From sequence record NC_054924.1: a stretch of 64,000 nt of DNA, one strand, 5' to 3'. Below are positions 1-64,000 of this stretch, one piece after another. This DNA comes from Escherichia phage vB_EcoM_Lutter. The translations under genes were made by a program, and so were the position numbers. The notes beneath the pieces were generated by a model. That model saw nothing but the letters and a program-made list of their open reading frames with translations, searched no databases and was not told the origin of the DNA. How positions within the stretch are numbered: the first letter of the stretch is position 1; the number at the start of each line of letters is the position of its first letter.

Positions 1-1
1 G

Positions 2-3091
<3,090 letters not shown>

Positions 3092-3119
3092 TATTAAAGC
3101 ATATTAAAGAGGATTAAAA

Positions 3120-5099
3120 ATGACTTTATTATCTCCGGGCATTGAGCTCAAAGAAACTACGGTTCAAAGCACCGTGGTTAATAACTCTACTGGTACAGCA
3201 GCTCTGGCCGGTAAATTCCAGTGGGGTCCTGCTTTTCAAATTAAACAGGTTACAAATGAAGTAGATTTAGTTAATACTTTTGGTCAACCTACAGCTGAAA
3301 CTGCTGACTATTTTATGTCTGCAATGAATTTCTTACAATACGGAAATGATTTGCGAGTTGTGCGTGCTGTCGATAGAGATACCGCTAAAAACTCATCTCC
3401 GATTGCCGGTAATATTGAATACACTATTTCTACCCCAGGTAGTAACTACGCGGTTGGAGATAAAATCACGGTTAAGTATGTTTCAGAAGACATTGAAACA
3501 GAATGTAAAGTTACCGAAGTAGATGCTGATGGAAAAATTAAGAAAATTAATATTCCTACTGCAAAAATTATCGCTAAAGCGAAAGAAGTCGGTGAATATC
3601 CAACATTAGGTTCTAACTGGACCGCGGAAATTTCTTCGTCTTCCTCTGGTTTAGCTGCAGTAATAACTCTTGGAAAAATTATTACTGATTCTGGTATTTT
3701 ATTAGCTGAAATTGAAAATGCTGAAGCTGCCATGACAGCTGTTGACTTTCAAGCAAATCTCGAAAAATATGGAATTCCAGGAGTAGTAGCTCTTTATCCA
3801 GGCGAATTAGGCGATAAAATTGAAATTGAAATCGTATCTAAAGCTGACTACGCAAAAGGAGCTTCTGCATTACTCCCAATTTATCCAGGTGGTGGTACTC
3901 GTGCATCTACTGCTAAAGCAGTGTTTGGATATGGACCACAAACTGATTCACAGTATGCTATTATAGTTCGTCGTAATGATGCTATTGTTCAAAGCGTTGT
4001 TCTTTCAACGAAGCGTGGTGAAAAAGATATTTACGATAGTAACATCTATATTGATGACTTTTTCGCAAAAGGTGGTTCAGAATATATTTTCGCAACTGCA
4101 CAAAACTGGCCAGAAGGCTTCTCTGGAATTTTAACTCTGTCTGGTGGTTTATCATCAAATGCTGAAGTAACAGCAGGAGATTTGATGGAAGCTTGGGACT
4201 TCTTTGCTGACCGCGAATCTGTTGATGTTCAGTTGTTTATTGCGGGTTCTTGTGCCGGTGAATCTTTAGAAACAGCATCTACTGTCCAAAAACACGTCGT
4301 TTCAATTGGGGATGCTCGCCAGGATTGCTTAGTACTGTGCTCACCACCGCGTGAAACTGTAGTTGGAATTCCTGTAACTCGTGCAGTAGATAATTTAGTT
4401 AACTGGAGAACTGCGGCAGGTTCATACACTGATAATAACTTTAATATCAGTTCAACCTACGCAGCAATTGATGGTAACTACAAGTATCAGTATGACAAAT
4501 ATAATGATGTGAATCGTTGGGTTCCATTAGCAGCTGATATTGCTGGTTTATGCGCAAGAACCGATAACGTATCTCAGACTTGGATGTCTCCAGCTGGTTA
4601 TAATCGTGGCCAGATTCTTAACGTTATTAAACTGGCTATTGAAACTCGCCAGGCTCAGCGCGACCGTTTATACCAAGAAGCTATCAACCCGGTAACTGGT
4701 ACAGGTGGTGATGGTTACGTATTGTATGGTGATAAAACAGCTACTTCTGTTCCTTCTCCATTTGATCGTATTAACGTTCGTCGTCTGTTTAATATGTTGA
4801 AAACGAACATCGGACGTAGTTCAAAATATCGTTTGTTCGAATTAAACAACGCGTTTACTCGTTCATCATTCCGCACAGAAACTGCCCAGTACTTACAGGG
4901 AATTAAAGCTCTCGGTGGAATTTATGAATATCGTGTAGTTTGCGATACAACAAATAACACTCCGTCAGTAATTGATAGAAATGAGTTTGTTGCAACATTC
5001 TACATCCAACCGGCTAGAAGCATTAACTACATTACCTTAAACTTCGTAGCAACTGCTACTGGTGCAGATTTCGATGAGTTAACTGGTCTTGCAGGTTAA
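3120..5099 (+). CDS. 18: Tail sheath protein gp18
   Basis: 659 aa; sequence recognised as T4 gp18; SD GAGG upstream. Confidence 0.97.
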   Translation: MTLLSPGIELKETTVQSTVVNNSTGTAALAGKFQWGPAFQIKQVTNEVDLVNTFGQPTAETADYFMSAMNFLQYGNDLRVVRAVDRDTAKNSSPIAGNIEYTISTPGSNYAVGDKITVKYVSEDIETECKVTEVDADGKIKKINIPTAKIIAKAKEVGEYPTLGSNWTAEISSSSSGLAAVITLGKIITDSGILLAEIENAEAAMTAVDFQANLEKYGIPGVVALYPGELGDKIEIEIVSKADYAKGASALLPIYPGGGTRASTAKAVFGYGPQTDSQYAIIVRRNDAIVQSVVLSTKRGEKDIYDSNIYIDDFFAKGGSEYIFATAQNWPEGFSGILTLSGGLSSNAEVTAGDLMEAWDFFADRESVDVQLFIAGSCAGESLETASTVQKHVVSIGDARQDCLVLCSPPRETVVGIPVTRAVDNLVNWRTAAGSYTDNNFNISSTYAAIDGNYKYQYDKYNDVNRWVPLAADIAGLCARTDNVSQTWMSPAGYNRGQILNVIKLAIETRQAQRDRLYQEAINPVTGTGGDGYVLYGDKTATSVPSPFDRINVRRLFNMLKTNIGRSSKYRLFELNNAFTRSSFRTETAQYLQGIKALGGIYEYRVVCDTTNNTPSVIDRNEFVATFYIQPARSINYITLNFVATATGADFDELTGLAG

Positions 5100-5115
5100 T
5101 ACGGTGCATTCTAAA

Positions 5116-5133
5116 GGCCTGTTTCGGCAGGCC
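5116..5133 (+). terminator. GC hairpin downstream of gene 18 (possible attenuator)
   Basis: GGCCTG-tttcgg-CAGGCC inverted repeat directly after gene 18 stop; no clean U tract. Confidence 0.35.
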
Positions 5134-5134
5134 A

Positions 5135-5142
5135 TATAAATA
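5135..5142 (+). promoter_or_regulatory. Late promoter TATAAATA (gene 19, distal)
   Basis: Exact TATAAATA in the 18-19 intergenic region. Confidence 0.5.
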
Positions 5143-5193
5143 CACTATATCCTTAATTCTTTAATTCTATATGCCCTAGGTTAAACATAGGGA

Positions 5194-5201
5194 TATAAAT
5201 A
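5194..5201 (+). promoter_or_regulatory. Late promoter TATAAATA (gene 19, proximal)
   Basis: Exact TATAAATA 15 nt upstream of the gene 19 ATG. Confidence 0.55.
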
Positions 5202-5215
5202 CTACAGAGGCTAAT

Positions 5216-5707
5216 ATGTTTGTAGATGATGTAACACGAGCGTTTGAATCTGGTGATTTTGCTCGACCTAACTTATTCCAAGTAGAAATTTCTTATCTTG
5301 GACAAAATTTTACGTTCCAATGTAAAGCTACTGCTTTACCAGCTGGTATTGTAGAAAAAATTCCAGTCGGATTTATGAACCGTAAAATTAACGTAGCAGG
5401 CGATCGTACATTCGATGACTGGACTGTTACAGTAATGAACGATGAAGCTCATGATGCTCGCCAGAAGTTCGTTGATTGGCAAAGCATTGCTGCGGGACAA
5501 GGAAACGAAATTACTGGTGGAAAACCTGCAGAGTATAAAAAGAGCGCTATCGTTCGTCAATATGCTCGTGACGCTAAAACAGTAACAAAAGAAATTGAAA
5601 TTAAAGGTCTGTGGCCTACTAACGTGGGTGAACTTCAATTAGATTGGGATTCAAACAATGAAATCCAAACCTTTGAAGTAACTCTTGCTCTCGATTATTG
5701 GGAATAA
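5216..5707 (+). CDS. 19: Tail tube protein gp19
   Basis: 163 aa; position and sequence as T4 gp19. Confidence 0.95.
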   Translation: MFVDDVTRAFESGDFARPNLFQVEISYLGQNFTFQCKATALPAGIVEKIPVGFMNRKINVAGDRTFDDWTVTVMNDEAHDARQKFVDWQSIAAGQGNEITGGKPAEYKKSAIVRQYARDAKTVTKEIEIKGLWPTNVGELQLDWDSNNEIQTFEVTLALDYWE

Positions 5708-5739
5708 AATGAATGGGGAGAAATCCCCATCCTGCTTAA

Positions 5740-7364
<1,625 letters not shown>

Positions 7365-7365
<1 letters not shown>

Positions 7366-7622
7366 TGGAAGGTTTAATTGAAGCTATTAAATCAAACGAC
7401 CTCGTAGCCGCTCGTAAATTATTTGCTGAAGCCATGGCTGCAAGAACGATTGATTTAATTAAAGAAGAAAAAATTGCTATCGCTCGTAATTTCTTAATTG
7501 AAGGTGAAGAACCTGATGATGAGGATGATGACGAAGACGAGGATGATGAAGATAGCGATGATAAAGACGACAAAAAAGACAAAGATTCTGACGAAGATGA
7601 CGAAGACGAGGATGATGAATAA
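7365..7622 (+). CDS. 67: Prohead core protein gp67 with acidic D/E-rich C-terminal tail
   Basis: 85 aa, TAATG overlap with gene 20 stop; C-terminal 35 residues almost entirely D/E. Confidence 0.8.
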
Positions 7623-8047
7623 TGCTTCTGATCCCTGAAACTCATGAATTAGTTCTCGAGAATGTCGAAGCACTTATTCCTGAAGCACAGGGTCGCTTTG
7701 ACGAATTGTCTTCTGCTTTAAATAAAGACGATATAAATACAATTGTCGAGAATATGCTTGATGATGAAACTGATTTAGCGATTGCATTAGCTTCTATTAA
7801 TGAAGATATGCCGCTAAATGAATTCATCGTTAAACATGTTTCTGCTCGTGGTGAAATTACACGTACCAAAGACCGCAAGACGCGTGAACGTAATGCATTT
7901 CAAACCACCGGGCTGTCTAAAGCAAAACGTAGACAAATTGCTCGCAAAGCTACCAAAACGAAGATTGCCAATCCAGCAGGTCAATCTCGTGCTCAGCGTA
8001 AGCGTAAAAAAGCTCTTAAACGCCGTAAAGCATTAGGATTAAGCTAA
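7622..8047 (+). CDS. 68: Prohead core protein gp68
   Basis: 141 aa, basic C-terminus; position between 67 and 21 as in T4. Confidence 0.8.
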
Positions 8048-8685
8048 TGAATGAACCCCAATTACTAATTGAAACTTGGGGTCAACCTGGCGAAATTATT
8101 GATGGCGTACCAATGCTTGAATCCCACGATGGAAAAGACTTAGGTTTAAAACCTGGTTTATACATCGAAGGAATATTCATGCAAGCGGAAGTCGTCAATA
8201 GAAATAAACGTCTTTATCCAAAACGCATATTAGAAAAAGCGGTAAAAGACTATATCAATGAGCAAGTTTTAACTAAACAAGCTCTCGGAGAATTAAATCA
8301 TCCTCCACGCGCTAATGTTGACCCGATGCAAGCCGCTATCATTATAGAAGATATGTGGTGGAAAGGAAATGACGTATACGGACGAGCTCGTGTTATTGAA
8401 GGTGACCATGGTCCTGGAGATAAATTAGCAGCTAATATTCGTGCCGGATGGATTCCAGGAGTTTCTTCTCGTGGATTAGGTTCATTGACTGACACAAATA
8501 AAGGTTATCGTATCGTAAACGAAGGATTCAAATTAACTGTAGGTGTTGATGCAGTATGGGGTCCAAGTGCTCCAGATGCATGGGTAACTCCTAAGGAAAT
8601 TACCGAATCACAGACGGCGGAAGCCGATACAAGTGCCGATGACGCCTATATGGCTCTCGCAGAGGCCATGAAAAAAGCGTTATAA
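8047..8685 (+). CDS. 21: Prohead protease gp21
   Basis: 212 aa; sequence [23 protein letters not shown]... recognised as T4 gp21. Confidence 0.95.
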   Translation: MNEPQLLIETWGQPGEIIDGVPMLESHDGKDLGLKPGLYIEGIFMQAEVVNRNKRLYPKRILEKAVKDYINEQVLTKQALGELNHPPRANVDPMQAAIIIEDMWWKGNDVYGRARVIEGDHGPGDKLAANIRAGWIPGVSSRGLGSLTDTNKGYRIVNEGFKLTVGVDAVWGPSAPDAWVTPKEITESQTAEADTSADDAYMALAEAMKKAL

Positions 8686-8688
8686 ATA
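8681..8688 (+). promoter_or_regulatory. Late promoter TATAAATA upstream of gene 22
   Basis: Exact TATAAATA 28 nt upstream of the gene 22 ATG. Confidence 0.55.
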
Positions 8689-8715
8689 TTATTATCTAAA
8701 CAACAGGACTACAAA

Positions 8716-9525
8716 ATGCTTAAAGAACAACTGATTGCCGAAGCGCAGAAAATTGATGCTTCCGTTGCTCTTGATAGTATTTTCGAATCAGTTAATATTT
8801 CTCCGGAAGCAAAAGAAACTTTCGGCACTGTATTCGAAGCTACCGTCAAGCAGCACGCCGTTAAATTAGCTGAATCTCATATCGCTAAAATTGCTGAAAA
8901 AGCAGAAGAAGAAGTAGAAAAAAATAAAGAAGAAGCCGAAGAAAAAGCTGAGAAGAAAATCGCTGAGCAAGCTTCTAAATTCCTTGACCATCTTGCAAAA
9001 GAATGGCTCACTGAAAATAAATTAGCAGTAGATAAAGGTATCAAAGCCGAACTGTTTGAATCCATGCTTGGTGGATTGAAAGAGCTCTTTGTTGAACACA
9101 ACGTTGTTGTTCCAGAAGAATCAGTTGATGTTGTAGCTGAAATGGAAGAAGAGCTGCAAGAACATAAAGAAGAATCAGCTCGTCTGTTCGAAGAACTCAA
9201 TAAGCGTGACGCATATATCAATTATGTGCAGCGTGAAGTGGCATTGAGCGAAAGTACTAAAGATCTGACTGAGTCTCAAAAAGAAAAAGTCTCTGCTCTG
9301 GTCGAAGGTATGGATTATTCAGATGCATTCTCAAGTAAATTGAGTGCAATCGTAGAAATGGTGAAGAAATCTAATAAAGATGAAAGCACTATTACTGAGA
9401 GTATAAATACTCCTGATACTGAAGCAGCCGGACTGAATTTCGTCACTGAAGCTGTAGAAGATAAAGCTGCACAGGGTGCAGAAGATATTGTAAGTGTATA
9501 TGCGAAAGTCGCATCTCGTTTCTAA
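8716..9525 (+). CDS. 22: Prohead scaffolding core protein gp22
   Basis: 269 aa, E/K-rich coiled-coil-like scaffold; position as in T4. Confidence 0.9.
   Translation: MLKEQLIAEAQKIDASVALDSIFESVNISPEAKETFGTVFEATVKQHAVKLAESHIAKIAEKAEEEVEKNKEEAEEKAEKKIAEQASKFLDHLAKEWLTENKLAVDKGIKAELFESMLGGLKELFVEHNVVVPEESVDVVAEMEEELQEHKEESARLFEELNKRDAYINYVQREVALSESTKDLTESQKEKVSALVEGMDYSDAFSSKLSAIVEMVKKSNKDESTITESINTPDTEAAGLNFVTEAVEDKAAQGAEDIVSVYAKVASRF
9402..9409 (+). promoter_or_regulatory. Late promoter TATAAATA inside gene 22, upstream of gene 23
   Basis: Exact TATAAATA 135 nt upstream of the gene 23 ATG, inside the 3' end of gene 22. Confidence 0.55.
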
Positions 9526-9543
9526 TTTTAAAGGTTAACACAA

Positions 9544-11109
9544 ATGACTATCAAAACTAAAGCTGAACTTTTGAACAAATGGAAGCCATTACTGGAAGGT
9601 GAAGGTTTACCGGAAATTGCTAATAGCAAACAAGCGATTATCGCTAAAATCTTTGAAAACCAGGAAAAAGATTTCCAGACAGCTCCGGAATATAAAGACG
9701 AAAAAATTGCTCAGGCATTCGGTTCTTTCTTAACAGAAGCTGAAATCGGTGGTGACCACGGTTACAACGCTACTAACATCGCTGCTGGTCAGACTTCTGG
9801 CGCAGTAACCCAGATTGGCCCGGCTGTTATGGGTATGGTACGTCGTGCTATTCCTAACCTGATTGCTTTCGATATTTGTGGTGTTCAGCCGATGAACAGC
9901 CCAACCGGTCAGGTATTCGCACTCCGCGCGGTATATGGTAAAGATCCGATCGCTGCCGGTGCTAAAGAAGCATTCCACCCAATGTATGGTCCAGATGCAA
10001 TGTTCTCTGGTCAGGGTGCTGCTAAGAAATTCCCAGCTCTGGCTGCTAATACTACTACAGTTGTAGGTGACATCTATTCTCACTTCTTCCAGGAAACTGG
10101 TACTGTATATCTGCAAGCTTCTGCTATCGTAACACTTGATTCTGGCGCGACTGATGCAACTAAATTAGATGCCGAAGTTAAGAAACAAATGGAAGCTGGT
10201 GTACTGGTAGAAATCGCTGAAGGTATGGCTACTTCTATCGCTGAACTTCAGGAAGGTTTCAACGGTTCTACCGATAACCCATGGAATGAAATGGGCTTCC
10301 GTATCGATAAACAAGTTATCGAAGCTAAATCTCGTCAGCTGAAAGCTGCTTACTCCATCGAATTAGCACAAGACCTCCGCGCTGTTCACGGTATGGATGC
10401 TGATGCTGAACTGTCTGGTATTCTGGCTACCGAAATCATGCTGGAAATCAACCGTGAAGTTGTTGATTGGATTAACTACTCAGCTCAGGTTGGTAAATCT
10501 GGTATGACCCTGACTCCGGGTTCTAAAGCTGGTGTGTTTGACTTCCAGGATCCGATTGATATTCGTGGTGCTCGCTGGGCGGGTGAATCCTTTAAAGCTC
10601 TGTTGTTCCAGATTGACAAAGAAGCAGTTGAAATTGCTCGTCAGACCGGTCGTGGTGAAGGTAACTTCATTATCGCTTCCCGTAACGTAGTTAACGTTCT
10701 GGCTTCAGTTGATACTGGCATTTCTTATGCTGCACAGGGTCTGGCTACCGGCTTTAACACTGATACTACCAAGTCAGTATTTGCTGGTGTTCTGGGTGGT
10801 AAATACCGTGTATATATCGACCAGTATGCTAAACAGGATTATTTCACTGTAGGTTATAAAGGTCCGAACGAAATGGATGCTGGTATTTACTACGCTCCAT
10901 ATGTAGCTCTGACTCCGCTGCGTGGTTCCGATCCGAAGAACTTCCAACCAGTAATGGGATTCAAAACTCGTTACGGTATCGGTATCAACCCATTTGCAGA
11001 ATCCGCTGCTCAGGCTCCGGCTTCTCGCATCCAGAGCGGTATGCCTTCTATTCTGAATAGCCTTGGTAAAAACGCTTACTTCCGCCGTGTATATGTTAAA
11101 GGTATCTAA
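9544..11109 (+). CDS. 23: Major capsid protein gp23
   Basis: 521 aa; sequence recognised as T4 gp23; strongly biased codon usage. Confidence 0.98.
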   Translation: MTIKTKAELLNKWKPLLEGEGLPEIANSKQAIIAKIFENQEKDFQTAPEYKDEKIAQAFGSFLTEAEIGGDHGYNATNIAAGQTSGAVTQIGPAVMGMVRRAIPNLIAFDICGVQPMNSPTGQVFALRAVYGKDPIAAGAKEAFHPMYGPDAMFSGQGAAKKFPALAANTTTVVGDIYSHFFQETGTVYLQASAIVTLDSGATDATKLDAEVKKQMEAGVLVEIAEGMATSIAELQEGFNGSTDNPWNEMGFRIDKQVIEAKSRQLKAAYSIELAQDLRAVHGMDADAELSGILATEIMLEINREVVDWINYSAQVGKSGMTLTPGSKAGVFDFQDPIDIRGARWAGESFKALLFQIDKEAVEIARQTGRGEGNFIIASRNVVNVLASVDTGISYAAQGLATGFNTDTTKSVFAGVLGGKYRVYIDQYAKQDYFTVGYKGPNEMDAGIYYAPYVALTPLRGSDPKNFQPVMGFKTRYGIGINPFAESAAQAPASRIQSGMPSILNSLGKNAYFRRVYVKGI

Positions 11110-11124
11110 TCTTTGACGATTTAA

Positions 11125-11155
11125 GGGACCTTCGGGTCCCTTTAGTTGTTTTTAT
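11125..11155 (+). terminator. Rho-independent terminator after gene 23
   Basis: GGGACC-ttcg-GGTCCC hairpin followed by a T-rich tract. Confidence 0.75.
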
Positions 11156-11157
11156 GG

Positions 11158-11165
11158 TATAAATA
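11158..11165 (+). promoter_or_regulatory. Late promoter TATAAATA upstream of gene 24
   Basis: Exact TATAAATA 27 nt upstream of the gene 24 ATG. Confidence 0.55.
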
Positions 11166-11192
11166 AATCATATAAACCAAAAGGAAAGCGCA

Positions 11193-12476
11193 ATGGCTAA
11201 AATCAACGAACTTCTGCGCGAATCAACCACAACGAATAGCAACTCAATCGGTCGCCCAAATCTCGTTGCTTTGACTCGCGCTACCACTAAATTAATATAT
11301 TCTGACATTGTAGCAACGCAAAGAACTAATCAACCTGTTGCTGCTTTTTATGGTATCAAATACCTTAACCCTGATAACGAATTTACATTTAAAACTGGTG
11401 CTACTTACGCCGGCGAAGCTGGGTATGTAGACCGAGAACAAATCACAGAATTAACAGAAGAGTCTAAATTAACTCTCAATAAAGGCGATTTATTCAAATA
11501 TAATAATATCGTTTATAAAGTATTAGAAGATACACCATTTGCTGATATTGAAGAAAGCGATTTAGAATTAGCTCTTCAGATTGCAATCGTTCTTTTAAAG
11601 GTTCGTCTATTTTCTGATGCTGCAGTAACAAGCAAATTTGAAAGCTCTGATAGTGAAATTGCGGATGCTAGATTCCAGATTAATAAATGGCAAACCGCAG
11701 TTAAATCTCGTAAACTTAAAACTGGCATTACGGTTGAATTAGCACAAGATTTAGAAGCAAATGGATTCGATGCTCCTAATTTCTTGGAAGATTTGCTTGC
11801 AACTGAAATGGCGGATGAAATCAATAAAGATATTCTGCAGTCTTTGATTACAGTATCAAAACGCTATAAAGTCACAGGAATTACTGATACTGGATTCATT
11901 GATTTGAGTTATGCATCTGCACCTGAAGCTGGTCGTTCATTATACCGAATGGTGTGTGAAATGGTTTCGCATATCCAAAAAGAATCAACTTATACAGCAA
12001 CGTTCTGTGTTGCTTCTGCTCGTGCCGCCGCGATTCTTGCTGCATCAGGTTGGTTAAAACATAAACCAGAAGATGATAAATATCTTTCACAAAATGCCTA
12101 CGGGTTCTTAGCTAATGGTTTACCGCTTTATTGCGATACTAACAGCCCATTAGATTATGTAATCGTTGGTGTAGTAGAAAATATCGGTGAAAAAGAAATT
12201 GTTGGATCAATTTTCTATGCTCCGTATACAGAAGGTCTCGACTTAGATGACCCTGAACATGTAGGTGCATTTAAAGTTGTTGTTGACCCAGAAAGTTTGC
12301 AGCCATCTATCGGTTTATTAGTTAGATATGCTTTATCAGCAAATCCTTACACCGTAGCAAAAGATGAAAAAGAAGCAAGAGTAATTGATGGTGGAGACAT
12401 GGATAAAATGGCGGGTCGTTCAGATTTGTCTGTTTTATTAGGTGTTAAGCTACCAAAAATTATCATTGATGAATAA
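11193..12476 (+). CDS. 24: Capsid vertex protein gp24
   Basis: 427 aa; gp23-like fold signature; position as in T4. Confidence 0.95.
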   Translation: MAKINELLRESTTTNSNSIGRPNLVALTRATTKLIYSDIVATQRTNQPVAAFYGIKYLNPDNEFTFKTGATYAGEAGYVDREQITELTEESKLTLNKGDLFKYNNIVYKVLEDTPFADIEESDLELALQIAIVLLKVRLFSDAAVTSKFESSDSEIADARFQINKWQTAVKSRKLKTGITVELAQDLEANGFDAPNFLEDLLATEMADEINKDILQSLITVSKRYKVTGITDTGFIDLSYASAPEAGRSLYRMVCEMVSHIQKESTYTATFCVASARAAAILAASGWLKHKPEDDKYLSQNAYGFLANGLPLYCDTNSPLDYVIVGVVENIGEKEIVGSIFYAPYTEGLDLDDPEHVGAFKVVVDPESLQPSIGLLVRYALSANPYTVAKDEKEARVIDGGDMDKMAGRSDLSVLLGVKLPKIIIDE

Positions 12477-12480
12477 AACA

Positions 12481-12505
12481 AAGGGACCTTTCGGTCCCTT
12501 TTTAT
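12481..12505. terminator. Bidirectional terminator between convergent genes 24 and rnlB
   Basis: AGGGACC-tttc-GGTCCCT hairpin with A-rich 5' and T-rich 3' flanks. Confidence 0.7.
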
Positions 12506-13510
12506 TTAACTTACCAATTCAATCCAAGCCGGACGAAGTACATCTTGTACCATTTTAACTAATTCCTTTTTAATCAAAGAAGGATTATCCGCTTGAGTTA
12601 GAGTAATACCTTCACGAGAAGTTTCTTCCAAAATATCTTGAACAGTTAGTCCCATCACCTTTCCAAAATCTTTTGGACCAATTTCGCCAATTTTAGAAAT
12701 AACGTTATTTACTCGGTTTAGTGTAACGTAACAAGCTAAAATCCCCACCAATTTGTTATCAGCTTCTGACAGTTCAACTTTAGCTTTAATAGGCTTATCA
12801 GACTTTTTCTTTTCACTAAATTTAGAATTCTTGCATTTGATGGCTACACGATTGCGATTAGGCAGCCAAGAAGGATAACAAGGTTTCAATACATATCCTT
12901 CAGCGGTAAATACTTCGCCTTTGGCTTCAGCTTTCCAAACACATTTGTTAGCGTCAATTAAACCTGCATTATCTACGGTAAAATTATAAGACGGAACAAC
13001 AGAATCCAAATCATTTGGAAGTTTAATAAGATCTTCAAATTTACCACGACCCAAAAGTGGAGCGATTTTAAACCCAAATGAATTACAAAACGATTCCATC
13101 ATGTAATCATCAACATAAGTTACATCACCACTTTCGGTAGTGACAATAATGTCAAATACATAAAAATCTTTATCGCCATAATCAACATTCTTCTGAATGC
13201 CAGGTCCAGCGAATTCGCCAAAAACTTGATAAGTCACAACAGCTGAAGTTTCCATAATTTCTTGGACAGCTTTAATAGAATCTTCGTAATTCTTTAAAAT
13301 AATTTCATAACCGAAGAAATCTTCAGCAGGAAGAATTGGTCCAGTACGTTTAGCGCAAGTTACTTTATCACGCTCAATAATCAATGAGAAATTTGTGCCG
13401 TGAATCTTTTCACGAGCTACCCATTCGCCGCCAGTCAATCCCAAGCTATAAAGTTTTTCAATAAATTTAGAGTTGTAATGATTTTCAAGACTGCTATACT
13501 TTTTAAACAT
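12506..13510 (-). CDS. rnlB: RNA ligase 2 (Rnl2)
   Basis: 334 aa; nucleotidyltransferase lysine motif EKIHGTN; sequence recognised as T4 Rnl2. Confidence 0.9.
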
Positions 13511-13519
13511 AATTAATCC

Positions 13520-13798
13520 TCAAAATGTAATTTCTAACCAATCACCATCACGCTGATCACTATTGACTTTAAAGCTGAATCCCTCTTTTCTCAGCCAATC
13601 ACCAATTTCTTCAGTAATCAATTTATCGCGAGCAGTACAATAATAACTAAAATATGTTTTACCTTGTTCAGCTGCTTTATTAGCAAGTTCTGAAAAATCT
13701 TTAATAAAACACTCTAGCTTAAACTGTTTACTTTTTAATGCTTTTTCACGTAATTGATTAGCAAAAGATTCATTTTCATAAAGATCATACTGTTCCAT
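13520..13798 (-). CDS. Hypothetical protein (T4 24.2 position)
   Basis: 92 aa ORF with ATG start, tightly packed between rnlB and next ORF. Confidence 0.6.
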   Translation of the reverse strand: MEQYDLYENESFANQLREKALKSKQFKLECFIKDFSELANKAAEQGKTYFSYYCTARDKLITEEIGDWLRKEGFSFKVNSDQRDGDWLEITF

Positions 13799-14000
13799 TT
13801 TTCACCTTTTTATTGATATGTCTTTTTCTATAGACAACTTTTTCTCGAGTTTCAAATTTATTCTTAGCAGTCATAGCTCGAGCCCATAATACAGCCACTT
13901 CTTTCGCCTGTAAGTTTAATTCACGAGCAATTTCAATGAATGACTTTCCAGACTCATGAAGAGTAAACACCACAACCTCAGTTCTCATAATCAATCTCAT
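13785..14000 (-). CDS. Hypothetical small protein, possible helix-turn-helix (T4 24.3 position)
   Basis: 71 aa ORF, basic C-terminus; overlaps downstream ORF start. Confidence 0.55.
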   Translation of the reverse strand: MRLIMRTEVVVFTLHESGKSFIEIARELNLQAKEVAVLWARAMTAKNKFETREKVVYRKRHINKKVKNGTV

Positions 14001-14049
14001 GTTATCGAGTTGGTGCCATTATATACATCATTTTCTGATTGTGTTTTGT

Positions 14050-14085
14050 GTGCTTTCAAAATGAAGAAAGGGGCCGAAGCCCCTT
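14050..14085 (-). terminator. Terminator downstream of hoc
   Basis: AAGGGGC-cgaa-GCCCCTT hairpin just past hoc stop, T-rich on minus strand. Confidence 0.6.
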
Positions 14086-14089
14086 ATGA

Positions 14090-15220
14090 TTATGGATAGG
14101 TATAGATGATACCAGTTTCTAAAGCAGTTTTATGAATGATGTATCCATTACGTGATTCTTGAACATCAACTTCTGGATAGTCTTTCATCATCTTCTGAAG
14201 GGTGTAACGATGCAGGTAGTATTTACTATCTGGATCTTCAGTTTTCCAATCTTTACCTTCTTCGGTCATTTTTTGGATTTCATCCATAACCCACCAACCG
14301 CACCAGATGTAAGCTGAAGTACGATGTGGAAGAGGATGAACATAAGGTAATTCACCTTCTGGTTCCGGAGCAACTTTATCAGTTACCTGAACTTGACCTT
14401 CTGCTGTAATAGTTTTGCTATCGTAATCAGTTGCAGTAATAGTTGCAGTAACTTCAATAGTTTGACTTCCAATAGATGATGTATCAACAGTGTATACATT
14501 AGTTGACCCTTCTACTGGAGAAGAATCTTTCTTCCATGAATATTCGATTTGTGCTTCTTCTGGAGCATCCGTAACATTAGCAGTAAATGTAGCCGAAGCA
14601 TCTTGCTGAACGTTAATAGAAGGAGGAGTCAATGTAACCCGTGGATTCATTGTTTTCTTATTAACAGTCAATGATACTTCATTAGAAGTAACTTCCTTTT
14701 CATTGTAATTTTCTGCAGTTACTTGCGCTACACACTTAACTGTTTTAGCTCCAACTGTGGTAGGAGTATAGTTAAATGTAGTAGTAGTTTCTCCATCGAC
14801 CAGAGAACCGTCAACATACCACTGATACGTAGCAGATGCTCCTAGCGGCTGCGAAGCTAAGGCAGCAGTAAATTGAACTGGGGTTCCAATTACTCCTGCT
14901 GGAGGACTATCAGGAGTTACTGCCAACGTAGTTGACTGAGTTTTATTTTTAACCGTGATAGTCGTAGTAATTTCTGCTGTTTCGGGACTACTATCGGCAA
15001 CTTGATTTGTTGCAACAACTTTAATTGTTTTTGTTCCAGCAGGTCCTTTTAATACATAATTAAAAGTTGCTTCAGCTCCATCTTGTGGAACATCATCTAC
15101 GCTCCAAGCATATGTAATAGGTCCATCTCCAGTTTGACCACTGGGTGTAGCAGTAAACTGCTGAGTCTGATCTATAACTCCAGTAGGTGTTTTAGGAGTT
15201 ATATCAACTGTAAAAGTCAT
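14090..15220 (-). CDS. hoc: Hoc, highly immunogenic outer capsid protein with Ig-like domains
   Basis: 376 aa, T/S/V-rich repeated beta-type modules; position and length as T4 Hoc. Confidence 0.9.
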   Translation of the reverse strand: MTFTVDITPKTPTGVIDQTQQFTATPSGQTGDGPITYAWSVDDVPQDGAEATFNYVLKGPAGTKTIKVVATNQVADSSPETAEITTTITVKNKTQSTTLAVTPDSPPAGVIGTPVQFTAALASQPLGASATYQWYVDGSLVDGETTTTFNYTPTTVGAKTVKCVAQVTAENYNEKEVTSNEVSLTVNKKTMNPRVTLTPPSINVQQDASATFTANVTDAPEEAQIEYSWKKDSSPVEGSTNVYTVDTSSIGSQTIEVTATITATDYDSKTITAEGQVQVTDKVAPEPEGELPYVHPLPHRTSAYIWCGWWVMDEIQKMTEEGKDWKTEDPDSKYYLHRYTLQKMMKDYPEVDVQESRNGYIIHKTALETGIIYTYP

Positions 15221-15229
15221 AAGTTATCC

Positions 15230-15910
15230 TTATTTTAATGTTACGAAAGAAGAATTGCGTGTTTCACGAATTAAAACTGATCCGTCACGGTTAATGTAAT
15301 AAATTAAGCTAAATAAAGTTTGGTGTGCTGACGCATGCTCAAAACTTGTTGGGTGAGATTTCCAATCCGGAGTTTCAGCTATCCATTGATAAATCCACCA
15401 AGGAACAGTGCAGAATCCTGGATTTTTTCCAATCAGCTGAAGATTCGGACTAAAGTTTTCCGGAAGAGTAAATACAGACGGCTTTTCAGATTCAATAATC
15501 TCAGCTACAGCCTGCTCGAATTTTTCTTCAACAAAAGGAGTATCTTCAATCAAAACATCGGTATTTTCAGGAATTTTATCCGTTTCTACTACTTCAATTT
15601 TAATGTCAGATTTAACCGGAGAATCAATCAGAAGTGCTGCTTCTGGATTGACTTCTTCATCGTCATATTTTAACCCCTCTGCAGCATCAGCAGCATCAAT
15701 TAAGTCTTTAATAGATAACCCATCAGTCTCTGGCATAGGTTCACTAGCGAGCTTCTGGAGGGCTTCTTCAATATCAACAACGATATTATCAAAAGATTTA
15801 TTCTTTTTGACTTTTATACCAAACTGTTCAGCATATTCAGCTAATTTAGCTTTAGCTTCTTTATTATCATCAAGAGCCTTCAGCTCTGCAATATAATCTT
15901 TATCTATCAT
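15230..15910 (-). CDS. inh: Inh, inhibitor of prohead protease
   Basis: 226 aa ORF immediately upstream of hoc, as in T4. Confidence 0.8.
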   Translation of the reverse strand: MIDKDYIAELKALDDNKEAKAKLAEYAEQFGIKVKKNKSFDNIVVDIEEALQKLASEPMPETDGLSIKDLIDAADAAEGLKYDDEEVNPEAALLIDSPVKSDIKIEVVETDKIPENTDVLIEDTPFVEEKFEQAVAEIIESEKPSVFTLPENFSPNLQLIGKNPGFCTVPWWIYQWIAETPDWKSHPTSFEHASAHQTLFSLIYYINRDGSVLIRETRNSSFVTLK

Positions 15911-15923
15911 AATATTTCCTCAG

Positions 15924-15931
15924 TATAAATA
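15924..15931 (+). promoter_or_regulatory. Late promoter TATAAATA upstream of uvsW
   Basis: Exact TATAAATA 30 nt upstream of the uvsW ATG. Confidence 0.55.
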
Positions 15932-15960
15932 TAGATATATTTATTACATGGTATTTAGAC

Positions 15961-17472
15961 ATGACTGACATTAAAGTACATTTTTATGATTTTAGTCACG
16001 TGAGAATTGATTGTGAAGAAAGCACATTTCATGAACTCCGTGATTTCTTTAGCTTTGAAGCTGATGGGTATCGTTTTAATCCGAAGTACAAATATGGTCA
16101 CTGGGATGGACGAATCCGTCTTTTAGATTATAATCGTCTTCTTCCATTCGGTTTAGTCGGGCAAATTAAAAAGTTCTGTGATAACTTTGGCTATAAAGCC
16201 TGGATTGACCCACAGATTAACGAAAAAGAAGAATTATCAAGAAAAGATTTTGATGAATGGCTTTCTAAATTAGAAATCTATTCAGGAAATAAAAGAATTG
16301 AACCACACTGGTATCAAAAAGATGCAGTGTTCGAAGGATTAGTTAATCGTCGTAGAATTCTTAATCTTCCAACATCCGCTGGTAAATCGTTAATTCAAGC
16401 TCTGCTTGCTCGGTATTATTTGGAAAATTATGAAGGTAAAATTCTTATCATTGTTCCAACAACTGCTCTAACAACTCAGATGGCTGATGACTTCGTTGAC
16501 TATCGTTTATTCAGTCATGCAATGATAAAGAAAATTGGTGGCGGAGCATCAAAAGATGATAAATATAAAAATGATGCACCAGTCGTTGTTGGTACATGGC
16601 AAACTGTAGTAAAACAACCGAAAGAATGGTTCTCACAGTTTGGAATGATGATGAATGATGAATGCCATCTTGCTACAGGAAAAAGTATTTCATCTATCAT
16701 ATCAGGTTTAAATAACTGTATGTTTAAATTTGGTTTGTCTGGTTCATTACGTGACGGCAAAGCCAATATCATGCAGTATGTTGGAATGTTTGGTGAAATA
16801 TTTAAGCCAGTAACGACCTCTAAATTAATGGAAGATGGACAAGTAACTGAGTTAAAAATTAATAGTATTTTTCTTCGCTATCCCGATGAGTTCACTACTA
16901 AATTAAAGGGAAAAACTTACCAAGAAGAAATAAAAATTATTACTGGGCTCAGTAAAAGAAATAAATGGATCGCTAAATTAGCTATTAAGCTTGCACAAAA
17001 AGATGAAAACGCTTTTGTCATGTTTAAACATGTATCGCATGGTAAAGCTATTTTCGATTTAATTAAAAATGAATACGATAAAGTTTATTACGTATCAGGG
17101 GAAGTTGATACCGAAACCCGCAATATAATGAAAACCTTAGCTGAAAATGGTAAAGGAATAATTATAGTAGCTAGTTATGGTGTATTTTCTACTGGTATTT
17201 CAGTTAAAAATCTACATCACGTTGTTTTAGCGCACGGTGTTAAATCAAAAATCATTGTATTACAAACAATCGGTCGTGTATTACGTAAGCATGGTTCTAA
17301 GACAATAGCAACAGTCTGGGATCTTATAGATGACGCGGGCGTTAAGCCAAAATCTGCTAATACGAAAAAGAAATATGTTCATTTGAACTATCTTTTAAAA
17401 CACGGCATTGATCGTATTCAGCGCTACGCAGATGAAAAATTTAATTACGTAATGAAAACAGTTAATTTATAA
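15961..17472 (+). CDS. uvsW: UvsW DNA/RNA-DNA helicase (SF2)
   Basis: 503 aa; Walker A TSAGKS and DECH box; sequence recognised as T4 UvsW. Confidence 0.93.
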   Translation: MTDIKVHFYDFSHVRIDCEESTFHELRDFFSFEADGYRFNPKYKYGHWDGRIRLLDYNRLLPFGLVGQIKKFCDNFGYKAWIDPQINEKEELSRKDFDEWLSKLEIYSGNKRIEPHWYQKDAVFEGLVNRRRILNLPTSAGKSLIQALLARYYLENYEGKILIIVPTTALTTQMADDFVDYRLFSHAMIKKIGGGASKDDKYKNDAPVVVGTWQTVVKQPKEWFSQFGMMMNDECHLATGKSISSIISGLNNCMFKFGLSGSLRDGKANIMQYVGMFGEIFKPVTTSKLMEDGQVTELKINSIFLRYPDEFTTKLKGKTYQEEIKIITGLSKRNKWIAKLAIKLAQKDENAFVMFKHVSHGKAIFDLIKNEYDKVYYVSGEVDTETRNIMKTLAENGKGIIIVASYGVFSTGISVKNLHHVVLAHGVKSKIIVLQTIGRVLRKHGSKTIATVWDLIDDAGVKPKSANTKKKYVHLNYLLKHGIDRIQRYADEKFNYVMKTVNL

Positions 17473-17497
17473 GGGCTTCGGCCCTTTGGAGAAAAAG

Positions 17498-17728
17498 ATG
17501 TTACTAGGATTTAAACAATTTCTTTATGAAGCTTCTATTGATGAATTTATGGGTAAAATTGCCTCTTGTCAAACATTAGAAGGTTTAGAAGAACTTGAAG
17601 CTTATTATAAGAAAAGAGTCAAAGAAACTGAATTAAAAGATACTGATGACATCTCTGTAAGAGATGCTTTGGCAGGAAAAAGAGCTGAATTAGAAGATTC
17701 AGACGATGAAGTAGAAGAAAGCTTTTAA
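17498..17728 (+). CDS. uvsW.1: UvsW.1 small acidic protein
   Basis: ATG at 17498 (ORF-track start 17486 is TTG); 76 aa from this ATG. Confidence 0.7.
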   Translation: MLLGFKQFLYEASIDEFMGKIASCQTLEGLEELEAYYKKRVKETELKDTDDISVRDALAGKRAELEDSDDEVEESF

Positions 17729-17783
17729 ATTAAAAAAGGCCCAACCAAAAAGGAAGGGCCAAAACTATAGACTAAAGGTCACA

Positions 17784-17951
17784 CTATAGCAAAAGTTGTG
17801 TTTCATTTAATTGTTCTTCCGAACTTTCTGAAACTGGTAGTTCTTTAATGTAATTATAGCAAGGCCCAGGATGTACAGGACCTTTGTCTGTTTCAACAAC
17901 CAATGCAGAATCGATTGGAGTTTTACAGACAACACAAATCTTATCTGACAT
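17784..17951 (-). CDS. Small CxxC protein (55 aa, uvsY.-1-like position), below the ORF-track length cutoff
   Basis: ATG at 17951 preceded by GAGGAG; translation MSDKICVVCKTPIDS...PGPCYNY, stop TAG at 17784. Confidence 0.45.
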   Translation of the reverse strand: MSDKICVVCKTPIDSALVVETDKGPVHPGPCYNYIKELPVSESSEEQLNETQLLL

Positions 17952-17979
17952 GATTGTCTCCTCTGAATTATATATCTAT

Positions 17980-18204
17980 TTATACAACTCTCATATGCAT
18001 ATCAATGCCCATATCTTTAGAATAAAAATATTCATCAAGATATCCGGCAAATTTTCCTTTAATATAAAGGACATCTTCACCACACGGGTGGTCGGCCAGG
18101 ATACGAATATCCTGACGCTTAAGATTATGCTTTTTCATTAAGAATTGAATTTCCGTTTCAAATTCTTCTTCATAATTAAAAGCATCATCAATGCTATATC
18201 TCAT
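17980..18204 (-). CDS. Hypothetical protein (uvsY.-2 position)
   Basis: 74 aa ORF; ATG overlaps uvsY stop (TAATG). Confidence 0.6.
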   Translation of the reverse strand: MRYSIDDAFNYEEEFETEIQFLMKKHNLKRQDIRILADHPCGEDVLYIKGKFAGYLDEYFYSKDMGIDMHMRVV

Positions 18205-18617
18205 TATTTTCCAGCCTCAAATGCTCGCATGTCTTGAATATGCTTAATAGCAAATCCGCGTGATTTAATAGCATCAAGAGCTCCGCTACAGAAATCCAAT
18301 AAAATTCCCCAATATTGCAATGAAGTATCAACCTTTAAAACATCCTTATCAGCTGATAGAACTGTCTTCATTTCTGATTTCTCGTAACGATCCATACTAA
18401 ATTCATCACCATCTCCTCGTCCCGAGTAGTAGTCTAATCTAGCTTTAAGAGCAACTTTTTTCTGTGCGTCAATTCTAAGCATTTCCTTTTTAATACTTGA
18501 ATGCTTATTAAGCCATTTACTATATAACATCACATTATTAGCTGCTTCATACTGTAATTTAGTCGAATCTATAAACACATCTTTCTTCAATTCTTCTTGA
18601 AGATCTTCTAATCTCAT
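18204..18617 (-). CDS. uvsY: UvsY recombination mediator protein
   Basis: 137 aa; sequence recognised as T4 UvsY. Confidence 0.9.
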   Translation of the reverse strand: MRLEDLQEELKKDVFIDSTKLQYEAANNVMLYSKWLNKHSSIKKEMLRIDAQKKVALKARLDYYSGRGDGDEFSMDRYEKSEMKTVLSADKDVLKVDTSLQYWGILLDFCSGALDAIKSRGFAIKHIQDMRAFEAGK

Positions 18618-18657
18618 ATTGTTCTCTATTCAATTGTTATTGGATGGACTTAGATTC

Positions 18658-18685
18658 ATTATACCACGTTTTAACGTGAAGCATT
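18658..18685 (-). promoter_or_regulatory. MotA-dependent middle promoter upstream of uvsY (ori(uvsY)-type)
   Basis: Minus strand reads aaTGCTTCA (MotA box), 13 nt spacer, TATAAT; lies 40-70 nt upstream of the uvsY ATG and overlaps the 3' end of gene 25. Confidence 0.6.
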
Positions 18686-19082
18686 ATACCCTATTACTCG
18701 AAGCCAGTTGCAGTTTTATCTGCTCAATATCATCAGGGTTATCGATGACCGAAAAGCGTATTTCTACTATCAGAGTATAATCATCATAAACTGGTATCAC
18801 ATTAACTGATAATTTATCAATACGTGGCTCATAGTTTCTTACTGCGCTTTCAATATTGCGCTCAACTGTGTCAGCAGTAAGAGGAGTCATATTTTCAAAA
18901 AGCTGGTCTGATAAATCACATCCAAATTCAGGGTCAAACGGTCTTGAACCTTTTCTTGTTGTAATAATTCCCAAAAGACTGTTTTTAATTGACCTTAATC
19001 CAAGTGATCTGGAAACATCTTTGTTCCAATCCATTTTCATTTCCGGGTCAATATCAGAATAAAGCTTATTAATATTTGCCAT
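18684..19082 (-). CDS. 25: Baseplate wedge protein gp25
   Basis: 132 aa; sequence [19 protein letters not shown]... recognised as T4 gp25. Confidence 0.92.
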   Translation of the reverse strand: MANINKLYSDIDPEMKMDWNKDVSRSLGLRSIKNSLLGIITTRKGSRPFDPEFGCDLSDQLFENMTPLTADTVERNIESAVRNYEPRIDKLSVNVIPVYDDYTLIVEIRFSVIDNPDDIEQIKLQLASSNRV

Positions 19083-19708
19083 TATAGTAACTCAAAGAAC
19101 TCTTTGAGGCCTCTTATTACGTGAGCATGGGTTTTTCCACACTCTGGACACTTAATTGGAACAGCCAAATAAACGGTAGGTTTTAAAAGCATATCTTTTA
19201 TAGCTACAATATCTGACTCTGTGATGATAGAATATAAATCTTCTAGTTCCTTTTCATTTAAGTCTTCAACTGGAATGCTTTCCCCGTTAGCATGAATCGT
19301 TTCTATGCATGATACTATCATGTGGGCTATATTTTTATCATCAAAAATTTTAGGGTATCGGAATTTAATTTTAATGTCACCCAGTGTATACCAGAGGTCT
19401 TCTGATGCATCTATTTGTGTATGTAATAGATTTATATGGGTTGGTATTTCAGTTCCACAGGTGCACTTCCAGGAGTTTTCGTGATTAACTTCGCCGAGAG
19501 AATGTGCCCATAAATGAATCAGCAGTAGTTCTGATTCTTGGCGGTTTAAATCTTTTGCATTTGTGCAGTCTTTGATTAGCTTTTTAACAATTACTTCTAC
19601 GGAACCATTATTTTTGGCAGTAATAAGTTCTAGATATTCTTTAAGCGTGAATGCGCGACAATTGATTATTTTAGAACCAACTCTCACATCAAATTTGTAT
19701 TCATACAT
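19082..19708 (-). CDS. 26: Baseplate hub protein gp26
   Basis: 208 aa, position upstream of 25 as in T4. Confidence 0.85.
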
Positions 19709-19729
19709 ATTTAGCTCCTTTATTTATCA

Positions 19730-19737
19730 TATTTATA
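19730..19737 (-). promoter_or_regulatory. Late promoter TATAAATA (minus strand) for genes 26/25
   Basis: Plus strand TATTTATA is the reverse complement of TATAAATA; 22 nt upstream of the gene 26 ATG. Confidence 0.5.
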
Positions 19738-19741
19738 AATA
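19734..19741 (+). promoter_or_regulatory. Late promoter TATAAATA (plus strand) for gene 51
   Basis: Exact TATAAATA overlapping the divergent minus-strand late promoter by 4 nt. Confidence 0.5.
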
Positions 19742-19758
19742 GAATAAAAGGAGCATCT

Positions 19759-20508
19759 ATGGCAAACATTATTCGTTGTAAATTACCAGATGGTGTTCAT
19801 CGTTTTAAACCATTTACGGTAGAAGATTATCGAGATTTTTTGTTAGTTCGAAACGATATAGAACATCGGTCACCACAAGAACAAAAAGAAATAATTACTG
19901 ATTTAATTGATGATTATTTTGGAGACTATCCGAAGACTTGGCAACCATTTATATTTTTGCAGGTATTTGTAGGGTCAATAGGTAAAACAAAAGTACCAGT
20001 CACATTTGTATGTCCAAAATGTAAAAAAGAAAAGACAGTTCCATTTGAAATATATCAAAAAGAATTAAAGGAACCTGTTTTTGATGTAGCTAATGTTAAA
20101 ATTAAATTAAAGTTTCCTTCTGAGTTTTATGAAAATAAAGCAAAGATGATTACTGAAAATATTCATTCTGTTCAAGTAGATGAAATATGGTATGATTGGA
20201 AGGAAATTAGTGAATCAAGCCAAATAGAACTTGTTGACGCCATCGAGATAGAAACATTAGAAAAAATTCTCGATGCAATGAATCCTATTAATTTAACTCT
20301 ACATATGTCATGCTGTAATAAGTACATTAAAAAATACACTGATATAGTAGATGTGTTTAAGCTATTAGTTAACCCAGATGAAATATTTACTTTTTATCAA
20401 ATTAATCACACACTCGTAAAAAGTAATTATAGCTTAAATTCAATAATGAAAATGATTCCTGCCGAGCGCGGATTCGTATTAAAACTGATTGAGAAGGATA
20501 AACAATAA
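19759..20508 (+). CDS. 51: Baseplate hub assembly catalyst gp51
   Basis: 249 aa ORF with Cys-rich CPKCKK...CC motifs; position as in T4. Confidence 0.85.
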
Positions 20509-21683
20509 TGAGTATGTTGCAACGCCCCGGATATCCAAATCTCAGCGTTAAATTATTTGATAGCTACGACGCTTGGAGTAATAATAGATTTGTTGAATTA
20601 GCTGCTACTATTACCACATTAACTATGCGGGATTCTCTTTATGGCCGAAATGAAGGGATGCTGCAGTTTTATGATTCTAAAAATATCCATACAAAAATGG
20701 ATGGAAATGAAATAATTCAGATTTCTGTAGCTAATGCAAACGATATTAATAATGTTAAAACACGAATTTATGGATGTAAGCATTTTTCCGTGTCAGTAGA
20801 TTCAAAAGGTGATAACATCATTGCTATTGAATTGGGAACTATTCATTCTATAGAAAATCTTAAATTTGGTAGACCATTTTTCCCTGATGCAGGTGAATCT
20901 ATAAAAGAAATGCTTGGCGTCATTTATCAGGATCGCACATTATTAACTCCAGCAATAAATGCTATAAATGCTTATGTTCCTGATATTCCATGGACTAGCA
21001 CATTTGAAAACTATTTGTCATATGTAAGAGAAGTTGCTCTAGCTGTAGGAAGCGACAAATTTGTATTTGTGTGGCAAGACATCATGGGAGTTAACATGAT
21101 GGACTATGATATGATGATAAATCAAGAACCATATCCAATGATTGTCGGTGAGCCATCTTTAATAGGTCAATTCATCCAAGAATTAAAATATCCATTAGCA
21201 TATGATTTCGTTTGGTTGACTAAATCGAATCCTCACAAACGTGACCCAATGAAAAATGCTACTATCTATGCTCATTCATTTTTAGATTCTTCATTGCCAA
21301 TGATTACTACAGGAAAGGGTGAAAACTCTATTGTAGTGTCAAGGTCAGGTGCTTATTCTGAAATGACTTATAGGAATGGATATGAAGAAGCTATTCGTCT
21401 TCAAACTATGGCACAATATGACGGTTATGCTAAATGTTCTACTGTCGGTAATTTTAACTTGACTCCTGGTGTTAAAATTATTTTTAATGATAGTAAAAAT
21501 CAATTTAAAACCGAATTTTACGTTGATGAAGTTATCCACGAATTATCAAATAATAATTCCGTAACTCATCTATATATGTTCACTAATGCAACGAAACTGG
21601 AAACAATAGACCCAGTTAAGGTTAAAAATGAATTTAAATCTGATACTACCACTGAAGAAAGTAGTTCTTCCAATAAGCAATAA
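20508..21683 (+). CDS. 27: Baseplate hub subunit gp27
   Basis: 391 aa; ATG overlaps gene 51 stop; position as in T4. Confidence 0.92.
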
Positions 21684-22161
21684 AGAAGTTTCTATTCCTA
21701 AAATGGGTCTTAAACATTATAACATTTTAAAGGATGTTAAAGGTCCTGATGAAAATTTAAAACTTCTTATTGATTCTATTTGTCCGAATTTATCACCGGC
21801 AGAAGTTGATTTCGTTTCTATTCATTTATTGGAATTTAATGGAAAGATTAAATCTCGTAAAGAAATAGATGGCTATACTTATGACATTAATGATGTCTAT
21901 GTATGCCAAAGATTAGAATTTCAATACCAAGGAAATACATTTTATTTTAGACCTCCTGGAAAATTTGAACAATTTTTAACGGTGAGCGATATGTTATCTA
22001 AATGCTTGCTTAAGGTCAATGATGAAGTTAAAGAAATTAATTTTCTTGAGATGCCAGCATTCGTTTTAAAATGGGCAAATGATATTTTTACAACTTTAGC
22101 AATTCCTGGCCCTAATGGTCCAATAACTGGAATTGGCAATATTATTGGATTATTTGAATGA
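21628..22161 (+). CDS. 28: Baseplate hub distal subunit gp28
   Basis: 177 aa, overlaps 3' end of gene 27 in another frame, as in T4. Confidence 0.85.
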
Positions 22162-23930
22162 AAAAGCCACAAGAAATGCAAACGATGCGTAGAAAAGTTA
22201 TTTCAGATAATAAACCAACACAGGAAGCGGCTAAATCCGCTTCTAATACTTTATCTGGACTTAATGATATATCTACGAAATTGGATGATGCTCAAGCTGC
22301 CTCTGAATTAATAGCTCAAACTGTCGAAGAAAAATCGAATGAAATAATTGGAGCAATTGATAACGTAGAAAGCGCAGTGAGTGATACTACTGCTGGTTCT
22401 GAGTTAATTGCTGAAACTGTCGAAATTGGCAACAATATTAATAAAGAAATCGGTGAATCACTCGGAAGCAAATTAGATAAATTAACAAGTTTACTAGAGC
22501 AAAAAATTCAGACAGCTGGAATTCAACAGACGGGAACTAGTTTAGCCACGGTTGAAAGCGCTATTCCTGTTAAAGTCGTTGAGGATGATACTGCCGAATC
22601 TGTGGGTCCTTTATTACCAGCTCCCGAAGCAGTTAATAATGATCCTGACGCTGATTTTTTCCCTACCCCTCAACCAGTTGAACCCAAACAAGAATCACCA
22701 GAAGAAAAACAGAAAAAAGAAGCATTTAACTTAAAATTATCTCAAGCTTTAGATAAATTAACAAAGACAGTTGATTTTGGATTTAAGAAATCCATTTCAA
22801 TTACTGATAAAATATCAAGCATGCTATTTAAGTACACCGTCAGTGCTGCTATTGAAGCTGCTAAAATGACTGCAATGATATTGGCTGTTGTTGTTGGAAT
22901 AGACCTTTTGATGGTTCACTTTAAATATTGGTCAGATAAATTTTCGCAGGCTTGGGATTTGTTTAGTACAGACTTTACTAAATTCTCTAGCGAAACCGGA
23001 ACATGGGGTCCTTTATTACAGAGCATCTTTAGTTCTATTGATGAAATTAAAAAGTTCTGGGAAGCGGGAGATTGGGGTGGATTAACAGTAGCTATTGTTG
23101 AAGGGCTTGGAAAGGTTCTTTTTAATTTAGGTGAACTTATTCAGCTTGGAATGGCTAAATTATCTGCTGCAATTCTTCGAGTCATTCCTGGCATGAAGGA
23201 TACTGCTGATGAAGTAGAAGGAAGAGCACTAGAAAATTTCCAAAATTCTACTGGAGCATCTCTCAATAAAGAAGACCAGGAAAAAGTTGCAAATTATCAA
23301 GATAAACGAATGAATGGAGACCTTGGTCCGATAGCAAAAGGATTAGATAAAATTGCTAATTGGAAAACTCGTGCATCTAATTGGATTCGTGGGGTTGATA
23401 ATAAAGAAGCACTGACTACCGACGAAGAACGTGCAGCAGAAGAAGAAAAATTAAAGCAACTTTCGCCTGAAGAAAGAAAAAATGCTTTAATGAAGGCTAA
23501 TGAAGCCCGTGCCGCAATGATTCGCTTTGAAAAATATGCTGATTCAGCTGATATGAGTAAAGACTCAACGGTTAAATCAGTTGAATCTGCCTATGAAGAC
23601 CTTAAAAAACGGATGGATGACCCGGATTTAAACAATTCACCGGCAGTTAAAAAAGAACTTGCTGCTAGATTTTCTAAAATTGATGCTACTTATCAAGAGC
23701 TCAAGAAAAATCAGCCTAATGCCAAACCTGAAACTTCTGCTAAATCGCCAGAAGCGAAACAGGTCCAGGTTATTGAAAAGAACAAAGCACAGCAAGCTCC
23801 TGTTCAGCAAGCATCTCCTTCAATCAATAATACTAATAATGTTATTAAGAAAAATACTGTCGTTCATAATATGACACCCGTAACGAGCACGACTGCTCCT
23901 GGTGTATTTGATGCGACTGGAGTTAATTAA
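22158..23930 (+). CDS. 29: Baseplate hub / tail length determinator gp29
   Basis: 590 aa, extended helical A/E/K-rich regions with one hydrophobic segment. Confidence 0.9.
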   Translation: MKKPQEMQTMRRKVISDNKPTQEAAKSASNTLSGLNDISTKLDDAQAASELIAQTVEEKSNEIIGAIDNVESAVSDTTAGSELIAETVEIGNNINKEIGESLGSKLDKLTSLLEQKIQTAGIQQTGTSLATVESAIPVKVVEDDTAESVGPLLPAPEAVNNDPDADFFPTPQPVEPKQESPEEKQKKEAFNLKLSQALDKLTKTVDFGFKKSISITDKISSMLFKYTVSAAIEAAKMTAMILAVVVGIDLLMVHFKYWSDKFSQAWDLFSTDFTKFSSETGTWGPLLQSIFSSIDEIKKFWEAGDWGGLTVAIVEGLGKVLFNLGELIQLGMAKLSAAILRVIPGMKDTADEVEGRALENFQNSTGASLNKEDQEKVANYQDKRMNGDLGPIAKGLDKIANWKTRASNWIRGVDNKEALTTDEERAAEEEKLKQLSPEERKNALMKANEARAAMIRFEKYADSADMSKDSTVKSVESAYEDLKKRMDDPDLNNSPAVKKELAARFSKIDATYQELKKNQPNAKPETSAKSPEAKQVQVIEKNKAQQAPVQQASPSINNTNNVIKKNTVVHNMTPVTSTTAPGVFDATGVN

Positions 23931-23938
23931 GGAATAAT

Positions 23939-25033
23939 ATGGCAATTGTTAAAGAAATAACTACTGATTTAATTAAAAAGTCCGGTGAGAAAATTTCAGC
24001 CGGACAGAGCACTAAATCAGAAGTAGTAACTAAAACATACACTGCCCAGTTTCCAACTGGGCGTGCTAGTGGTAATGACACTACAGGGGACTTCCAGGTA
24101 ACAGATCTATATAAGAATGGATTATTATTTACTGCATACAATATGTCATCTAGGGATTCTGGAAGTCTTAGATCGATGAGATCTAACTACTCTTCTTCAT
24201 CTTCGAGTATTTTAAGTACAGCTAGAAACACTATTAGTAGTACAGTATCAAAACTATCAAATGGATTAATATCAAATAATAATTCAGGAACAATAAGTAA
24301 AGCTCCTGTCGCAAACATTCTTTTACCGAGATCTAAATCTGATGTTGACACATCATCACATAGATTTAATGATGTTCAAGAAAGCCTTATCAGTAGAGGC
24401 GGAGGTACTGCTACTGGTGTGCTAAGTAATGTTGCTTCAACTGCAGTATTTGGGGCACTGGAAAGTATAACACAAGGTATAATGGCTGATAATAATGAAC
24501 AGATTTATACGACAGCCAGAAGTATGTATGGTGGTGCTGAAAATAGAACTAAAGTGTTTACATGGGATTTGACTCCACGTTCAACAGAAGATTTAATGGC
24601 TATTATTAATATCTATCAATATTTTAACTATTTTTCTTATGGTGAAACAGGTAAATCTCAATACGCTGCTGAAATAAAGGGGTATTTAGATGATTGGTAT
24701 CGTTCTACGTTAATTGAACCTTTATCTCCGGAAGACGCAGCTAAAAATAAAACACTATTTGAGAAAATGACAGCAAGTTTAACGAACGTTCTTGTAGTTT
24801 CAAACCCGACAGTTTGGATGGTGAAAAACTTTGGTGCAACATCTAAGTTTGATGGAAAAACGGAAATATTTGGTCCATGCCAAATACAGAGCATTAGATT
24901 TGATAAAACACCTAATGGTAACTTTAACGGATTAGCTATTGCTCCAAACCTCCCTAGTACATTTACTCTCGAGATTACTATGAGAGAAATTATCACGTTA
25001 AACCGTGCTTCTTTATATGCGGGGGCTTTTTAA
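23939..25033 (+). CDS. 48: Baseplate-tail tube junction protein gp48
   Basis: 364 aa; position as in T4. Confidence 0.9.
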   Translation: MAIVKEITTDLIKKSGEKISAGQSTKSEVVTKTYTAQFPTGRASGNDTTGDFQVTDLYKNGLLFTAYNMSSRDSGSLRSMRSNYSSSSSSILSTARNTISSTVSKLSNGLISNNNSGTISKAPVANILLPRSKSDVDTSSHRFNDVQESLISRGGGTATGVLSNVASTAVFGALESITQGIMADNNEQIYTTARSMYGGAENRTKVFTWDLTPRSTEDLMAIINIYQYFNYFSYGETGKSQYAAEIKGYLDDWYRSTLIEPLSPEDAAKNKTLFEKMTASLTNVLVVSNPTVWMVKNFGATSKFDGKTEIFGPCQIQSIRFDKTPNGNFNGLAIAPNLPSTFTLEITMREIITLNRASLYAGAF

Positions 25034-25998
25034 TGTATTCTTTAGAGGAATTTAATAATCAAGCAATAAACGCAGATTTCCAACGTAATAATATGTTTAG
25101 CTGCGTTTTTGCAACAACTCCATCAACTAAAAGCTCTTCGTTGATAAGTTCAATTAGCAACTTTTCTTATAATAACTTGGGCCTAAATTCAAATTGGTTA
25201 GGATTAACTCAAGGTGATATTAATCAGGGAATTACCACGCTAATTACAGCTGGCACACAAAAACTAATAAGAAAATCAGGAGTCAGTAAATATCTTATTG
25301 GTGCCATGAGTCAACGTACTGTCCAGAGTTTATTAGGCTCATTTACAGTCGGTACATATTTAATCGATTTCTTTAATATGGCGTATAATTCATCTGGATT
25401 GATGATATATTCTGTAAAAATGCCAGAGAATAGATTATCTTATGAAACTGACTGGAACTATAATTCTCCTAATATTCGTATAACTGGGAGAGAATTAGAC
25501 CCTTTGGTTATTTCATTTAGAATGGATTCAGAAGCTTGTAACTATCGTGCAATGCAAGACTGGGTTAACTCTGTTCAAGACCCAGTAACTGGACTACGTG
25601 CTTTGCCGCAAGATGTCGAGGCAGATATTCAGGTTAATCTTCATTCTCGTAATGGATTGCCTCATACTGCGGTGATGTTCACCGGATGCATTCCAATATC
25701 AGTGAGCGCTCCTGAGTTATCATATGATGGAGATAACCAAATAACTACATTTGACGTTACTTTTGCGTATAGAGTGATGCAGGCTGGAGCAGTTGATAGG
25801 CAAGCTGCGCTTGAATGGCTTGAATCTGCTGCTATAAATGGTATTCAAAGCGTTCTCGGAAATAGTGGAGGTGTTACTGGACTATCTAATTCGCTTTCAC
25901 GACTCAGTAGATTAGGGGGAACTGCAGGAAGCATTTCAAACATTAATACTATGACAGGAATTGTCAATTCGCAAAGTAAAATATTAGGAGCAATATAA
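25033..25998 (+). CDS. 54: Baseplate tail-tube initiator gp54
   Basis: 321 aa; ATG overlaps gene 48 stop. Confidence 0.9.
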   Translation: MYSLEEFNNQAINADFQRNNMFSCVFATTPSTKSSSLISSISNFSYNNLGLNSNWLGLTQGDINQGITTLITAGTQKLIRKSGVSKYLIGAMSQRTVQSLLGSFTVGTYLIDFFNMAYNSSGLMIYSVKMPENRLSYETDWNYNSPNIRITGRELDPLVISFRMDSEACNYRAMQDWVNSVQDPVTGLRALPQDVEADIQVNLHSRNGLPHTAVMFTGCIPISVSAPELSYDGDNQITTFDVTFAYRVMQAGAVDRQAALEWLESAAINGIQSVLGNSGGVTGLSNSLSRLSRLGGTAGSISNINTMTGIVNSQSKILGAI

Positions 25999-26002
25999 CA
26001 AC

Positions 26003-26032
26003 GGGGACCTTTCGGTCCCCATATTTTTATTT
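26003..26032. terminator. Bidirectional terminator after gene 54 and after minus-strand ORF 26027..26317
   Basis: GGGGACC-tttc-GGTCCCC hairpin followed by ATATTTTTATTT. Confidence 0.7.
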
Positions 26033-26317
26033 GCGGAATGAAATGAAAGCAGAAACTGAAGCAACTAAACTGTCTTCAATATAAACTTCAATTTTTACCG
26101 GAGCTTCTGACTCAAATTTACCTGTTACTACACCCTGAAAAATACTTTCAGTCTGTTCTGGCTTTGAAAAATTTTCAGAAGGAAAAATTCCGAACTTTTT
26201 ATCTGTTCCGAAAATTTTGATAAATTCATCATAAACTGCTTCGTTAAAAGCATTATCAGCAGGAATAACGCCTTCAACTACAAGTTCTTGACCTAAAAAG
26301 CGTAAAGAAGATTTCAT
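26027..26317 (-). CDS. Hypothetical protein (alt.-x position)
   Basis: 96 aa ORF, ATG with GAGGA SD 7 nt upstream, driven by the early promoter at 26349..26378. Confidence 0.55.
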   Translation of the reverse strand: MKSSLRFLGQELVVEGVIPADNAFNEAVYDEFIKIFGTDKKFGIFPSENFSKPEQTESIFQGVVTGKFESEAPVKIEVYIEDSLVASVSAFISFRK

Positions 26318-26324
26318 TTTGTGT

Positions 26325-26378
26325 TCCTCATGTTATGTCAGTAAGACTACTATAACACAACACGAGGGACTTGTAAAC
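26325..26378 (-). repeat. 54-nt early-promoter cassette, copy 1 (identical to 40602..40655)
   Basis: Exact 54/54 identity including -35 GTTTAC, -10 TATAGT, 5' UTR and GAGGA SD. Confidence 0.8.
26349..26378 (-). promoter_or_regulatory. T4-type early (sigma70-like) promoter
   Basis: Minus strand GTTTAC, 18 nt spacer, TATAGT; upstream of ORF 26027..26317. Confidence 0.6.
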
Positions 26379-26735
26379 TACATTTTGAACTTTTTAGTAC
26401 GCGTAATAGGCATGCGTCAATTTTATACTGTTTCATTGTTTGAAGAGCAGTATCAAAAACAGCATTAATGACGCCAATTGGATTTCCACCCAAGTTTTTA
26501 AGTTTAACTAATGATAGTTTCTCATTAACACCTATCATTACGATATGCATCATTTTGTCGCCTGGTTTAACGTTTTATCTGTATCACCGCCAGAGGTGTA
26601 TGTACAAAATCTAAATCCAGGAAGCACGCTTTCTTCGCCGGCTTGAATAGCAAAAATTTGTGGTATTTTATGCTTAGGATTTAAGTTAACAACCGGCGCC
26701 GAAGCGCCGTCAAATAATTATGTAATAAGTTCCAT
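26350..26735 (-). pseudogene. Degenerate paralog of the Alt N-terminal region (about 128 codons)
   Basis: Translation MELIT*LFDGASAPVVNLNPKHKIPQIF...GFRFCTYTSGGDT then, after a frameshift, MMHIVMIGVN...QTMKQYKIDACLLRVLKS parallels Alt residues 2-130; in-frame TAA at codon 6; about 70 percent nt identity to 28450..28835. Confidence 0.55.
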
Positions 26736-26738
26736 GAT

Positions 26739-28835
26739 TTATCCTTGAACGAACTTGTAAGGCATGTTTGCAATATCTATGCAAGACGCAATAATTCCAA
26801 GAGATGATTCTACTTTCTGTTTAACATTTGATGAAACAAATGATGCAAAGTCAACTCTGTCTTCTATTTCAATATCACCTGTCATTGCAACCAATTCACC
26901 AGTTTCCATTAAATGGTCTCCATCATAGATTACCGATTCGGTGAGCTCTTCCGTGGTCATAACTTCAGCTTGAATGAGTTTTGTATTATTAGATGTTGTT
27001 CCGTCATTATTAGAAGCATCAGTTATTTTATTAACTTTGACCATCAATCCACGCGGTAGAATAACTTCAGCTTCTGTTGCTATTCCGAGACTTCCTGGAT
27101 ATACAACATTAACTTTATGAGCTCCATCAATTGCCCATCCTATTTGAACTTTAACGTATTCAGGATTTTCTTTATACGCTCTTATTTCGTTTGGATTAAT
27201 AGTTATTCCTTCTTCATTTTTATCAACTGTTAATTCATTGCGAGCTTCTGGTTCTAAAAGACCAATACCAGCATGTGTAATTCCAAAACGTCCAAAAATG
27301 ATAGGAGTTAAAGAAGTAGATACAAAATTTCTGAAATAGAATACTTTATTTTTAACTAGTGCTTCGTATATAGGAGCAGTCATACTTTGAGCACGATAAA
27401 CTGTAATGCCTTCTGGTATACGATCACCATTTTCAAAAGCAGAATCTAAATTAGTTATAGCAGCTTCAATTTCTTTTTCACTCATTACTTCATAACGTTC
27501 TGGATCATAACGACCCAAAAGAAGATTATTGATGTCAGTATATCCTGAACCGCAATACTCTCTAATGCCACGCTTTTGTGATGGAGTATATTTAGAACCA
27601 TCACGGGCAATAGTAATATCAATCATTGGACCTGCACCAATTCCAGAGAAACTATAAATCATTCTTTTGAGGAATTTAGTTTTTGTCGCGTTCCAGGAAT
27701 TTTTAGTTATTTCTTCCCAGACTTCATCTGGCTGTCCTTTACGGGTTTTATTATGTTTATCAAGCCAAGTATCTTTATATTCTTCAAATAATTGATTAAC
27801 AGCTGCTGCGTATTTCTCTAAACATTTTATTGAAGTAGTCGGTTCATTTTTAATCGCATTAAGAATTACATCTTTAATTTTTTCAGAAACTTCATTAACC
27901 TCACTTTTTGAAAAGAATTTATAGTCATAATGAAGTTCATCTGCAGTTCCTTCGGCAATGATTTTTGCTGCCTTAGTTTTAGAAGCTAATGAATTAATTC
28001 CAATTTTCATTTCTTCTGCTTCGGGAATTAAAGGTGCAGTAGCTGGTTTATTAAAATTAGCTGCTGTAGATTCATACTTCTGGAATAATTCACTTTCAAA
28101 TCTAGAAGACTCTAATGATTGACTTTGTGCAATTGCTCTACGGGAAATTTTAACTTTAACGATTACAGCTTGGTCAGAACGTTTATCATTTTCTTGTGCA
28201 ATAGATGCTGCAATTGCCTCATTTTTAGTTACTTGAGCTCCAGTATCTTTATTGATATAAACATCACCGACCTTCGATTCAACTTTAGTAAAGAGCTCAG
28301 TACTAATTTCCGGAACCCCTGGAATGTCTTCTAGTGATACATTTTTGCGATGTATAAGAATATATGCATACTTTTTATCATAATCCCAGAGTTCCTTAAG
28401 AAGGACGTATCTGCCACCTGAACGACTACGGATAAGTCTATCAGCAATAACTTGAATTTGTCGAGCTTGACCAGCAGTTTTAGACTTAAGAATACGGAGC
28501 ATACAGGCATCAATTTTATACTGACGCATTGTTTGCATTGCAACAGTAAAAACCGAATTGATATAATTAATTGGGCTTGGACCAAGACCTTTCAATTTAG
28601 CAATTGAACCTTTAGCGGTTAATGTAAAAGGAACAATATGCATCATTTTATCGCCCATCTTTAAATCGCGATTAGTATCACCTCCAGATGTATAGGTACA
28701 TAAACGAAAACCTGGTTGTTCAATTGCGTCATCAACATGAACTGAAAAAATTTGTGGTATTTTCTTCTTTGGATTTAAGTTTGTAATTGGAAGAGTAGTA
28801 TCTTCGTCAAATAATTCTGTAATTAGTTCCATCAT
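26739..28835 (-). CDS. alt: Alt, head-packaged mono-ADP-ribosyltransferase
   Basis: 698 aa; N-terminal region and ART-like C-terminal half as in T4 Alt; late promoter upstream. Confidence 0.9.
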   Translation of the reverse strand: MMELITELFDEDTTLPITNLNPKKKIPQIFSVHVDDAIEQPGFRLCTYTSGGDTNRDLKMGDKMMHIVPFTLTAKGSIAKLKGLGPSPINYINSVFTVAMQTMRQYKIDACMLRILKSKTAGQARQIQVIADRLIRSRSGGRYVLLKELWDYDKKYAYILIHRKNVSLEDIPGVPEISTELFTKVESKVGDVYINKDTGAQVTKNEAIAASIAQENDKRSDQAVIVKVKISRRAIAQSQSLESSRFESELFQKYESTAANFNKPATAPLIPEAEEMKIGINSLASKTKAAKIIAEGTADELHYDYKFFSKSEVNEVSEKIKDVILNAIKNEPTTSIKCLEKYAAAVNQLFEEYKDTWLDKHNKTRKGQPDEVWEEITKNSWNATKTKFLKRMIYSFSGIGAGPMIDITIARDGSKYTPSQKRGIREYCGSGYTDINNLLLGRYDPERYEVMSEKEIEAAITNLDSAFENGDRIPEGITVYRAQSMTAPIYEALVKNKVFYFRNFVSTSLTPIIFGRFGITHAGIGLLEPEARNELTVDKNEEGITINPNEIRAYKENPEYVKVQIGWAIDGAHKVNVVYPGSLGIATEAEVILPRGLMVKVNKITDASNNDGTTSNNTKLIQAEVMTTEELTESVIYDGDHLMETGELVAMTGDIEIEDRVDFASFVSSNVKQKVESSLGIIASCIDIANMPYKFVQG

Positions 28836-28855
28836 ATCCTCTCTAGTGTTTATTC

Positions 28856-28863
28856 TATTTATA
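28856..28863 (-). promoter_or_regulatory. Late promoter TATAAATA (minus strand) upstream of alt
   Basis: Reverse complement of TATAAATA 20 nt upstream of the alt ATG. Confidence 0.55.
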
Positions 28864-28869
28864 AAATTA

Positions 28870-28885
28870 AAGGCCCGAAGGCCTT
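28870..28885 (-). terminator. Hairpin terminator between ORF 28885..29073 and alt
   Basis: AAGGCC-cgaa-GGCCTT hairpin with T-rich minus-strand tail. Confidence 0.55.
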
Positions 28886-29073
28886 TAGTAATCTAGTGGT
28901 AAGAGAGTACGATATATTTCAAACTTTGGTCCTTTTTCATAGGCATCAAATGTTTCTGTAAATTTATTATAAGCGTATGCATCTACAAATTCGAGAATGA
29001 CTTGTGATACAGAAGTAGAAACATCTCCACCTTCTTTTTGAGCAATGACAATTGTTTCTAAGTAAGCTTTCAT
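28885..29073 (-). CDS. Hypothetical small protein
   Basis: 62 aa ORF, start overlaps ligase stop. Confidence 0.5.
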   Translation of the reverse strand: MKAYLETIVIAQKEGGDVSTSVSQVILEFVDAYAYNKFTETFDAYEKGPKFEIYRTLLPLDY

Positions 29074-30533
29074 AGACCAGTTACCTCATGAAAATCACCA
29101 AATACATCCTCGAATGTATTAGCTTTAGTTTTATCTTCACGTAAACGAATCGCAATCGGAAGAAATAATTTAACGTAATCAGTGCGGCCATCAGATTTTA
29201 ACCAACCGTTGCATTCGCACTCTAGAATTTTTCCAATATAATAATTTTGGTTTTCCATAATGCGAGTACGGTCAAGTTCATGTGATTTTACACCGGCTTT
29301 ATCTTTTAAGCCTGAACCAGCATTTACCTTAATTTTTCCACACTCTGACTCAAGAATAAATCCACCCGCTTTAGTAGGGTCTTTACGGTGAGGATAAATT
29401 CCTACAATTTTTAAATCAACATCAATTACTTCTTTAAATTTATAGAGATTTTTTGAACGAGCATTTTCCCATAATCCATCGATATTTTTGAGAATAATAC
29501 CTTCAAGACCTTGGTCAATATACTTTTTATAAATTACCTTAGCTTCATCTAGGTTATTTACTACCTGGTTTTCAATTAAAATTACTTTATCATAGCCTGA
29601 TGTCATTTGTTCTAGTTTAGAAAAACGTACATCATATTTTAAACGAAACGCCGGAAGACCGTATATTTCTACCAACGGGACATAATCCCAGACCTGAAAC
29701 TTCATGCATTGAGCTTCTTTTTCGGAAATGGTTCCCTTTAAAGATTTATTAGCGATTCCATTAGAAGTAGTACGTGATTCAGCTACTTCGGCGAATTCTT
29801 TGGCTTTACTAATTTCAGGATAAGCATCAAAAAGAAAATCTAGGCCTTCTGGCTCCTTTTTAACTTGCTCATGGTATACCAATTCGCCATCAATTAACAC
29901 GCCTTCTGGATGAATCTGGCGGGCTTCAGCGGTCATTTTGATTAATTCTTCCTTAAGAAGATCTAATCCTAGATATTCATTACCGGCTCGTGATAAAAGA
30001 CGAACATCATCTAATTCATCACCTCTGACTTCGGCAAAGCACCGAGCCCCATCAGCTTTTAACTGGGCAAAGGCTGGAAATTTGATATTCTTATTAATGC
30101 CTTTTTCATCATAAGAACTTGCCAGCATTTGAGGTTGTTCAGGAATTAAACCTGGCCAAACTTTGTTTGCAATAGATACTGAAGCACCACATTCAAGGTC
30201 TCGCATCATCACTCGACGCAAAACTTCAGCATCATCTTTTTTACCATCGGTGATATATCCAGTTAATTCCTCAATTGCTGCATTTCCAGTCAATTTCCGA
30301 GTAGCTAATGTGAATTCAATGAAGTCAAGCATATCGGTAAGAGTCAACATTCCAAAACCCTGGGTAGCAATACCAGGTTTAGGCCATTTCTTGATATAAT
30401 ACTGCAGCCCACGAGAATAAGTCAGACGATATACTCGTTTAAGCAATTCATTATCTTTATTCTTTTCAAGAATTGCTTGCTTCTGCTTAGTTGAACCAAT
30501 AGATGCTATTTCGTTCAGAATTTTAAGAATCAT
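29070..30533 (-). CDS. 30: ATP-dependent DNA ligase gp30
   Basis: 487 aa; sequence MILKILNEIASIGSTKQKQAILEKNK... recognised as T4 DNA ligase. Confidence 0.97.
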   Translation of the reverse strand: MILKILNEIASIGSTKQKQAILEKNKDNELLKRVYRLTYSRGLQYYIKKWPKPGIATQGFGMLTLTDMLDFIEFTLATRKLTGNAAIEELTGYITDGKKDDAEVLRRVMMRDLECGASVSIANKVWPGLIPEQPQMLASSYDEKGINKNIKFPAFAQLKADGARCFAEVRGDELDDVRLLSRAGNEYLGLDLLKEELIKMTAEARQIHPEGVLIDGELVYHEQVKKEPEGLDFLFDAYPEISKAKEFAEVAESRTTSNGIANKSLKGTISEKEAQCMKFQVWDYVPLVEIYGLPAFRLKYDVRFSKLEQMTSGYDKVILIENQVVNNLDEAKVIYKKYIDQGLEGIILKNIDGLWENARSKNLYKFKEVIDVDLKIVGIYPHRKDPTKAGGFILESECGKIKVNAGSGLKDKAGVKSHELDRTRIMENQNYYIGKILECECNGWLKSDGRTDYVKLFLPIAIRLREDKTKANTFEDVFGDFHEVTGL

Positions 30534-30799
30534 TGTTCATCCTTCAGAGTTTGATTTACAGCTCTATTATAAATCAATTCATCATTAAGCTCAGTTAAAG
30601 ACCTATGATATGTAGTTCTAACTTTATTTCCTTGCATCCAGTGCTTGATATAAATGAAACCTTGCTCTACACATTTTTTAAAAATTCGTTCGTCTTTTTG
30701 AGCTCGGAATTCTGGATTGCATCTAAAAAATTGATTTACGTGACCGTAATCACGTGTAGTATTACCTTCATTTTCATAAATAGTGTGAACAACAAACAT
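30530..30799 (-). CDS. Hypothetical protein (30.1 position)
   Basis: 89 aa ORF; ATGA-type overlap with neighbours. Confidence 0.6.
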   Translation of the reverse strand: MFVVHTIYENEGNTTRDYGHVNQFFRCNPEFRAQKDERIFKKCVEQGFIYIKHWMQGNKVRTTYHRSLTELNDELIYNRAVNQTLKDEQ

Positions 30800-31638
30800 T
30801 AGAATGCTCCTTGGAAAATATTATCACCACAAGTAGGTCTATTATACAAATACTCTATACCGCCGGGTTTAATATAGTTCCATGTCTGAAACGGATGTGT
30901 CTGATATGGATGATATAGATGATTATAAGGATTAAATCCAGGAGTTCTCCAGGTAGTGTTCCAACGAAAAGAATCGTTTTTAATCATCTTTTCAATTACA
31001 TCTTTTATAGCTTTTTCACTATCAAAACTTTCTTTATTTTCCTTTGGTGAAAAAAGCTTATTCTCTACATCGTTCCATGTATAAACTCGCTGAGCAGTTT
31101 TTGGAATACTGTCACGTTCCCCTCGAGCCATCCAATAAACAGGAACACTTAATATTTCACTCGCGTGATCGCAGTGGTGAGCGAGATCGTCAATATAACA
31201 AATTACGTTATATTTCTCTTTTGCCTTTTTGAACAACTCTTCTTTTGAAGAATCATGACCACACATCAGTACTTCTGAGAAGGCACCAGGAAAAAGAGCA
31301 TTCAAATTAAATTGACGATTCAGCAGAGCGTCAATAGAATCACCCAGCGCTGTAACAGCTACAAAATTATAATCTTCTTTTAATTTGTTAATTACACACA
31401 GAGCATCTTTATATGGAGACAAGTAACGAATAAAATCTGAACGATTGTATTTTTCAATTAACTTGACACCAAGTTCTTCATCACAATTAAAAAGTTTACC
31501 AGGAGAAATAAATTTTTCATCTTGGATCATTTTTAAAATATGTTCCAACGGAAGATTATATTTCTGAGCAAAATAAGGAAGGCCTGATTGCCAGCTTAAA
31601 CACACTCCATCAATATCAGTTAAAATAGTAGGCTTCAT
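30799..31638 (-). CDS. HAD-superfamily phosphatase/nucleotidase-like protein (30.2 position)
   Basis: 279 aa; N-terminal LTDIDGV matches the HAD DxDGT/V nucleophile motif. Confidence 0.7.
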   Translation of the reverse strand: MKPTILTDIDGVCLSWQSGLPYFAQKYNLPLEHILKMIQDEKFISPGKLFNCDEELGVKLIEKYNRSDFIRYLSPYKDALCVINKLKEDYNFVAVTALGDSIDALLNRQFNLNALFPGAFSEVLMCGHDSSKEELFKKAKEKYNVICYIDDLAHHCDHASEILSVPVYWMARGERDSIPKTAQRVYTWNDVENKLFSPKENKESFDSEKAIKDVIEKMIKNDSFRWNTTWRTPGFNPYNHLYHPYQTHPFQTWNYIKPGGIEYLYNRPTCGDNIFQGAF

Positions 31639-32093
31639 AGAGAGTCTCTTAATAGGTTTAACACATCAATAAATTCAGCTTCGGTTAGTATTGTATCATC
31701 TTTTGTTAGACCACTAGCCATGCTGTGCTTCAAAACTTTTCCTTTCGAGGCTTGTAATGCATCACGAAAGCCCTTGTTTTGGATCGCTGCTTCAAAATAT
31801 GCATTTGTGTATAATTCTTTCCACGCCGGGGAGTATCTTGAAAATGGAACTCCAAGCCAGAAGAGGGTTCCACGGTCCTGAGCTCTTGCATAAGACCTTC
31901 CAGCTTGTTGGGCGGCAAGCCCGGATAACCCAAATATACGACGTTGTTGTTCAACGTTTTTCACCTTGCATCCTTGGAGGAATCCTTCAAGACCTCCAAA
32001 TTGAATACCATCCATAACGAAAGGCCATTGGGCGAAATTACTTAATGCACATGATGGCCACCTAAAATTGCTTCTAATCTCTAACTCAGACAT
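31635..32093 (-). CDS. NADAR-domain (YbiA-like) protein (30.3 position)
   Basis: ATG at 32093 (ORF-track start 32099 is TTG); motif WPSCALSNFAQWPFVMDGIQF...E.F typical of NADAR/DUF1768. Confidence 0.7.
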   Translation of the reverse strand: MSELEIRSNFRWPSCALSNFAQWPFVMDGIQFGGLEGFLQGCKVKNVEQQRRIFGLSGLAAQQAGRSYARAQDRGTLFWLGVPFSRYSPAWKELYTNAYFEAAIQNKGFRDALQASKGKVLKHSMASGLTKDDTILTEAEFIDVLNLLRDSL

Positions 32094-32292
32094 TTTCAAT
32101 GCTTATAATTTCAACATCAGCCCAATGACCATAGCAAGGAAGACGAAATTCAACTGGCCAGTTAGGGTCCTTTTCTAATATAATAGACTCAACTCGTGGT
32201 TCTTCACGTTCATCAGTATATGGATTTTTATCTGTTACTTTATATGTGACCTTAATGTACTGAATTCCAAAAATCTTATTAATTATATTCAT
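32086..32292 (-). CDS. Hypothetical protein
   Basis: 68 aa ORF with ATG start in the tightly packed early cluster. Confidence 0.5.
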   Translation of the reverse strand: MNIINKIFGIQYIKVTYKVTDKNPYTDEREEPRVESIILEKDPNWPVEFRLPCYGHWADVEIISIENV

Positions 32293-32486
32293 ACTAATTC
32301 CTTTAATCCGTAGATAGGAGATAATTCATCACCCATACGAAGGTCTTCATTTCCATCTACCCAGGAAACAATATAAGCCTCTTTTATTTGAATACCACTC
32401 CATTTAAATGGAGGTAGAACCTTAGAAATTAATCCAGGTATACCAACTCCCTTTAATTCAACAGTTTGACCTAAAAAGAACTTCAT
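32289..32486 (-). CDS. Hypothetical protein
   Basis: 65 aa ORF with ATG start. Confidence 0.5.
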   Translation of the reverse strand: MKFFLGQTVELKGVGIPGLISKVLPPFKWSGIQIKEAYIVSWVDGNEDLRMGDELSPIYGLKELV

Positions 32487-32534
32487 TAGAACCTCATCTG
32501 AAAACCGTGCGATTTAACATTACCGCCGCCAATA

Positions 32535-32774
32535 TCAAGAGATATTAATTTCGCGCGCAATTGAAGGGTCAATGTCAATTTCGCGATTGAGTTTAGTGAT
32601 AGCTAAAGTATCACGCCCATTTACAGTACGGAACTCTAAAGGACAAACCACATCAACGTAGTTTTTAATCGATTCGCTAGTAGGCTGCAAATGAGCAGGA
32701 AGGTCTTTAGGCGCCTTTGAGAAAACCACTTCACAGAAATTTTTGCGGGTATCAAAATAAGTAGTCATAAACAT
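32535..32774 (-). CDS. Hypothetical protein
   Basis: 79 aa ORF, GAGGAAA SD; GC hairpin 32791..32806 just upstream. Confidence 0.55.
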   Translation of the reverse strand: MFMTTYFDTRKNFCEVVFSKAPKDLPAHLQPTSESIKNYVDVVCPLEFRTVNGRDTLAITKLNREIDIDPSIAREINIS

Positions 32775-32815
32775 AGTATTTTCCTCAGTAAGGGGCCGAA
32801 GCCCCTCATTTTATT

Positions 32816-33181
32816 TTAAATATCAAATTCGTTAAGAACTACATCAAAGATTGCTTCCAAGTGCTCAGGTTTAGCTTTGTTACTCAGAATATGACGAATC
32901 CAAGTTTTAACTAAGAGTTTACGATTAGCACCATTCCAGCAAGGATGAGTCCCTAAATCACGTTGACGGAAATCATCATCCAGAGCGATTTTAAAGTTGG
33001 AACCTTCCATCGTGATTGAAACCGTGATACCGTTTTCAAATCGCATATAAACGTAGTTAGGAGTCATATACTGTTCGATTTCGCATACTGATCCATTTTG
33101 ATGTTTCCAAAGGCAGATGGTATCAATAGAACCTGCAATACCATTAGAAACATATTTACGTTCAAAGTTAATGTAGTTCAT
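32816..33181 (-). CDS. Hypothetical protein
   Basis: ATG at 33181 with GGAG SD (ORF-track start 33193 is TTG); 121 aa. Confidence 0.6.
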   Translation of the reverse strand: MNYINFERKYVSNGIAGSIDTICLWKHQNGSVCEIEQYMTPNYVYMRFENGITVSITMEGSNFKIALDDDFRQRDLGTHPCWNGANRKLLVKTWIRHILSNKAKPEHLEAIFDVVLNEFDI

Positions 33182-33217
33182 TTTATTCTCCAAGATGTTT
33201 AATTGCGGTACAGGTAT

Positions 33218-33246
33218 ATAATATCATGTCCTGTACCAAAGTAAAC
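33218..33246 (-). promoter_or_regulatory. T4-type early promoter
   Basis: Minus strand GTTTAC, 17 nt spacer, TATTAT; upstream of ORF 32816..33181. Confidence 0.55.
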
Positions 33247-33248
33247 AA

Positions 33249-33581
33249 TTATTTTACTACTTTCCAATGCTGCATGTCAAGTTTACCAACTTTTTTCATC
33301 TTCTCAATTAAGCGTTCGGCACGTTGGCGAGCTGTAACATAATACCATTCACCTAATTCATTTTGTTCAATTTTTCCAACGATTACTGTATTCAATTCAT
33401 AAATCCAACCAGTAAAGAAATTATGAACTTGAATTGTAAAGGTGAAATCTGTTCCCATACCTTCTGTTGTTTCTACTTCAATGATATCACCTTCAACTGC
33501 CATTAAGAACCACATAGTTTCATCATATTTACCATTGAAGCATTTAGTTTTAACTGTAGCGTTCAGATTAATCGTTTTCAT
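33249..33581 (-). CDS. Hypothetical protein
   Basis: 110 aa ORF, AAAGGAGAA SD. Confidence 0.6.
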   Translation of the reverse strand: MKTINLNATVKTKCFNGKYDETMWFLMAVEGDIIEVETTEGMGTDFTFTIQVHNFFTGWIYELNTVIVGKIEQNELGEWYYVTARQRAERLIEKMKKVGKLDMQHWKVVK

Positions 33582-33608
33582 TTTATTCTCCTTTGTTTGT
33601 GTAAGATA

Positions 33609-33638
33609 ATACTATCACAAAGGAACCATACTGTAAAC
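33609..33638 (-). promoter_or_regulatory. T4-type early promoter
   Basis: Minus strand GTTTAC, 18 nt spacer, TAGTAT; upstream of ORF 33249..33581. Confidence 0.55.
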
Positions 33639-33654
33639 AACTTTATGCAATCTT

Positions 33655-33687
33655 TGGAAAATAAAAAAGGACTCCCGAAGGAGTCCT
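33655..33687 (-). terminator. Rho-independent terminator
   Basis: AGGACTCC-cgaa-GGAGTCCT hairpin followed by TTTTTTAT on the minus strand. Confidence 0.7.
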
Positions 33688-33691
33688 CAAC

Positions 33692-33910
33692 TTATGCTTT
33701 CTGCTTACCAAAACGAGAAGCATCATCTCGAAGAACCGCACGTGCTCGGCGCATGATCTTCTCAACAGTTTGATTGATACGAGAGTTCGACCCACGCTTG
33801 TAGCCAGCGCGTTTAGAATCACCAACTTTCTTTTCAACTGCTTTCTTTGCTTTAGCTTGTTTTGCCATTATAAATTCTCTTTTAAATGAAAATGCAGGAC
33901 TTATTGGCAT
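33692..33910 (-). CDS. Small highly basic protein (30.9-like position); start may be ATG 33910 or ATG 33868
   Basis: 72 aa ORF (58 aa from internal ATG); K/R-rich MAKQAKAKKAVEKKVGDSKRAGYKRG... Confidence 0.5.
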   Translation of the reverse strand: MPISPAFSFKREFIMAKQAKAKKAVEKKVGDSKRAGYKRGSNSRINQTVEKIMRRARAVLRDDASRFGKQKA

Positions 33911-34266
33911 TGCCTGCGCAAGCCCTCAAGGGGAACATAGGTTTTTGGATATTTAACGACCAGGATAACCATAAACCCGTCATCATACCTTATAGCTCTT
34001 ATCTGTTGCACACCGTTAGCTTAAAGGTTCCGGGTTCGATTTCTCGAGGATAAGATATATACTGATGGATATATAGGCCTTGAGGCGTACTCCCGATTGG
34101 CCATCACCTCGGGGTAGCATGCACTTGCCGCTATAAGAATAACATTCAAGAGGTACACCGTAAAACTGCCGGGGTCTTAAAACTATAATGATTCGCAAAT
34201 CATTAATCAGACAGTTCGACGGCTCCTCGATTTTAGCTCACACTAAGGCAGTGAATCTCCAGTAAA
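33911..34266. other. GC-rich noncoding island between rIII and the 30.x ORFs, function unassigned
   Basis: About 355 bp without a convincing ORF; locally GC-rich against an AT-rich genome; multiple inverted repeats. Confidence 0.3.
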
Positions 34267-34515
34267 TTACTTCAGTGTTACCACAAAGTGACGAACTGCT
34301 TTTCGTGCAGCAGAAGCCAAAGGCTTAGCATATTTAAGTTCATCTTTTTCCTGAAGCTCAGCAGCTAATGCAGTTTGAGCAGGATTCAGATGTTTGAAAT
34401 AACGCAGGATTTCAAGAGCTTCGGCTTCAACATCAATAGATGCGCCATAGTTTTCGTGACCATTATTCCATGCGTTTCGTTGCAGTTCAAGAGCGTGTTG
34501 TAATTGTTTAATCAT
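34267..34515 (-). CDS. rIII: rIII lysis-inhibition accessory protein
   Basis: 82 aa; sequence MIKQLQHALELQRNAWNNGHENYG... recognised as T4 RIII. Confidence 0.85.
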   Translation of the reverse strand: MIKQLQHALELQRNAWNNGHENYGASIDVEAEALEILRYFKHLNPAQTALAAELQEKDELKYAKPLASAARKAVRHFVVTLK

Positions 34516-34662
34516 TTAAAAATTCTCGTTAGAGATTAAAACTCGGTAGTCACGTTCTTCTGAATTTCATCTTCTTTCGACAGATCTCTCAGTTGTAGAC
34601 TACCACATAGAATTGTTCGGTTAACTTATTATTCCGACACCCAATTCATATTATTATTTATA

Positions 34663-34998
34663 TCACTTATAAAGACACGGAATAGCTTTATAGTGACAGG
34701 TAACAAATTTTTGTTTAATTTCTTTTGGCTGCTTAAGACCCAGAGCTACAAAAGGATGCGGAACATTTCGAATTTGACCAACTGGGAGAGAAGTCAAATC
34801 ACCAACTTCGCAGAAACCTTCAGGAACATCAGGACCGACAGAGTGAATTACACACAGTTCAGGAACTTCACCTTGAACACGTTTACCGATAATAAGTCCT
34901 GATTCTGTAACTTCTTCATCACCGGCTTGTGCAGGTTCAGAAACTAAAATAACATATTCACCGACAGCACGAATTGGTAGCTGTTGTACTTCAGACAT
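34663..34998 (-). CDS. 31: gp31 co-chaperonin (GroES analogue) for capsid folding
   Basis: 111 aa; sequence recognised as T4 gp31. Confidence 0.95.
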
Positions 34999-35054
34999 CG
35001 TTTTTCCTTTTTGTTAACAGATGAGTTAATAATAACAAATAATTCTTAAAGCAT

Positions 35055-35363
35055 TTATTTACCAATAAATTGAAGCAAATGCTCAACTTTCATACCATTA
35101 ACAGAAATCAATTTGTCAATAGAAAAACCTCGCCATGCACCGAGCTCAACATCAAATACTGGAATCATATCCGTAGATTCTTTCCGAGTAGATTCAGTCA
35201 ATTTACCGGTTTGCATGGTTGGCATAAAGTCTGCATCACGAGTACCTTTCATAGTACGAATAGTACCATCAGACTTTTCAAAAACTACGTTTGAAACACC
35301 CATGGACAATTTAGTTTTCAAAATTTCACGAATTGCTACTTTCTGCTCAGTTGTTAGTTTCAT
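35055..35363 (-). CDS. Hypothetical protein (31.1 position)
   Basis: 102 aa ORF. Confidence 0.6.
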   Translation of the reverse strand: MKLTTEQKVAIREILKTKLSMGVSNVVFEKSDGTIRTMKGTRDADFMPTMQTGKLTESTRKESTDMIPVFDVELGAWRGFSIDKLISVNGMKVEHLLQFIGK

Positions 35364-35600
35364 TTATTTACCTATCACAGTTTTAATATGAGTTGTTCCA
35401 CGTTCTTTAAGGGTGGAAAGTAATTTTTGGCATTTTTCTAAATCAGATTTCCAACTATATGGTCTATCAATACTAGTCCAATCAGTTTTATAATACTGTT
35501 TCCATTTAGAGAAAAAATATTTCTTATACTCTACAGCAAATGAGATGTTCTCGTTAGAATAAGAACTAATTGCTGTGAGCTTTACCAAACGAAATTTCAT
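35364..35600 (-). CDS. Hypothetical protein (31.2 position)
   Basis: 78 aa ORF; start overlaps cd stop. Confidence 0.55.
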   Translation of the reverse strand: MKFRLVKLTAISSYSNENISFAVEYKKYFFSKWKQYYKTDWTSIDRPYSWKSDLEKCQKLLSTLKERGTTHIKTVIGK

Positions 35601-36181
35601 TATTCACCGCAGAATTCGTTGATATTTTCCCAGTTTAACTTATTCAAGTTTTTCTTAGGAACATTAAACACTTCAATACCTGCATTTCGCAGAATATCAT
35701 CCCAACCAGGTTTATTTTTGTCGTATGTTTCACAATAAACCAGCTTTTTAATACCAGATTGAGCTATCGCTTTTGCGCAATCTGGGCAAGGAGAAAGTGT
35801 TACATACATAGTAGCACCTTCAATAGAAGAACCATTTCGTGCAGCAAACAAAATTGCATTTAGTTCAGCATGAATTTCATTTTTAGATGACCATTCCGAG
35901 TGAGCACTACGATGTTCTTTCGCCAAAACAAAACGATCAGTTGAACCAAATGATACGCATTCAGGCTTATGACCTTGAATGATAGTATGTTTAGGCTTAT
36001 TCAGCAACCAACCTTGCTCAGCAGCATAATCGCAGCAATTCACACCCCCGGCAGGTGAACCATTATATCCGGTAGAAATAATACGTCCATTCTTTTCAAT
36101 TACCGCTCCTACCTTCCAGGAGCAACATTTTGATTCTTGTGATACTAAATATGCAATTTGAAGTACTGTACTCGCTTTCAT
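35600..36181 (-). CDS. cd: dCMP deaminase
   Basis: 193 aa; zinc motifs HAELNA and PCPDCA typical of dCMP/cytidine deaminase; recognised as T4 Cd. Confidence 0.95.
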   Translation of the reverse strand: MKASTVLQIAYLVSQESKCCSWKVGAVIEKNGRIISTGYNGSPAGGVNCCDYAAEQGWLLNKPKHTIIQGHKPECVSFGSTDRFVLAKEHRSAHSEWSSKNEIHAELNAILFAARNGSSIEGATMYVTLSPCPDCAKAIAQSGIKKLVYCETYDKNKPGWDDILRNAGIEVFNVPKKNLNKLNWENINEFCGE

Positions 36182-36516
36182 TTCATAATCACCAGATAAG
36201 CAGATTTAGCAGTTTCAACACGATAAATTTCGTGACGAAGTTTAGTTATACTTTTAATAACAGAACTAATTATATTCTGCCCATCTTTAAAGCGGTTTTT
36301 CTTATCAATAAAAATTGCACCAACCATCTTTTTGTGAAGCTCAACTGGATACTTCGTCACAATAATAGCATCATATACAGAAGGATGAATACTATTTACT
36401 AGAGTGTCATTCATTAAAGTTATTCTAATGAACTGTGCTGTTTCAGAGTCAAGCGCTCTATGATCGCCAGTATCATTTTCAAGACAATTATCAATTATAT
36501 CAGTTAAATTCATCAT
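36178..36516 (-). CDS. Hypothetical protein (cd.1 position)
   Basis: 112 aa ORF with ATGA overlaps. Confidence 0.55.
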   Translation of the reverse strand: MMNLTDIIDNCLENDTGDHRALDSETAQFIRITLMNDTLVNSIHPSVYDAIIVTKYPVELHKKMVGAIFIDKKNRFKDGQNIISSVIKSITKLRHEIYRVETAKSAYLVIMK

Positions 36517-36749
36517 AGTACGCCATACACCCTTTGTGCTTCAACTAATCCATCAAAATCCAGTTTAAGATGCGATATTTGATCGCCATCGCCTGGATTC
36601 ACAATTACTAATACTGAACGAGGAGTTTCGGTAATAACACGAACCGATGTTTCAGGAAATCGTTCAGAAACCTTATTTACCAATTCCTGAGCAAATAGTT
36701 TAACTTTTTCTTGGAATTCTTTAACAGTAATTGGTTTTTCACTTAGCAT
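36513..36749 (-). CDS. Hypothetical protein (cd.2 position)
   Basis: 78 aa ORF. Confidence 0.55.
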   Translation of the reverse strand: MLSEKPITVKEFQEKVKLFAQELVNKVSERFPETSVRVITETPRSVLVIVNPGDGDQISHLKLDFDGLVEAQRVYGVL

Positions 36750-37270
36750 GTTGATCCCAGCTCCTTACTTTCAACGTTTTTAACTAATTTGACAGAAACT
36801 AATTCAGCATCTTGAGTAATCATTACCGGGCCTTCTTCATACTCTTCAAGATATTCTAGAGCTTTCTTTTTAGCTTCTTCCTTCGTATCAGTTTGAGCAT
36901 AGATATAAAACATACAACCAGTAATACCTACTACTTTCCACTTAATTTCTTTATCAGTTTTAATTTCAAATTTACTGACAGAATCATCTTTTTGAACTTC
37001 TTCGAAAAAAGAATATTCTAACATATAAGCAATTGAAAATAACGGGCTAACTTTATAAGATTCGCCCATTACATCAACAGCTTTATACCAACAATCATCA
37101 ATTTCGCGTTTAATGCTAATAACATTTTTCGCAGGATCTATTTTTACTTTAAATGAATTTTCCCCAATAAACTGGGCAATTCGTTTATTAGCCCCGCAAG
37201 TTTCATTAAAAATATCTTTATATCCAGCTTTAAAGCGATAAACCTTATCTTCTTCAAACCATTCGCTCAT
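36743..37270 (-). CDS. Hypothetical protein (cd.3 position)
   Basis: 175 aa ORF, GAGGAAA SD, early promoter upstream. Confidence 0.6.
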   Translation of the reverse strand: MSEWFEEDKVYRFKAGYKDIFNETCGANKRIAQFIGENSFKVKIDPAKNVISIKREIDDCWYKAVDVMGESYKVSPLFSIAYMLEYSFFEEVQKDDSVSKFEIKTDKEIKWKVVGITGCMFYIYAQTDTKEEAKKKALEYLEEYEEGPVMITQDAELVSVKLVKNVESKELGSTC

Positions 37271-37300
37271 TTCAATTTCCTCATTTGTTTTGGTAGAGCT

Positions 37301-37330
37301 ATAATATCACAACTCTACCGTAAAGTAAAC
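37301..37330 (-). promoter_or_regulatory. T4-type early promoter
   Basis: Minus strand GTTTAC, 18 nt spacer, TATTAT; upstream of ORF 36743..37270. Confidence 0.55.
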
Positions 37331-37332
37331 TA

Positions 37333-37608
37333 TTAAATTGCTTTGAATTCTGATGTCTGTGATTCAAAGCGAATATCGCCTTTGATGACTAGCTCAGCAT
37401 CAAGACCGAATACAACAATGATATGCGCTGAACCTGGATACAACGTGATGGCAACAGAATCCACCTGGTCTGGAAGCAAAGTATTCAATACATGAGTCAC
37501 TTGAGCGTGGATTCGAAGTTCAGCTGCATTATCAAGCTTTTCAAACATGTTATTAGCGATAATTTGGCTAAACACTACTTCTACGATTTTAGAGTAAGTC
37601 GGAAACAT
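37333..37608 (-). CDS. Hypothetical protein (cd.4 position)
   Basis: ATG at 37608 with GAGGT SD (ORF-track start 37638 is TTG); 91 aa. Confidence 0.55.
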   Translation of the reverse strand: MFPTYSKIVEVVFSQIIANNMFEKLDNAAELRIHAQVTHVLNTLLPDQVDSVAITLYPGSAHIIVVFGLDAELVIKGDIRFESQTSEFKAI

Positions 37609-37610
37609 AT

Positions 37611-37811
37611 TTACCTCACATAATTTTCTTCGAGCCAATCAATAACATCCAAAGCGTTATCAAAAGTTGAACCATCTACTTTGTCTTCTGTTTCATAATC
37701 AAGAACATCTAGGCCTACTCTTCCGTCAACAATAGGCCATAAACAAAATAGATATTTCTTTTCTTTTTCAATTTTATCACAAAGACGATAAATCTTTTCT
37801 ATATTATTCAT
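37611..37811 (-). CDS. Hypothetical protein (cd.5 position)
   Basis: 66 aa ORF. Confidence 0.5.
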   Translation of the reverse strand: MNNIEKIYRLCDKIEKEKKYLFCLWPIVDGRVGLDVLDYETEDKVDGSTFDNALDVIDWLEENYVR

Positions 37812-38000
37812 AAGTTTTCCATGGTAAAGGCAGTTTAGTTTTCTTTACTGTTAGTTCAATATCAGGATTCTTTTCTCTTAATTTAAGGCATTCCTCCCAA
37901 GCTCTGATTTCACTAGTGAATACACAAAATTGCCCATTACTAGTACCAACTAAACCACTATTTACAATAACAATAGACCAAGTTTCATGATGCCACGCCA

Positions 38001-38001
<1 letters not shown>
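37804..38001 (-). CDS. Hypothetical protein
   Basis: 65 aa ORF; start overlaps pseT stop. Confidence 0.5.
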
Positions 38002-39226
<1,225 letters not shown>

Positions 39227-39229
39227 TTA

Positions 39230-39460
39230 TTATTTCTCAACCAATGATTGAATATAATCATGCAGGTCTTTAGATGCTTTACCCCACTTATTTTGGTATT
39301 CATTTTTAAGATTAGCCCGAGATTGAGCTAATAAAACATCATTAGTTGGAGGTAAAGATTCTAACCGTTGAATCTGGCGTCCATAAATCATTGCAGCCAT
39401 CTCGGATTCATAAATCAATCCTTTGAGATGTTCAAATTGATGCCATGAAATCATTTGCAT
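39230..39460 (-). CDS. Hypothetical protein
   Basis: 76 aa ORF. Confidence 0.5.
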   Translation of the reverse strand: MQMISWHQFEHLKGLIYESEMAAMIYGRQIQRLESLPPTNDVLLAQSRANLKNEYQNKWGKASKDLHDYIQSLVEK

Positions 39461-39750
39461 TTATCCTCTTTTAGCTCTTGACGATAATAACATATCATAG
39501 TTTTTTGGTCATGTACATATCGTTTTACATCATTAAGCCAAATACGAAATTCCTGGGAATCTTCAAATGGCATACCGACCCAAGCTTTACCATCAATAAC
39601 TTTAACTTGCCAAGATAGTTTAGCTTCATCATATGACTTTATTTGTACAGGCCAATTAGGATGAACTGTTTCTTTCTTTACTTCTAGAGGCTTTGTCGAA
39701 CAACCAACTAGAAGACCAATAGATAATATTACTGCTGATAGTTTAATCAT
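39451..39750 (-). CDS. Outer-membrane lipoprotein, o-spanin candidate (pseT.2-like)
   Basis: Signal peptide MIKLSAVILSIGLLVGC with lipobox LVGC; 99 aa; adjacent to i-spanin candidate. Confidence 0.75.
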   Translation of the reverse strand: MIKLSAVILSIGLLVGCSTKPLEVKKETVHPNWPVQIKSYDEAKLSWQVKVIDGKAWVGMPFEDSQEFRIWLNDVKRYVHDQKTMICYYRQELKEDKCK

Positions 39751-40100
39751 TTAGAAAGGTCCTGGATGTCTTCTGCGAACTTGTTGAAGGAGTTGTTGAT
39801 TTGTTTTTCAACCAATCCTGGCTTATGAGCCACCACATCCGCCTTCTTTGCGTCTTTGCGCAGTTTTTCATTTTCACGCTCAATAGCAGCAATTGCCTCA
39901 CGATTTTTATTATTCATCGCATCAATATAATTATACTGAATTCGCAAATTGTTTAATGCTAAAGCGTTTTCATTGGCCGTTTTTGTAATTTCTACAACAG
40001 ACGTTTCTAATCTTTCAATTTTATTTTTTAAAATTAAAGAAGTTCCGCCCAATGCAATTACAATTAATAGCAAACCTGTTGTCGTATTACTTAATTGCAT
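39747..40100 (-). CDS. Inner-membrane coiled-coil protein, i-spanin candidate (pseT.3-like)
   Basis: N-terminal transmembrane helix followed by a coiled-coil-like periplasmic domain; 117 aa. Confidence 0.7.
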   Translation of the reverse strand: MQLSNTTTGLLLIVIALGGTSLILKNKIERLETSVVEITKTANENALALNNLRIQYNYIDAMNNKNREAIAAIERENEKLRKDAKKADVVAHKPGLVEKQINNSFNKFAEDIQDLSK

Positions 40101-40597
40101 AAAGTTTTAATAACCTCTATAATATCGTCTTGAGAAAGACCGTTAATTAAAATATGATGTTCCGCCGGAGATTTAGAAATTTTAAAGCATGCCGCAACAT
40201 CTTCTGCCATATCTGATGCACTACGATTTGGATTACTAATCCCAAGGCGGTGTTTTCCCGTTAAAGGATTAACGATGATATAGCATTTACAGTTGTTAAT
40301 ATGAACATTAGGTTGAGTCTGATTAATGAACACATCACAATCATATTTCGCAAGCTGATTTTCTAAAAAGACTTTCATCTCCTCAACCGCATCAGGAAGC
40401 ATATCACGGGCTTGCTCAAGACGACGATTTCGATATTCTTTAATGGTCGTTTTCCGCTTGACTTGCTTAGCTAAATCTTTCTTAAGATCGGTGATATATC
40501 CAACTCGACGATTTCCTTTGAATACAAAAATCCCATCTGTAGTATCACCGTATGCTTCAACGACCATTTCAGTAGTAATAAGTTGTAAATCCATCAT
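40091..40597 (-). CDS. alc: Alc, inhibitor of host transcription on cytosine DNA
   Basis: 168 aa ORF between pseT cluster and rnlA as in T4; identification by position and recalled sequence. Confidence 0.65.
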   Translation of the reverse strand: MMDLQLITTEMVVEAYGDTTDGIFVFKGNRRVGYITDLKKDLAKQVKRKTTIKEYRNRRLEQARDMLPDAVEEMKVFLENQLAKYDCDVFINQTQPNVHINNCKCYIIVNPLTGKHRLGISNPNRSASDMAEDVAACFKISKSPAEHHILINGLSQDDIIEVIKTLCN

Positions 40598-40601
40598 AAA
40601 G

Positions 40602-40655
40602 TCCTCATGTTATGTCAGTAAGACTACTATAACACAACACGAGGGACTTGTAAAC
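40602..40655 (-). repeat. 54-nt early-promoter cassette, copy 2 (identical to 26325..26378)
   Basis: Exact 54/54 identity with copy 1; drives alc. Confidence 0.8.
40626..40655 (-). promoter_or_regulatory. T4-type early promoter upstream of alc
   Basis: Minus strand GTTTAC, 18 nt spacer, TATAGT, then GAGGA SD and ATG. Confidence 0.6.
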
Positions 40656-40658
40656 AGC

Positions 40659-42246
<1,588 letters not shown>

Positions 42247-42254
42247 AATAAAAT

Positions 42255-42268
42255 GGGCCTTGCGGCCC
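42255..42268 (-). promoter_or_regulatory. Hairpin between SD and start codon of denA (structured RBS)
   Basis: GGGCC-gcaa-GGCCC on the minus strand lies between AAGGAG (42270..42275) and ATG (42244..42246). Confidence 0.4.
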
Positions 42269-42273
42269 ACTCC

Positions 42274-43443
42274 TTAAAAATATTTTTTAAAACTCATCAT
42301 AACTTTATCATCAACATCATTATCAATCTGTGCTACAAGGTAAGATGACAGTTCTACTTCTTGCGGCGCGGATTGAACATTATCAGAATTAAGGTATTCA
42401 CGAATCCAAGGATATGGATGTTTAACCGGAGCATCGGTAATTGGGCATGGAAGACCGCACTGTTTCATACGAGATACAGTTAAGTAATCAATAAAGCTCC
42501 ACATGCTATTTGTATTTAATCCAGGAACATCACCATCTTTAAATAAATGAACTGCCCAATCTTTTTCTTGGCGGTTAACTTCCATGAAAATATCAACTGC
42601 TTCTTGTTCACACTCTTGAGCAATTTTAACCCATTCATCGCCATCAGTGCCAAGTTGAAGTTGACGAATAATATATTGAGTGCCTTTAAGGTGAAGCTGC
42701 TCATCACGTGCAATGAACTTCATAATCTTGGCATTACCTTCCATGATTTCCATATTCTTGTGGAAGTTAAAGGTACATGCGAAAGATACATAAAAACGAA
42801 TAGCTTCTAAGGCATTAATAACGTGCAAACAGAGGTAAAGAGATTTCATTAGCTCTCGTTTGGCGTATTCAACGACTTTACCAAGTTCATCTTTGCGCCA
42901 ACCTTCAGACAAAATTCCTTCGTATTCTTCTTTAGCGTTTTCCCATTCACGGGTTTTAACCAAGACATCATCGTAATATCGCCCAATGGACTCAGCACGT
43001 TTCATAATAGCTTCATCTAATACAATCTCATCAAACACCTTCGATGGATCAGTATAAAGATTTCGCATGATATGTGTATATGAACGGCTGTGAATAGTTT
43101 CACTAAAAGTCCACGTAGCAACCCATGTATCAAGGCTTGGGTCTGAAATTAATGACATAAGTACAGCAGATGGCGCGCGACCCTGAATGCTATCCAAAAG
43201 TGATTGATACTTCAGGTTATTAGTAAAAATATTCTGTTGATACTGAGGAAGTTTATTAAATTGTGCAGCATCCATCATCAAGTTTACTTCTTCAGGACGC
43301 CAGAAAAATGATAAAGATTTCTCAATAAGTTCTTCAAATACTCTATGCCGTTGAATATCATATCGAGCTAAACCCAATCCAGAACCAAAAAACATCGGCT
43401 CAGTCAAAATATTAACAGGGGATGTATTAAAAACTGTACTCAT
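42274..43443 (-). CDS. nrdB: Ribonucleotide reductase small subunit, uninterrupted (no intron)
   Basis: 389 aa continuous ORF; diiron ligand motifs; recognised as T4 NrdB. Confidence 0.95.
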   Translation of the reverse strand: MSTVFNTSPVNILTEPMFFGSGLGLARYDIQRHRVFEELIEKSLSFFWRPEEVNLMMDAAQFNKLPQYQQNIFTNNLKYQSLLDSIQGRAPSAVLMSLISDPSLDTWVATWTFSETIHSRSYTHIMRNLYTDPSKVFDEIVLDEAIMKRAESIGRYYDDVLVKTREWENAKEEYEGILSEGWRKDELGKVVEYAKRELMKSLYLCLHVINALEAIRFYVSFACTFNFHKNMEIMEGNAKIMKFIARDEQLHLKGTQYIIRQLQLGTDGDEWVKIAQECEQEAVDIFMEVNRQEKDWAVHLFKDGDVPGLNTNSMWSFIDYLTVSRMKQCGLPCPITDAPVKHPYPWIREYLNSDNVQSAPQEVELSSYLVAQIDNDVDDKVMMSFKKYF

Positions 43444-44081
43444 TTAGAATCCTTAAATTTACATTTATCATAATGCCATCTTAGAGCATTGCCTTTATTA
43501 ACCTTCTTGCCACAATGCGGACAAGGCGGATACTCTATACTTTGCTTAGTTCTCAAAGAAATCAAATCACGAGTTTCTTTAGTATGAGGAACATCTCTTG
43601 TTGGAGAGATTGTACCATACATCGGATTAAGCACGCCGACTTTAGCAGCAGCTATATTCTTTTTAGCTTCTTCGGTTTTAGGTTTTCTCATGCGAGCTAA
43701 ATGCTCTTTGGTAAATTTCCTTCCTTTAAGAGCTCTACTTATCTTTTCCCTGGTTTCTATAGAAACTTCACGTCCTATAGCAGCTTCAGATAAACGTCGT
43801 CTACCTAATTCGTATAGTTGAGAAGAAATTTTATATGAGCGATTTTTACCAGTCAAGCACATTAAACCAAAAGCTTTCTTTAATCCTGGGGTGTCATATA
43901 TTTTGCATAAAAGCCAATGAGCTATAAAATGCTCTCTACCTGTTAATTCAACTAAATTTTCTTTATCATCAGAACCTCCCATACATCTAGGGATTATATG
44001 ATGAGTCTCTTTATATTCAGATAAAGGTTCCCGAGCCTGAGCTCGGGAAATTAGGTCATTATAGATTTTTTGATAATTCAT
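43440..44081 (-). CDS. mobE: HNH homing endonuclease (MobE-like)
   Basis: 213 aa; HNH motif HHIIPRCMGGSDDKENLVELTGREHFIAHW; C-terminal CPHCGKK zinc finger; sits between nrdA and nrdB. Confidence 0.8.
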   Translation of the reverse strand: MNYQKIYNDLISRAQAREPLSEYKETHHIIPRCMGGSDDKENLVELTGREHFIAHWLLCKIYDTPGLKKAFGLMCLTGKNRSYKISSQLYELGRRRLSEAAIGREVSIETREKISRALKGRKFTKEHLARMRKPKTEEAKKNIAAAKVGVLNPMYGTISPTRDVPHTKETRDLISLRTKQSIEYPPCPHCGKKVNKGNALRWHYDKCKFKDSK

Positions 44082-46345
44082 TACAATTTACACGCTGCGC
44101 AATCATCGGCTTTTGGAGTTTCTATTTCATAATCATCAGTACCAGAACCATCGCGGGTATTATGATAATAGAAATTTTTTCCGCCAAAATACCAAAAATA
44201 CAAAAGGTCATCAATCATTATTGACATTGGAACCTTTCCTTTTGGAAAAATCTGTGGGTCATAATATGTATTCGCCGAAGCTGATTGACAAACCCATTTC
44301 AGCATAATAGCTACCTGCGTAAGATAAGGTTTATTACCTTTCTTAGCTAATTTCCATGTATAATCATAGAGGTCTATGTTATGCTCAATATTGGGCACGA
44401 CTTGATTAAAGGAGCCCTCTTTTGATTCTTTAACAGAGACTGGTCCACGTGGAGGCTCGATACCGTTTGTACTGTTAGAAACTTGGGAAGATGACTCACA
44501 TGGCATAAGTGCTGATAATGTGCTATTACGGATGCCAAAGAGCTTAAGGTCTTCCCGCAGCGACGACCAGTCACAAACGTATTTTGGAGCTGCGATTTGG
44601 TCAATCTTTTTATTGTACCAGTCGATAGGTAATTCGCCTCGAGACCAACGAGTGTCTGAATAATATTCGCAAGGTCCTTTTTCTTTGGCGAGCTTAATGG
44701 ATGCTTTAATGAGTCCATACTGTAATCTCTCAAATAGTTCATGTGTTAAATCGTTAGCATCTTCATAAGAAGCAAAGTTACTTGCCAGCCAAGCTGCATA
44801 GTTAGTAACACCTACACCAAGGTTTCGACGCTTTTTAGCTTTTTCTGCTTCAGGAACTGGATATCCTTGGTAATCCAAAAGATTATCAAGAGCACGAACT
44901 TGAACTTCTGCCAATTCATTAATTTTATCTTGGTCTTGCCAGTCAAAATTATCCAGTACGAATGCAGAGAGAGTACACAATCCAATTTCAGCATCAGGAC
45001 TATTCACATCATTTGTTGGAATAGCAATTTCACAGCACAAGTTACTCTGACGAATAGGTGCCTTTTCACGAATAAACGGAGTATAGTTATTCGTATTATC
45101 AATGAACTGCACATAAATCCTTGCTGTTCCTGAACGTTCAGTCATGAGCAATTCAAATAGTTCACGGGCTTTAATACGCTTTTTACGAATATTAGGGTCT
45201 TTTTCTGCTGCTTCGTATAATTCACGGAAACGGTCTTGGTCTTTAAAATAAGAATAATAAAGCTCGCCACCCATTTCATGCGGACTGAACAAAGTAATGT
45301 AATCGTTCTTTCCGAATCGTTCCATCATCAAATCATTCAGCTGAACACCATAATCCATATGACGAATGCGGTTTTCTTCTACGCCTTTGTTATTTTTCAA
45401 AACGAGAAGATTTTCAACTTCCAAATGCCAAATAGGATAATAAGCAGTAGCAGCGCCGCCACGAATTCCACCCTGTGAACATGATTTAACTGCAGTCTGA
45501 AAATGTTTCCAAAAAGGAATAACACCAGTATGGCGTACTTCACCCATGCCAATCTTAGAACCTTCAGCACGAATCATACCTACGTTAATTCCAATTCCAG
45601 CGCGTTTAGAAATATATTCAACAATTGAAGCAGAAGCTTTATTAATTGACTTCAATGAATCACCAGCTTCAATAACAACGCATGAACTAAACTGTCGAGT
45701 CGGAGTACGGCAACCAGCCATAATAGGAGTTGGCAATGAAATCTGTCGAGTAGATACTGCTTCATAAAAACGAATAACATGTTTTAATCTATCAACAGGT
45801 TCATCTTGATGCAATGCCATTCCAATAGTCATAAATGCAAACTGTGGAGTTTCATAAATTTGACCAGTGGTTTTATCTTTAACTAGATATTTTTCTTTTA
45901 ATTGCATCGCCCCGGAATAAGTAAATTCCATATCCCGCTCGTGCTTAATTTTTGATTCTAAAAATGTAATTTCTTCTGCTGAATATTTTGACAATAATTC
46001 AGGGTCGTATTTACCTTCATTTACACAGTAAGAAATATGGTCAATAAATGAACGTGGTTCATACTGTCCATAAACATGCTTACGAAGAGCAAACATTAAA
46101 CAACGTGCAGCTACATATTGATAATCAGGCTCTTCAACCGAAATAGAATTCGCAGCAGCCTTAATGACAATAGTCTGAATATCATTAGTTGTCATTCCAT
46201 CACGGAGATAAGATTTAATATTTTCATATAATTCATAAGGATCTACTGATGTTCCTTCAGCTGCCCAAGATAAAACTTTAATAATTTTTTGTGGGTCAAA
46301 GCTCTGAGAAACACCACTACTTTTGATAACATTAATTAATTGCAT
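44081..46345 (-). CDS. nrdA: Ribonucleotide reductase large subunit
   Basis: 754 aa; N-terminal ATP-cone; class I RNR catalytic motifs; recognised as T4 NrdA. Confidence 0.97.
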   Translation of the reverse strand: MQLINVIKSSGVSQSFDPQKIIKVLSWAAEGTSVDPYELYENIKSYLRDGMTTNDIQTIVIKAAANSISVEEPDYQYVAARCLMFALRKHVYGQYEPRSFIDHISYCVNEGKYDPELLSKYSAEEITFLESKIKHERDMEFTYSGAMQLKEKYLVKDKTTGQIYETPQFAFMTIGMALHQDEPVDRLKHVIRFYEAVSTRQISLPTPIMAGCRTPTRQFSSCVVIEAGDSLKSINKASASIVEYISKRAGIGINVGMIRAEGSKIGMGEVRHTGVIPFWKHFQTAVKSCSQGGIRGGAATAYYPIWHLEVENLLVLKNNKGVEENRIRHMDYGVQLNDLMMERFGKNDYITLFSPHEMGGELYYSYFKDQDRFRELYEAAEKDPNIRKKRIKARELFELLMTERSGTARIYVQFIDNTNNYTPFIREKAPIRQSNLCCEIAIPTNDVNSPDAEIGLCTLSAFVLDNFDWQDQDKINELAEVQVRALDNLLDYQGYPVPEAEKAKKRRNLGVGVTNYAAWLASNFASYEDANDLTHELFERLQYGLIKASIKLAKEKGPCEYYSDTRWSRGELPIDWYNKKIDQIAAPKYVCDWSSLREDLKLFGIRNSTLSALMPCESSSQVSNSTNGIEPPRGPVSVKESKEGSFNQVVPNIEHNIDLYDYTWKLAKKGNKPYLTQVAIMLKWVCQSASANTYYDPQIFPKGKVPMSIMIDDLLYFWYFGGKNFYYHNTRDGSGTDDYEIETPKADDCAACKL

Positions 46346-46599
46346 AAGTCCTCAACTTGAAAATCGTCTTTAAACAATCGGTTAACTATATGAGCTATTA
46401 TATCACCATGACACGGCTTTGGTTTACATGTGCATCCTAGCCTCATTCCACGTAAAGGCTCTAAATGTGCTTTAGTTATTTCTCCGGATTTAATTCGACG
46501 TATAAAATCTTTTTTTGAATAATTCAATGGCAGCCTCCCGGCTGCCAGCATCTTTACCGACGTAATTTCCCCAAAATGTACCGCGGTGAATATTAACAT
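46336..46599 (-). CDS. Hypothetical protein (nrdA.1 position)
   Basis: ATG at 46599 (ORF-track start 46602 is TTG); contains CTCKPKPCHGD Cys/His cluster. Confidence 0.55.
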   Translation of the reverse strand: MLIFTAVHFGEITSVKMLAAGRLPLNYSKKDFIRRIKSGEITKAHLEPLRGMRLGCTCKPKPCHGDIIAHIVNRLFKDDFQVEDLCN

Positions 46600-46616
46600 C
46601 AAAGTCGGATTTGTAT

Positions 46617-46880
46617 TTATTCACTACCCGACATAGACGGCCCGCGCGGTGATAATTCGGCATATTGTTTTTCCGTTAATACAGTAATATCGTAGTAACA
46701 GTCAGAAGAAGTTTTAACTGTGGAAATTTTATTGTCAAAATATTCACGAGTCATTGTATGAGTATAGTATTTTTTACCATAAATGATAATAGGCTGTTCT
46801 GGTCCTGGAACTTCTAACTCGCTTGGGTTAGGAAGTGTAAAAAGAACAACGCCAGAAGTATCTTTAAATCGTAAAATCAT
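46617..46880 (-). CDS. Hypothetical protein (nrdA.2 position)
   Basis: 87 aa ORF. Confidence 0.5.
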
Positions 46881-47188
46881 ATTGCCATTTTCCCTTTAAT
46901 TGCTGGATGCGATTCATAATTTTCAAGGATAAAATCTTTCGGTTTCATGTATTCAGTTAACCAGTAAAGCTGTGTTTCGGTGTCACAATTTCCAAACTCT
47001 ATAGGCCAATCAATTTTAAGTTCACACAGTTCTTTAGGCTCACGACGTAAAATTTCTTTACATTGCTCAGTATGATTCATATAGATGTGAGTATTACCAC
47101 CAGAAAATATCAAATCTCCTGGGATAAGATTACACATCTTAGCCACAATATGTGTCAAGGCAGCGTACGAGGCAATGTTGAACGGTAG
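46877..47188 (-). CDS. td: Thymidylate synthase, exon 2
   Basis: Exon begins CTACCGTTC (LPFNIASY...) directly after intron 3' end CATAATG; with exon 1 gives 286 aa. Confidence 0.9.
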
Positions 47189-48204
47189 CATTATGTTCAG
47201 ATAAGGTCGTTAATCTTACCCCGGAATTATATCCAGCTACATGTCACCATGCAGAGCAGACTATATCTCCAACTTGTTAAAGCAAGTTGTCTATCGTTTC
47301 GAGTCACTTGACCCTACTCCCCAAAGGGATAGTCGTTAGGCATTTATGTAGAACCAATTCCATTTATCAGATTTTACACGATAAGTAACTAATCCAGACG
47401 AAATTTTAAAATGTCTAGCTGCATCTGCTGCACATTCAAAAATAACCCCATCACATGAAATCTTTTTAATATTACTAGGCTTTTTACCTTTCATCTTTTC
47501 TGATATTTTAGATTTAGTTATGTCTGAATGCTTATGATTAAAGAATGAATTATTTTCACCTGAACGATTTCTGCATTTACTACAAGTATAAGCAGAAGTT
47601 TGTATGCGAACACCGCACTTACAAAACTTATGGATTTCTGGATTCCAACGCCCATTTTTACTTCCGGGTTTACTGTAAAGAGCTTTCCGACCATCAGGTC
47701 CAAGTTTAAGCATCTTAGCTTTAACAGTTTCAGAACGTTTCTTAATAATTTCTTCTTTTAATGGATGCGTAGAACATGTATCACCAAACGTTGCATCAGC
47801 AATATTGTATCCATTAATTTTAGAATTAAGCTCTTTAATCCAAAAATTTTCTCGTTCAATAATCAAATCTTTCTCATATGGAATTTCTTCCAAAATAGAA
47901 CATTCAAACACATTACCATGTTTGTTAAAAGACCTCTGAAGTTTTATAGAAGAATGGCATCCTTTTTCTAAATCTTTAAAATGCCTCTTCCATCTCTTTT
48001 CAAAATCTTTAGCACTTCCTACATATACTTTATTGTTTAAAGTATTTTTAATCTGATAAATTCCGCTTTTCATAAATACCTCTTTGAATATAGAAGTATT
48101 TATTAAAGGGCAGTCCTACAATTTAGCACGGGATTGTCTACTAGAGAGTTTCCCCGTTTAGATAGATTACAAGTATAAGTCACCTTATACTCAGGCCTCA
48201 ATTA
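47189..48204 (-). mobile_element. Group I self-splicing intron in td (1016 nt) carrying I-TevI
   Basis: 5' end TAATTGAGGCCTGAGTATAAGGTGACTTATACTTG after exon GGGT; 3' end CATAATG; both ends as recalled for the T4 td intron. Confidence 0.92.
47336..48073 (-). CDS. I-TevI: I-TevI GIY-YIG homing endonuclease (intron-encoded)
   Basis: 245 aa; GIY-YIG motif GIYQIKNTLNNKVYVGSA; C-terminal zinc finger and DNA-binding domain; recognised as T4 I-TevI. Confidence 0.93.
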   Translation of the reverse strand: MKSGIYQIKNTLNNKVYVGSAKDFEKRWKRHFKDLEKGCHSSIKLQRSFNKHGNVFECSILEEIPYEKDLIIERENFWIKELNSKINGYNIADATFGDTCSTHPLKEEIIKKRSETVKAKMLKLGPDGRKALYSKPGSKNGRWNPEIHKFCKCGVRIQTSAYTCSKCRNRSGENNSFFNHKHSDITKSKISEKMKGKKPSNIKKISCDGVIFECAADAARHFKISSGLVTYRVKSDKWNWFYINA

Positions 48205-48753
48205 ACCCAAGAAAACATCTACCGAACGTTGATACCACTGCAAATCCAAATAACCATTACGCACATTAAACTGATAGAACATATGACAGGGCGGTAATGC
48301 CATTTGATTGATTTCAGCTGGATTCCATGCTGAAACGATTTGACGTCGATCAGTTGGTAATTTTTTAATACGATCAATAGTTTCAACTAATTGATCCACA
48401 CCACCGAAATCACGCCATTGTTTACCGTATATAGGACCAAGTTCACCACTATGATATCCTAGGTCTTTAGCTTGGTTTTCATAATTGTCATCCCAGATAG
48501 TTTTACCTTGAATAAGACTACCGTGAGTAAGAAGACGTAAATCATTAACATTGGTAGAACCGGAAATAAACCATAGAAGCTCAGCAATGCATGCATTCCA
48601 GGCGAGCTTCTTAGTTGTTACTGCAGGAAAACCTTTAGTTAAATCCCATCGTAATTTAGTACCGAACAAAGCAATTGTTCCTGTGCCCGTTCGGTCATCG
48701 GTTTCATAGCCATTTTCAAAAATGTCTTTAATTAAATCTTGGTATTGTTTCAT
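48205..48753 (-). CDS. td: Thymidylate synthase, exon 1
   Basis: 183 codons ending ...VDVFLG with terminal U before intron; TS active-site motif PPCH. Confidence 0.93.
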
Positions 48754-48798
48754 TTAGTACCTTATATAAATTATAATACATTTTATGAAGCTGAATAA

Positions 48799-49146
48799 TC
48801 AATACGGTTTAGCATCAAATTTTCTCTCAATTTCAGGTGTGAAATATAATTCTTTACCGCGTTTGGAAAAGCGACCAATAATATGATAATTATTCTCATC
48901 AAACGTGATATTACCAATATCCATAGCTTTCAACCAAATATCGATATTTCTATCCAGCTTTATGTCAAAATTCCAATACGGAGAACTATTACCGAAAATA
49001 CTACAAGCGGATTCAGTGAAACAGCTACTATAAATCTTGTCTTTAGGAACTACTAATTGATAGACACCTTTAATAAACTGAGGACCTTGCCATTTTGGCT
49101 GTTTCTCGTCTTTTTCTAATAGAATAGGGTAATAATTAAAATTCAT
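48799..49146 (-). CDS. Hypothetical protein inserted between frd and td
   Basis: 115 aa ORF with ATG start occupying a gap where frd and td overlap in T4. Confidence 0.6.
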   Translation of the reverse strand: MNFNYYPILLEKDEKQPKWQGPQFIKGVYQLVVPKDKIYSSCFTESACSIFGNSSPYWNFDIKLDRNIDIWLKAMDIGNITFDENNYHIIGRFSKRGKELYFTPEIERKFDAKPY

Positions 49147-49165
49147 ATTTCCGCCACGCGTTATT

Positions 49166-49986
<821 letters not shown>

Positions 49987-49995
49987 TATATTTCC

Positions 49996-50238
49996 TCAAA
50001 CAGACTTTTTCACAATTTTCCAATCAGCTTTAAACTGTTCAACGTCAGAATGGTAAATCCAGAATCCTGCGCTTTCTCCGTCTTCATAAAGCGGACACCC
50101 ATCACATTCATCTTCCCATCCCATATTACGCAAAAGATGTTCAGCTTTTTCAACAAGTTCAGAATCTTTACCGATGATATTAAAATACCATTTACCTTTA
50201 ACTTCCGAATCTTTGATGCTCTGACGTTGTAATCTCAT
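49996..50238 (-). CDS. Hypothetical protein (frd.2 position)
   Basis: 80 aa ORF with AAGGAGAA SD. Confidence 0.55.
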   Translation of the reverse strand: MRLQRQSIKDSEVKGKWYFNIIGKDSELVEKAEHLLRNMGWEDECDGCPLYEDGESAGFWIYHSDVEQFKADWKIVKKSV

Positions 50239-50248
50239 TTTATTCTCC

Positions 50249-50317
50249 TTAGCAAGCTTTAATCAAAAGATATAAACAGACCAACATAACTGCTGCCATA
50301 ATATAAGGTGCGAACAT
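50249..50317 (-). CDS. Candidate 22-aa hydrophobic micro-protein
   Basis: ATG with GGAG SD 8 nt upstream; translation MFAPYIMAAVMLVCLYLLIKAC; lies between an early promoter and the next ORF. Confidence 0.25.
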   Translation of the reverse strand: MFAPYIMAAVMLVCLYLLIKAC

Positions 50318-50347
50318 TTTCTTTTCTCCATTAGTTTTGATAGGGTA

Positions 50348-50377
50348 ATAGTATCACACTACTACCCTTCTGTAAAC
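50348..50377 (-). promoter_or_regulatory. T4-type early promoter
   Basis: Minus strand GTTTAC, 18 nt spacer, TACTAT. Confidence 0.45.
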
Positions 50378-50739
50378 TACTTTTTGAAAGTTTTTCGCAA
50401 AAGTTCAATGATTTCATCTACATTGTTTTCGTCTACAATGCAGTGAATTTTTGTTACGCCAGAAACCTTGTCTTCTATTTCATCTTCAGAAGTCGGTTCT
50501 TTATACTCACGAAAACAATGAAATTCATCTTCGCAGACGTTGAAGTAAAAATGCTTTCCATTGGCGCATTCTACGTGTTTTACTACTTTAAATCCATCAG
50601 CAAAGAAAACTTCTTTAACTTCAAACCATCCGCCATTTTCTTGAATAGCTTTAACTATTAATGAATTAGAACGCGGGCGATAATTAATAAATGTATCAAT
50701 AAGTCTTGGAACAAGTTCGTACTTTTTATCAATATACAT
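50377..50739 (-). CDS. Hypothetical protein (frd.3 position)
   Basis: 120 aa ORF, GAGGAAAA SD. Confidence 0.6.
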   Translation of the reverse strand: MYIDKKYELVPRLIDTFINYRPRSNSLIVKAIQENGGWFEVKEVFFADGFKVVKHVECANGKHFYFNVCEDEFHCFREYKEPTSEDEIEDKVSGVTKIHCIVDENNVDEIIELLRKTFKK

Positions 50740-50783
50740 TATGTTTTCCTCATTTTAATAGGGGCTTGATAGCCCCTCGATAA

Positions 50784-51014
50784 TTACTGTTCAATCAATC
50801 CCATGTAAAATTCTGCATCTTCAGCATCCATACCATCACAGTATTCATTAGCCATAAATCGTTCAAGAACTTCTAAAGGACCTTCAATAACAATAGAAAA
50901 ATTGCAATAATTGGGATCATCATGAATACTTGTGATACTAAGTTCAGGATAACGATTACGAATAATTTCTTCAATATATTCAAAATCAACGATGTCAATA
51001 TCAACTTTAGCCAT
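50784..51014 (-). CDS. Hypothetical acidic protein
   Basis: ATG at 51014 with AAGAGGAAAA SD (ORF-track start 51035 is an upstream ATG without SD); 76 aa. Confidence 0.55.
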
Positions 51015-51057
51015 ATTGTTTTCCTCTTTAATCATCAGCAGTATTGCCGATAGTTGT

Positions 51058-51087
51058 ATAGTACCATAAAGCTTTATGCTTGTAAAC
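51058..51087 (-). promoter_or_regulatory. T4-type early promoter
   Basis: Minus strand GTTTAC, 18 nt spacer, TACTAT; upstream of ORF 50784..51014. Confidence 0.45.
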
Positions 51088-51107
51088 CGTTTTGTGAAAA
51101 AATTTTT

Positions 51108-51137
51108 GAAATAAAAAAGGGGACCTCTAGGGTCCCC
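51108..51137 (-). terminator. Rho-independent terminator after gene 32
   Basis: GGGGACC-tcta-GGGTCCCC hairpin followed by TTTTTTAT on the minus strand. Confidence 0.75.
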
Positions 51138-51159
51138 AATTAATTAGTAATATAATCTA

Positions 51160-52068
51160 TTAAAGGTCATTCAAAAGGTCATCCAGGTCCGTGTCATCAG
51201 CACTAGATGAACTGCCAGAGCTTGAGCTCATAAAATCATCTTCAGTTTTTGTATTGAAGTCATCAACATTGAATGCATCCAAATCATCAGCAACTTTATC
51301 AGCTTTCTTAGCAGCAGTTGCTGCGGCACCACCCATAGCAGCAGTTCCCATAACTTGACTGAACTTAGTGCTCAGTTCTTCAAACGATTTGAATTTATCT
51401 TTAGAAGTCATTTCAGAAAGGTCAACCATTTGTTCGAACAGTTCTTTCTGGAAAGATTCATCATCAATGTTTGGAATCGCAGATTGATTCAGGAATTTAG
51501 ATTCGTCGTAGTTACTAAAACCAGAAACTTGTTTAACTTTCAGTACAAAGTTAGCACCTTCCCACGGACAAGTTACATCAACCGGAGTTTCACCCATTTC
51601 AACATCAACTGCAATCATTGCATTGATTTTATCCCAGATTTTCTTACCGAAGCGGTATTTAAATACTTTACCTTCATTTTCTGGAGCAGCTGGGTCTTTT
51701 ACAACAAGAATGTTAGCCCAGTAAGAAGTTTTGCGTTTAACAAGACTGTACTCTTTATTGTCAGTGTTGTACAAATCATTTTTACTGATGTACTGACATA
51801 CTGGACAAGAATCGTAATCACCGTGGGTAGATGAACACGTTTCAATATACCATTTGCCATTTTTCTTGAAACCGTGATTTACAAGAATTGCAAATGGTGC
51901 TTGTTCATCATTTTTAGACGGAAGAAAACGAATTACTGCTTGACCGTTACCCGCATTGTCGAGTTTCAGTTTCCACTCGCCTTTATCTTCAGAAGAAAAA
52001 CCACCTTTATTTCCAGCCAGTTTAGCCATTTGTGCAGCGAGTTCAGCAGTAGATTTACGTTTAAACAT
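51160..52068 (-). CDS. 32: Single-stranded DNA-binding protein gp32
   Basis: 302 aa; acidic C-terminal tail [22 protein letters not shown]; recognised as T4 gp32. Confidence 0.97.
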
Positions 52069-52140
52069 TTTTATTTCCTTTTTAATTTAATTAACAGTTG
52101 GTGCTATGACGATGTATGACCTCATAGCTGGTCAGTGAGA
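52069..52140 (-). promoter_or_regulatory. Gene 32 mRNA leader (site of the gp32 translational operator)
   Basis: About 70-nt AT-rich untranslated leader between promoters and the gene 32 ATG. Confidence 0.4.
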
Positions 52141-52142
52141 TA

Positions 52143-52167
52143 ATTATAATCTATTTATAATAAGCAA
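52143..52167 (-). promoter_or_regulatory. MotA-dependent middle promoter with overlapping late TATAAATA, upstream of gene 32
   Basis: Minus strand TTGCTTA (MotA box), 12 nt, TATAAT; the spacer itself contains TATAAATA (52152..52159). Confidence 0.55.
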
Positions 52168-52821
52168 TTAATACTTGCAAGATTTCACAGTTTCAATAAA
52201 AACATTTTTAGCTTTCTGTGAATCAATATTTAAAATTTTTCTATAAGCCTTTAACTTTATAGAATAATTATTCCAGACTAAATTATCAGTCTGTTCATCA
52301 TGTTTATCAATTATATTTAAAAACGAATCAAGCAAGATAAACGTTTCAAACGAAATTATATTCGACTGAAGCAGTTTAAAAATATAACTTGATTGAACCT
52401 TTGGATTATATTCAAAGATTTCTTTAAAAGCAGAAACTTCAACTTTTTTACTAAAATAATAAATGTTGCGAATATCTTCTTCAAACTTAAATTTAATTTG
52501 CTTTAAGCGTCCGATATATTCACGATAAAACACAAGTGCATCAGCGTCAGAGATGTCACCAATCCAAGCATCTTGGTTAGCAACAAGATTGCTTATAAAG
52601 ATTAAAGCAAGTTCCTTTAATTTATATTTTTCTGATAACTTCTGGAAAAAATACTTATCCCTTCGCTTTTGATAAGCGGCATCAGACACCCGCATGCACC
52701 AATTATACTTAATTACATCATACTTTCCATTCATATGTTGTTTTATCATTAAGTATAATTTATAAACTGATTTACCATCAATATATCTTTCACCACCAGC
52801 AGGCATGCGGAGTTTAATCAT
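52168..52821 (-). CDS. 59: Helicase loader gp59
   Basis: 217 aa; position between 33 and 32 as in T4. Confidence 0.93.
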   Translation of the reverse strand: MIKLRMPAGGERYIDGKSVYKLYLMIKQHMNGKYDVIKYNWCMRVSDAAYQKRRDKYFFQKLSEKYKLKELALIFISNLVANQDAWIGDISDADALVFYREYIGRLKQIKFKFEEDIRNIYYFSKKVEVSAFKEIFEYNPKVQSSYIFKLLQSNIISFETFILLDSFLNIIDKHDEQTDNLVWNNYSIKLKAYRKILNIDSQKAKNVFIETVKSCKY

Positions 52822-53156
52822 AATAGAAAATCTAATGTATTAGTTTTTTCACAACGAACAACAGAAGGACGTAAAAGATTTTCGTCAATAGCTTCTGACT
52901 GAATTTTTTCAATTATACCCGAAGGAATAAATTTAGCAAATTGAGTTTCAGGAATAGAATTTTCTTCCAAGAATGCTGTTGTAGCTTCAAGATAACTCAT
53001 TCCAAACTCTTCTACCATTTTTTCAATAATAAATCCATTTTCTTGGCGGTCAAGAAGCTTTGCAATTTCATCCTTTTCTTTCTTAATTGAGAGTTCTTTT
53101 TCTGAAAGACCGGTCTCATCGACCGGGCGAATATCATTTAGAGAAAACTGTGTCAT
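52818..53156 (-). CDS. 33: Late transcription co-activator gp33
   Basis: ATG at 53156 gives 112 aa (ORF-track start 53165 is TTG). Confidence 0.85.
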   Translation of the reverse strand: MTQFSLNDIRPVDETGLSEKELSIKKEKDEIAKLLDRQENGFIIEKMVEEFGMSYLEATTAFLEENSIPETQFAKFIPSGIIEKIQSEAIDENLLRPSVVRCEKTNTLDFLL

Positions 53157-53403
53157 AAAGTTCAACTACCTCTTCAGTTTCAGCTTCAAACACATCACGA
53201 TTATCTTTATGATACAAAGCTAATAGACGATTAAACATCTTACCATCAACGCCAAGTTCATCTTTGGCACGAATTCGAATATCTTTAATCAATTCATTAT
53301 AACCAGAAATTTTCAGTTTATGATCAGATGCTTCTTTAATAAATTTAGCCAAGTCTTCGCCGTGGATAGCTTCATCAAATTCAACCATTTCTTTTTTAGC
53401 CAT
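53134..53403 (-). CDS. dsbA: DsbA double-stranded DNA-binding protein
   Basis: 89 aa ORF overlapping the start of gene 33, as in T4. Confidence 0.8.
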   Translation of the reverse strand: MAKKEMVEFDEAIHGEDLAKFIKEASDHKLKISGYNELIKDIRIRAKDELGVDGKMFNRLLALYHKDNRDVFEAETEEVVELYDTVFSK

Positions 53404-53411
53404 TATTCACC

Positions 53412-54329
53412 TCAAAATTCATTAATGCTATTAGTTAATTTAGAAAGACCCGCTTTTACAAAATATGAATAAATTTTGCCACGCGGTGGTAATTTATATG
53501 AATTATAGTAATTCACAATGTTTGAAGCAATATTATCAGGAATATAATCAAAATCAATTAGAACTAAATTTTCTTTATAACGATTATATTCAGATTCTGT
53601 GAGAAGCACCTTAGCTTGCTCACGGTCATTAGCAATAGCTTCAACGATTGAAGTTTTCATTGAAGGAGTTCGTTCGCCTTCAACTCTAGTAAACCAAAAA
53701 TCAGACCGCACTTTAACTGAAGCAACGTTATCCTTTTTGTCGCCTTTAAGGATTTTAGTCATACAGTCAATTTCAGCAGAACCGCTTTTAATTTTAACCC
53801 ATTTCTTGTGCATCGGTGACCATTGCTTAACATTTGGATATTTGTGAAGTTGAGTAAAGTCACCATCCGATGAAATGATTAAAATCTTATGTCCTTCTAA
53901 AGAGAACTTTTTAACCAAAACAGCAATATGGTCATCTGCTTCATACTTATCAATATCCATAACGATGTATGGCATATAAGCTTTCAATTCATCTATAACT
54001 TTATGACTGGATTCAAAATAACCTTCCCAGTCCCAAGTAGATTCTTCTCGTGCTTTTCCACGGTTTTTCTTATAATAATAAGCAAAATCACGACGCCAAT
54101 ATCCAGATTTCGCGTTATCAATACACAATACAATTTTAGTGTATCCAAGAGCTTTTGCTTTTTTGACATTAAACTTAATTGAGTTCAATATCAAATGACG
54201 AACCATTGATAAATTAATTTTTTCTTTATCTGGGAAGTTTACCAAAGCAGTTGAAAGCGCAATTTGACTAAAGTCAATTAAGCAGATTCCTTCTTTGTAA
54301 TCTTCATCCAGCATCATTTCTAAATCCAT
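53412..54329 (-). CDS. rnh: RNase H (5'-3' exonuclease / flap endonuclease)
   Basis: ATG at 54329 with GAGG SD gives 305 aa (ORF-track start 54344 is TTG); recognised as T4 RNase H. Confidence 0.93.
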   Translation of the reverse strand: MDLEMMLDEDYKEGICLIDFSQIALSTALVNFPDKEKINLSMVRHLILNSIKFNVKKAKALGYTKIVLCIDNAKSGYWRRDFAYYYKKNRGKAREESTWDWEGYFESSHKVIDELKAYMPYIVMDIDKYEADDHIAVLVKKFSLEGHKILIISSDGDFTQLHKYPNVKQWSPMHKKWVKIKSGSAEIDCMTKILKGDKKDNVASVKVRSDFWFTRVEGERTPSMKTSIVEAIANDREQAKVLLTESEYNRYKENLVLIDFDYIPDNIASNIVNYYNSYKLPPRGKIYSYFVKAGLSKLTNSINEF

Positions 54330-54358
54330 ATGAACCTCGTTCAATTAGTGAGATTTCT

Positions 54359-54388
54359 ATTATATACCATCCGAATCTTAAAGTAAAC
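54359..54388 (-). promoter_or_regulatory. T4-type early promoter for rnh
   Basis: Minus strand GTTTAC, 18 nt spacer, TATAAT; the -35 abuts the plus-strand late promoter of gene 34. Confidence 0.55.
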
Positions 54389-54391
54389 AAG

Positions 54392-54399
54392 TATAAATA
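54392..54399 (+). promoter_or_regulatory. Late promoter TATAAATA upstream of gene 34
   Basis: Exact TATAAATA 35 nt upstream of the gene 34 ATG. Confidence 0.55.
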
Positions 54400-54433
54400 C
54401 TTATTATTGAAAACACAATAGGAGCCCGGGAGA

Positions 54434-57400
54434 ATGGCCGAGATTAAAAGAAAGTTCAGAGCAGAAGATGGTCTGGACGCAGGTGGTGATAAAATAATCA
54501 ACGTAGCTTTAGCTGATCGTACCGTAGGAACTGACGGCGTTAACGTTGATTACCTAATTCAAGAAAACACAGTTCAACAATACGATCCAACTCGTGGATA
54601 TTTAAAAGATTTTGTAATCATTTATGATAACCGCTTTTGGGCTGCTATAAATGATATTCCAAAACCGGCAGGAGCTTTTAATAGCGGGCGCTGGAGAGCA
54701 TTACGTACCGATGCTAACTGGATTACAGTCTCATCTGGTTCATATCAATTAAAATCAGGTGAAGCTATTTCGGTTAACACTGCAGCTGGTAATGATATTA
54801 CATTTACTTTACCATCTACTCCAATTGACGGTGATACTATCGTTCTCCAAGATATTGGAGGAAAACCTGGAGTTAACCAAGTTTTAATTGTAGCTCCAGT
54901 GCAAAGTATTGTAAACTTCAGAGGCGAGCAAGTACGTTCAGTACTAATGACTCATCCAAAGTCACAGCTAGTTTTAATTTTTAGTAATCGTCTGTGGCAA
55001 ATGTATGTTGCTGATTATAGTAGAGAAGCTATAGTTGTAACACCAGCGAATACTTATCAAGCGCAATCCAACGATTTTATCGTACGTAGATTTACTTCTG
55101 CTGCACCGATAAATATTAAACTTCCGAGATTTGCTAATCATGGCGATATTATTAATTTCGTTGATTTAGATAAACTGAATCCACTTTATCATACAATTGT
55201 TACTACATACGATGAAACGACTTCAGTACAAGAAGTTGGAACTCATTCCATTGAAGGCCGTACATCTATTGACGGTTTCTTGATGTATGACGATAATGAG
55301 AAATTATGGAGATTATTTGACGGGGACAGTAAAGCACGTTTACGTATCATAACAACTAATTCAAACATTCGTCCAAATGAAGAAGTTATGGTATTTGGTG
55401 CGAATAATGGAACAACTCAGACAATTGAGCTTAAGCTTCCAACTAATATTTCTGTTGGTGATACTGTTAAAATTTCCATGAATTACATGAGAAAAGGACA
55501 AACAGTTAAAATCAAAGCTGCTGATGAAGATAAAATTGCTTCTTCAGTTCAATTGCTGCAATTCCCAAAACGCTCAGAGTATCCACCTGAAGCTGAATGG
55601 GTGACTGTTCAAGAATTAGTTTTTAACGGTGAAACTAATTATGTTCCAGTTTTGGAGCTTGCTTACATAGAAGATTCTGATGGAAAATACTGGGTTGTAC
55701 AGCAAAATGCTCCAACTGTAGAAAGAGTTGATTCTTTAAACGATTCTACTAGAGCAAGATTAGGCGTGATTGCTTTAGCTACACAAGCTCAAGCTAATGC
55801 CGATTTAGAAAATTCTCCACAAAAAGAATTAGCAATTACTCCAGAAACATTAGCTAACCGTACTGCTACAGAAACTCGTAGAGGTATCGCAAGAATAGCA
55901 ACTACTGCTCAAGTAAACCAGGATACTACATTCTCTTTTGCTGACGATATTATCATCACTCCTAAAAAGCTGAATGAAAGAACTGCTACAGAAACTCGCA
56001 GAGGTGTCGCAGAAATTGCTACGCAGCAAGAAACTAATGCAGGTACTGATGATACAACCATCATTACTCCTAAAAAGCTTCAAGCTCGCCAAGGTTCTGA
56101 ATCATTATCTGGTATTGTAACTTTTGTATCTACTGCAGGTGCTACTCCAGCTTCTAGCCGTGAATTAAATGGTACAAACGTTTATAATAAAAACACTAAT
56201 AATTTAGTTGTTTCACCTAAAGCTTTAGACCAGTATAAAGCTACTCCAACACAGCAAGGTGCAGTAATTTTAGCAGTTGAAAGTGAAGTAATTGCTGGAC
56301 AAAGTCAGGAAGGATGGGCAAATGCTGTTGTAACGCCAGAAACGTTACATAAAAAGACATCAACTGATGGAAGAATTGGTTTAATTGAAATTGCTACACA
56401 AAGTGAAGTTAATACGGGAACTGATTATACTCGTGCAGTCACTCCTAAAACTTTAAATGACCGTAGAGCAACTGAAAGTTTAAGTGGTATAGCTGAAATT
56501 GCTACACAAGTTGAATTCGACGCAGGCGTCGACGATACTCGTATCTCTACACCATTAAAAATTAAAACCAGATTTAATAGTACTGATCGTACTTCTGTTG
56601 TTGCTCTATCTGGATTAGTTGAATCAGGAACTCTCTGGGACCATTATACCCTTAATATTCTTGAAGCAAATGAGACACAGCGTGGTACACTTCGTGTAGC
56701 TACACAGGTTGAAGCTGCTGCAGGAACATTAGATAATGTTTTAATAACTCCTAAAAAGCTTTTAGGTACTAAATCTACTGAAGCACAGGAAGGTGTTATT
56801 AAAGTTGCAACCCAGTCTGAAACTGTGGCTGGAACGTCAGCAAATACTGCTGTATCTCCAAAAAATTTAAAATGGATTGTGCAGAGTGAACCTACCTGGG
56901 CAGCTACTACTGCGATAAGAGGTTTTGTTAAAACTTCATCTGGTTCAATTACATTCGTTGGTAATGATACAGTCGGTTCTACCCAAGATTTAGAACTATA
57001 TGAGAAAAATAGCTATGCAGTATCACCATATGAATTAAACCGTGTATTAGCAAATTATTTGCCGTTAAAAGCAAAAGCTGCTGATACAAATTTATTGGAT
57101 GGTCTAGATTCATCTCAGTTCATTCGTAGGGATATTGCACAGACGGTTAATGGTTCACTAACCTTAACCCAGCAAACGAATCTGAGTGCCCCTCTTGTAT
57201 CATCTAGTACTGCTACGTTTGGTGGATCAGTTTCGGCAAATAGTACATTAACTATTTCTAATACTGGAACGGCAACTCGTCTGATTTTTGAGAAAGGACC
57301 TCAAACTGGAACTAACCCAGCACAGACGATGACTATCAGAGTTTGGGGAAATCAGTTTGGCGGCGGTTCAGATACAACACGTTCTACTGTATTTGAAGTT

Positions 57401-58303
57401 GGTGATGAAACATCTAATCACTTTTATTCTCAACGTAATAAAGCTGGGAATATAACGTTTAGTATTAATGGTACTGTGATGCCAATAAATGTTAACGCTT
57501 CCGGTTCATTGAATGCGAATGGCGTAGCAACATTTGGTAGTTCAGTTACTGCTAATGGTGAATTCATTAGCAAGTCTGCAAATGCTTTCAGAGCAATAAA
57601 CGGTGATTATGGATTCTTTATTCGCAATGATGCTGCTAATACCTATTTTATGCTCACTGCATCCGGTGATCAGACCGGTGGATTTAATGGATTACGTCCA
57701 TTATCAATTAATAATCAATCCGGTCAAGTCACAATTGGTGAAAGCTTAATCATTGCCAAAGGTGCTACTATAAATTCAGGTGGTTTGACTGTTAACTCGA
57801 GAATTCGTTCTCAGGGTACTAAAACATCTGATTTATATACCCGTGCGCCAACATCTGATACTGTAGGATTCTGGTCAATTGATATTAATGATTCAGCTAC
57901 TTATAACCAGTTCCCGGGTTATTTTAAAATGGTTGAAAAAACTAATGAAGTGACTGGGCTTCCATACTTAGAACGTGGCGAAGAAGTTAAATCTCCTGGT
58001 ACACTGACTCAGTTTGGTAACACACTTGATTCGCTTTACCAAGATTGGATTACTTATCCAACGACGCCAGACGCGCGTACCACTCGCTGGACACGTACAT
58101 GGCAGAAAACCAAAAACTCTTGGTCAAGTTTTGTTCAGGTATTTGATGGAGGTAACCCTCCTCAGCCGTCTGATATTGGTGCTTTACCATCTGATAATGC
58201 TACAATGGGGAATCTTACTATTCGTGATTTCTTGCGAATTGGTAATGTTCGCATTGTTCCTGACCCAGTGAATAAATCTGTTAAATTTGAATGGGTTGAA
58301 TAA
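54434..58303 (+). CDS. 34: Long tail fiber proximal subunit gp34
   Basis: 1289 aa; internal repeated TPKKL...ATE...IATQ motifs; same length as T4 gp34. Confidence 0.95.
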   Translation: MAEIKRKFRAEDGLDAGGDKIINVALADRTVGTDGVNVDYLIQENTVQQYDPTRGYLKDFVIIYDNRFWAAINDIPKPAGAFNSGRWRALRTDANWITVSSGSYQLKSGEAISVNTAAGNDITFTLPSTPIDGDTIVLQDIGGKPGVNQVLIVAPVQSIVNFRGEQVRSVLMTHPKSQLVLIFSNRLWQMYVADYSREAIVVTPANTYQAQSNDFIVRRFTSAAPINIKLPRFANHGDIINFVDLDKLNPLYHTIVTTYDETTSVQEVGTHSIEGRTSIDGFLMYDDNEKLWRLFDGDSKARLRIITTNSNIRPNEEVMVFGANNGTTQTIELKLPTNISVGDTVKISMNYMRKGQTVKIKAADEDKIASSVQLLQFPKRSEYPPEAEWVTVQELVFNGETNYVPVLELAYIEDSDGKYWVVQQNAPTVERVDSLNDSTRARLGVIALATQAQANADLENSPQKELAITPETLANRTATETRRGIARIATTAQVNQDTTFSFADDIIITPKKLNERTATETRRGVAEIATQQETNAGTDDTTIITPKKLQARQGSESLSGIVTFVSTAGATPASSRELNGTNVYNKNTNNLVVSPKALDQYKATPTQQGAVILAVESEVIAGQSQEGWANAVVTPETLHKKTSTDGRIGLIEIATQSEVNTGTDYTRAVTPKTLNDRRATESLSGIAEIATQVEFDAGVDDTRISTPLKIKTRFNSTDRTSVVALSGLVESGTLWDHYTLNILEANETQRGTLRVATQVEAAAGTLDNVLITPKKLLGTKSTEAQEGVIKVATQSETVAGTSANTAVSPKNLKWIVQSEPTWAATTAIRGFVKTSSGSITFVGNDTVGSTQDLELYEKNSYAVSPYELNRVLANYLPLKAKAADTNLLDGLDSSQFIRRDIAQTVNGSLTLTQQTNLSAPLVSSSTATFGGSVSANSTLTISNTGTATRLIFEKGPQTGTNPAQTMTIRVWGNQFGGGSDTTRSTVFEVGDETSNHFYSQRNKAGNITFSINGTVMPINVNASGSLNANGVATFGSSVTANGEFISKSANAFRAINGDYGFFIRNDAANTYFMLTASGDQTGGFNGLRPLSINNQSGQVTIGESLIIAKGATINSGGLTVNSRIRSQGTKTSDLYTRAPTSDTVGFWSIDINDSATYNQFPGYFKMVEKTNEVTGLPYLERGEEVKSPGTLTQFGNTLDSLYQDWITYPTTPDARTTRWTRTWQKTKNSWSSFVQVFDGGNPPQPSDIGALPSDNATMGNLTIRDFLRIGNVRIVPDPVNKSVKFEWVE
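55862..55891 (+). repeat. Intragenic repeat unit in gene 34 (copy 1)
   Basis: ACTGCTACAGAAACTCGTAGAGGTATCGCA, 28/30 identical to 55982..56011; encodes a repeated TATETRRG motif. Confidence 0.6.
55982..56011 (+). repeat. Intragenic repeat unit in gene 34 (copy 2)
   Basis: ACTGCTACAGAAACTCGCAGAGGTGTCGCA, 120 nt downstream of copy 1. Confidence 0.6.
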
Positions 58304-58311
58304 GAGGTATT

Positions 58312-59427
58312 ATGGAAAAATTTATGGCAGAGTTTGGACAAGGATATGTCCAAACGCCATTTTTATCGGAAAGTAATTCAGTAAGATATAAAATAAGTAT
58401 AGCGGGTTCTTGCCCGCTTTCTACAGCAGGACCATACGTTAAATTTCAGGATAATCCTGTAGGAAGTCAAACATTTAGCGCAGGACTTCATTTAAGAGTT
58501 TTTGACCCTTCCACCGGAGCATTAGTTGATAGTAAGTCATATTCTTTTTCGACTTCAAATGATACTACATCAGCTGCTTTTGTTAGTTTCATGAATTCTT
58601 TGGCGAATAACAGACTTGCTGCTATATTAACTAGCGGAAAGGTTAATTTTCCTCCTGAAGTAGTATCTTGGTTAAGAACCGCAGGAACGTCTGCTTTTCC
58701 ATCTGATTCTATATTGTCAAGATTCGACGTGTCATATGCTGCTTTTTATACTTCTTCTAAAAGAGCTATTGCATTAGAGCATGTTAAACTGAGTAATAGA
58801 AAAAGCACAGATGATTATCAAACTATTTTAGATGTTGTATTTGACAGTTTAGAAGATGTAGGAGCTACCGGGTTTCCAAGAAGAACGTATGAAAGCGTTG
58901 AGCAATTCATGTCGGCAGTTGGCGGAACTAATAACGAAATTGCGCGTCTACCAACTTCAGCTGCGATAAGTAAATTATCTGACTATAATTTAATCCCTGG
59001 TGATGTTCTTTATCTTAAAGCACAGTTATATGCCGACGCCGATTTACTTGCGCTTGGAACTACGAATATATCCATTCGATTTTATAATGCATCTAACGGA
59101 TATATTTCTTCAACACAGGCTGAATTTACCGGGCAAGCTGGTTCTTGGGAATTAAAAGAAGATTATGTGGTTGTTCCAGAAAACGCTGTCGGATTTACGA
59201 TATATGCACAGAGAACTGCGCAAGCTGGTCAAGGTGGCATGAGAAATTTAAGCTTTTCTGAAGTGTCAAGAAATGGAGGTATTTCGAAACCTGCTGAATT
59301 TGGCGTCAATGGTATTCGAGTTAATTATGTCTGTGAATCCGCTTCACCTCCGGATATAATGGTACTTCCTACACAAGCATCGTCTAAAACTGGTAAAGTG
59401 TTTGGACAAGAATTTAGAGAAGTATAA
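58312..59427 (+). CDS. 35: Long tail fiber hinge connector gp35
   Basis: 371 aa; position between 34 and 36. Confidence 0.9.
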   Translation: MEKFMAEFGQGYVQTPFLSESNSVRYKISIAGSCPLSTAGPYVKFQDNPVGSQTFSAGLHLRVFDPSTGALVDSKSYSFSTSNDTTSAAFVSFMNSLANNRLAAILTSGKVNFPPEVVSWLRTAGTSAFPSDSILSRFDVSYAAFYTSSKRAIALEHVKLSNRKSTDDYQTILDVVFDSLEDVGATGFPRRTYESVEQFMSAVGGTNNEIARLPTSAAISKLSDYNLIPGDVLYLKAQLYADADLLALGTTNISIRFYNASNGYISSTQAEFTGQAGSWELKEDYVVVPENAVGFTIYAQRTAQAGQGGMRNLSFSEVSRNGGISKPAEFGVNGIRVNYVCESASPPDIMVLPTQASSKTGKVFGQEFREV

Positions 59428-59432
59428 ATTGA

Positions 59433-59456
59433 GGGAGCCTTCGGGCTCCCTTTTTC
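59433..59456 (+). terminator. Rho-independent terminator after gene 35
   Basis: GGGAGCC-ttcg-GGCTCCC hairpin followed by TTTTT. Confidence 0.7.
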
Positions 59457-59458
59457 TT

Positions 59459-59466
59459 TATAAATA
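59459..59466 (+). promoter_or_regulatory. Late promoter TATAAATA upstream of gene 36
   Basis: Exact TATAAATA 24 nt upstream of the gene 36 ATG, immediately after the terminator. Confidence 0.55.
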
Positions 59467-59489
59467 CTATTAAAATAAAGGGGCATACA

Positions 59490-60155
59490 ATGGCTGATTT
59501 AAAAGTAGGTTCAACAACTGGAGGCTCTGTCATTTGGCATCAAGGAAATTTTCCATTGAATCCAGCCGGTGACGATGTACTCTATAAATCATTTAAAATA
59601 TATTCAGAATATAATAAACCACAGGCAACTGATAACGATTTCGTTTCTAAAGCTAATGGTGGTACTTATGCATCAAAGGTAACATTTAACGGTGGCGTAC
59701 AAGTTCCGTATGCTATAAACAACACAAACCAATGTGGTATTTATCCAGGTAACGGTGATAATGCTACTTTTGCTGTAGCAAATATTGATATTGTTTCGTG
59801 GAATGGTATTGGTTTTAAATCATCACAAGGTTCAGCAGACCGAACTGTTGTAATTAATGCACGTAATGGTGATATTAGTACAAAAGGCGTTGTGACAGCA
59901 GTAGGTCAAATAAGAAGTAATGCAGTTTCTCCTGTATCAGCAAATGACCTTACTAGAAAGGACTATGTTGATGGAGCAATAAATACTGTTACGGCAAATG
60001 CGAACTCTAGGGTGCTACGGTCTGGTGACACCATGACAGGTAATTTAACCGCACCAAACTTTTTCTCGCAGAATCCTGCGTCTCAACCTTCACACGTTCC
60101 ACGATTTGACCAAATCGTAATTAAGGATTCTGTTCAAGATTTCGGCTATTATTAA
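59490..60155 (+). CDS. 36: Long tail fiber distal connector gp36
   Basis: 221 aa; same length as T4 gp36. Confidence 0.9.
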   Translation: MADLKVGSTTGGSVIWHQGNFPLNPAGDDVLYKSFKIYSEYNKPQATDNDFVSKANGGTYASKVTFNGGVQVPYAINNTNQCGIYPGNGDNATFAVANIDIVSWNGIGFKSSQGSADRTVVINARNGDISTKGVVTAVGQIRSNAVSPVSANDLTRKDYVDGAINTVTANANSRVLRSGDTMTGNLTAPNFFSQNPASQPSHVPRFDQIVIKDSVQDFGYY

Positions 60156-60163
60156 GAGGACTT

Positions 60164-63100
60164 ATGGCTACTTTAAAACAAATACAATTTAAAAGAAGCA
60201 AAACCGCAGGTGCACGTCCTGCTGCTTCAGTATTAGCCGAAGGCGAATTGGCTATAAACTTAAAAGATAGAACAATTTTTACTAAAGATGATTCAGGAAA
60301 TATCATTGACTTAAGCATTTCCGCTGGCGGTAATATCAGTGGAAATATCACTCAAACTGGTGATTATACACAGACTGGAAAATTTAATTTAATTGGTCCA
60401 CAAATTGTAGCAAGTGGTGGATATATTGAGTTTAATTATCGTACTACTGGAAGTGGGGCTTGGTCCGGTCAACACACTGCAAAAGCTCCAATTTTTGTAG
60501 ATTTAAGCTCAGCTACTTCCACATCTGAATATAATCCTATAATTAAACAGCGCTTTAAAGATGGAACTTTTTCATTAGGTACTTTAGTTTCTGAAGGTTC
60601 GTTAAAGATTCATTATATTGATGAAACTGGTCAATCTAAATATTGGACATTTGCGCGCTCAGGTAATTTTCAAGTTGATTCTGGTAATTTATTAGTATCT
60701 GGTGGGTATTTAGTCGCTCAGAGTAATATTGAAACAAGAACAGGTTCTTTGATTGGTCCATCTGTTGTAACTAAAAATATTTCATTTGATACGAAAGCGT
60801 TTGGACAATATGATTCGCAGTCATTAGTTCAATATGTTTATCCTGGAACTGGTGAAACAAACGGAATTAATTACCTTCGTAAATTCCGTGCAAAATCCGG
60901 TGGTACGATTTATCATGAATTAGCTTCTGCACAAACCGGAAAAAGTGATGAACTGTCTTGGTGGACCGGTAATACAGCCGTTAATAAACAAATGGGCCTT
61001 CGCAATGATGGGTCTTTAGTATTGCGACGCTCACTCGCAATTGGTACAATTACAACAGATGAAAACATTAATAATTACGGCTCCACTGGAGCAATGGGTG
61101 AATGCTATATAGTCATTGGAGATGCCGCAACTGGTATATCATATAAAAGATCTGGTGTATATGATTTAGTTGCTAATGGTCTTTCTATCGCGTCTATTAC
61201 TCCTGACAGTTTCCGTAGTACTCGTAAAGCATTATTTGGACGCTCAGAAGATCAAGGTACAACATGGATTATGCCTGGAACGAATGCTGCATTTTTATCA
61301 GTTCAAACACAGGCTGATGAAAACGGTGCTGGAGACGGTCAGACACATATTGGCTATAATTCAGGCGGAAAAATGAACCACTATTTCCGCGGCAAAGGCA
61401 AAACTAATATTAATACTCAAGAAGGCATGGAAGTTAACCCGGGTATTCTTAAAATAGTAACCGGTGCAAATAATGTAATGTTTTATGCTGATGGCGGTAT
61501 TACATCCACTAAGCAGCTTTCAATATATAATGGTGTATATTTAGCAGCTAATAATTCTACTGCTGGGCTAACATTCGCTCCAACTACTACAGTTGATGGC
61601 ACTAAGCAAATTTTGTGGGAAGGTGGTAAGCGCGCTGGACAGAATAAAAGCTATGTAACTGTTAAAGCGTGGGGTAATTCATTTAACGCATCTGGCGATC
61701 GTAATCGTGAAACAGTTTTTGAAGTAGCTGACGGACAAGGTTATTATTTTTATGCGCAGCGTGTAGCTCCTGCATCAGGTTCAACAACTGGAGTAATTCA
61801 ATTTAGAATTGCTGGAGCATTATTAACCGGTGGGGGTATTACATCATCAGGTTCTATTGTTACTGAGTCAAGTTTAGTTGCAAATAATGGATTGTCTGTA
61901 AATGGACAAGCTAAATTTGGTGGAACAGCAGATGCATTAAGAATTTGGAATGCTGAATACGGTGCTATTTTCCGCCGTTCGGAAACTAACTTTTATATTA
62001 TTCCAACTTTACAAAATGCTGGAGAATCGGGCGGTATAAGTAATTTACGCCCATTTACCATCAATCTCGCAAATGGTAGTGTTATGATGGGCAATCATAC
62101 ACAAGCCGGAAAAAATTTGCTTACTATTGATAACGTATCAAAATTCGTTCAAACCGATGTTAGACTTCGAGTTAATATGGATTCTGACGCTATTGTGGTA
62201 AATGCTTCATCTCAAGCTGCATCTAACTTTATTCAAGGACGTAAGGCTGATGTTACAAAATGGTATTTAGGTATTGGCGATGGCGGAAACGTCGTTCGTA
62301 TGCATAATTACACCTACTCTCACGGTATTGCATTAAACTCTGATACTGTCGATATTACTAAGCCTCTTAAAATTAATGATATTCGAATTGGTACAGATGG
62401 TAACATCACAGGTGGTACTGGTAATTTTGCTAACTTAAATACAACGTTAAATCGTAAAACCAGCGTGGGCGGTTGGGCTGGTAGTTCTGTTGACGGATGG
62501 TATAAATTTGCTACGGTAACAATTCCTCAGGGTACTGGTACAGTGACTTTTAAGATTTCCGGCGGCGCTGGTTTTAATTTTAAAAGCTATAGCCAAGCTT
62601 CTGTTGCAGAAATAGTTCTTCGCACGGGTAATAATCCTAAAGGCATAAACGCTGTACTGTGGAATAGGTCAGACCTGAGTTTTAATCAGATAGCTACTAT
62701 GAATACATCTGGCGATACTTATGATGTATACGTGTTCTGTGCCGGTTATACAAATGCATTAGTGGTTGAATATTCCTGTAGTGAAAACTCTTCGGTAACC
62801 GTAGTCGGTCTTAACGGAGGCATTCAGCCAGTTGTTGATGCATTGCCTGAGGGACATGTTGTAGGTAAAACAGTTCGTCTGTTAAATAATATTGGCGGAA
62901 CTTTCGCAGCTGGAGAATCTAACATTGTTACTCGCGGTGAATACGTTACTGATAATCAAAAAGGCATGCGTATTAAATCTAACGGTAATAATATCGGTTC
63001 TAACGCAGCTTTAATTAGAAATGATGGCGGAAGTTTTTATATTTTAGCTACAGATAAAAATACGGAAGAAAAACCCGATGCAGCTAATGGTGATTGGAAT

Positions 63101-64000
63101 GGCTTAAGACCTTTCTCTATTAATATGACTGATGGCCGCGTTAGTATGAACCACGGGTTGAATATTACTGGCGGTGGATTAAACGTTACTGGTGGTAATA
63201 CTAGCTTAGGTAATATCTCGTCTCGTTTGGTTTCATACGCCCGCGCGCCATCTGGATGGGGAGATACCTCAGATGCCATGAAATCTAAAATCACCTTTAT
63301 GGCAGACCACGGGGATTTATCTAATTCAGACAGTTATTATCCTATTGTCGGTGCATACAGCAACTATGGTTCAGCGGGTTATCGTCAAACATTTGAATTT
63401 GGATGGGTCGGCTCTGGTACCACCGCTGGATGGCGAGAAGGTATTATTCGTATTCGCGGTGATAATGCTAATGGCCAGCAAGCAAGATGGCGATTTACAA
63501 TGGATGGTATTTTAGATTGCCCGGGTAAAGTACAGATGCCACAAACAAGCGCATTTGGCGTCAATACAACAAATGGATGGGGTGGTAACTCCATTGCAAT
63601 TGGTGATAGCAATACTGGTTTTAGACAAGTAGGCGATGGGCTTTTAGAAGCGTGGGCGAACAATGTTAAAGTTGTTAGATTCACCTCAGGTGAAGTTTAT
63701 TCCGAGAAAAACGTTAACGCTCCTAATGTTTACATTCGTTCTGATGTTCGCTTGAAATCTAATTTCAAACCTATTGAAAACGCGCTCGAAAGGGTTGAGC
63801 AACTTGATGGTTTAATCTATGATAAAGCTGAATATATAGGCGGTGAGCCTGTTCAAACTGAAGCGGGTATTATAGCTCAAACGTTGCAAGACGTTTTACC
63901 AGAAGCTGTCCATGAAACAGAAGACAGTAAGGGTAATAAAATACTCACTGTTTCTTCTCAAGCCCAGATTGCTCTTCTGGTTGAAGCTGTGAAAACACTT
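60164..64000 (+). CDS. 37: Long tail fiber distal subunit gp37 (3' end beyond window)
   Basis: ATG at 60164; open frame of 1279 codons to window end with no stop; N-terminus MATLKQIQFKRSK... as T4 gp37; SDVRLK motif near the window end. Confidence 0.9.
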   Translation, partial: MATLKQIQFKRSKTAGARPAASVLAEGELAINLKDRTIFTKDDSGNIIDLSISAGGNISGNITQTGDYTQTGKFNLIGPQIVASGGYIEFNYRTTGSGAWSGQHTAKAPIFVDLSSATSTSEYNPIIKQRFKDGTFSLGTLVSEGSLKIHYIDETGQSKYWTFARSGNFQVDSGNLLVSGGYLVAQSNIETRTGSLIGPSVVTKNISFDTKAFGQYDSQSLVQYVYPGTGETNGINYLRKFRAKSGGTIYHELASAQTGKSDELSWWTGNTAVNKQMGLRNDGSLVLRRSLAIGTITTDENINNYGSTGAMGECYIVIGDAATGISYKRSGVYDLVANGLSIASITPDSFRSTRKALFGRSEDQGTTWIMPGTNAAFLSVQTQADENGAGDGQTHIGYNSGGKMNHYFRGKGKTNINTQEGMEVNPGILKIVTGANNVMFYADGGITSTKQLSIYNGVYLAANNSTAGLTFAPTTTVDGTKQILWEGGKRAGQNKSYVTVKAWGNSFNASGDRNRETVFEVADGQGYYFYAQRVAPASGSTTGVIQFRIAGALLTGGGITSSGSIVTESSLVANNGLSVNGQAKFGGTADALRIWNAEYGAIFRRSETNFYIIPTLQNAGESGGISNLRPFTINLANGSVMMGNHTQAGKNLLTIDNVSKFVQTDVRLRVNMDSDAIVVNASSQAASNFIQGRKADVTKWYLGIGDGGNVVRMHNYTYSHGIALNSDTVDITKPLKINDIRIGTDGNITGGTGNFANLNTTLNRKTSVGGWAGSSVDGWYKFATVTIPQGTGTVTFKISGGAGFNFKSYSQASVAEIVLRTGNNPKGINAVLWNRSDLSFNQIATMNTSGDTYDVYVFCAGYTNALVVEYSCSENSSVTVVGLNGGIQPVVDALPEGHVVGKTVRLLNNIGGTFAAGESNIVTRGEYVTDNQKGMRIKSNGNNIGSNAALIRNDGGSFYILATDKNTEEKPDAANGDWNGLRPFSINMTDGRVSMNHGLNITGGGLNVTGGNTSLGNISSRLVSYARAPSGWGDTSDAMKSKITFMADHGDLSNSDSYYPIVGAYSNYGSAGYRQTFEFGWVGSGTTAGWREGIIRIRGDNANGQQARWRFTMDGILDCPGKVQMPQTSAFGVNTTNGWGGNSIAIGDSNTGFRQVGDGLLEAWANNVKVVRFTSGEVYSEKNVNAPNVYIRSDVRLKSNFKPIENALERVEQLDGLIYDKAEYIGGEPVQTEAGIIAQTLQDVLPEAVHETEDSKGNKILTVSSQAQIALLVEAVKTL

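Follow-up and report, generated by a model that had tools for sequence, protein, structure and literature searches.

Introduction

The scaffolding core of the bacteriophage T4 prohead contains approximately 340 copies of the small protein gp67 (PMC9958956, PMC5694885). Mutations in gene 67 are described in PMC1079782 as giving rise to aberrant or isometric heads (citing Volker 1982, Keller 1986/1988), and the gene is described as essential in the title of Volker 1982, cited there. The protease gp21 cuts on the C-terminal side of glutamate within L/I-x-E motifs (PMC9026906), and gp67 is cut by gp21 to multiple fragments, which mostly leave the head (PMC9026906, PMC9958956, PMC5694885, PMC7411985). 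Two further T4 proteins, gp68 and gp22, share the scaffolding core with gp67 and are likewise gp21 substrates cleaved behind L/I-x-E; both carry strongly charged low-complexity segments. Their sequences are unrelated to that of gp67; gp68 differs in having an acidic N-terminal half and a basic C-terminal half, and gp22 is a far larger protein that makes up the main scaffold. The phage DNA-binding proteins T4 gp32 and T7 gp2.5 end in disordered, polyanionic tails that work by charge. These differ from gp67 in family, location and process (replication, not capsid assembly), and the likeness is one of analogy alone.

Here we describe gene 67 of Escherichia phage vB_EcoM_Lutter (NC_054924.1), which lies in a stretch of 64,000 nucleotides that was analysed as a whole (the window). 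The acidic tail of gp67 is already known, and the difference in length between the Lutter and T4 proteins is an ordinary repeat-driven polymorphism. Our joint reading, to which we assign a probability of roughly 0.85, is that the gene encodes a Tequatrovirus gp67 with a helical head domain and a polyanionic tail that is cut by gp21, the length difference being neutral or nearly neutral.

Results and discussion

Gene 67 and its neighbourhood

Positions 7365 to 7622 of the plus strand hold 85 codons and a TAA stop, and correspond to gene 67, encoding the prohead core protein gp67 (‘PIP’, which we take to stand for precursor of internal peptide; GenBank notes on gp67 read ‘precursor to internal peptides’). 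The 85-aa ORF matched Pfam PF17634 (GP67) with 146.4 bits (cutoff 27, E=3.4e-43) over model positions 1–80 of 80, and PHROG 1064 ‘prohead’ with E=1.4e-31. Profile matching of the flanking ORFs placed gp20 upstream, and gp68, gp21 and gp22 downstream.

5791 to 7365, plus strand: portal gene 20, 524 aa from ATG (Portal_T4, PF07230)
7365 to 7622, plus strand: gene 67, 85 aa (PF17634, PHROG 1064, T4 synteny)
7622 to 8047, plus strand: gene 68, prohead core protein, 141 aa (PHROG 1049 ‘head scaffolding protein’)
8047 to 8685, plus strand: gene 21, protease, 212 aa (Peptidase_S77, PF03420)
8716 to 9525, plus strand: gene 22, scaffold, 269 aa (T4_CASP, PF25623)

The order 20-67-68-21-22 is that annotated in T4 (KJ477684.1), where gp67 has the same place between genes 20 and 68, and was also found in 14 other phages. 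A 5-kb stretch around gene 67 shares 98–99% identity with many Tequatrovirus genomes. The profile matches, the synteny and the identity of residues 1–50 to T4 bear out the name of prohead core protein gp67, which the sequence-only reading had given to the ORF; on this evidence the gene comes from a Tequatrovirus (T4-like phage) and the ORF is the ortholog of T4 gp67, with nothing in the evidence gathered contradicting the identification. A Pfam scan matched the other four ORFs of the cluster and returned no family for the 141-aa gp68 ORF; a structure search found no solved structure for gp67, and Rfam gave no family at gathering score on either strand of the window (1 to 64000).

The program-made ORF list starts the portal ORF at a TTG at 5779 (5779 to 7365, 528 aa). 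The start equivalent to that of T4 is the ATG at 5791, which fits the 1575-nt gene 20 CDS in T4 and five related phages.

When gp67 was compared by tblastn with the phage collection, the BLAST low-complexity filter ended every alignment at residue 45–50, so that the tail can look ‘unmatched’ though it is matched. With the filter on, no record covers 80% of the gp67 query despite hundreds that are near-identical. Low-complexity filtering is thus a trap for automated annotation of gp67.

Composition and predicted structure of the tail

The protein divides into two parts of very different composition.

7365 to 7502, plus strand: head domain, residues 1–46 (MEGLIE...NFLIE), net charge −1, predicted helical, identical to T4
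7503 to 7619, plus strand: acidic tail, G47–E85, 39 aa comprising 31 Asp/Glu, 4 Lys, 2 Ser, 1 Gly and 1 Pro

Codon 46 (Glu) begins at base 7500, and 7620–7622 is the TAA stop. The last 35 residues (21 Asp, 8 Glu, 4 Lys, 2 Ser) agree with their initial description as almost purely Asp/Glu with a few Lys/Ser. Taken from Gly47, the tail is 79% Asp/Glu, has a net charge of −27 and a mass of ~4.6 kDa (4567 Da), and is predicted to be coil. Across all six-frame ORFs of the 64-kb window it provides the most acidic 35-residue stretch (29/35 Asp+Glu), followed by the C-terminus of gp20 (around 7255–7360) with 15/35; at the background Asp+Glu fraction of 0.126, the binomial probability of the tail's acidity is ~6e-21.

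A single-sequence AlphaFold2 model showed helices at residues 2–9 and 13–45, with no secondary structure past residue 46. The mean pLDDT was 75.8, with tail values of 60–70 rather than below 50. The tail is predicted to be disordered on the strength of this model.

Comparison with T4 gp67

T4 gp67 has 80 aa, encoded by 243 nt including the stop codon (KJ477684.1). The CDS length and the alignment substantiate the earlier statement that the Lutter tail, in a protein of 85 aa, is longer than that of T4. The two proteins are 94% identical overall and 100% identical over residues 1–50, and from this 94% identity we infer the membership of Lutter gp67 in the core and its role in head shape. The calculated masses are 9680 Da for Lutter and 9106 Da for T4. 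The latter agrees with the 9.1 kDa of T4 gp67, whose gene was reportedly sequenced by Volker et al. in 1982 (J Mol Biol 161:479).

The T4 tail follows the same plan, with GEEP... at its start, an internal SDDKDDKKD block and EDEDDE at the C-terminus, and has 34 residues with a net charge of −24 (39 residues and −27 in Lutter). Two additional residues lie in the first Asp/Glu run of Lutter, and three more (DED) derive from an extra copy of a 9-nt unit; the substitutions are E51D, E55D and E73K (T4 position 71). In the DNA alignment these additions appear as two in-frame indels, +6 nt in the first Asp/Glu run and +9 nt for an extra GACGAAGAY copy, both located in repeats.

7514 to 7570, plus strand: imperfect 3/9/15-nt GAN tandem array with the 6-nt indel (TRF; DNA alignment with T4 and vB_Eco_EL)
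7589 to 7618, plus strand: 9-nt tandem array TGACGAAGA, 3.3 copies, with the extra copy GACGAAGAY (TRF; DNA alignment)

The position of the indels within imperfect arrays of period 3, 9 and 15 nt fits replication slippage or unequal recombination. Repetitive GAN sequence is also error-prone on some sequencing platforms, and the extra residues could in principle have arisen when this low-complexity repeat was sequenced or assembled wrongly. We consider this extremely unlikely, since both indels are in frame, the identical tail is present in an independent isolate, Shigella phage sb3, and near-identical alleles of 84 aa (vB_Eco_EL) and 86 aa (KNP5) exist.

Length alleles within Tequatrovirus

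Variation in length within the genus was examined by megablast with a 458-nt query spanning gene 67, the ranked matches being sampled at regular intervals. This gave 39 full-length matches in Tequatrovirus, whose spans ran from 416 to 461 nt with every difference a multiple of 3, and which imply the following gp67 lengths.

71 aa: 1 record
77 aa: 2 records
78 aa: 2 records
79 aa (mode): 15 records
80 aa: 4 records
81 aa: 4 records
82 aa: 8 records
85 aa: 2 records
86 aa: 1 record

Annotated gp67 coding sequences of KNP5 (86 aa), sb3 (85 aa), 236Ecol005PP (71 aa) and T2 (77 aa) have constant flanks, with the change in length wholly inside gene 67. An annotated protein of 84 aa in vB_Eco_EL, from the 5-kb comparison, stands outside the 39-record sample. 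The gp67 of Shigella phage sb3 (PQ666541.1) has 85 aa and a tail identical, residue for residue, to that of Lutter, and Shigella phage KNP5 (NC_055713.1) has the Lutter tail plus one Asp, giving 86 aa; both differ from Lutter and T4 in carrying Phe19 instead of Leu19. With alleles of 71–86 aa coexisting in Tequatrovirus and the identical tail already in GenBank, a length of 85 aa is unremarkable.

Tequatrovirus tails of 25–40 aa carry net charges of −18 to −28, a range indicating that charge is loosely constrained.

A longer tail might nevertheless be a functional adaptation, in which the five extra acidic residues of a protein that helps to set the shape and length of the head tune core geometry or the capacity for packaged DNA. 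The Lutter allele is near the long, acidic extreme for the genus (85 aa with a net charge of −27, where the commonest length is 79 aa), and PMC1079782 attributes isometric heads to mutants of genes 67 and 68. Against such tuning, the alleles of 71–86 aa are scattered among phages that are ~90–99% identical over the 458-nt query and mostly 95–99% identical over a 5-kb head-gene stretch, and the indels fall in slippage-prone tandem repeats. Moreover, other genera tolerate tails of 19–47 aa on the same 46-aa head (see below). Taken with these points, adaptation is a very unlikely explanation of the extra residues.

Three minor observations concern the same records. A constant net tail charge despite varying length was considered as a property of Tequatrovirus; it is weakly true (−18 to −28) and no claim is drawn from it. 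PV654520.1, labelled ‘Pseudomonas phage vB_PSGBLB0006’ (P. aeruginosa host, 142 kb), is 95.9% identical to this region of an E. coli Tequatrovirus, and the host label may therefore be wrong or the record contaminated. At 193.6 kb, the KNP5 record exceeds the other Tequatrovirus records among the matches listed by ~25 kb.

A conserved head and junction with a variable tail

Two sets of orthologs were compared. The GenBank set (n=15) consisted of seven Tequatrovirus phages, Lutter included, together with RB69, JM10, phiR1-RT, CIP9, 44RR2.8t, MP1, phiP4-3 and ZZ1. A scan of IMG/VR with gp67 as the query was swamped by acidic patterns (600 stretches, of which 2 were true loci), and a scan with a gp68 alignment was substituted: 51 T4-like contigs were located via the gp68 gene and gene 67 was read upstream, giving 46 unique proteins.

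Head length: 46 aa in all GenBank proteins; in IMG/VR, 46 aa in 40, 47 aa in 5 and 49 aa in 1
Junction: hydrophobic-x-Glu then Gly-Glu in both sets; in IMG/VR the next residue is Glu in 41/46
Junction P3 residue: L, M, V or F in GenBank; M in 31, L in 8, V in 6 and F in 1 in IMG/VR
Tail length: 23–47 aa in GenBank; 19–47 aa (median 34) in IMG/VR
Tail Asp/Glu fraction: 46–92% in GenBank; 46–86% in IMG/VR
Tail net charge: −8 to −28 in GenBank; −8 to −26 (median −17) in IMG/VR

Throughout the orthologs the net charge of the head is near zero (−4 to +1) and the tail is almost without hydrophobic residues. The E|GE junction is invariant in all ~60 orthologs, drawn from many genera, and the IMG/VR proteins end in a conserved Asp/Glu hexapeptide, most commonly DDEDDE or EDEDDE. 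Lutter gp67 shares this architecture: ~46 residues of helical head lead through E|GE into the acidic tail. Judged from these alignments, constraint falls on the head domain and the junction, and all that is conserved of the tail is that it is long, acidic and without hydrophobics. That head length and junction stay put while the acidic tail varies freely is a small descriptive result that could guide a mutational study of tail function.

Candidate gp21 cleavage sites

Inspection of Lutter gp67 for gp21 sites, a check proposed when the tail was first described, gave L/I-x-E motifs ending at residues 6, 34 and 46, exactly as in T4.

7374 to 7382, plus strand: L4-I5-E6, then A7, L/I-x-E motif, same in T4
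7458 to 7466, plus strand: I32-K33-E34, then E35, L/I-x-E motif, same in T4
7494 to 7505, plus strand: L44-I45-E46|G47 junction, L/I-x-E match with invariant E|GE, candidate gp21 site detaching the tail

The first motif is not conserved in RB69, ZZ1, MP1, phiP4-3 or CIP9. Only the third keeps its position throughout the family, in the form hydrophobic-x-E|GE, and of the three it is therefore the likeliest to be a cut that matters for function. The P3 residue is M, V or F in phages other than the T4 and RB69 groups, so that the strict T4 motif is absent there. A gp21 cut at Glu46|Gly47 would free a 39-residue tail peptide of 4567 Da (3993 Da for the T4 counterpart). The tail has no Leu or Ile, and indels within it therefore cannot create or destroy L/I-x-E sites. 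The literature consulted gave only general statements on where gp67 is cut and on the identity of the ‘internal peptides’, and named no partner of the tail.

Proposed role of the tail

We infer an electrostatic role for the tail in the scaffolding core. The head domain of gp67 would anchor or dock the protein in the gp22-based core, and the tail would be a flexible polyanion, its role resting on bulk negative charge and not on exact sequence or length. In such an arrangement the tail could offset the charge of basic constituents of the core, namely the internal proteins and the C-terminal half of gp68, or hold them apart, and could keep nucleic acid out of the core. At maturation, gp21 would cut L44-I45-E46|G47 and free the tail peptide of ~4.6 kDa. 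The difference between 85 and 80 aa would then be a neutral or nearly neutral polymorphism produced by slippage or recombination.

A stronger proposal treats the tail as a product in its own right, a polyanionic peptide of ~2–5 kDa released by gp21, with its total charge as the functional quantity. The universal conservation of only the 46-aa head and E|GE, with a tail that drifts, leaves room for this reading, which we nonetheless regard as distinctly unlikely. If it were true, the charge per head (~340 × −27, or roughly −9000) would matter in itself, the peptide could serve as a DNA-mimicking placeholder or a counter-ion for the basic internal proteins, and alleles with longer or shorter tails would adjust the ionic conditions inside the head.

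Gene overlaps and the relationship to gp68

Genes 20 and 67, and likewise 67 and 68, overlap by one base as TAATG on the plus strand (7363–7367 and 7620–7624). A GAGGA at 7354–7358 precedes the ATG of gene 67 by 6 nt, and a second occurs within the tail-coding sequence.

7608 to 7612, plus strand: GAGGA, Shine-Dalgarno-like motif of gene 68, 9 nt upstream of the ATG

This second motif falls within the codons that end the tail, GAC GAG GAT GAT GAA, and the phiR1-RT record annotates a ribosome-binding site at the equivalent place. Lutter, T4 and vB_Eco_EL do not differ in the DNA of this 3' segment. Use of the last tail codons as the ribosome-binding site of gene 68 plausibly explains why the 3' end is constant and the indels lie upstream, and such dual use is plausibly also behind the conserved terminal Asp/Glu hexapeptide.

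The adjacent gp68 is bipartite, with an acidic N-terminal half (net ~−15) and a basic C-terminal half (residues ~68–141, net ~+23). This raises the idea that the two proteins, products of translationally coupled genes, form a stoichiometric salt-bridge pair through the tail of gp67 and the C-terminal half of gp68. The opposed charges (−27 and ~+23), the TAATG overlap and the isometric heads that PMC1079782 describes for mutations in either gene would all be in keeping with pairing. However, the charges do not covary: tail charge (−8 to −27) and that of the gp68 C-terminal half (+21 to +26) gave a Spearman coefficient of 0.006 in 10 phages, and −0.05 with near-duplicates removed (n=8). Furthermore, the copy numbers are unequal, ~340 for gp67 and ~240 for gp68 (PMC9958956), and gp68 is reported as non-essential and gene 67 as essential (PMC9958956, PMC1079782). 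A fixed pairing of this kind is consequently unlikely, and bulk charge in the core is the reading that we retain.

Tail charge did correlate with the total charge of gp68 (rho 0.84; 0.71 with n=8), in the non-compensating direction. This most likely reflects shared phylogeny and is left uninterpreted.

The boundary between the two halves of gp68 (residues 65–72) is conserved in 10/10 phages as L-N-E|F-I-V-K-H-V, 44RR2.8t having I-D-E|A-I-V-K-H-V. The L-N-E sequence fits L/I-x-E, and gp21 may part the oppositely charged halves there, in parallel with E|GE of gp67.

The antisense serine-rich reading frame

Opposite gene 67 lies a long reading frame that had been attributed to the acidic tail.

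7316 to 7645, minus strand: antisense poly-Ser ORF of 109 aa, a non-gene (frame analysis; boundaries not conserved outside the genus)

Frame analysis upholds the attribution, as the reverse complement of GAN-GAN reads, in one frame, as TCN-TCN (Ser). The run of serines was present in every genus compared, with the ATG and stop of the ORF retained only among the near-identical Tequatroviruses; the frame has no Met in RB69, MP1 and phiR1-RT, and its boundaries differ in 44RR, ZZ1 and CIP9. That the ORF is uninterrupted, starts with ATG and is retained in all the Tequatroviruses inspected might be taken as a sign of a real overlapping gene. Such a gene is almost certainly not present, given that the serines are an automatic outcome of antisense GAN codons, that the limits of the ORF are lost or shifted in the six phages just named, outside Tequatrovirus, and that it sits within a tightly packed, translationally coupled cluster on the plus strand. 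For annotation hygiene, the spurious 109-aa antisense ORF is accounted for.

Follow-up and report, generated by a model that had tools for sequence, protein, structure and literature searches.

The window, a stretch of 64,000 nucleotides from Escherichia phage vB_EcoM_Lutter (NC_054924.1), belongs to a Tequatrovirus that is closely related to T4. On its minus strand the genes follow the order DNA ligase (gene 30), alt.1, alt, a gene remnant (26350-26735) and alt.-3; genes 54 and 48 lie on the plus strand and converge with the alt.-3 side. A 901-nt query across the remnant region matched 501 phage records at at least 90% identity, the best match being Escherichia phage vB_EcoM_FJ1 (99.3%). The features of the locus are these:

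26739-28835, minus strand: alt, encoding an intact Alt ADP-ribosyltransferase (ORF list; Pfam PF03496 over residues 379-628, E=1.9e-36; PHROG 802, E=7e-273)
26389-26735, minus strand: remnant of a second Alt paralog, ancestral codons 1-116, corresponding to T4 alt.-1 plus most of alt.-2 (homology)
26718-26720, minus strand: TAA in place of GAA (Glu6), a premature stop at codon 6, absent in T4
26695-26708, minus strand: GGCGC-UUCG-GCGCC hairpin, which codes for GASAP in intact paralogs (sequence)
26573-26576, minus strand: A-run of A4 instead of A5, the frameshift that divides alt.-1 from alt.-2 (alignment)
26350-26553, minus strand: 67-aa ORF, MMHIV...QTMKQYKIDAC..., ortholog of T4 alt.-2, PHROG 15247 (ORF list, PHROG)
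26389-26397, minus strand: deletion junction, sole surviving copy of the 9-bp direct repeat CTAAAAAGT (comparison with RB14; invariant in 19 remnant genomes)
26378-26395, minus strand: last five codons (KKFKM) and TAG stop of the ancestral paralog, now out of frame in the 67-aa ORF (3' end of RB14 alt.-2)
26349-26378, minus strand: putative sigma-70/T4-early-type promoter of alt.-3, GTTTACA, 17 nt, TGtTATAGT (promoter scan, 10/12 matches, extended TG)
26027-26317, minus strand: alt.-3, 96 aa, DUF5498, the next intact gene (Pfam DUF5498, E=5e-64; protein of the T4 counterpart detected early)

Counted from its first ATG, alt encodes 698 aa. Two adjacent ATGs stand at its start (28830-28835, minus strand), the first of which gives MMELITE. 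The true start is likely the second, at 28832, which yields 697 aa and is favored because of the Shine-Dalgarno spacing and the T4 and RB14 annotations. T4 Alt has 682 aa, so the length of the protein varies between close relatives. Upstream, a terminator-like hairpin followed by a U-run (AAAGGCC-UUCG-GGCCUUU; 28868-28887, minus strand) lies between alt.1 and alt; like the hairpin in the remnant, it has a UUCG tetraloop. At the other end of the locus, a bidirectional terminator-like hairpin (GGGGACC-TTTC-GGTCCCC; 26001-26022, both strands) lies between the converging alt.-3 and 54, and its counterpart is annotated as a terminator in e11/2, G8 and fPS-2. Spontaneous C-terminal extensions of T4 Alt.-3 (to 110 or 117 aa) allow escape from the CmdTAC ADP-ribosyltransferase defence (PMC11618068); the alt.-3 of the window has the wild-type length, unlike these extended forms.

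The remnant begins with a minus-strand ATG at 26735-26733, 3 nt past the alt stop and with an AAGGA Shine-Dalgarno sequence upstream. The original prediction held that this sequence parallels Alt from residue 2 to about residue 130 at roughly 70% nucleotide identity. Global alignment with alt gave 240 identical nucleotides out of 359 (67%), and the local alignment score was 113 compared to 19.7 +/- 2.3 for shuffled sequence. The similarity is thus significant. Once the stop and the frameshift were mended, the translation matched Alt residues 2-118 of the window at 62% amino acid identity (BLASTP, E=2e-48) and positions 2-120 of PHROG 802, Alt-like ADP-ribosyltransferase (E=6e-50). Hence the claimed homology holds, but it ends near residue 118. 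The repaired 128 aa had no match to any Pfam family, and no ADP-ribosyltransferase (ART) catalytic domain (R / S-T-S / E-x-E motifs) was found in it.

Two lesions deprive the remnant of a continuous reading frame, and both had been predicted. The opening codons are ATG GAA CTT ATT ACA TAA, so that translation reads MELIT, stop, LFDGASAPVVNLNPKHKIPQIFAIQAGEESVLPGFRFCTYTSGGDTDK...; the in-frame TAA at codon 6 occupies 26720-26718. The frameshift before the MMHIV segment is a 1-nt deletion in the A-run at 26576-26573, where alignment shows A5 and one continuous frame in fPS-2, N2, FL23, EC128 and RB14. Beyond it, the second half does survive as an open frame of 67 aa, as had been proposed. Its first residue is ancestral residue 62; residues 1-55 are Alt-derived, and the last 12 codons (SKCSLQVPRVVL) consist of the out-of-frame end of the paralog plus the promoter region of alt.-3. 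Its tryptic peptides include LSLVK and NLGGNPIGVINAVFDTALQTMK. The ATG of this ORF is preceded by a weak AGG only, and the alt.-1 frame ends at a TGA that overlaps it. In T4, this ATGA arrangement is a stop-start coupling able to feed ribosomes into the 67-aa ORF; because of the codon-6 TAA, the coupling is lost here.

Could the frame be restored during expression? Read-through of the TAA and slippage on the A-run were both rejected on general grounds: transcriptional slippage needs a run longer than A4, and T4 is not known to have an ochre suppressor. Three plus-strand ORFs across the region (26319-26468, 26468-26614 and 26545-26646) were without support.

A tblastn search with the repaired 128-aa sequence as the query revealed a much longer form of the gene. 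In most Tequatroviruses the match covered residues 1-116 only and lay at the start of a long gene. The RB14 version, annotated "alt.-2", encodes 685 aa, lies directly between alt and alt.-3 (4501-6558 of the RB14 segment) and has a PF03496 ADP-ribosyltransferase domain; it is 42% identical to the Alt of the window over the full 685 aa, including the YR.Q, FVSTS and EAEVILPRG motifs. The whole paralog is kept in RB14, RB32, T2, T6 and about 400 other Tequatrovirus records, where it is annotated variously as alt.-2, alt.-1 or Alt-like ADP-ribosyltransferase.

The window aligned to RB14 as two blocks (RB14 4436-4848 and 6539-6936). The first, which comprises the 3' end of alt and codons 1-116 of alt.-2, was 95.9% identical, a value that also holds for the remnant against those 116 codons; the second, which comprises the last 20 nt of alt.-2, the spacer and alt.-3, was 97.0% identical. 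Within the window, BLAST assigned 9 nt to both blocks. In RB14, CTAAAAAGT is found at both edges of the 1.69-kb segment that the window lacks, and this segment is where residues 117 to about 680, and with them the PF03496 catalytic domain, are encoded. Two copies of a repeat in the long form against one in the window are the signature of deletion between short direct repeats. Codon 116 is joined out of frame to KKFKM and its stop, so the remnant frame passes the old TAG (26380-26378), runs nine codons further and ends at a TAG within the next promoter. Judged from these alignments, the remnant is the stump of a full-length paralog and not a duplication of the N terminus only. The original prediction of a decayed tandem paralog of alt was therefore correct at its core, as the T4 annotators had also written, but the origin is a full-length gene rather than an N-terminal copy.

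We asked how widespread the two forms are. At least 80% of the deleted segment was present in 402 phage records, and the contiguous remnant was present in 89. The long form is thus four to five times commoner than the remnant, and T4 and the window represent the minority state. Allele-specific 55-mers placed the codon-6 TAA in 43 phage records and the GAA form in 450. With about 402 genes intact, the 43 TAA records imply that roughly half of the remnants have the stop. Sequencing error was ruled out, since 43 independent records share the TAA and 89 share the deletion.

An exact scan of IMG/VR with a 25-mer containing the hairpin returned 3 contigs only, and GenBank phage records were sampled one by one instead. 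The sample comprised the window and 18 other genomes, mostly best matches to the window and hence biased toward its close relatives. All 19 share the junction, later lesions differ among them, and all four combinations of the two main lesions occur:

Uninterrupted 128-codon ORF: N2, FL23
TAA at codon 6 only: fPS-2, EC128
1-nt A-run deletion only: T4, e11/2, G8, VEc20, EL, Pu-Krd-SF5, one IMG/VR contig
Both lesions: the window, FJ1, JEP6, BYEP01, F26, SP21535, HY03, F1

Private lesions were seen as well: HY03 has an extra 7-bp tandem duplication (AGAAACT) within the 67-aa ORF, and F1 has an extra 9-bp in-frame deletion in the stump.

We then polarized substitutions against eight intact paralogs (RB14, T2, RB32, CrRp10, GADU22, UFV11, IME340 and one IMG/VR contig). 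Remnant-only variants comprised 13 non-synonymous and 5 synonymous changes, compared to 4 and 29, respectively, among the variants seen in intact paralogs (first 116 codons). The two classes differ (Fisher p=2.5e-5), and the remnant-only ratio does not depart from 3.6:1, the site ratio expected under neutrality (p=0.57); the test covers 18 remnant-only changes and 8 intact references, and wider sampling of intact genes might show that some "remnant-only" variants occur there too. This pattern indicates that the stump evolves as a pseudogene, while purifying selection acts strongly on the intact paralog.

The 3' end of the remnant runs into the predicted alt.-3 promoter. The promoter scan called TTTACA, 17 nt and TATAGT with an upstream TG at 26377-26349 (minus strand), and a G at 26378, read from the sequence, lengthens the -35 box to GTTTACA. 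GTTTAC is the form that the -35 box takes in T4 early promoters. From its position and sequence, the promoter would drive alt.-3; the same predicted promoter also lies downstream of the RB14 full-length paralog. The stop codon of the 67-aa ORF sits within the predicted -10 box, so the tail of that ORF is promoter sequence and not protein-coding. The intact gene beyond it, alt.-3, is what requires this end of the remnant to be preserved. Time-resolved omics of T4 (PMC9697503, Table S2) class the alt.-1 and alt.-2 transcripts as "middle" and list their proteins as NA, i.e., not detected. In the intensity table of the same study, Alt.-1 (P39495) is zero in 24 of 24 samples and Alt.-2 (P39494) is missing between its list neighbors, though shotgun proteomics easily misses small proteins. 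Alt.-3 (P39493) is abundant from early times, and alt.-3 RNA is classed as "early" (PMC9697503). An early-type promoter fits this difference between alt.-3 and the stump.

It had also been suggested that a surviving fragment could still be packaged, on the premise that the Alt N terminus serves head targeting and protease processing. Processing stands: the gp21 prohead protease removes a short N-terminal propeptide of Alt, plus a C-terminal one (PMC9026906). As for head targeting, the one capsid-targeting sequence demonstrated so far is that of IPIII (its first 10 residues, in the propeptide), and not one of Alt. The packaging proposal itself is unsupported. The 67-aa ORF starts at ancestral residue 62, and the stop and the frameshift cut it off from the MELIT(E) segment, so that a translated product would have neither propeptide nor gp21 site; the propeptide-bearing piece is cut to a pentapeptide by the TAA in the window; and T4 proteomics, which covered infected cells and so bears indirectly on virions, found neither Alt.-1 nor Alt.-2. 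We see no basis on which to expect packaging of the 67-aa ORF.

We conclude, with a probability of about 0.86, that the remnant, which corresponds in the window to T4 alt.-1/alt.-2, is a pseudogene stump without function and has drifted neutrally since the deletion. This reading is carried by the homology to Alt and the junction left by the deletion, by how the lesions are distributed, and by the neutral pattern of substitution. The ancestral Tequatrovirus would have had two full-length Alt-type ADP-ribosyltransferase genes in tandem: alt, and a paralog of 685 aa that shares about 42% identity with it. In one lineage, codons 117 to about 680, the whole catalytic domain included, would then have been lost in a single event, either illegitimate recombination or replication slippage between the two 9-bp repeats. 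Codon 116 thereby came to adjoin the last five codons in the wrong frame, and the resulting ORF of 128 codons ended inside the alt.-3 promoter. Unconstrained drift would have followed, producing in different phages the GAA-to-TAA change at codon 6, the 1-nt loss from A5, the 7-bp duplication and the 9-bp deletion; the window has the first two of these. The stump would still be transcribed as the tail of the alt message, and nothing in it would be needed. Only the last 30 bp or so, with the putative alt.-3 promoter, and the gene beyond would be functional. In the window's own phage the stump probably yields no product.

Might the 67-aa ORF, or the intact 128-aa fragment elsewhere, instead be a functional small protein that binds the prohead core or Alt, is packaged, or modulates Alt? 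Among the 19 sampled remnants, 18 keep the 67-aa ORF open, N2 and FL23 retain the uninterrupted 128-aa ORF including the MELITE propeptide, and alt.-1/alt.-2 RNA is present in T4. However, the propeptide-bearing part stops at codon 6 in the window, the 67-aa ORF has only the weak AGG now that its ATGA coupling to a translated upstream ORF is gone, and its last 12 residues are promoter read-through. The HY03 duplication breaks it, both remnant-only changes that fall within it are non-synonymous, and neither protein was detected in T4. We regard such a function as unlikely. A more specific version, in which the fragment still works as an adaptor or decoy, entering the prohead or titrating Alt partners, and the catalytic loss in the T4 lineage was selected, e.g., as an escape from a defence that senses a second ADP-ribosyltransferase, strikes us as distinctly improbable.

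A role in RNA or in cis is very doubtful, though rated slightly above the decoy. Here the stump would be kept because its hairpin stabilizes the 3' end of alt mRNA or because it serves as a spacer isolating the alt.-3 promoter. The GGCGC-UUCG-GCGCC hairpin is invariant in the window, T4, fPS-2, RB14 and all other sequences examined, a consensus promoter lies at the 3' end of the stump, and five of the seven terminator-like matches are on the other strand or elsewhere. Yet the hairpin, which in intact paralogs simply codes for GASAP, lacks a U-tract, and the fold of the whole region is unexceptional (z = -1.19); we rejected the hairpin both as a terminator and as a stabilizer. The Alt-homologous part does not include the promoter, which full-length paralogs equally have downstream of them, and the body of the stump tolerates indels. 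To the remaining alternative, an in situ partial duplication of the start of alt with the full-length genes elsewhere being later insertions, we give almost no credence. The wording of the T4 and RB32 GenBank notes favors it, the latter recording an "apparent insertion in alt.-2; similar to alt". But the supposed insert carries Alt homology through the ART domain to the C terminus (42% over 685 aa), the remnant keeps, in another frame, the final five codons of the long form with their stop, the 9-bp repeat flanking those codons bears the deletion signature described above, and the long form is the commoner one. The junction with its repeat and the codons kept from the long form contradict this alternative.

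The remnant as such is not new. It is already known as T4 alt.-1/alt.-2, and its reading as a decayed paralog is already on record. The T4 RefSeq note describes the pair as [quoted passage not shown], Nolan et al. (2006; PMC1524935) list them among paralogous duplications of adjacent genes, and the record of the Yersinia phage fPS-2 reads "similar to N-terminal of ... Alt; putative pseudogene". What is added here is the full-length origin, a single repeat-mediated deletion of 1.69 kb and the independent neutral lesions that followed. T4 alt.-1/alt.-2 would accordingly be read as a neutrally decaying deletion stump and not as genes. This matters for annotation pipelines, many of which name the 67-aa ORF "RNA polymerase ADP-ribosyltransferase". 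Records of JEP6, SG1, F26, VEc20, SP21535 and other phages call it "RNA polymerase-ADP-ribosyltransferase" or "NAD(+)--arginine ADP-ribosyltransferase"; with no catalytic domain present, these names are annotation-propagation errors. It also matters for studies of ART redundancy in T-even phages: most T4 relatives have two full-length packaged-type Alt ADP-ribosyltransferases in tandem, and the second appears to have remained uncharacterized because T4 has none. The overall significance is small. The result is a tidy, unsurprising confirmation of a textbook-genome annotation, and its modest added value is evolutionary.

In gene order the window agrees with T4: the remnant follows the alt stop and precedes alt.-3, all on one strand. 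In the comparison proposed earlier, the remnant occupied the same position as T4 alt.-1 (61 aa, NP_049810; PHROG 23015) and alt.-2 (67 aa, NP_049809; PHROG 15247) at about 97% nucleotide identity, a figure that is the mean column identity of an alignment of the window, T4 and fPS-2. The deletion junction, the A-run frameshift and the length of the 67-aa ORF are alike in both. The window differs in the GAA-to-TAA change, which reduces alt.-1 to five codons and leaves neither an open 61-aa ORF nor the ATGA coupling. The full-length paralog of RB14, RB32, T2, T6 and about 400 records is 96% identical to the window in the DNA of codons 1-116 and is flanked in the same way, by the alt stop 3 nt before it and by the alt.-3 promoter and then alt.-3 itself after it. 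To the Alt of T4-type phages, a packaged NAD+:arginine ADP-ribosyltransferase, the remnant is similar over the first 117 residues (62% amino acid identity, the MELITE N terminus included); unlike Alt, it is without a catalytic domain, a continuous frame or evidence of a product. Tandem duplication of alt is likewise described for RB49ORF183c, 44RRORF188c (partial) and 44RRORF187c (full-length) (Nolan et al. 2006; PMC1524935), alt-adjacent paralogs from distant genera that are likened to the remnant by description only.

Follow-up and report, generated by a model that had tools for sequence, protein, structure and literature searches.

Two genes of Escherichia phage vB_EcoM_Lutter that lie some 14 kb apart, alt.-3 and alc, are preceded by the same stretch of DNA, letter for letter, and this raises the question of what the shared element is, what it might do and how it came to stand twice. 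Within the window, by which we mean the whole 64,000-nt stretch of record NC_054924.1 that was analysed, direct reading of both sites confirmed the claim of the initial annotation that 26325-26378 and 40602-40655 hold the same 54 nt, and a repeat search returned them as a two-copy family of 100% identity with copies spaced 14,277 nt apart (minus-strand sequence of both copies, GTTTACAAGTCCCTCGTGTTGTGTTATAGTAGTCTTACTGACATAACATGAGGA). A pattern search allowing up to three mismatches found exactly two matches in the window against none in 100 shuffles, and the next best ungapped match, at another early promoter (37330), agrees at only 30 of 54 positions, which bears out the further claim that the identity goes beyond promoter consensus. 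On either side the identity ends sharply, the flanks reading ATGTA versus AAGCT upstream of the -35 and ACACAAAATG versus CTTTATG downstream of GAGGA. The window belongs to Tequatrovirus and is about 99% identical to phages VEc20, slur03 and FJ1; a megablast search with the 54-mer located it at 738 places in 447 phage records, T4 (NC_000866.4) included, where the alc copy (136283-136336) matches at 54/54 and the alt.-3 copy at 53/54 positions. The alt.-3 locus plus its cassette copy was matched in 498 records, and the rnlA-alc region is conserved in 495 of 503. Judged from these records, the repeat pair is a fixed feature of Tequatrovirus, both copies being present in T4 and in essentially all records of the genus, and a recent duplication specific to the Lutter genome is thereby ruled out.

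Structurally, each copy reads as an early-promoter-type cassette on the minus strand (Table 1), in which TTTACA, a 17-nt spacer and TGn-TATAGT match the E. coli consensus at 10 of 12 positions and GAGGA stands 5-8 nt before the ATG. The initial annotation had described it in the same way, and its 18-nt spacer holds for a -35 of GTTTAC; taking TTTACA as the -35 gives 17 nt. It was also right about the neighbours, in that copy 1 precedes an open reading frame (26027-26317), here identified as Alt.-3, copy 2 precedes Alc, and copy 1 overlaps the end of a truncated alt paralogue: alt.-2 enters copy 1 out of frame and terminates at a TAG within the -10 region. Copy 1 extends from the second alt paralogue's stop codon (where phages keep that paralogue at full length, its TAG shares the G of GTTTAC) to the alt.-3 Shine-Dalgarno sequence (SD). 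Since the copies span the distance from upstream stop codon to SD, the repeat amounts to the whole non-coding gap at both loci, and the flanks upstream of both copies are AT-rich.

Table 1 Positions in the window of the two cassettes, their parts and neighbouring features
Feature	Position	Strand	Basis or remark
Cassette copy 1, upstream of alt.-3	26325..26378	-	Sequence reading, repeat and pattern searches
Copy 1 -35, GTTTAC	26373-26378	-	
Copy 1 TGn and -10, TATAGT	26349-26354	-	
Copy 1 hairpin (predicted)	26326-26367	-	Folding, -22 kcal/mol, z -5.4
Copy 1 SD, GAGGA	26325-26329	-	
Cassette copy 2, between rnlA stop codon and alc	40602..40655	-	Reading, repeat and pattern searches, folding
Copy 2 -35	40650-40655	-	
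Copy 2 -10	40626-40631	-	
Copy 2 SD	40602-40606	-	
Extended hairpin (predicted), alc copy only	40599..40649	-	-24.4 to -28 kcal/mol, z -4.1 to -5.3
alt.-3, 96 aa, downstream of copy 1	26027..26317	-	99% identical to T4 Alt.-3
alt.-2, remnant ORF of truncated second alt paralogue	26350..26553	-	Comparison with T4
alc, inhibitor of host transcription, downstream of copy 2	40091..40597	-	Comparison with T4
rnlA stop codon TAA, 3 nt upstream of copy 2 -35	40659..40661	-	
Microhomology CTAAAAAGT, deletion junction in alt paralogue	26389..26397	-	Comparison with a full-length-paralogue phage (L010)
Late-promoter motif TATAAATA upstream of alt	28856..28863	-	Motif search
Terminator-like hairpin closing the alt-to-alt.-3 transcription unit	26001..26022	-	Terminator scan

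Although the initial annotation made no mention of a stem-loop, the sense strand of the 54-mer folds into a strong hairpin with an 18-bp stem, at an energy (Table 1) that none of 200 shuffles reached. In the predicted fold the 5' arm, CCUCGUGUUGUGUU, lies within the -35/-10 spacer, the leader, with the SD included (GAGG pairing with CCUC), forms the 3' arm, GACAUAACAUGAGG, and the -10 and the inferred start site occupy the apical part. Folded in its alc context the sense strand gains stability (Table 1) and an outer helix, AAGUCC/GGACUU, which is found at the alc copy only and reaches 3 nt beyond the repeat boundary, a modelled extension that suggests alc to be the native context of the cassette. 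The short RNA expected from a start after the -10 did not fold significantly (z 0.4 and -0.8). Several of the sense-strand pairs are G.U, which leaves the antisense strand with just -12.8 to -15.4 kcal/mol (z about -2.3), and the weak antisense fold together with these G.U pairs points to a structure of the sense RNA rather than a DNA palindrome. Rfam returned no family match for the cassette, its sole hit being a chance match to mir-5 (E = 0.85).

The rnlA-alc gap was compared in 12 further phages of other genera plus IMG/VR contigs. The layout GTTTACA, anti-SD arm, -10, SD arm, ATG is shared at alc by Tequatro-, Dhaka-, Karam-, Gelderland-, Moon-, Jiaoda-, Braga-, Kanagawa- and Kagamiyamavirus, and the predicted anti-SD/SD pairing is kept there in about ten genera, with arm pairs that differ by genus (e.g. 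CTCCATTTGGTTG/CAACCAAATGGAG, TCCTCATCAG/CTGATGAGGA and ACCTCTCATTTTTA/TGAAAATGAGAGGT). Individual alc sequences folded at z -3.6 to -6.9 relative to their own shuffles, and the helix run had P ≤0.018 for each of them against shuffles treated alike. MAFFT alignments (of full cassettes, of an N-padded hand alignment and of 19 arm-only sequences) brought the 3' arm out of register and were left unused; the 3' register was instead set per sequence by the best helix, so that pair counts lean towards structure, a bias for which the per-sequence shuffles control. In an ungapped, 13-row, arm-only alignment, standard pairs filled 84.6% of cells versus 68.1% in column shuffles (none of 500 reached 84.6%), the covariation score was 0.512 versus 0.215 in the control, sliding the partner by 1-3 columns left 38-53% of cells paired, and both sides had changed in 12 of the 18 pairs. 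A separate 21-row count on the register-fitted alignment gave 82.5% paired; Dhakavirus-type rows enter only this count and the per-sequence shuffles. The anti-SD/SD pairing is the most conserved and the most covarying part of the alc helix (columns 2-9 of the 13-row alignment). By this comparative evidence, the alc hairpin is maintained with compensatory changes across genera. Exceptions are RB69, whose alc has a different cassette of a spacer-hairpin type, Providencia phage PSTCR6, with a hairpin over the -10 only, and Aeromonas phage 60AhydR15PP, with no clear helix at alc. As a separate observation, the alc SD in most other genera contains GGAG, the target motif of the RegB endoribonuclease (L017, L020-L024, L040-L042, L044 and L050 in our set), and the Tequatrovirus cassette has GAGGA without GGAG.

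Functionally, the placement of the arms suggests a simple switch. RNA begun at the cassette's own promoter would lack the 5' arm and so have a free SD, and read-through RNA from upstream, namely from rnlA for alc and the late alt transcript for alt.-3, would carry both arms and have its SD buried, such that Alc and Alt.-3 would be translated only from immediate-early transcripts. As the internal promoter is early rather than late, translation is predicted to be confined to the immediate-early burst, the temporal reverse of the late-only control of T4 genes e, soc, 49 and I-TevI. The transcription context at alt.-3 would provide the upstream RNA: TATAAATA precedes alt, so late transcripts would read through alt, alt.-1 and alt.-2 into alt.-3, and the terminator scan found no terminator-like site on the minus strand between this motif and 26379. 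Directly before the same TATAAATA lies another terminator-like hairpin (28868-28887, minus strand), making a compact terminator/late-promoter junction in front of alt. In T4, alt.-3 and alc have early RNA and early protein, and alt.-1 and alt.-2 belong to the middle RNA class with no protein detected (PMC9697503, supplement), expression classes that fit an independent early promoter between alt.-2 and alt.-3; our literature search found no genome-wide map of T4 start sites. Promoter activity, SD masking, the recombination mechanism and the temporal switch are all things that we infer from geometry, covariation and comparative sequence. The synthesis of T4 early products falls from about 3 minutes by a mechanism described as unknown (PMC2988021), and alt.-3 variants escape the CmdTAC defence system (PMC11618068). 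If the switch is real, Tequatrovirus alt.-3 would be silent on the late alt transcript, and SD masking could help to explain how early-protein synthesis comes to a halt after about 3 minutes despite continuing read-through transcription. That a promoter-in-hairpin, 'immediate-early only' switch of alc extends across much of the Tevenvirinae, with cassettes exchanged via their -35 and SD motifs and Tequatrovirus alt.-3 rewired in this way, is a tentative proposal to which we would give slightly less than even odds.

A stem of this kind could also serve the upstream message, as a transcription attenuator or terminator or as an RNA-processing or stability element, with SD masking merely incidental. 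Its 18-24 bp fall within the size range of RNase III substrates, and the hairpins that lie over the -10 at 50377, 37330 and 33246 stop short of the SD. Such a role is the one originally proposed for the stem-loops of PeSL (promoter-early stem-loop) cassettes, and the RB49/phi1 stem-loop cut downstream lacZ expression about as much as a strong terminator (PMC2839356). Here, however, the stem lacks a following U-tract at both copies, neither of which was flagged in the terminator scan; strong termination would be unlikely at alc, a gene that is needed together with those that follow it; and it is the anti-SD/SD pairing that is best conserved and covaries most at alc. We therefore regard attenuation or processing as the main role as unlikely. 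In a 60-nt intergenic region a long hairpin over the -10 is almost bound to reach the SD, so masking could be a by-product of another role, attenuation or RNA processing among them. Early-type promoters elsewhere in the window (50377, 37330, 33638 and 33246, minus strand, positions of the G of GTTTAC) likewise have hairpins over the -10 (z -2.3 to -4.0), the one at 33638 pairing with its own SD (UUCCUUUGU/ACAAAGGAG), and early promoters of the Lutter genome seem in general to be built with a hairpin over the -10.

Evolutionarily, the history of the second copy is most readily read from alt.-3. In 7-8 other genera this gene is preceded by a different type of cassette (Mosig-, Marfa-, Moon-, Kanagawa- (two phages), Kagamiyama-, Dhaka- and Gaprivervirus), made up of GTTTACAA, a small covarying spacer hairpin (CCACA-AGGA-UGUGG, GCAC-AAGGAA-GUGC and similar), a -10 and a leader with ACAUGAGGA at its end; the anti-SD arm is absent from the alt.-3 cassettes examined in these genera. 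Among the genera compared, the alc-type cassette stands at alt.-3 only in Tequatrovirus, and because the stem extension is likewise found only at alc, replacement in the direction alc to alt.-3 is the simplest history. Thus the comparison makes it most likely that the hairpin cassette is ancestral at alc and that, in the Tequatrovirus ancestor, a cassette of this type displaced the one that stood before alt.-3. The alt.-3 cassettes of the ancestral type contain both terminal motifs of the repeat, GTTTACAA on the -35 side and AACATGAGGA on the SD side, so the exchange can be placed within the 8- and 10-nt identities: it would have been ectopic, with end points in motifs shared beforehand, and the transplanted core would be the 36 nt between them. 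Microhomologies of 8 and 10 nt are short for T4 homologous recombination, which we count against the proposed exchange, and the alt.-3 copy might in principle derive from an unsampled third copy. That the two copies are still identical would reflect the youth of the genus and constraint on both of them. Taken as a whole, a composite cassette of the PeSL kind with an SD-masking hairpin, transplanted ancestrally from alc to alt.-3, is the best explanation of the repeat, with a probability that we put at roughly 0.65.

The modular gene shuffling suggested in the initial annotation did not hold in that form: gene order on both sides of the cassette is the same in all genera, and it is most likely the cassette itself that was exchanged. 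Both loci in other genera have a promoter cassette at the same position. Similar, independent swaps between the alc and alt.-3 loci appear, from sequence resemblance, to have occurred in other genera: in a Dhakavirus-like contig (IMG/VR 2706795356; L018/L031) the 3' 32 nt of the alc cassette equal those of its alt.-3 cassette, unlike its relatives, and alc of RB69 (L039/L051) has a cassette of the spacer-hairpin, alt.-3 type.

As to an association with variable regions, the alt.-3 copy adjoins the variable alt paralogue and the alc copy lies in the conserved rnlA-alc region. In the window, as in the T4 annotation, the paralogue is truncated to alt.-1 and alt.-2, and comparison with a phage that has a full-length paralogue (L010) shows that 1,691 bp have been lost between a pair of 9-nt sequences, CTAAA(A/G)AGT, found at 26389-26397 in the window and at 17181-17189 and 18880-18888 in L010, the right-hand copy being 11-19 nt upstream of the repeat. 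The deletion thus ends in a separate microhomology and not in the cassette, and the 9-nt microhomology at its ends rules out a cassette-mediated origin of the truncation. The T4-type truncation occurs in about 89 phage records and the full-length paralogue in about 400. Three further observations concern this neighbourhood and the repeats of the window. Relative to T4, alt.-1 has an extra nonsense codon (26719-26721, minus strand; GAA to TAA, giving MELIT and a stop versus MELITELFDG), so that in Lutter what is left of the second alt paralogue is undergoing further decay. Alt itself (26739-28835, minus strand, 698 aa) shares only about 70% identity with T4 Alt, whereas the flanking gp54, alt.-3, rnlA and alc are 96-99% identical to T4, which points to a mosaic replacement of alt. 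At 7500-7619 and 55835-56505 (plus strand) lie, separately, a run of GAT/GAA-rich repeats in 9-nt phase that probably codes for an acidic, Asp/Glu-rich stretch, and three coding-like repeats of 68 nt with 66-72% identity.

Identical copies could also be kept so by continuing gene conversion, that is, by concerted evolution rather than by a single old transplant followed by conservation. For nine Tequatrovirus genomes or contig pairs both copies could be read; a couple of these pairs, two in all, consist of separate contigs from one sample and perhaps not from one genome. The copies differed at 0, 1, 4, 0, 1, 3, 1, 2 and 2 positions; the IMG/VR scans held 9-14 T4-like loci each, too few for a population test of gene conversion. 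Recombination in T4-type phages is very active, Salmonella phage pSe_SNUABM_01 has the derived base 32A and phage N2 has 34T in both copies, and the alc and alt.-3 loci of the Dhakavirus-like contig are partly homogenised, all of which would suit conversion. Yet the copies differ by 1-4 positions in seven of the nine pairs and are identical only in the window and one IMG/VR contig, and there are variants confined to one locus, 29A+32A at alt.-3 only in three genomes and 32A+34T at alc only in two. Copy variants are mostly private to one locus and cluster in the 4-nt hairpin loop and the -10, a clustering that allows the shared bases to be recurrent mutations; several of the changes in the stem keep the pairing (C to U giving G.U, and G to A turning G.U into A-U). 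Continuing conversion as the keeper of identity is accordingly improbable in our view, and the differences fit one old event followed by purifying selection, with occasional later conversion possible.

Two other readings fare considerably worse. That the inverted repeat is a DNA operator for a dimeric phage protein, for instance a factor that shuts off early promoters, would suit the centring of the palindrome on the -10 and start site and the fact that the T4 shut-off factor is unknown (PMC2988021); we reject it as highly improbable on the covariation of arms that change sequence between genera and keep their complementarity, on the many sense-strand G.U pairs, which would be A-C mismatches in a DNA palindrome, and on the much weaker antisense fold. 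Ordinary early-promoter conservation, convergence on a strong promoter or an assembly artefact, of which the initial annotation had named the first and the last as possible objections, merits next to no credence, for although GTTTAC, TGn, a -10 and often a GAGG-type SD are common to T4 early promoters (PMC2988021), the 36-nt core between these consensus elements is identical as well, shuffles gave no chance match, the next-best match in the window is distant, and the presence of the 54-mer in 447 independent records, T4 among them, excludes an artefact.

How does a promoter cassette within an SD-masking hairpin compare with known systems? The closest are the PeSL cassettes, which have been proposed to recombine together through conserved motifs (Arbiol et al. 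2010, PMC2839356; Comeau et al. 2014, PMC4122927), and whose defining feature is a stem-loop overlapping the -10. The PeSL likeness claimed in the initial annotation is therefore better founded than that annotation could know, since a strong stem-loop does overlap the -10 here, and at the level of sequence the cassette shares with PeSLs its intergenic position, upstream stop codon, AT-rich DNA, sigma-70-type early -35 and -10, stable stem-loop over the -10 and 3' SD and start codon. It departs from the promoter consensus given there for the PST/T4 PeSLs, TTTACW-N17-TAYWAT, by one base in the -10 (TATAGT, with G at position 5; TATAAT variants exist). Their published role is the exchange, insertion or deletion of ORFs between neighbouring cassettes via mini-circles, whereas here the cassette would have been replaced with the genes left syntenic, and the copies lie 14 kb apart with essential genes (30 and 31) between them. 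The stem in Lutter is also predicted to pair with the SD, a point not raised for PeSLs in the sections of those reports that were consulted.

In that last respect the cassette recalls T4 e, soc, 49 and I-TevI, where the SD lies in the 3' arm and the 5' arm lies upstream of the proximal start, and only transcripts from the proximal promoter are translatable (PMC3014915; a review whose text does not mention alc). The same arrangement is predicted here, with the SD paired in RNA initiated upstream and the inferred proximal start inside the hairpin. In those genes, though, an internal late (gp55) promoter delays translation, and the Lutter cassette has an early sigma-70 promoter and contains no TATAAATA; by this analogy it resembles the SD-sequestering class in its presumed working and is not a strict member of it. 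With the T4 'uber' early promoters (UP/-35/TGn/-10; PMC2988021) it shares GTTTACA, the TGn extended -10, the 17-nt spacer and AT-rich DNA upstream, but early-promoter consensus accounts for no more than about 30 of the 54, the identity of spacer and leader and the hairpin being additional.

What the comparison offers is a clean, datable example of the behaviour proposed for PeSLs, in which a promoter/leader unit appears to have been replaced at a fixed locus with breaks in the -35 and SD motifs, and a possible further layer of control in the best-studied phage, in that Alc, and in Tequatrovirus Alt.-3, may need their own immediate-early transcripts. The basic understanding of phage biology is unchanged by it, and the sequence has been public for decades. 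Set against these known systems, the cassette clearly belongs to a kind of phage element already described, to which it adds a modestly new twist, rather than founding a kind of its own.

Follow-up and report, generated by a model that had tools for sequence, protein, structure and literature searches.

The locus and its genomic setting

The window considered here is a 64-kb stretch of the genome of Escherichia phage vB_EcoM_Lutter (NC_054924.1), a T4-like phage belonging to Tequatrovirus. Over the 3 kb surrounding gene 30.3, identity is 99.6% with Escherichia phage vB_Eco_BGP and 95-99% with hundreds of Tequatrovirus genomes. The local gene order, alt, alt.1, 30 (DNA ligase), 30.1 (DUF3045), 30.2, 30.3 and 30.4 through to 30.8, all on the minus strand, is that of T4. 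The following features of the locus are needed from the start.

31635..32093, minus strand: adfN (T4 gene 30.3), coding for a full-length, 152-aa phage-type NADAR DNA ADP-ribosylglycohydrolase
32086..32093, minus strand: 8-nt overlap ATGTCTGA, in which the 30.3 start codon lies within the last codons of 30.4, an arrangement of translational coupling seen in the sequence and the ORF coordinates
31635..31638, minus strand: ATGA overlap of the 30.3 stop codon with the 30.2 start codon, likewise from the sequence and the ORF coordinates
29070..30533: DNA ligase (gene 30), co-directional with 30.1-30.4
26739..28835, minus strand: alt, 698 aa, with the PF03496 domain

The reading frame of interest runs on the minus strand from an ATG at 32093 to a stop codon at 31635 and encodes 152 amino acids. 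The ORF listing reaches further upstream, to a TTG at 32099; we have taken the ATG as the start, as in the T4 annotation. With its overlaps on both sides, adfN belongs to a series of small genes that point the same way and are translationally coupled. The original prediction had placed an ORF here, quoted from it the peptide WPSCALSNFAQWPFVMDGIQF and named it 30.3. The ORF is real and contains the peptide as residues 12-32 of its product, and the name is borne out by synteny with T4 and by the identity of 151 of 152 amino acids (99.3%) with the T4 protein (NP_049816); at the DNA level the gene is 99% identical to that of T4. The sole amino acid change, I125M, sits two residues past the catalytic H123, in a column of the family alignment where Met is the consensus and both Met and Ile are common. 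Certain annotations of the gene give only 126 aa (for example in slur14). We considered whether these might represent a lesion and rejected the idea, since the ORF is intact there and the start-codon call alone differs.

As to transcription signals, nothing between 32.1 and 35.0 kb fits the MotA-box middle-promoter pattern, and sigma-70-like and terminator-like sites are not commoner in the region than in shuffled sequence.

T4 annotation also includes 30.3', a 75-aa overlapping ORF described as "internal translation in a different reading frame", which corresponds to 31730..31957 (minus strand) within adfN. In the present phage its ATG start is replaced by ACG. Relative to T4, 6 of the 75 codons of the 30.3' frame carry amino acid changes and only one of the 152 codons of the 30.3 frame does, which argues for selection on 30.3 and not on 30.3'. 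On this comparison of sequences, 30.3' is probably no real gene.

Several other differences from T4 were encountered in the window. A 175-aa ORF (36743..37270, minus strand) lies between cd.2 and cd.3 in an insertion of about 520 nt absent from T4; it has no Pfam match and belongs with phrog_3710, of "unknown function". A 106-aa ORF (38906..39226, minus strand) between pseT and pseT.1, in an insertion of about 314 nt also absent from T4, matches phrog_2364, again of unknown function. Between 30.9 and rIII (about 33986..34142) there is an insertion of about 155 nt relative to T4, with no convincing ORF. The alt allele is 100% identical to that of phage slur03 and only about 69% identical to a T4 alt allele (record KJ477685). 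Its product has 698 aa here versus 682 aa in T4, part of the gene cannot be aligned to T4 DNA, and alt as a whole is far more divergent from T4 than the genes on either side with their 97% identity.

Membership in the NADAR family

The 30.3 product matches the Pfam family Phage_30_3 (PF08010) over the whole model (positions 1-138) with 235.3 bits against a curated cut-off of 36 (E=2.2e-70). The relation of this family to NADAR is less easily seen. The protein has no match to the Pfam NADAR model (PF08719) even at E<=1, scans against NCBIfam and PADLOC return no NADAR or DarG match for it, a phmmer search of PDB gives a chance match only, and the PHROGs label for the family is "unknown function".

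The connection appears at the level of the family. In an alignment of 52 homologues reaching down to 35% identity, 8 of the 52 members match PF08719 directly (the best at 1.5e-7), so the PF08010 and PF08719 families are linked transitively. When the family profile is compared with PDB, E. coli YbiA comes out as the best match (E=0.014), the aligned stretch being LSNFa..dG....E..Q..K. This alignment covers exactly the motif on which the original prediction relied, and E36 and K43 fall on the Glu and Lys of YbiA. The "YbiA/NADAR signature" ascribed to the ORF stands, with one reservation: it does not extend to a direct PF08719 match and is upheld through the family profile, through the 8 of 52 members and through the fold described below. 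The resemblance of gp30.3 to NADAR is remote, and the family profile, member-wise scans and structure were all needed in order to see it.

As a separate observation, weak matches to the PADLOC model PDC-M42C occur in 32 of the 52 family members (best E 3.4e-5); the model stands for one component of a candidate defence system that is uncharacterised. These sequence matches suggest that the candidate system may contain a NADAR-type protein.

Fold and catalytic residues

An AlphaFold2 model of the 30.3 product, built from the 52-sequence alignment, has a pLDDT of 92 and a pTM of 0.87, and the top three Foldseek matches of this model agree with a NADAR fold. The fold search proposed along with the original prediction thus came out in its favour: the predicted model, Foldseek and the profile comparison confirm the NADAR fold together with the catalytic residues. 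The positions concerned are as follows.

31986..31988, minus strand: Glu36 codon GAA, the catalytic glutamate, equivalent to E43 of the Phytophthora NADAR (PnNADAR) and invariant in the 52-sequence alignment
31965..31967, minus strand: Lys43 codon AAG, the phosphate-coordinating lysine, equivalent to PnNADAR K50 and E. coli C7 NADAR K95 and shared by at least 90% of the aligned family members
31725..31727, minus strand: His123 codon CAC, in the last beta-strand (E120-123 in the model) and invariant in the family alignment
31641..31682, minus strand: C-terminal alpha-helix, residues 138-151, a confidently modelled helix that is intact here

The triad E36/K43/H123 maps to E43/K50/E125 of PnNADAR. 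The spacing of 7 between Glu and Lys is the same in the 30.3 product, in PnNADAR (E43/K50) and in C7 NADAR (E88/K95), the reference residues of the latter two being those published earlier (PMC11543638). Histidine at the third catalytic position is the hallmark of the phage (gp30.3) NADAR subfamily, where YbiA-type proteins have Glu and DarG1-type proteins Asp (PMC11543638, PMC11125620). The 30.3 product shows this feature: His replaces Glu/Asp in its last beta-strand.

The third residue also bears on a different reading of the protein, namely that it scavenges soluble ADP-ribose-derived molecules (immune signals or toxic by-products) or, in the manner of YbiA, N-glycosides of riboflavin intermediates. 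The fold is indeed common to YbiA, which the literature reports as a riboflavin-intermediate N-glycosidase, and some distant homologues of gp30.3 lie near Nudix or PRPP-synthetase genes. However, the histidine stands where the YbiA family is defined by Glu, and the experiments with the T4 protein described below show de-ADP-ribosylation of DNA and a phenotype specific to DarTG1. In our opinion such a scavenging role is very improbable, though some soluble molecule may serve as a secondary substrate.

What is established for the T4 protein

The function of this gene is already known from T4, whose gp30.3 was recognised as a NADAR in 2023. NADARs were defined as guanine-ADPr hydrolases, with a phage subfamily noted among them, by Schuller et al. 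in 2023 (PMC11543638), and the reversal of DarT1-made guanine modification was established in vitro and in vivo in 2024-2025. G-ADPr is hydrolysed by the purified T4 protein (NP_049816.1) and T-ADPr is not, and E. coli exposed to DarT1 is not rescued by it (2024 Toxins paper, PMC11125620); cytidine-ADPr is also left in place by the T4 enzyme (2026 paper, PMC12945103). The Methods of PMC11125620 give the T4 NADAR construct as "residues 1-208", yet the cited NP_049816.1 is a 152-aa protein; this is probably a typo.

Phage crosses traced resistance to DarTG1 to gene 30.3, which was renamed adfN, for anti-DarT factor NADAR (Johannesman et al., bioRxiv 2024; Nat Commun 2025, PMC11825919). Deletion of adfN in T4 or T2 causes a loss of plaquing of about 4 logs on DarTG1 hosts, and RB69 is rescued by ectopic AdfN; DarTG2 is not countered (PMC11825919). 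DNA modified by DarT1 loses its ADP-ribose when treated with purified AdfN, but not with the E36A mutant (PMC11825919). A 2025 transposon-sequencing preprint (HIDEN-SEQ) points the same way, since 30.3/adfN insertions were lost only with DarTG1 present.

The original prediction suggested that the ORF encodes a NADAR enzyme reversing guanine ADP-ribosylation as a counter-defence against DarT-type toxins. The fold and residues found here agree with that, and so do the experiments with the T4 protein. Like the fold search, the in vitro assay and the deletion mutant on DarTG hosts that were suggested as checks have in fact been published, with positive outcome, for the T4 protein, to which the present one is 99.3% identical.

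In vivo the mutants are less clear-cut. E36A is inactive in vitro but still partially rescues RB69, and K43A is impaired and also retains partial rescue (PMC11825919). Either residual activity or a non-catalytic contribution would account for this. The second option recalls a further possibility, that AdfN is a stoichiometric inhibitor, a mimic of the antitoxin, which binds DarT1 as AdfA(R164H) does or acts like the non-enzymatic NADAR of Vibrio phage ICP1. Besides the partial rescue by E36A and K43A (PMC11825919), it can be said in its favour that another phage NADAR is reported to work without enzymatic activity (PMC11481870). On the contrary, a two-hybrid assay detected no association between AdfN and DarT1 (PMC11825919), purified enzyme clears ADPr from DNA while the catalytic mutant fails to (PMC11825919), and conservation within the family is hard to reconcile with a purely binding role, E36 and H123 being invariant and K43 nearly so. 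We give inhibition by binding practically no chance.

The preferred explanation, then, is that the gene is a functional adfN whose product strips DarT1-made ADP-ribose from guanines of phage DNA, and we regard this as highly likely. That the I125M copy would behave like T4 AdfN is judged by analogy, from the 99.3% identity. When a T-even phage infects a DarTG1 host, DarT1 would ADP-ribosylate guanines in the phage DNA and so block replication. AdfN would hydrolyse the N-glycosidic bond between ADP-ribose and guanine by means of Glu36, Lys43 and His123, and with unmodified DNA restored, replication would proceed. It would do so neither by binding DarT1 nor by acting on the thymidine adducts of DarT2, and may be described as an orphan, antitoxin-like NADAR enzyme.

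RB69, other natural lesions and the relation to Alt

The intact C-terminus deserves comment, since the C-terminal helix is needed for full activity and truncated AdfN is less active (PMC11825919). By alignment and translation, the RB69 allele has one extra T (+1) after nt 410, which leads to ACT-TGA and to a 137-aa product without the helix modelled at residues 138-151. The site of this frameshift is equivalent to 31683/31684, where the copy studied here reads ...ACC GAA GCT... and has no frameshift. RB69 keeps a full-length alt despite its truncated AdfN.

Public data contain several truncated forms of gp30.3 in T4-like phages such as SV76, NR1, UGJNEcP4 and RPN226. In other forms from those phages, gp30.3 is joined to pieces of neighbouring families (Gp30.7, Phage_30_8, DUF2883). 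These forms suggest that adfN has repeatedly been lost or rearranged in nature, RB69 being one such case.

The RB69 case is relevant to the second half of the original prediction, according to which the protein could protect the phage from its own ADP-ribosyltransferase Alt. In the wider form of this idea, gp30.3 is a self-protection or regulatory partner of Alt or of ModA/ModB and removes their ADP-ribose from phage or host targets. It is not without appeal. The alt gene, with its PF03496 domain, lies on the same strand about 2.8 kb downstream of adfN, Iyer et al. 2022 describe T4-like NADARs as early genes expressed along with ARTs, and both Alt and gp30.3 are widespread across the T4 superfamily. 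Nevertheless, adfN is dispensable on K-12 hosts despite the presence of alt, and the sole reported phenotype requires DarTG1; RB69 is viable with truncated AdfN and full-length alt. The known substrates differ as well. Alt is a protein ADP-ribosyltransferase of the R-S-E type (PF03496), and for the T4 NADAR activity is demonstrated only on guanine-ADPr, with none on T- or C-ADPr. R-S-E exotoxin ARTs target arginine. Furthermore, homologues of gp30.3 outnumber those of Alt (1509 versus 1221 phage records; in Klebsiella phages 272 versus 163), and distant members of the family occur in jumbo-phage-like contigs without an ART within 6 kb. We also tried the phyletic co-occurrence of Alt and gp30.3 as a test. 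It proved uninformative, since both genes go back to the ancestor of the T4 superfamily; all it shows is the wider distribution of gp30.3. Dispensability without DarTG1, retention of alt by RB69, guanine adducts as the only known substrates and the wider phyletic spread all speak against a partnership with Alt. We abandoned this part of the prediction and consider it most unlikely to be correct.

Comparison with related proteins and origin

Returning to AdfN as an enzyme against DarT1-made modification, its closest relative is T4 AdfN itself. The two have the same length, the same place between 30.4 and 30.2, the same E36/K43/H123 and an intact C-terminal helix, and represent the same gene in a sister phage. 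They differ by the conservative I125M and in that the surrounding genome is a Tequatrovirus of the slur03/vB_Eco_BGP type and not T4.

The differences from DarG1 (represented by the G. lovleyi NADAR, PDB 8bat, and E. coli C7 NADAR) are more numerous. Gene 30.3 is an orphan which does not stand beside a DarT gene: among the ORFs flanking it none matches a DarT model, and no ART is found nearby except Alt, which is of the exotoxin type (PF03496). The protein has no N-terminal extension (152 aa compared with 219 residues in the solved DarG1-type chain), it has His123 where DarG1 has Asp, and the PADLOC DarG models do not match it. Unlike DarG1, T4 AdfN is unable to neutralise DarT1 in uninfected cells.

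YbiA (PDB 2b3w) and the Phytophthora NADAR (PDB 8bau) represent PF08719 families and share about 18-19% sequence identity with the 30.3 product, which lies below the Pfam NADAR threshold and has His where they have Glu (the E125 position of PnNADAR). YbiA-type and generic NADARs also remove C-ADPr, while the T4 enzyme does not, and YbiA serves riboflavin metabolism as a housekeeping enzyme. Two further T4 proteins come from the same lineage and share the purpose of neutralising DarTG, namely AdfM (the Tk.4 macrodomain, anti-DarTG2) and AdfA (61.2, a DarT1 binder). AdfM is a macrodomain directed at thymidine-ADPr and AdfA binds the toxin and thereby inhibits it, so that their folds and targets are unrelated to those of AdfN. 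Judging by T4 map position, the genes of both presumably lie outside this 64-kb stretch.

Concerning origin, the published phylogeny puts DarG1-type NADARs nearest to AdfN (PMC11825919). When we compared structures and profiles, the DarG1-type structure scored below YbiA and PnNADAR. Descent of AdfN from DarG1 (the origin as a "co-opted antitoxin") is therefore not independently supported here; the function is not contradicted. Whatever its origin, the family has a wide distribution: homologues of gp30.3 are found in 1,509 phage records, from T4-like phages of Escherichia, Klebsiella, Aeromonas, Acinetobacter and Vibrio and also from phages of Caulobacter (CcrColossus), Brevundimonas, Rhizobium, Desulfovibrio and Ralstonia.

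A possible T-even partner and gene 30.2

AdfN barely rescues T5 and Bas25 and fails to neutralise DarT1 when E. coli is uninfected (PMC11825919, PMC11125620), and hence the simple picture of a free-standing glycohydrolase is incomplete. A preference of AdfN for hydroxymethylated DNA was put forward in the preprint (Johannesman et al., bioRxiv 2024) but refuted in the published version: T4-GT7, whose DNA is unmodified, is still resistant to DarTG1, and the resistance depends on adfN (PMC11825919). Its authors suspect an additional T-even factor (PMC11825919).

It is conceivable that AdfN needs a T-even-specific partner for full activity on replicating phage DNA, although we hold this only tentatively and would sooner bet against it. 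If true, such a partner would explain the failure of AdfN in uninfected cells and with T5 and Bas25. The description of the DarTG1 screen names adfN alone and, in the region shown there, flags no other non-essential gene; to the extent that this region is representative, one would rather look for a T-even protein that is essential or has a redundant copy. A component of the replisome or a ssDNA-binding component would be an example, gp30.2 being less likely.

The neighbouring gene nevertheless invites attention.

30799..31638, minus strand: gene 30.2, 279 aa, annotated as "hypothetical", with no Pfam match

The N-terminal part of gp30.2, about 195 residues, is conserved in 1,451 phage records and is followed by a variable C-terminal tail. 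Among nine divergent phage homologues D8-x-D10-G11, K132 and D151 are invariant, which fits HAD motifs I, III and IV, and some homologues have weak but mutually consistent Pfam matches to HAD_2, NT5C and Hydrolase_6. A profile of the nine sequences gives nothing significant against PDB, and the single-sequence AlphaFold model has a pLDDT of 34.5. Judging from its sequence motifs, gp30.2 is probably a HAD-type phosphatase or nucleotidase.

We considered whether adjacency makes gp30.2 and adfN a functional pair and rejected it, as 64 kb separate their homologues in Aeromonas phage 31. A conserved downstream partner was likewise discarded: in jumbo-phage-like contigs a 254-aa gene follows the NADAR gene, and it is unrelated to gp30.2. 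We do not propose gp30.2 as a co-factor of AdfN, and the candidates based on adjacency are narrowed accordingly.

Implications

A reading of the sequence by itself recovered a real counter-defence gene from a short motif, while adding nothing new to the biology. The annotation of the family could be updated, as almost all of the 1,509 records still say "hypothetical protein". For the phages themselves, an intact adfN predicts resistance to hosts carrying DarTG1, which is relevant for the choice of therapeutic T4-like phages.

Follow-up and report, generated by a model that had tools for sequence, protein, structure and literature searches.

A candidate new family of structured RNA between rIII and 30.9 in T4-like phages

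Introduction

Few viruses have been studied as much as the T4-like phages, which are also in wide use for phage therapy. In a stretch of 64,000 nucleotides of Escherichia phage vB_EcoM_Lutter (NC_054924.1), hereafter the window, an earlier note made from the sequence without database searches had singled out a GC-rich, structured, non-coding island between rIII and the 30.x genes. It offered several readings, namely a stable small RNA, a degenerate tRNA or intron remnant, an origin or packaging-related element, and acquired DNA. Here we ask what this gap contains, where else its content occurs, and what it might do.

Results

Setting of the gap between rIII and 30.9

The local genes all lie on the minus strand and follow the T4 order: cd, 31.2, 31.1, gp31, rIII, the gap, 30.9 and 30.8. 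The features that frame the gap are the following.

34663-34998, minus strand: gp31 (Cpn10)
34267-34515, minus strand: rIII, 82 aa, the upstream gene (tblastn, 100% identity to annotated rIII genes; T4 synteny)
33692-33868, minus strand: 30.9, 58 aa, very basic, the downstream gene (phrog_1427, E-value 2e-31; T4 annotation)
33688-33667, minus strand: terminator after 30.9, GAGGACUCC-UUCG-GGAGUCCUU plus U-tract, the first terminator (scan)
33637-33609, minus strand: early promoter, TTTACA N17 TAGTAT, directly after the terminator (scan)
33249-33581, minus strand: 30.8 (PF06019)

The 30.9 protein matches no Pfam family. A mechanical call opens its reading frame at ATG 33910 and yields 72 aa, the version of the old T4 entry X54536; both NC_000866 and the conservation between genera put the start at ATG 33868 (58 aa, MAKQAKAKK...). 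Because conservation of 30.9 starts at this ATG, the gap begins at 33869. The non-coding stretch thus covers 398 nt (33869-34266), slightly more than the approximately 355 bp first claimed, and, as claimed, it has no conserved reading frame. Its enrichment in G+C is likewise real but modest, with 44.4% for 33911-34266 vs 36.3% for the window, which corresponds to the 97.5th percentile of equal-sized windows. Escherichia phages slur03, slur08, slur14 and VEc20 share the stretch 33600-34600 with the window at 100% identity.

Promoter and terminator scans found no promoter-like or terminator-like site inside 33869-34266. Since no such site separates rIII from 30.9, the element described below should be co-transcribed with both genes and, judging from the sequence, should lie on the rIII-30.9 message in the same sense as its neighbours. 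Outside the gap, the terminator and the early promoter (33688-33609, minus strand) make up a PeSL-like cassette after 30.9.

Predicted fold of element E

The minus strand of the gap holds a structured RNA of about 149 nt, which we call E. The inverted repeats that had been noticed in the gap turned out to be the stems of this conserved and covarying fold, whose parts are listed here.

33989-34137, minus strand: E, closed by stem P1 (covariation, covariance model)
34137-34130 and 33996-33989, minus strand: P1, 5' strand CUUAUAGC and 3' strand GCUAUAAG
34076-34129, minus strand: arm 2, with a short stem, an internal loop and a long bulged hairpin
34129-34127 with 34078-76, minus strand: arm 2 stem GGC:GCC
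AAGUGCAU / CUCAAG, minus strand: conserved internal loop of arm 2
34118-34085, minus strand: long bulged hairpin of arm 2, hexaloop UGAUGG at 34106-34101
34056-34075, minus strand: arm 3, an A/U-rich 7-bp hairpin, hexaloop CCAUCA at 34068-34063
33997-34055, minus strand: arm 4, in which a 7-bp stem opens into a three-way junction with two hairpins
34055-34049 with 34003-33997, minus strand: arm 4 stem UCUUAUC:GAUAAGA
34047-34036, minus strand: GAAA-capped hairpin of arm 4
34035-34010, minus strand: 5-bp hairpin of arm 4, ACCCG...CGGUGU, with a 15-nt conserved loop GAACCUUUAAGCUAA
34009-34004, minus strand: joining strand of arm 4, GCAACA

In the predicted fold, E is a perfect four-way junction with zero linker nucleotides, closed by P1. 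The strands of P1 are the immediate flanks of E and form 5-9 bp; their sequence differs by lineage (AGC/GCU, AAC/GUU, UAC/GUA, CAC/GUG, AUC/GAU and UAG/CUA), and the pairing is kept in all. Similar replacements occur within the arms. The arm 2 stem GGC:GCC becomes GGU:ACC in fHe-Yen9-01, and nine of the ten pairs of the long arm 2 helix are changed on both sides. For the three helices of arm 4, the corresponding counts are 5/7, 4/4 and 3/5 pairs, and ACCCG:CGG is replaced by ACCCA:UGG in Yen9 and by ACCUG:CAG in the GAP161 group. In 20 of the 28 copies, the arm 4 hairpin that is GAAA-capped in the window has a GNRA loop (GAAA or GUAA) when read on the sense strand.

The hexaloops of arms 2 and 3 are predicted to form a 6-bp kissing helix. 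Within a single molecule, this contact would need the long arm to be folded back along arms 2 and 3, which the helix lengths in our model would permit (approximately 13 bp vs 3+7 bp), although the kissing loops could pair between molecules instead. RNAalifold also proposed a register with a GAUG tetraloop on the long arm. The hexaloop was preferred because the GAP161 group has GGA-UGCAUU-UCC at this position and because the hexaloop kisses arm 3. A pairing of the invariant GCAU with GCAAC was considered and rejected, as it lacks covariation and meets one counter-example (Cronus).

Covariation, strand and conservation

Single-sequence folding of E was unremarkable (z = -1.9). Covariation backs eight helices. 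In an alignment of 28 copies from both loci at which E occurs (see below), 98.5% of cells were paired, and both partners had changed in 32 of 42 pairs; these counts are inflated because this alignment was fitted to the model. None of 500 shuffles reached 32 pairs, and slid controls gave at most 7. An independent MAFFT alignment evaluated with RNAalifold gave the same picture with fewer changes, that is, 42 pairs of which 19 had compensatory changes and 98.8% of cells paired. Here, too, 0 of 500 shuffles reached the observed level, and slid versions stayed at four pairs or fewer.

In 21 of 21 sequences the kissing helix was paired at 100%; three of its six pairs have changes in both partners, and one-sided changes are absent. 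A run of six or more contiguous Watson-Crick pairs is kept in each of the 13 distinct loop combinations, which between them use six duplex sequences (UGAUGG/CCAUCA, CGAUGG/CCAUCG, CUAUGG/CCAUAG, CAAUGA/UCAUUG, UGCAUU/AAUGCA and UUGUAUU/AAUACAA). When loops were mixed across these types, the longest duplex was 5 bp and never 6.

The paired cells also carry information on the strand. They comprise 58 G-U vs 3 A-C cells (19 vs 0 after removal of disputed pairs), and 5% of pairs are lost on the opposite strand. The excess of G-U over A-C identifies the minus strand of the window as the sense strand of E; the genes upstream of E lie on its sense strand at both loci. The same asymmetry, together with the sense orientation at two unrelated loci, points to a transcript and thus speaks against the suggested origin or packaging element.

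Conservation in E is concentrated outside its helices: 24 of 46 unpaired columns (52%) are invariant among the 28 copies, vs 14 of 81 paired columns (17%). Invariant in 28/28 copies are AAG and GCAU in the internal loop of arm 2, GA.CC and GCUAA in the arm 4 loop, and GCAAC at the junction. Such invariant unpaired bases are, as far as sequence comparison can tell, the signature of tertiary, ligand or protein contacts. Taken together, covariation, strand asymmetry and conservation strongly support the first option of the earlier note, a structured and possibly stable RNA, and show that selection on the fold is strong.

E is not coding and matches no known RNA family

A coding frame hidden by a frameshift had been named as a possible refutation. 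No reading frame stays open over the core of E in all lineages, and several lineages have stops in all frames. Variable columns are spread over the codon positions as 32/30/34 and thus show no three-base periodicity, and indels have lengths that are not multiples of three in every lineage. The 60-codon open reading frame that crosses E in the window (34016-34198) has no PHROG match. In GenBank, many records place "hypothetical protein" reading frames across E, and in JC221 the annotated frame is antisense; these frames are probably spurious.

Rfam searches (Rfam 15), which the earlier note had proposed as a check, gave no match inside E at an E-value ≤10, either on 1.2 kb or on 176 nt, and the latter result speaks against an intron remnant. 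Four loci with divergent copies of E gave no match at an E-value ≤1. The sub-threshold hits, Atu_C8 (31 bits vs a cutoff of 50) and Phe_leader, both fall at 33653-33736; they are matches on the terminator of 30.9, merely reflect a hairpin with a U-tract, and were discarded. ARAGORN found no tRNA or tmRNA gene in the whole window. The near-tRNA T-loop motif of the earlier note, GGGTTCGATTT, is indeed present on the plus strand (34032-34042), but it is the antisense of the 3' arm of the GAAA-capped hairpin and of the 5' arm of the next helix. Its likeness to a T-loop is coincidental because these positions covary (UCGA, UCGG, UCAG, UCUG and UGG). A T-loop (GTTCRANNC) closed by its own 5-bp stem was not found, the bases of GGGTTCGATTT being split over two helices and variable in sequence. 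The absence of ARAGORN calls and the antisense relation to a covarying stem leave little room for a degenerate tRNA.

Several motifs considered by eye were rejected because their bases are unconserved or their geometry is wrong: the 11-nt GAAA-tetraloop receptor, a k-turn, a C/D-box, a hammerhead core and the SD-like GAGGUGAU. Antisense pairing of E to a tRNA T arm, also considered by eye, failed as well. A transposon or MITE was dismissed, as E is single-copy per genome and the P1 termini vary while the interior is conserved. Literature searches on rIII/30.9, on non-coding RNA of T4-like phages and on the E sequence itself, with one 2026 preprint not covered, returned no description. By these searches, E belongs to an RNA family without an earlier description.

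Distribution of E among phages

The covariance model matched the window at 34132-33994 with 170 bits, and this is the only copy of E in the window. E was found in about 406-415 phage records, with one copy each; the count of 406 comes from BLAST with the central 146 nt of E. By host, these 406 records are dominated by Klebsiella (161) and Escherichia (129), and the remaining BLAST matches, fewer for each host, belong to phages of Shigella, Enterobacter, Yersinia, Salmonella, Citrobacter, Serratia, Erwinia, Edwardsiella and Kosakonia. A homologue of rIII was present in 1115 records.

E lies between rIII and 30.9 in Tequatrovirus and Mosigvirus and in phages of Klebsiella, Enterobacter, Edwardsiella, Serratia and Erwinia; phages with E at this locus include Roth20, PEi26, Muldoon, COW86c, Cronus, EcS1 and fHe-Yen9-01. 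No copy was found near rIII in Proteus phiP4-3, Yersinia phiR1-RT, Serratia X20 and one Acinetobacter phage, nor in several relatives within Tequatrovirus and Mosigvirus. The window copy is 93.5% identical to the Klebsiella phage copy and 92.1% identical to the Edwardsiella phage copy, whereas gp31 and rIII reach only 67-75% nucleotide identity in the same comparisons. Besides selection, recent exchange between phages could be behind part of the 92-96% cross-genus identity.

Outside phages, E had no match among 5,426 E. coli genomes, plasmids gave only two chance matches of 30 nt, and a scan of GTDB genome contigs gave one chance match. Pattern scans of metagenomes and IMG/VR returned T4-like contigs only, plus chance matches that the model rejected. 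This absence from E. coli, plasmids and GTDB, and the synteny of E in many Straboviridae, argue against recently acquired foreign DNA.

Sharp-edged alleles in T4 and T2

The earlier note was aware of no equivalent gap at this junction in T4. There is one, however: T4 has a gap of 244 nt between rIII and 30.9 (NC_000866, 130541-130784), and it lacks only E. Compared with the T4 leader, the window is approximately 100% identical except for a sharp block of 153 nt, which is E.

Three alleles thus occupy one sharp site, with nothing in T4, 44 nt in T2 and 153 nt in the window; the site lies at 34138-34141 / 33986-33988 in the window, between ...CUCUUGAAUGU and GUAUGAUGACGG. The 44-nt insert of T2, UUACUAUCAUGCGUCAGAAAAGUGUUAUCUGUGUAAGUCUUGGUG, looks unrelated and is possibly a decayed remnant of E. 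No target-site duplication was seen at the T4/window junction. In T4 and T2, 30.9 and the remaining leader persist in the absence of E. E is an autonomous module, as it sits at two unrelated loci (see below), is cleanly lost in T4 and T2 and changes its order with the small hairpins around it from lineage to lineage; it is dispensable, and its alleles have sharp edges. The simplest history would be an ancestral E that was lost in T4 and left a stub in T2, since E is syntenic in many genera of Straboviridae, the flanks are approximately 100% identical and the edges are sharp.

A second locus after uvsY

A search with covariance model R1, built from 21 distinct copies of E, also picked up Yersinia phage JC221, whose copy is divergent and scores 84 bits. 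BLAST with this copy led to Cronobacter phage GAP161 (Pseudotevenvirus), Enterobacter phage phiEap-3 and Klebsiella phage K41P2 (both Slopekvirus), and about 20 others. In JC221, GAP161, phiEap-3 and K41P2, E stands after uvsY/uvsY.-2 in the sense orientation. It lies there in a convergent gap before uvsW.1 and uvsW, with a strong hairpin terminator approximately 150 nt downstream and no gene 3' of it on its own strand. Because the copies at this locus have no same-strand gene downstream, E is not tied to 30.9; they also imply at least one relocation of E.

In JC221, approximately 700 nt from uvsY.-2 to the terminator before uvsW.1 contain no convincing gene. This stretch, which is unusually long for a T4-like genome, holds E and several other hairpins.

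Hairpin modules next to E

Four smaller hairpins surround E in the gap of the window.

34235-34260, minus strand: module G, hairpin GGAGAUU-CACUGC-CUUA-GUGUG, directly after the rIII stop codon (matched by eye)
33947-33986, minus strand: module H, AUGAUG-stem-GUUUAUGGUUAUCC-stem-GUUAAAUA, just 3' of E, retained in T4
33920-33936, minus strand: module C, GUUCCCC-UUGA-GGGCUU, a small G+C hairpin
33894-33917, minus strand: stem GCAGG...CCUGC, immediately before the ribosome-binding site of 30.9

Module H recurs across genera. It precedes E in phages of Klebsiella, Edwardsiella and Serratia and follows it in Tequatrovirus, Cronus and EcS1. The AUGAUG at its start is conserved in most genera, and covariation at two of its five pairs gives weak structural support. 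Module H was rejected as an early promoter owing to an unfit spacing of 13-15 nt. Directly 3' of E, UAUGAUGA (33976-33988, minus strand) resembles a C-box (AUGAUGA); it gave weak and meaningless Rfam snoRNA matches (E-values 5-10).

At the rIII/30.9 and uvsY loci alike, the pattern of module C, GUWCCC(C)-loop-GGGG(C)UU, follows E at a distance of 50-70 nt; the module has no U-tract and was not called by the terminator scan. The GCAGG...CCUGC stem is replaced at the same place by GGGAG...CUCCC in Roth20 and PEi26, as read from alignments. Sequences related to module G (GGUGA..YGCUAC-loop-GUGCR) occur upstream of E in Roth20, PEi26 and Yen9 and downstream of it in JC221. Modules G, H and C accompany E in shuffled order at both loci.

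Discussion

The reading that we favour, with a probability of about 70%, is that E, as the representative of a new family, is an autonomous structured RNA whose function depends on its fold. Eight covarying helices, a kissing contact and an invariant core amount to a complexity like that of riboswitches and ribozymes, which implies a specific molecular partner. E would then be a stand-alone RNA domain whose three-dimensional shape lets it bind a conserved partner, a host or phage protein or possibly a small ligand. Such a domain may work in trans once processed, or in place within a 3' UTR or between cistrons. Its function would be accessory rather than essential, for example as a decoy or in counter-defence or host takeover, and 30.9 would not be its specific target. 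The patchy presence of E among close relatives and its relocation resemble, by analogy, accessory functions of host takeover and counter-defence.

A more ambitious and tentative version, which we consider possible but would not bet on, makes E the first member of a new functional class of RNA, either a trans-acting decoy or sponge against a host factor or defence, or a ribozyme or ligand sensor. If this is true, the absence of E from the laboratory phages T4 and T2 would explain why such a class went unseen.

Among the alternatives, a cis-regulatory leader deserves the first hearing. E would be a riboswitch-like or protein-binding aptamer that controls translation of 30.9 or transcript elongation, perhaps in a variant where the very basic 30.9 protein regulates itself. 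Most carriers have E upstream of 30.9, in a long leader full of conserved hairpins, and aptamers typically have what E has, a four-way junction with a loop-loop contact and nucleotides that are invariant at the junction. Of the hallmarks of a riboswitch, E has the covariation-supported, conserved aptamer fold. It lacks a conserved expression platform beside it in a 5' leader, as what follows P1 on the 3' side varies (module H, module C or neither). Furthermore, the copies of Slopekvirus, Pseudotevenvirus and JC221 follow uvsY.-2 with no same-strand gene downstream, and T4 and T2 retain 30.9 and the remaining leader without E. We therefore regard a cis-regulatory leader as unlikely, although at the rIII locus, where E does stand in front of 30.9, some role in cis is conceivable.

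Small ribozymes are common in phages, and E might by analogy represent a new self-cleaving class that processes the polycistronic message, with a cut between rIII and 30.9 or, at the other locus, within the 3' tail of the uvsY message. Its size of approximately 150 nt, the compact fold closed by a stem, the loop-loop contact and the invariant unpaired nucleotides would all suit a ribozyme, and its intercistronic or 3'-UTR position resembles that of small ribozymes. No sequence feature marks a cleavage site, however, and hammerhead, twister, twister-sister, pistol, hatchet, HDV-like and hairpin ribozymes gave no match at an E-value ≤10, which makes this a distinctly unlikely reading.

Still harder to uphold is a passive stability element, a fold that would block 3'-5' exonucleases or RNase E and so shield the rIII or uvsY message. 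E does lie downstream of a gene cluster at both loci and in a 3' UTR at the uvsY locus, but the terminator hairpin of that locus stands approximately 150 nt beyond it, and a roadblock needs neither half of its unpaired bases invariant nor a covarying 6-bp kiss; we consider this improbable.

Lastly, a DNA-level element, a degenerate tRNA, an intron remnant or a small protein gene that a frameshift conceals, as suggested by the inverted repeats, the plus-strand GGGTTCGATTT and the hypothetical proteins that some GenBank records place over E, is scarcely credible given the wobble asymmetry, the lack of any tRNA and of any group I/II intron or other Rfam match, and the stops, aperiodic variation, missing PHROG match and indel lengths described above.

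Whatever its role, E is unannotated or mis-annotated as small hypothetical proteins in more than 400 deposited genomes. In practice, annotators should drop the reading frames across it, and the family could enter Rfam. The window phage, T2 and T4 differ by the presence or absence of E and thus provide natural, isogenic-like pairs for work on its function. One possible outcome is that E could represent an RNA-based layer of host takeover or counter-defence.

Comparison with known systems

The aptamers of the SAM-I, cobalamin and lysine riboswitches (the last with an L2-L3 kiss) are multi-helix junctions with loop-loop or loop-junction contacts. E is like them in its stem-closed junction, bent arm, Watson-Crick loop contact and invariant junction bases, and differs in having neither an Rfam match nor a conserved platform and, at one of its loci, no downstream gene.

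The pRNA of phi29 is an RNA of approximately 120-170 nt with a multi-helix junction and two complementary, covarying loops. E resembles it as a phage RNA of comparable size with a junction and covarying complementary loops. The pRNA loops pair between molecules to form a ring on the portal, and packaging of the T4 type is not known to need such a ring. E has no Rfam similarity to pRNA, and its kiss is 6 bp long and may form within or between molecules.

Closer to home, PeSL cassettes, which combine a terminator stem-loop with an early promoter of the form TTTACW N17 TAYWAT (PMC4122927), are short non-coding modules at the edges of indel polymorphisms in T4-like genomes (PMC2839356, PMC4122927). 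E is likewise a short non-coding module at insertion/deletion edges, but the scan of 33869-34266 found neither a terminator nor an early promoter in it.

The T4 RNAs rnaC and rnaD (T4 70908-71171) differ from E in belonging to the T4 tRNA cluster, and the end of rnaC is a true tRNA-like T arm, whereas E lies elsewhere and is absent from T4; a search of the T4 tRNA region with R1 and filters off found no homology between them. In kind they are similar: according to the annotation, rnaC and rnaD are dispensable structured RNAs without an assigned function, approximately 120-140 nt long, from T-even phages, and are transcribed within a polycistronic unit on the early strand.

Follow-up and report, generated by a model that had tools for sequence, protein, structure and literature searches.

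A T6-type mobE gene, probably encoding an active homing endonuclease, between nrdA and an intronless nrdB in Escherichia phage vB_EcoM_Lutter

The 213-codon open reading frame between nrdA and nrdB, the genes for the two RNR subunits of Escherichia phage vB_EcoM_Lutter (NC_054924.1), is, as judged from its sequence, a T6-type mobE, very probably the gene for an active, self-immune, free-standing homing endonuclease of T4-like phages. It lies in a Tequatrovirus segment of 64,000 nt, which is the whole stretch of DNA that was analysed (the window) and whose gene order is colinear with that of T4. None of this is new: a description of the T4 gene with its locus, regulation and likely mechanism dates from 2009, and a protein identical to the present one has been deposited. 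The result serves mostly correct annotation, and it confirms that the T6-type allele has retained everything that marks a functional MobE (motif, overlap, terminator and linked target-site sequence).

The gene between nrdA and nrdB and its protein

A sequence-only reading of this DNA had proposed a mobE-like free-standing HNH endonuclease gene between nrdA and nrdB that overlaps the nrdA stop. Pfam matches to HNH and NUMOD3, the TAATG junction and the homology to mobE all bear this out. The three genes and the parts of the MobE protein discussed below are:

44081-46345, minus strand: nrdA, RNR large subunit, 754 aa (open reading frame; Pfam ATP-cone, Ribonuc_red_lgN and Ribonuc_red_lgC; colinear with T4 nrdA)
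43440-44081, minus strand: mobE, T6-type allele, free-standing HNH/NUMOD3 homing endonuclease gene, 213 codons (Pfam HNH and NUMOD3; PHROG 655)
42274-43443, minus strand: nrdB, RNR small subunit, 389 codons, uninterrupted (open reading frame; Pfam Ribonuc_red_sm)
43908-44012, minus strand: HNH catalytic core of MobE, residues 24-58, KETHHIIPRCMGGSDDKENLVELTGREHFIAHWLL (invariant residues; motif alignments; AF2 model)
43542-43775, minus strand: NUMOD3-type helical repeats, residues about 103-180 (Pfam NUMOD3; helices in the AF2 model)
43461-43523, minus strand: C-terminal zinc-finger-like motif C187-x2-C190-x12-H203-x3-C207 (residue conservation)

In the junction sequences the nrdA stop and the mobE ATG overlap by one base (TAATG), and the mobE TGA overlaps the nrdB ATG (ATGA). 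NrdA and NrdB both contain the RNR domains expected from Pfam, and NrdB is identical to the spliced T4 NrdB at 361 of 388 residues. The nearest deposited genome is that of VEc20, with 97.5% identity across 24 kb; none of the deposited genomes is identical to the window overall.

The 213-aa protein agrees at every residue (100%) with one deposited for vB_EcoM_KAW1E185; it is 98.1% identical over 213 aa to the annotated T6 mobE product and 71% identical to T4 MobE (E 9e-119), and it matches PHROG 655, 'homing endonuclease', with E 1e-66. Chance resemblance is no concern, the gene being by sequence a full-length homologue of a known one (E about 1e-140). The Pfam scores exceed the curated cut-offs both for HNH (24.4 versus 21.4 bits) and for NUMOD3, which lies downstream of the nuclease domain (34.5 versus 20.4 bits).

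The HNH motif, whose loss on careful alignment was to have counted against the sequence-only reading, is intact: H27, H28, N42, H51 and H55, and also E25, are invariant in an alignment of 41 homologues. Residues 1-55 differ from T4 MobE only in having G48 for A48 (54/55 identical). A PDB sequence search aligned the core, marginally (E 0.2-0.6), with HNH motifs in McrA and in a group II intron maturase; these are motif-level matches, which helped to place the catalytic residues and are no proof of family membership. The AF2 model has a strand-strand-helix unit at residues 24-61 with a pLDDT of about 95, and searches with the fold of the whole model gave no significant match. The NUMOD3 repeats are presumed to be a DNA-binding linker, and the N-terminal part of this region falls into the cassette that differs from T4 MobE. 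C187, C190, H203 and C207 of the zinc-finger-like motif are each at least 90% conserved among the 41 homologues.

Seven mobE alleles, all intact and of equal length, show a dN/dS of 0.08-0.19, which suggests that the gene is maintained by selection. Several public genomes, those of VEc20 and SHFML-26 among them, annotate a 180-aa product beginning at an internal ATG, the same DNA encoding the full 213 codons; the shorter product is without the two catalytic histidines.

The layout of mobE next to an intronless nrdB is found in T6 and in about 35 other deposited phages, most Tequatrovirus records having a spacer of about 50 nt between nrdA and nrdB without mobE, a patchiness typical of mobile genes. 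In other genera, too, this gene occupies the nrdA-nrdB interval, namely in Gaprivervirus P479 (77%) and in Acinetobacter phage Mokit (60%).

Regulatory signals, the nrdB nick region and the proposed course of homing

Two regulatory signals lie inside mobE, and the counterpart of the region nicked by T4 MobE lies early in nrdB:

44018-44049, minus strand: hairpin in the mobE 5' end, 9-bp stem and 4-nt loop, followed by CCUUUAUCU; predicted intrinsic terminator attenuating transcription (terminator scan)
43609-43633, minus strand: candidate MotA-dependent middle promoter for nrdB in the mobE 3' region, TGCTTAA, 12 nt, TACAAT (regular-expression match)
43313-43330, minus strand: nrdB nt 114-131, corresponding to the stretch of T2 nrdB in which MobE nicks, CTTATTGAGAAATCTTTA (comparison with T2)

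The hairpin, which has a U-rich tail and folds at −16.7 kcal/mol (z −3.0), is identical in sequence in the window and in T4. For T4, 3' ends were mapped to it and 30-50% termination was measured, and a terminator hairpin in the 5' coding end has been reported for all mobE carriers (PMC2790892). The overlap UAAUG of nrdA stop and mobE start has likewise been described for T4 (PMC2988022). The candidate middle promoter is shared by the window, T4 and T6; we infer that it is the one reported for the mobE 3' region of T4 (PMC2790892). A change from TGCTTTA to TGCTCTA near 43473-43479, considered as weakening an nrdB middle promoter, was dropped, since no TAnnnT −10 element lies at a distance from it that would suit a Mot-box promoter; the candidate at 43609-43633 is better spaced.

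T4 MobE nicks T2 nrdB at nt 122-126 (PMC2790892), which correspond to 43318-43322 of the window. Within nrdB nt 114-131, 10 of 18 nt differ from T2, as compared with 61 of 477 (13%) in the rest of the first 495 nt (Fisher p 3e-5). All six of the T6-type mobE phages compared have exactly this haplotype, while six of seven mobE-less phages are T2-like here (0-3 differences). The seventh, RB33, has a partly carrier-like region (7 differences), so that the haplotype is not strictly diagnostic. Codon 42 of nrdB in the window is AAA, and the sequence coding for FFWRPEE is intact, in line with the report that nrdB of mobE carriers is polymorphic at the nick region (codon 42 AAG, AAA, CGG or CGA) with FFWRPEE conserved (PMC2790892). 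T4-type phages read GAG CGG CAG ATC AGT at this place and T6-type phages GAG AAA TCT TTA TCA, and in both allele classes the divergence from mobE-less phages is densest exactly at the region nicked by T4 MobE. The mobE-linked sequence is presumably nick-resistant, and our small comparison of haplotype with mobE presence supports the published idea of self-immunity via target-site polymorphism. The linkage could, however, stem from co-conversion (hitch-hiking) instead of selection for immunity.

The following course of events is modelled on T4 MobE, except that the overlap, the hairpin, the nrdB substitution cluster and its linkage to mobE are seen in the window itself. Having no promoter of its own, mobE would be transcribed together with nrdA, which would supply promoters and the upstream reading frame, and the UAAUG overlap suggests a weak, coupled translation. 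The hairpin 30 nt into the gene would stop part of the transcripts, and nrdB would then be transcribed from the middle promoter within the 3' part of mobE. When a mobE-less relative infects the same cell, MobE would bind the conserved FFWRPEE-coding stretch of the relative's nrdB and nick the non-coding strand of that gene near nt 122-126 (codon 42). The mobE-carrying genome would serve as the template for recombinational repair, through which the recipient would acquire mobE together with flanking markers. The phage that carries mobE would itself be spared by the dense substitution cluster at its own nick region. Because nrdB is intronless in this phage, MobE would mobilise only itself and its flanks, without the passenger intron that it has in T4. 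HNH-dependent, strand-specific nicking of nrdB and super-Mendelian inheritance have been demonstrated for T4 MobE only, where deletion of residues 33-62 abolished nicking and lowered inheritance; cutting in vitro was never demonstrated even there, and the authors allow for action through another nuclease (PMC2790892).

The empty intron site and the endonuclease genes of the region

The other selfish elements present in or missing from this part of the genome are located as follows:

42776-42777, minus strand: empty site at which nrdB of T4 and RB3 carries its group I intron, TCTTTCGCAT^GTACCTTTAAC, within Cys codon 223 (three-way alignment; junctions compared)
47189-48204, minus strand: td group I intron, 1016 nt (T4 splice junctions; 99.4% identical to the T4 intron)
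47336-48073, minus strand: I-TevI, 245 aa, within the td intron (Pfam GIY-YIG, I-TevI zinc finger, I-TevI DNA-binding domain)
11110-11192, no strand: 83-nt gap between genes 23 and 24, segD absent (list of open reading frames; blastn leaves T4T 106501-107288, segD, unmatched)
15911-15960, no strand: 50-nt gap between inh and uvsW, segE absent (list of open reading frames; T4T 112056-112690, segE, unmatched)
52069-52167, no strand: 99-nt gap between genes 32 and 59, segG absent (list of open reading frames; T4T 147931-148555, segG, unmatched)

As proposed from the sequence alone, nrdB is one continuous frame of 389 codons. In a three-way alignment with genomic T4 nrdB and T6 nrdB the 598-nt T4 intron is missing, the gap following nrdB nt 667. 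The sequence-only reading had suggested an alignment with the T4 nrdB exons for finding the empty site; the present one placed it at 42776-42777. A permissive Rfam scan gave no group I signal in nrdB. In the same permissive run the core of the td intron was picked up below threshold (Intron_gpI, E 6e-6), and a match to L20_leader (E 0.39) was set aside as chance. At the gathering threshold Rfam had no matches between 40 and 50 kb, and the td intron, too, was missed. The td intron with its I-TevI, the second element that had been claimed, is present with T4 junctions, and its endonuclease is identical to T4 I-TevI at 243 of 245 residues.

The claim that the 23-24 and 59-32 gaps hold no endonuclease open reading frames stands, both gaps being free of any open reading frame, as does the length of 99 bp for the latter; the 23-24 gap is 83 nt long, not 84. 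The contention that the complement of selfish elements is reduced relative to T4 is right for the window and was even understated: with segE missing too, two of the six T4 homing endonuclease genes of the corresponding region are present. T4, however, with its 15 homing endonuclease genes, is a known exception among T-even phages (PMC2790892), and since it is the outlier, the smaller complement is the norm. The complement was also called distinct, which is true in so far as the mobE allele is T6-type and not T4-type; the window yielded no endonuclease foreign to T4, and the open reading frames at 36743-37270, 38906-39226, 48799-49146 and 49744-49986, which are insertions relative to T4, had no Pfam match.

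Alternative readings and comparison with known systems

It is improbable, if the least so of the readings that depart from a T4-like MobE, that the T6-type protein has another target than T4 MobE or only lends specificity or regulation to another nuclease; the nick at codon 42 would then not carry over. The replaced central cassette, 19 residues shorter, speaks for it, as do the different nick-region sequences of T4-type and T6-type phages and the indirect role left possible by the authors of the T4 work (PMC2790892). However, the nuclease domain (54/55) and the last 84 residues (82/84), which include the zinc-finger-like motif, are nearly identical to those of T4 MobE, and in both allele classes the divergence peaks where T4 MobE nicks, which suggests a common target. 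We consider it unlikely to a higher degree that mobE is a domesticated, immobile resident, kept for the signals that regulate nrdB (an internal promoter and an attenuator balancing nrdA and nrdB) or for a role beneficial to the host phage such as the exclusion of competing phages. A terminator and a candidate Mot-box promoter are indeed conserved inside the coding sequence, loss of mobE would, according to Wilson and Edgell, be selected against on account of the promoter embedded in it (PMC2790892), and purifying selection is compatible with any function at the protein level. Regulatory signals alone, however, would not hold dN/dS at about 0.1 over 213 codons with invariant catalytic residues, patchiness among near-identical phages and presence at the same locus in distant genera form the pattern of an actively spreading element, and marker exclusion is no alternative to homing, the two being expressions of one activity.

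The idea of a decaying, pseudogene-like remnant, as I-TevIII is in T4, has next to no probability left and was rejected: the frame is full-length and of equal length in seven phages, the conserved residues have all been retained and dN/dS lies far below 1. Defunct endonuclease genes do occur at the same locus in T4 and some public records annotate only the 180-aa product, but the latter reflects the choice of an internal ATG in DNA that encodes all 213 codons. An extension of the active-endonuclease reading is conceivable, though we do not expect it to hold, namely that T6-type and T4-type mobE alleles are functionally distinct competitors with allele-specific immunity, one type nicking the nrdB of the other. 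The two have the nuclease head and the C-terminal finger in common and differ in the central DNA-binding cassette, each with its own linked nrdB nick sequence. If this were true, alleles of one and the same homing endonuclease would stand in a hierarchy or an arms race, and RB33, which lacks mobE and has a partly carrier-like site, could be a resistant escapee.

Among known systems the closest to the active T6-type MobE favoured here are the genes of T6 (MH550421.1), KAW1E185, VEc20, Ge15, JEP6, slur02/04 and others, which encode the same 213 aa with 98-100% identity. These carriers share the position, the overlaps, the intronless nrdB and the nick-region sequence, and their 0-4 amino-acid differences are of no substance.

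A different endonuclease of 243 aa occupies the same locus in G50, G9062 and P922. Its first approximately 60 codons, including the start of the HNH domain, are common with mobE, whereas its C-terminal 180 residues are unrelated, close relatives carrying Pfam NUMOD1, to which the MobE of the window has no Pfam match. Where MobE nicks, nrdB of the G50-type carriers resembles that of T2 (0-2 differences), so this endonuclease presumably has another target. We take it to be possibly the Hef of phage U5 of Sandegren et al. 2005 (as cited in PMC2988022), whose study is said to have been the first survey of the nrdA-nrdB locus.

I-TevIII, which is full-length in RB3 and SHFML-26, truncated in T4 and absent from the window, is like MobE an HNH nuclease that targets nrdB and ends in a C-x2-C...H-x3-C finger of the same type. 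Unlike MobE it is encoded by a group I intron, has 269 aa and has its site at nrdB nt 667 rather than at nt 122-126. The MobE finger aligns to the last finger of full-length I-TevIII with a best local E of 5e-4 over 28 residues; with a similarity this marginal and a continuous nrdB, the window frame does not qualify as I-TevIII or another intron-encoded nrdB endonuclease. I-HmuI and I-HmuII of Bacillus phage, which are intron-encoded, combine an N-terminal HNH domain, an extended linker and DNA-binding modules and nick in a strand-specific manner (PMC2790892; PMC2988022). They resemble MobE in this layout and are unrelated to it in sequence at the level tested: the PDB sequence search with MobE did not return I-HmuI at E up to 1, and the whole-model fold searches had no significant match.

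The MobE of T4 (232 aa; PMC2790892) shares with that of the window the locus, the UAAUG overlap, the identical internal terminator and the nearly identical HNH domain and C-terminal part. The difference lies in the centre, the linker/NUMOD3 region, where 74 residues (about residues 56-129) replace 93 of T4. This centre being diverged and 19 residues shorter, target spacing or specificity could differ from those of T4 MobE. The nick-region sequences of the two nrdB genes also differ, and whereas T4 nrdB carries the defunct I-TevIII intron, which MobE mobilises in trans, nrdB of the window has no intron to mobilise.

Locus and identity of the endonuclease gene

The sequence-only reading had placed a free-standing, mobE-like HNH gene between nrdA and nrdB, overlapping the nrdA stop. 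The locus is organized as follows:

44081-46345, minus strand: nrdA, 754 aa, RNR domains as expected (Pfam)
43440-44081, minus strand: mobE of the T6 type, 213 codons, HNH and NUMOD3 domains (Pfam)
42274-43443, minus strand: nrdB, 389 aa, RNR domains as expected (Pfam)

At the nrdA/mobE junction, TGTAAATTGTAATGAAT, the final A of the nrdA stop TAA is the first base of the mobE ATG; at the mobE/nrdB junction, TCTAAATGAGT, the mobE stop is overlapped by the nrdB start (ATGA), and denA starts 3 nt past nrdB. The 213-aa protein scores 24.4 bits for HNH (cut-off 21.4) and 34.5 bits for NUMOD3 (cut-off 20.4) in Pfam and matches phrog_655 of PHROGs, "homing endonuclease" (E 1e-66). Its sequence agrees fully (100%) with that of the homing endonuclease of vB_EcoM_KAW1E185 (exact or 99-100% copies are found in dozens of contigs). 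Identity is 98.1% to the annotated T6 mobE, which shares its 213 codons, both overlaps and an nrdB without intron, and 71% to T4 MobE (232 aa; E 9e-119). The proposed position, overlap with the nrdA stop and mobE-like assignment are all borne out by these data. Judged by its sequence, the protein belongs to the MobE family, showing all defining features examined at that level; the finding is correct and already known.

Two other identities were considered and rejected. I-TevIII, the endonuclease of the T4 nrdB intron, is like the window protein only in a finger motif, and the window gene is not intron-encoded. A third endonuclease, of 243 aa, occupies the same slot in phages G50 (L006 1500-2231), G9062 (L017) and P922 (L018); it starts with an HNH part as MobE does, and has only the first ~60 codons in common with it, the C-terminus being unrelated. 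The nrdB of these carriers is T2-like at the region nicked by MobE, and therefore the target of the G50-type enzyme is presumably different. This enzyme could correspond to "Hef" from phage U5.

The difference from T4 MobE is confined by abrupt borders in the DNA alignment: residues 1-55 (54/55) and the last 84 residues (82/84) are nearly identical, and 93 diverged residues stand in T4 where the window protein has 74 central residues. As read from this alignment, the difference is modular, a cassette-type mosaicism that is usual for homing endonuclease genes. It appears rather unlikely that the T4 and T6 types, whose central cassettes and linked nrdB sequences are not the same, have different specificities and are in competition.

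The T6-type protein is found at ≥95% identity in ~35 phage records, and the whole nrdB-mobE stretch gives 55 matches. Of the 665 records matching the nrdA/nrdB flanks, a spread sample was examined: some three quarters of it show nothing but a ~50-nt spacer, without endonuclease, and the remainder carry the T6, the T4 or the third type. Gaprivervirus P479 has the same gene in the nrdA-nrdB interval at 77% identity, and so does Acinetobacter phage Mokit, of a different subfamily, at 60%. It should be noted that the annotations of VEc20 (L014 1767-2309) and SHFML-26 (L007 3266-3808) take an internal ATG as start; the resulting 180 aa lack residues 1-33, among them the two catalytic histidines, and the DNA encodes 213 codons overlapping the nrdA stop.

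Integrity and expression signals of mobE

An HNH motif found broken on alignment had been named beforehand as evidence against the assignment; the motif proved to be intact. In an alignment of 41 homologues reaching down to ~35% identity, E25, H27, H28, I29, P31, G36, N42, H51 and H55 are invariant, C187, C190, H203 and C207 reach a conservation of 90% or more, and the motif ETHHIIPRCMGGSDDKENLVELTGREHFIAH can be aligned to the HNH motifs of group II intron maturase and McrA. A T4 mutant deleted for residues 33-62 has lost nicking (PMC2790892); the counterpart of these residues in the window protein is almost unchanged. In the AlphaFold model (mean pLDDT 86.6), residues 24-61 form two strands and one helix; beyond them come further helices in a row and, at the C-terminus, a finger. 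Searching for similar folds with the complete elongated model gave just weak local HNH matches. All seven mobE alleles compared are full length, with dN/dS of 0.08-0.19 against the window allele, values at which MobE is to be regarded as under purifying selection and not decaying.

In T4, mobE is promoterless and co-transcribed with nrdA, its translation is probably coupled via UAAUG, the gene is attenuated by an intrinsic terminator 27 nt past its start, the nrdB middle promoter lies within its 3' part, and its inheritance is super-Mendelian (PMC2790892, PMC2988022). The window has the stop-start overlap of the T4 type and two further elements:

44049-44018, minus strand: hairpin in the mobE 5' end (terminator scan), 9-bp stem, 4-nt loop, CCUUUAUCU tail
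43633-43609, minus strand: Mot-box-like element, TGCTTAA, 12 nt, TACAAT, with correct spacing

The hairpin (-16.7 kcal/mol, z -3.0) has every base in common with T4. In the P479 allele (L020 1480-1560) a hairpin at the same position has another stem, CCCGGG...CCCGGG, and the same CCTTTA tail; that the bases changed and the pairing was kept argues for selection on the structure itself. The Mot-box-like element is a candidate nrdB promoter and is conserved between the window and both T4 and T6. By analogy, the window mobE would likely work as in T4, with co-transcription, coupled translation, attenuation and homing.

Nick region and intron site of nrdB

T4 MobE nicks T2 nrdB at nt 122-126, within a nick region taken as nt 114-131 (window 43313-43330), and nrdB nt 100-162 were compared in 17 phages. 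All six T6-type carriers, the window included, have one common sequence, CTTATTGAGAAATCTTTA, at nt 114-131, in which 10 of the 18 nucleotides are not those of T2, as against 61 of 477 in the rest of the first 495 nt (Fisher p 3e-5). The T4 sequence is a separate variant (9 differences), and of the seven phages without mobE six resemble T2 there (0-3 differences). The neighbouring block that codes for FFWRPEE is conserved throughout the phages compared. Codon 42 of the window nrdB is AAA, one of four codon-42 variants listed for mobE carriers (PMC2790892). According to the published model, the DNA-binding part would recognize the conserved block and the nuclease would fail on the carrier's own polymorphic site; the comparison supports this self-immunity model, short of proof. 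We infer activity, nick position and immunity of the T6-type MobE by analogy. In RB33 (L011 552-1051), which is mobE-less, the nick region is partly carrier-like, with 7/18 differences from T2 and with K-S-L at codons 42-44; this phage may once have carried mobE or may have a resistant escape allele.

The claim of an intronless nrdB held when aligned with T4: the 598-nt intron is missing after nt 667 (window 42777|42776), the empty site lies within Cys codon 223, TCTTTCGCAT^GTACCTTTAAC, and the gene is one 389-aa ORF whose product is identical to spliced T4 NrdB at 361/388 positions. No group I signal was found in nrdB even at permissive Rfam filters. In SHFML-26 and HY03 this T6-type mobE occurs together with a full-length I-TevIII intron, and therefore the intronless state is one among several known combinations. 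About 150 nt upstream of the insertion site, a short hypervariable segment of varying length (NrdB residues ~171-197, window ~42860-42935) is completely different among the window (as VEc20), T4/T6 and T2, the rest being 93-99% conserved.

Endonuclease complement compared with T4

The window comes from a Tequatrovirus (T4-like) genome and is colinear with T4T from gene 15 to gene 37, most blocks being 90-98% identical (blastn). Among deposited genomes there is none identical to it, Escherichia phage VEc20 coming closest (97.5% over 24 kb). From gene 37 onward (60310-64000), the distal tail-fibre region is ~71% identical to T4 or unaligned, and therefore vB_EcoM_Lutter has a receptor-binding tip unlike that of T4. 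Four small ORFs lie in segments without T4T counterpart:

36743-37270: 175 aa, between cd.2 and cd.3
38906-39226: 106 aa, between pseT and pseT.1
48799-49146: 115 aa, between td and frd
49744-49986: 80 aa, next to frd

Pfam found no domain in these four ORFs, and thus no non-T4 endonuclease in the window-specific insertions. The td intron and three gaps complete the comparison:

47189-48204, minus strand: td intron, junctions as in T4
23-24 gap: 83 nt, T4 segD unmatched
32-59 gap: 99 nt, T4 segG unmatched
15911-15960: inh-uvsW gap, 50 nt, T4 segE unmatched

The td intron was present with I-TevI (243/245 identical to T4 I-TevI), as had been claimed. Intron and I-TevI together are 99.4% identical to T4, exon 1 (48205-48753) 86% and exon 2 (46877-47188) 71%, and the Td C-terminus is largely unlike T4. 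By these identities, the intron looks far younger than the td gene around it, as is characteristic of recent homing.

The sequence-only reading had rightly seen the 23-24 gap (put at 84 nt) and the 59-32 gap as free of endonucleases and had not listed the segE gap. It had further called the complement reduced and distinct. Six T4 endonuclease genes lie in the matching region (segD, segE, defunct I-TevIII, mobE, I-TevI and segG), and the window has two of these and lacks four. "Reduced" thus stands across the 64 kb; "distinct" holds for the mobE allele and not otherwise. The smaller set is expected because T4, with 15 homing endonuclease genes, is described as unique among T-even phages (PMC2790892).
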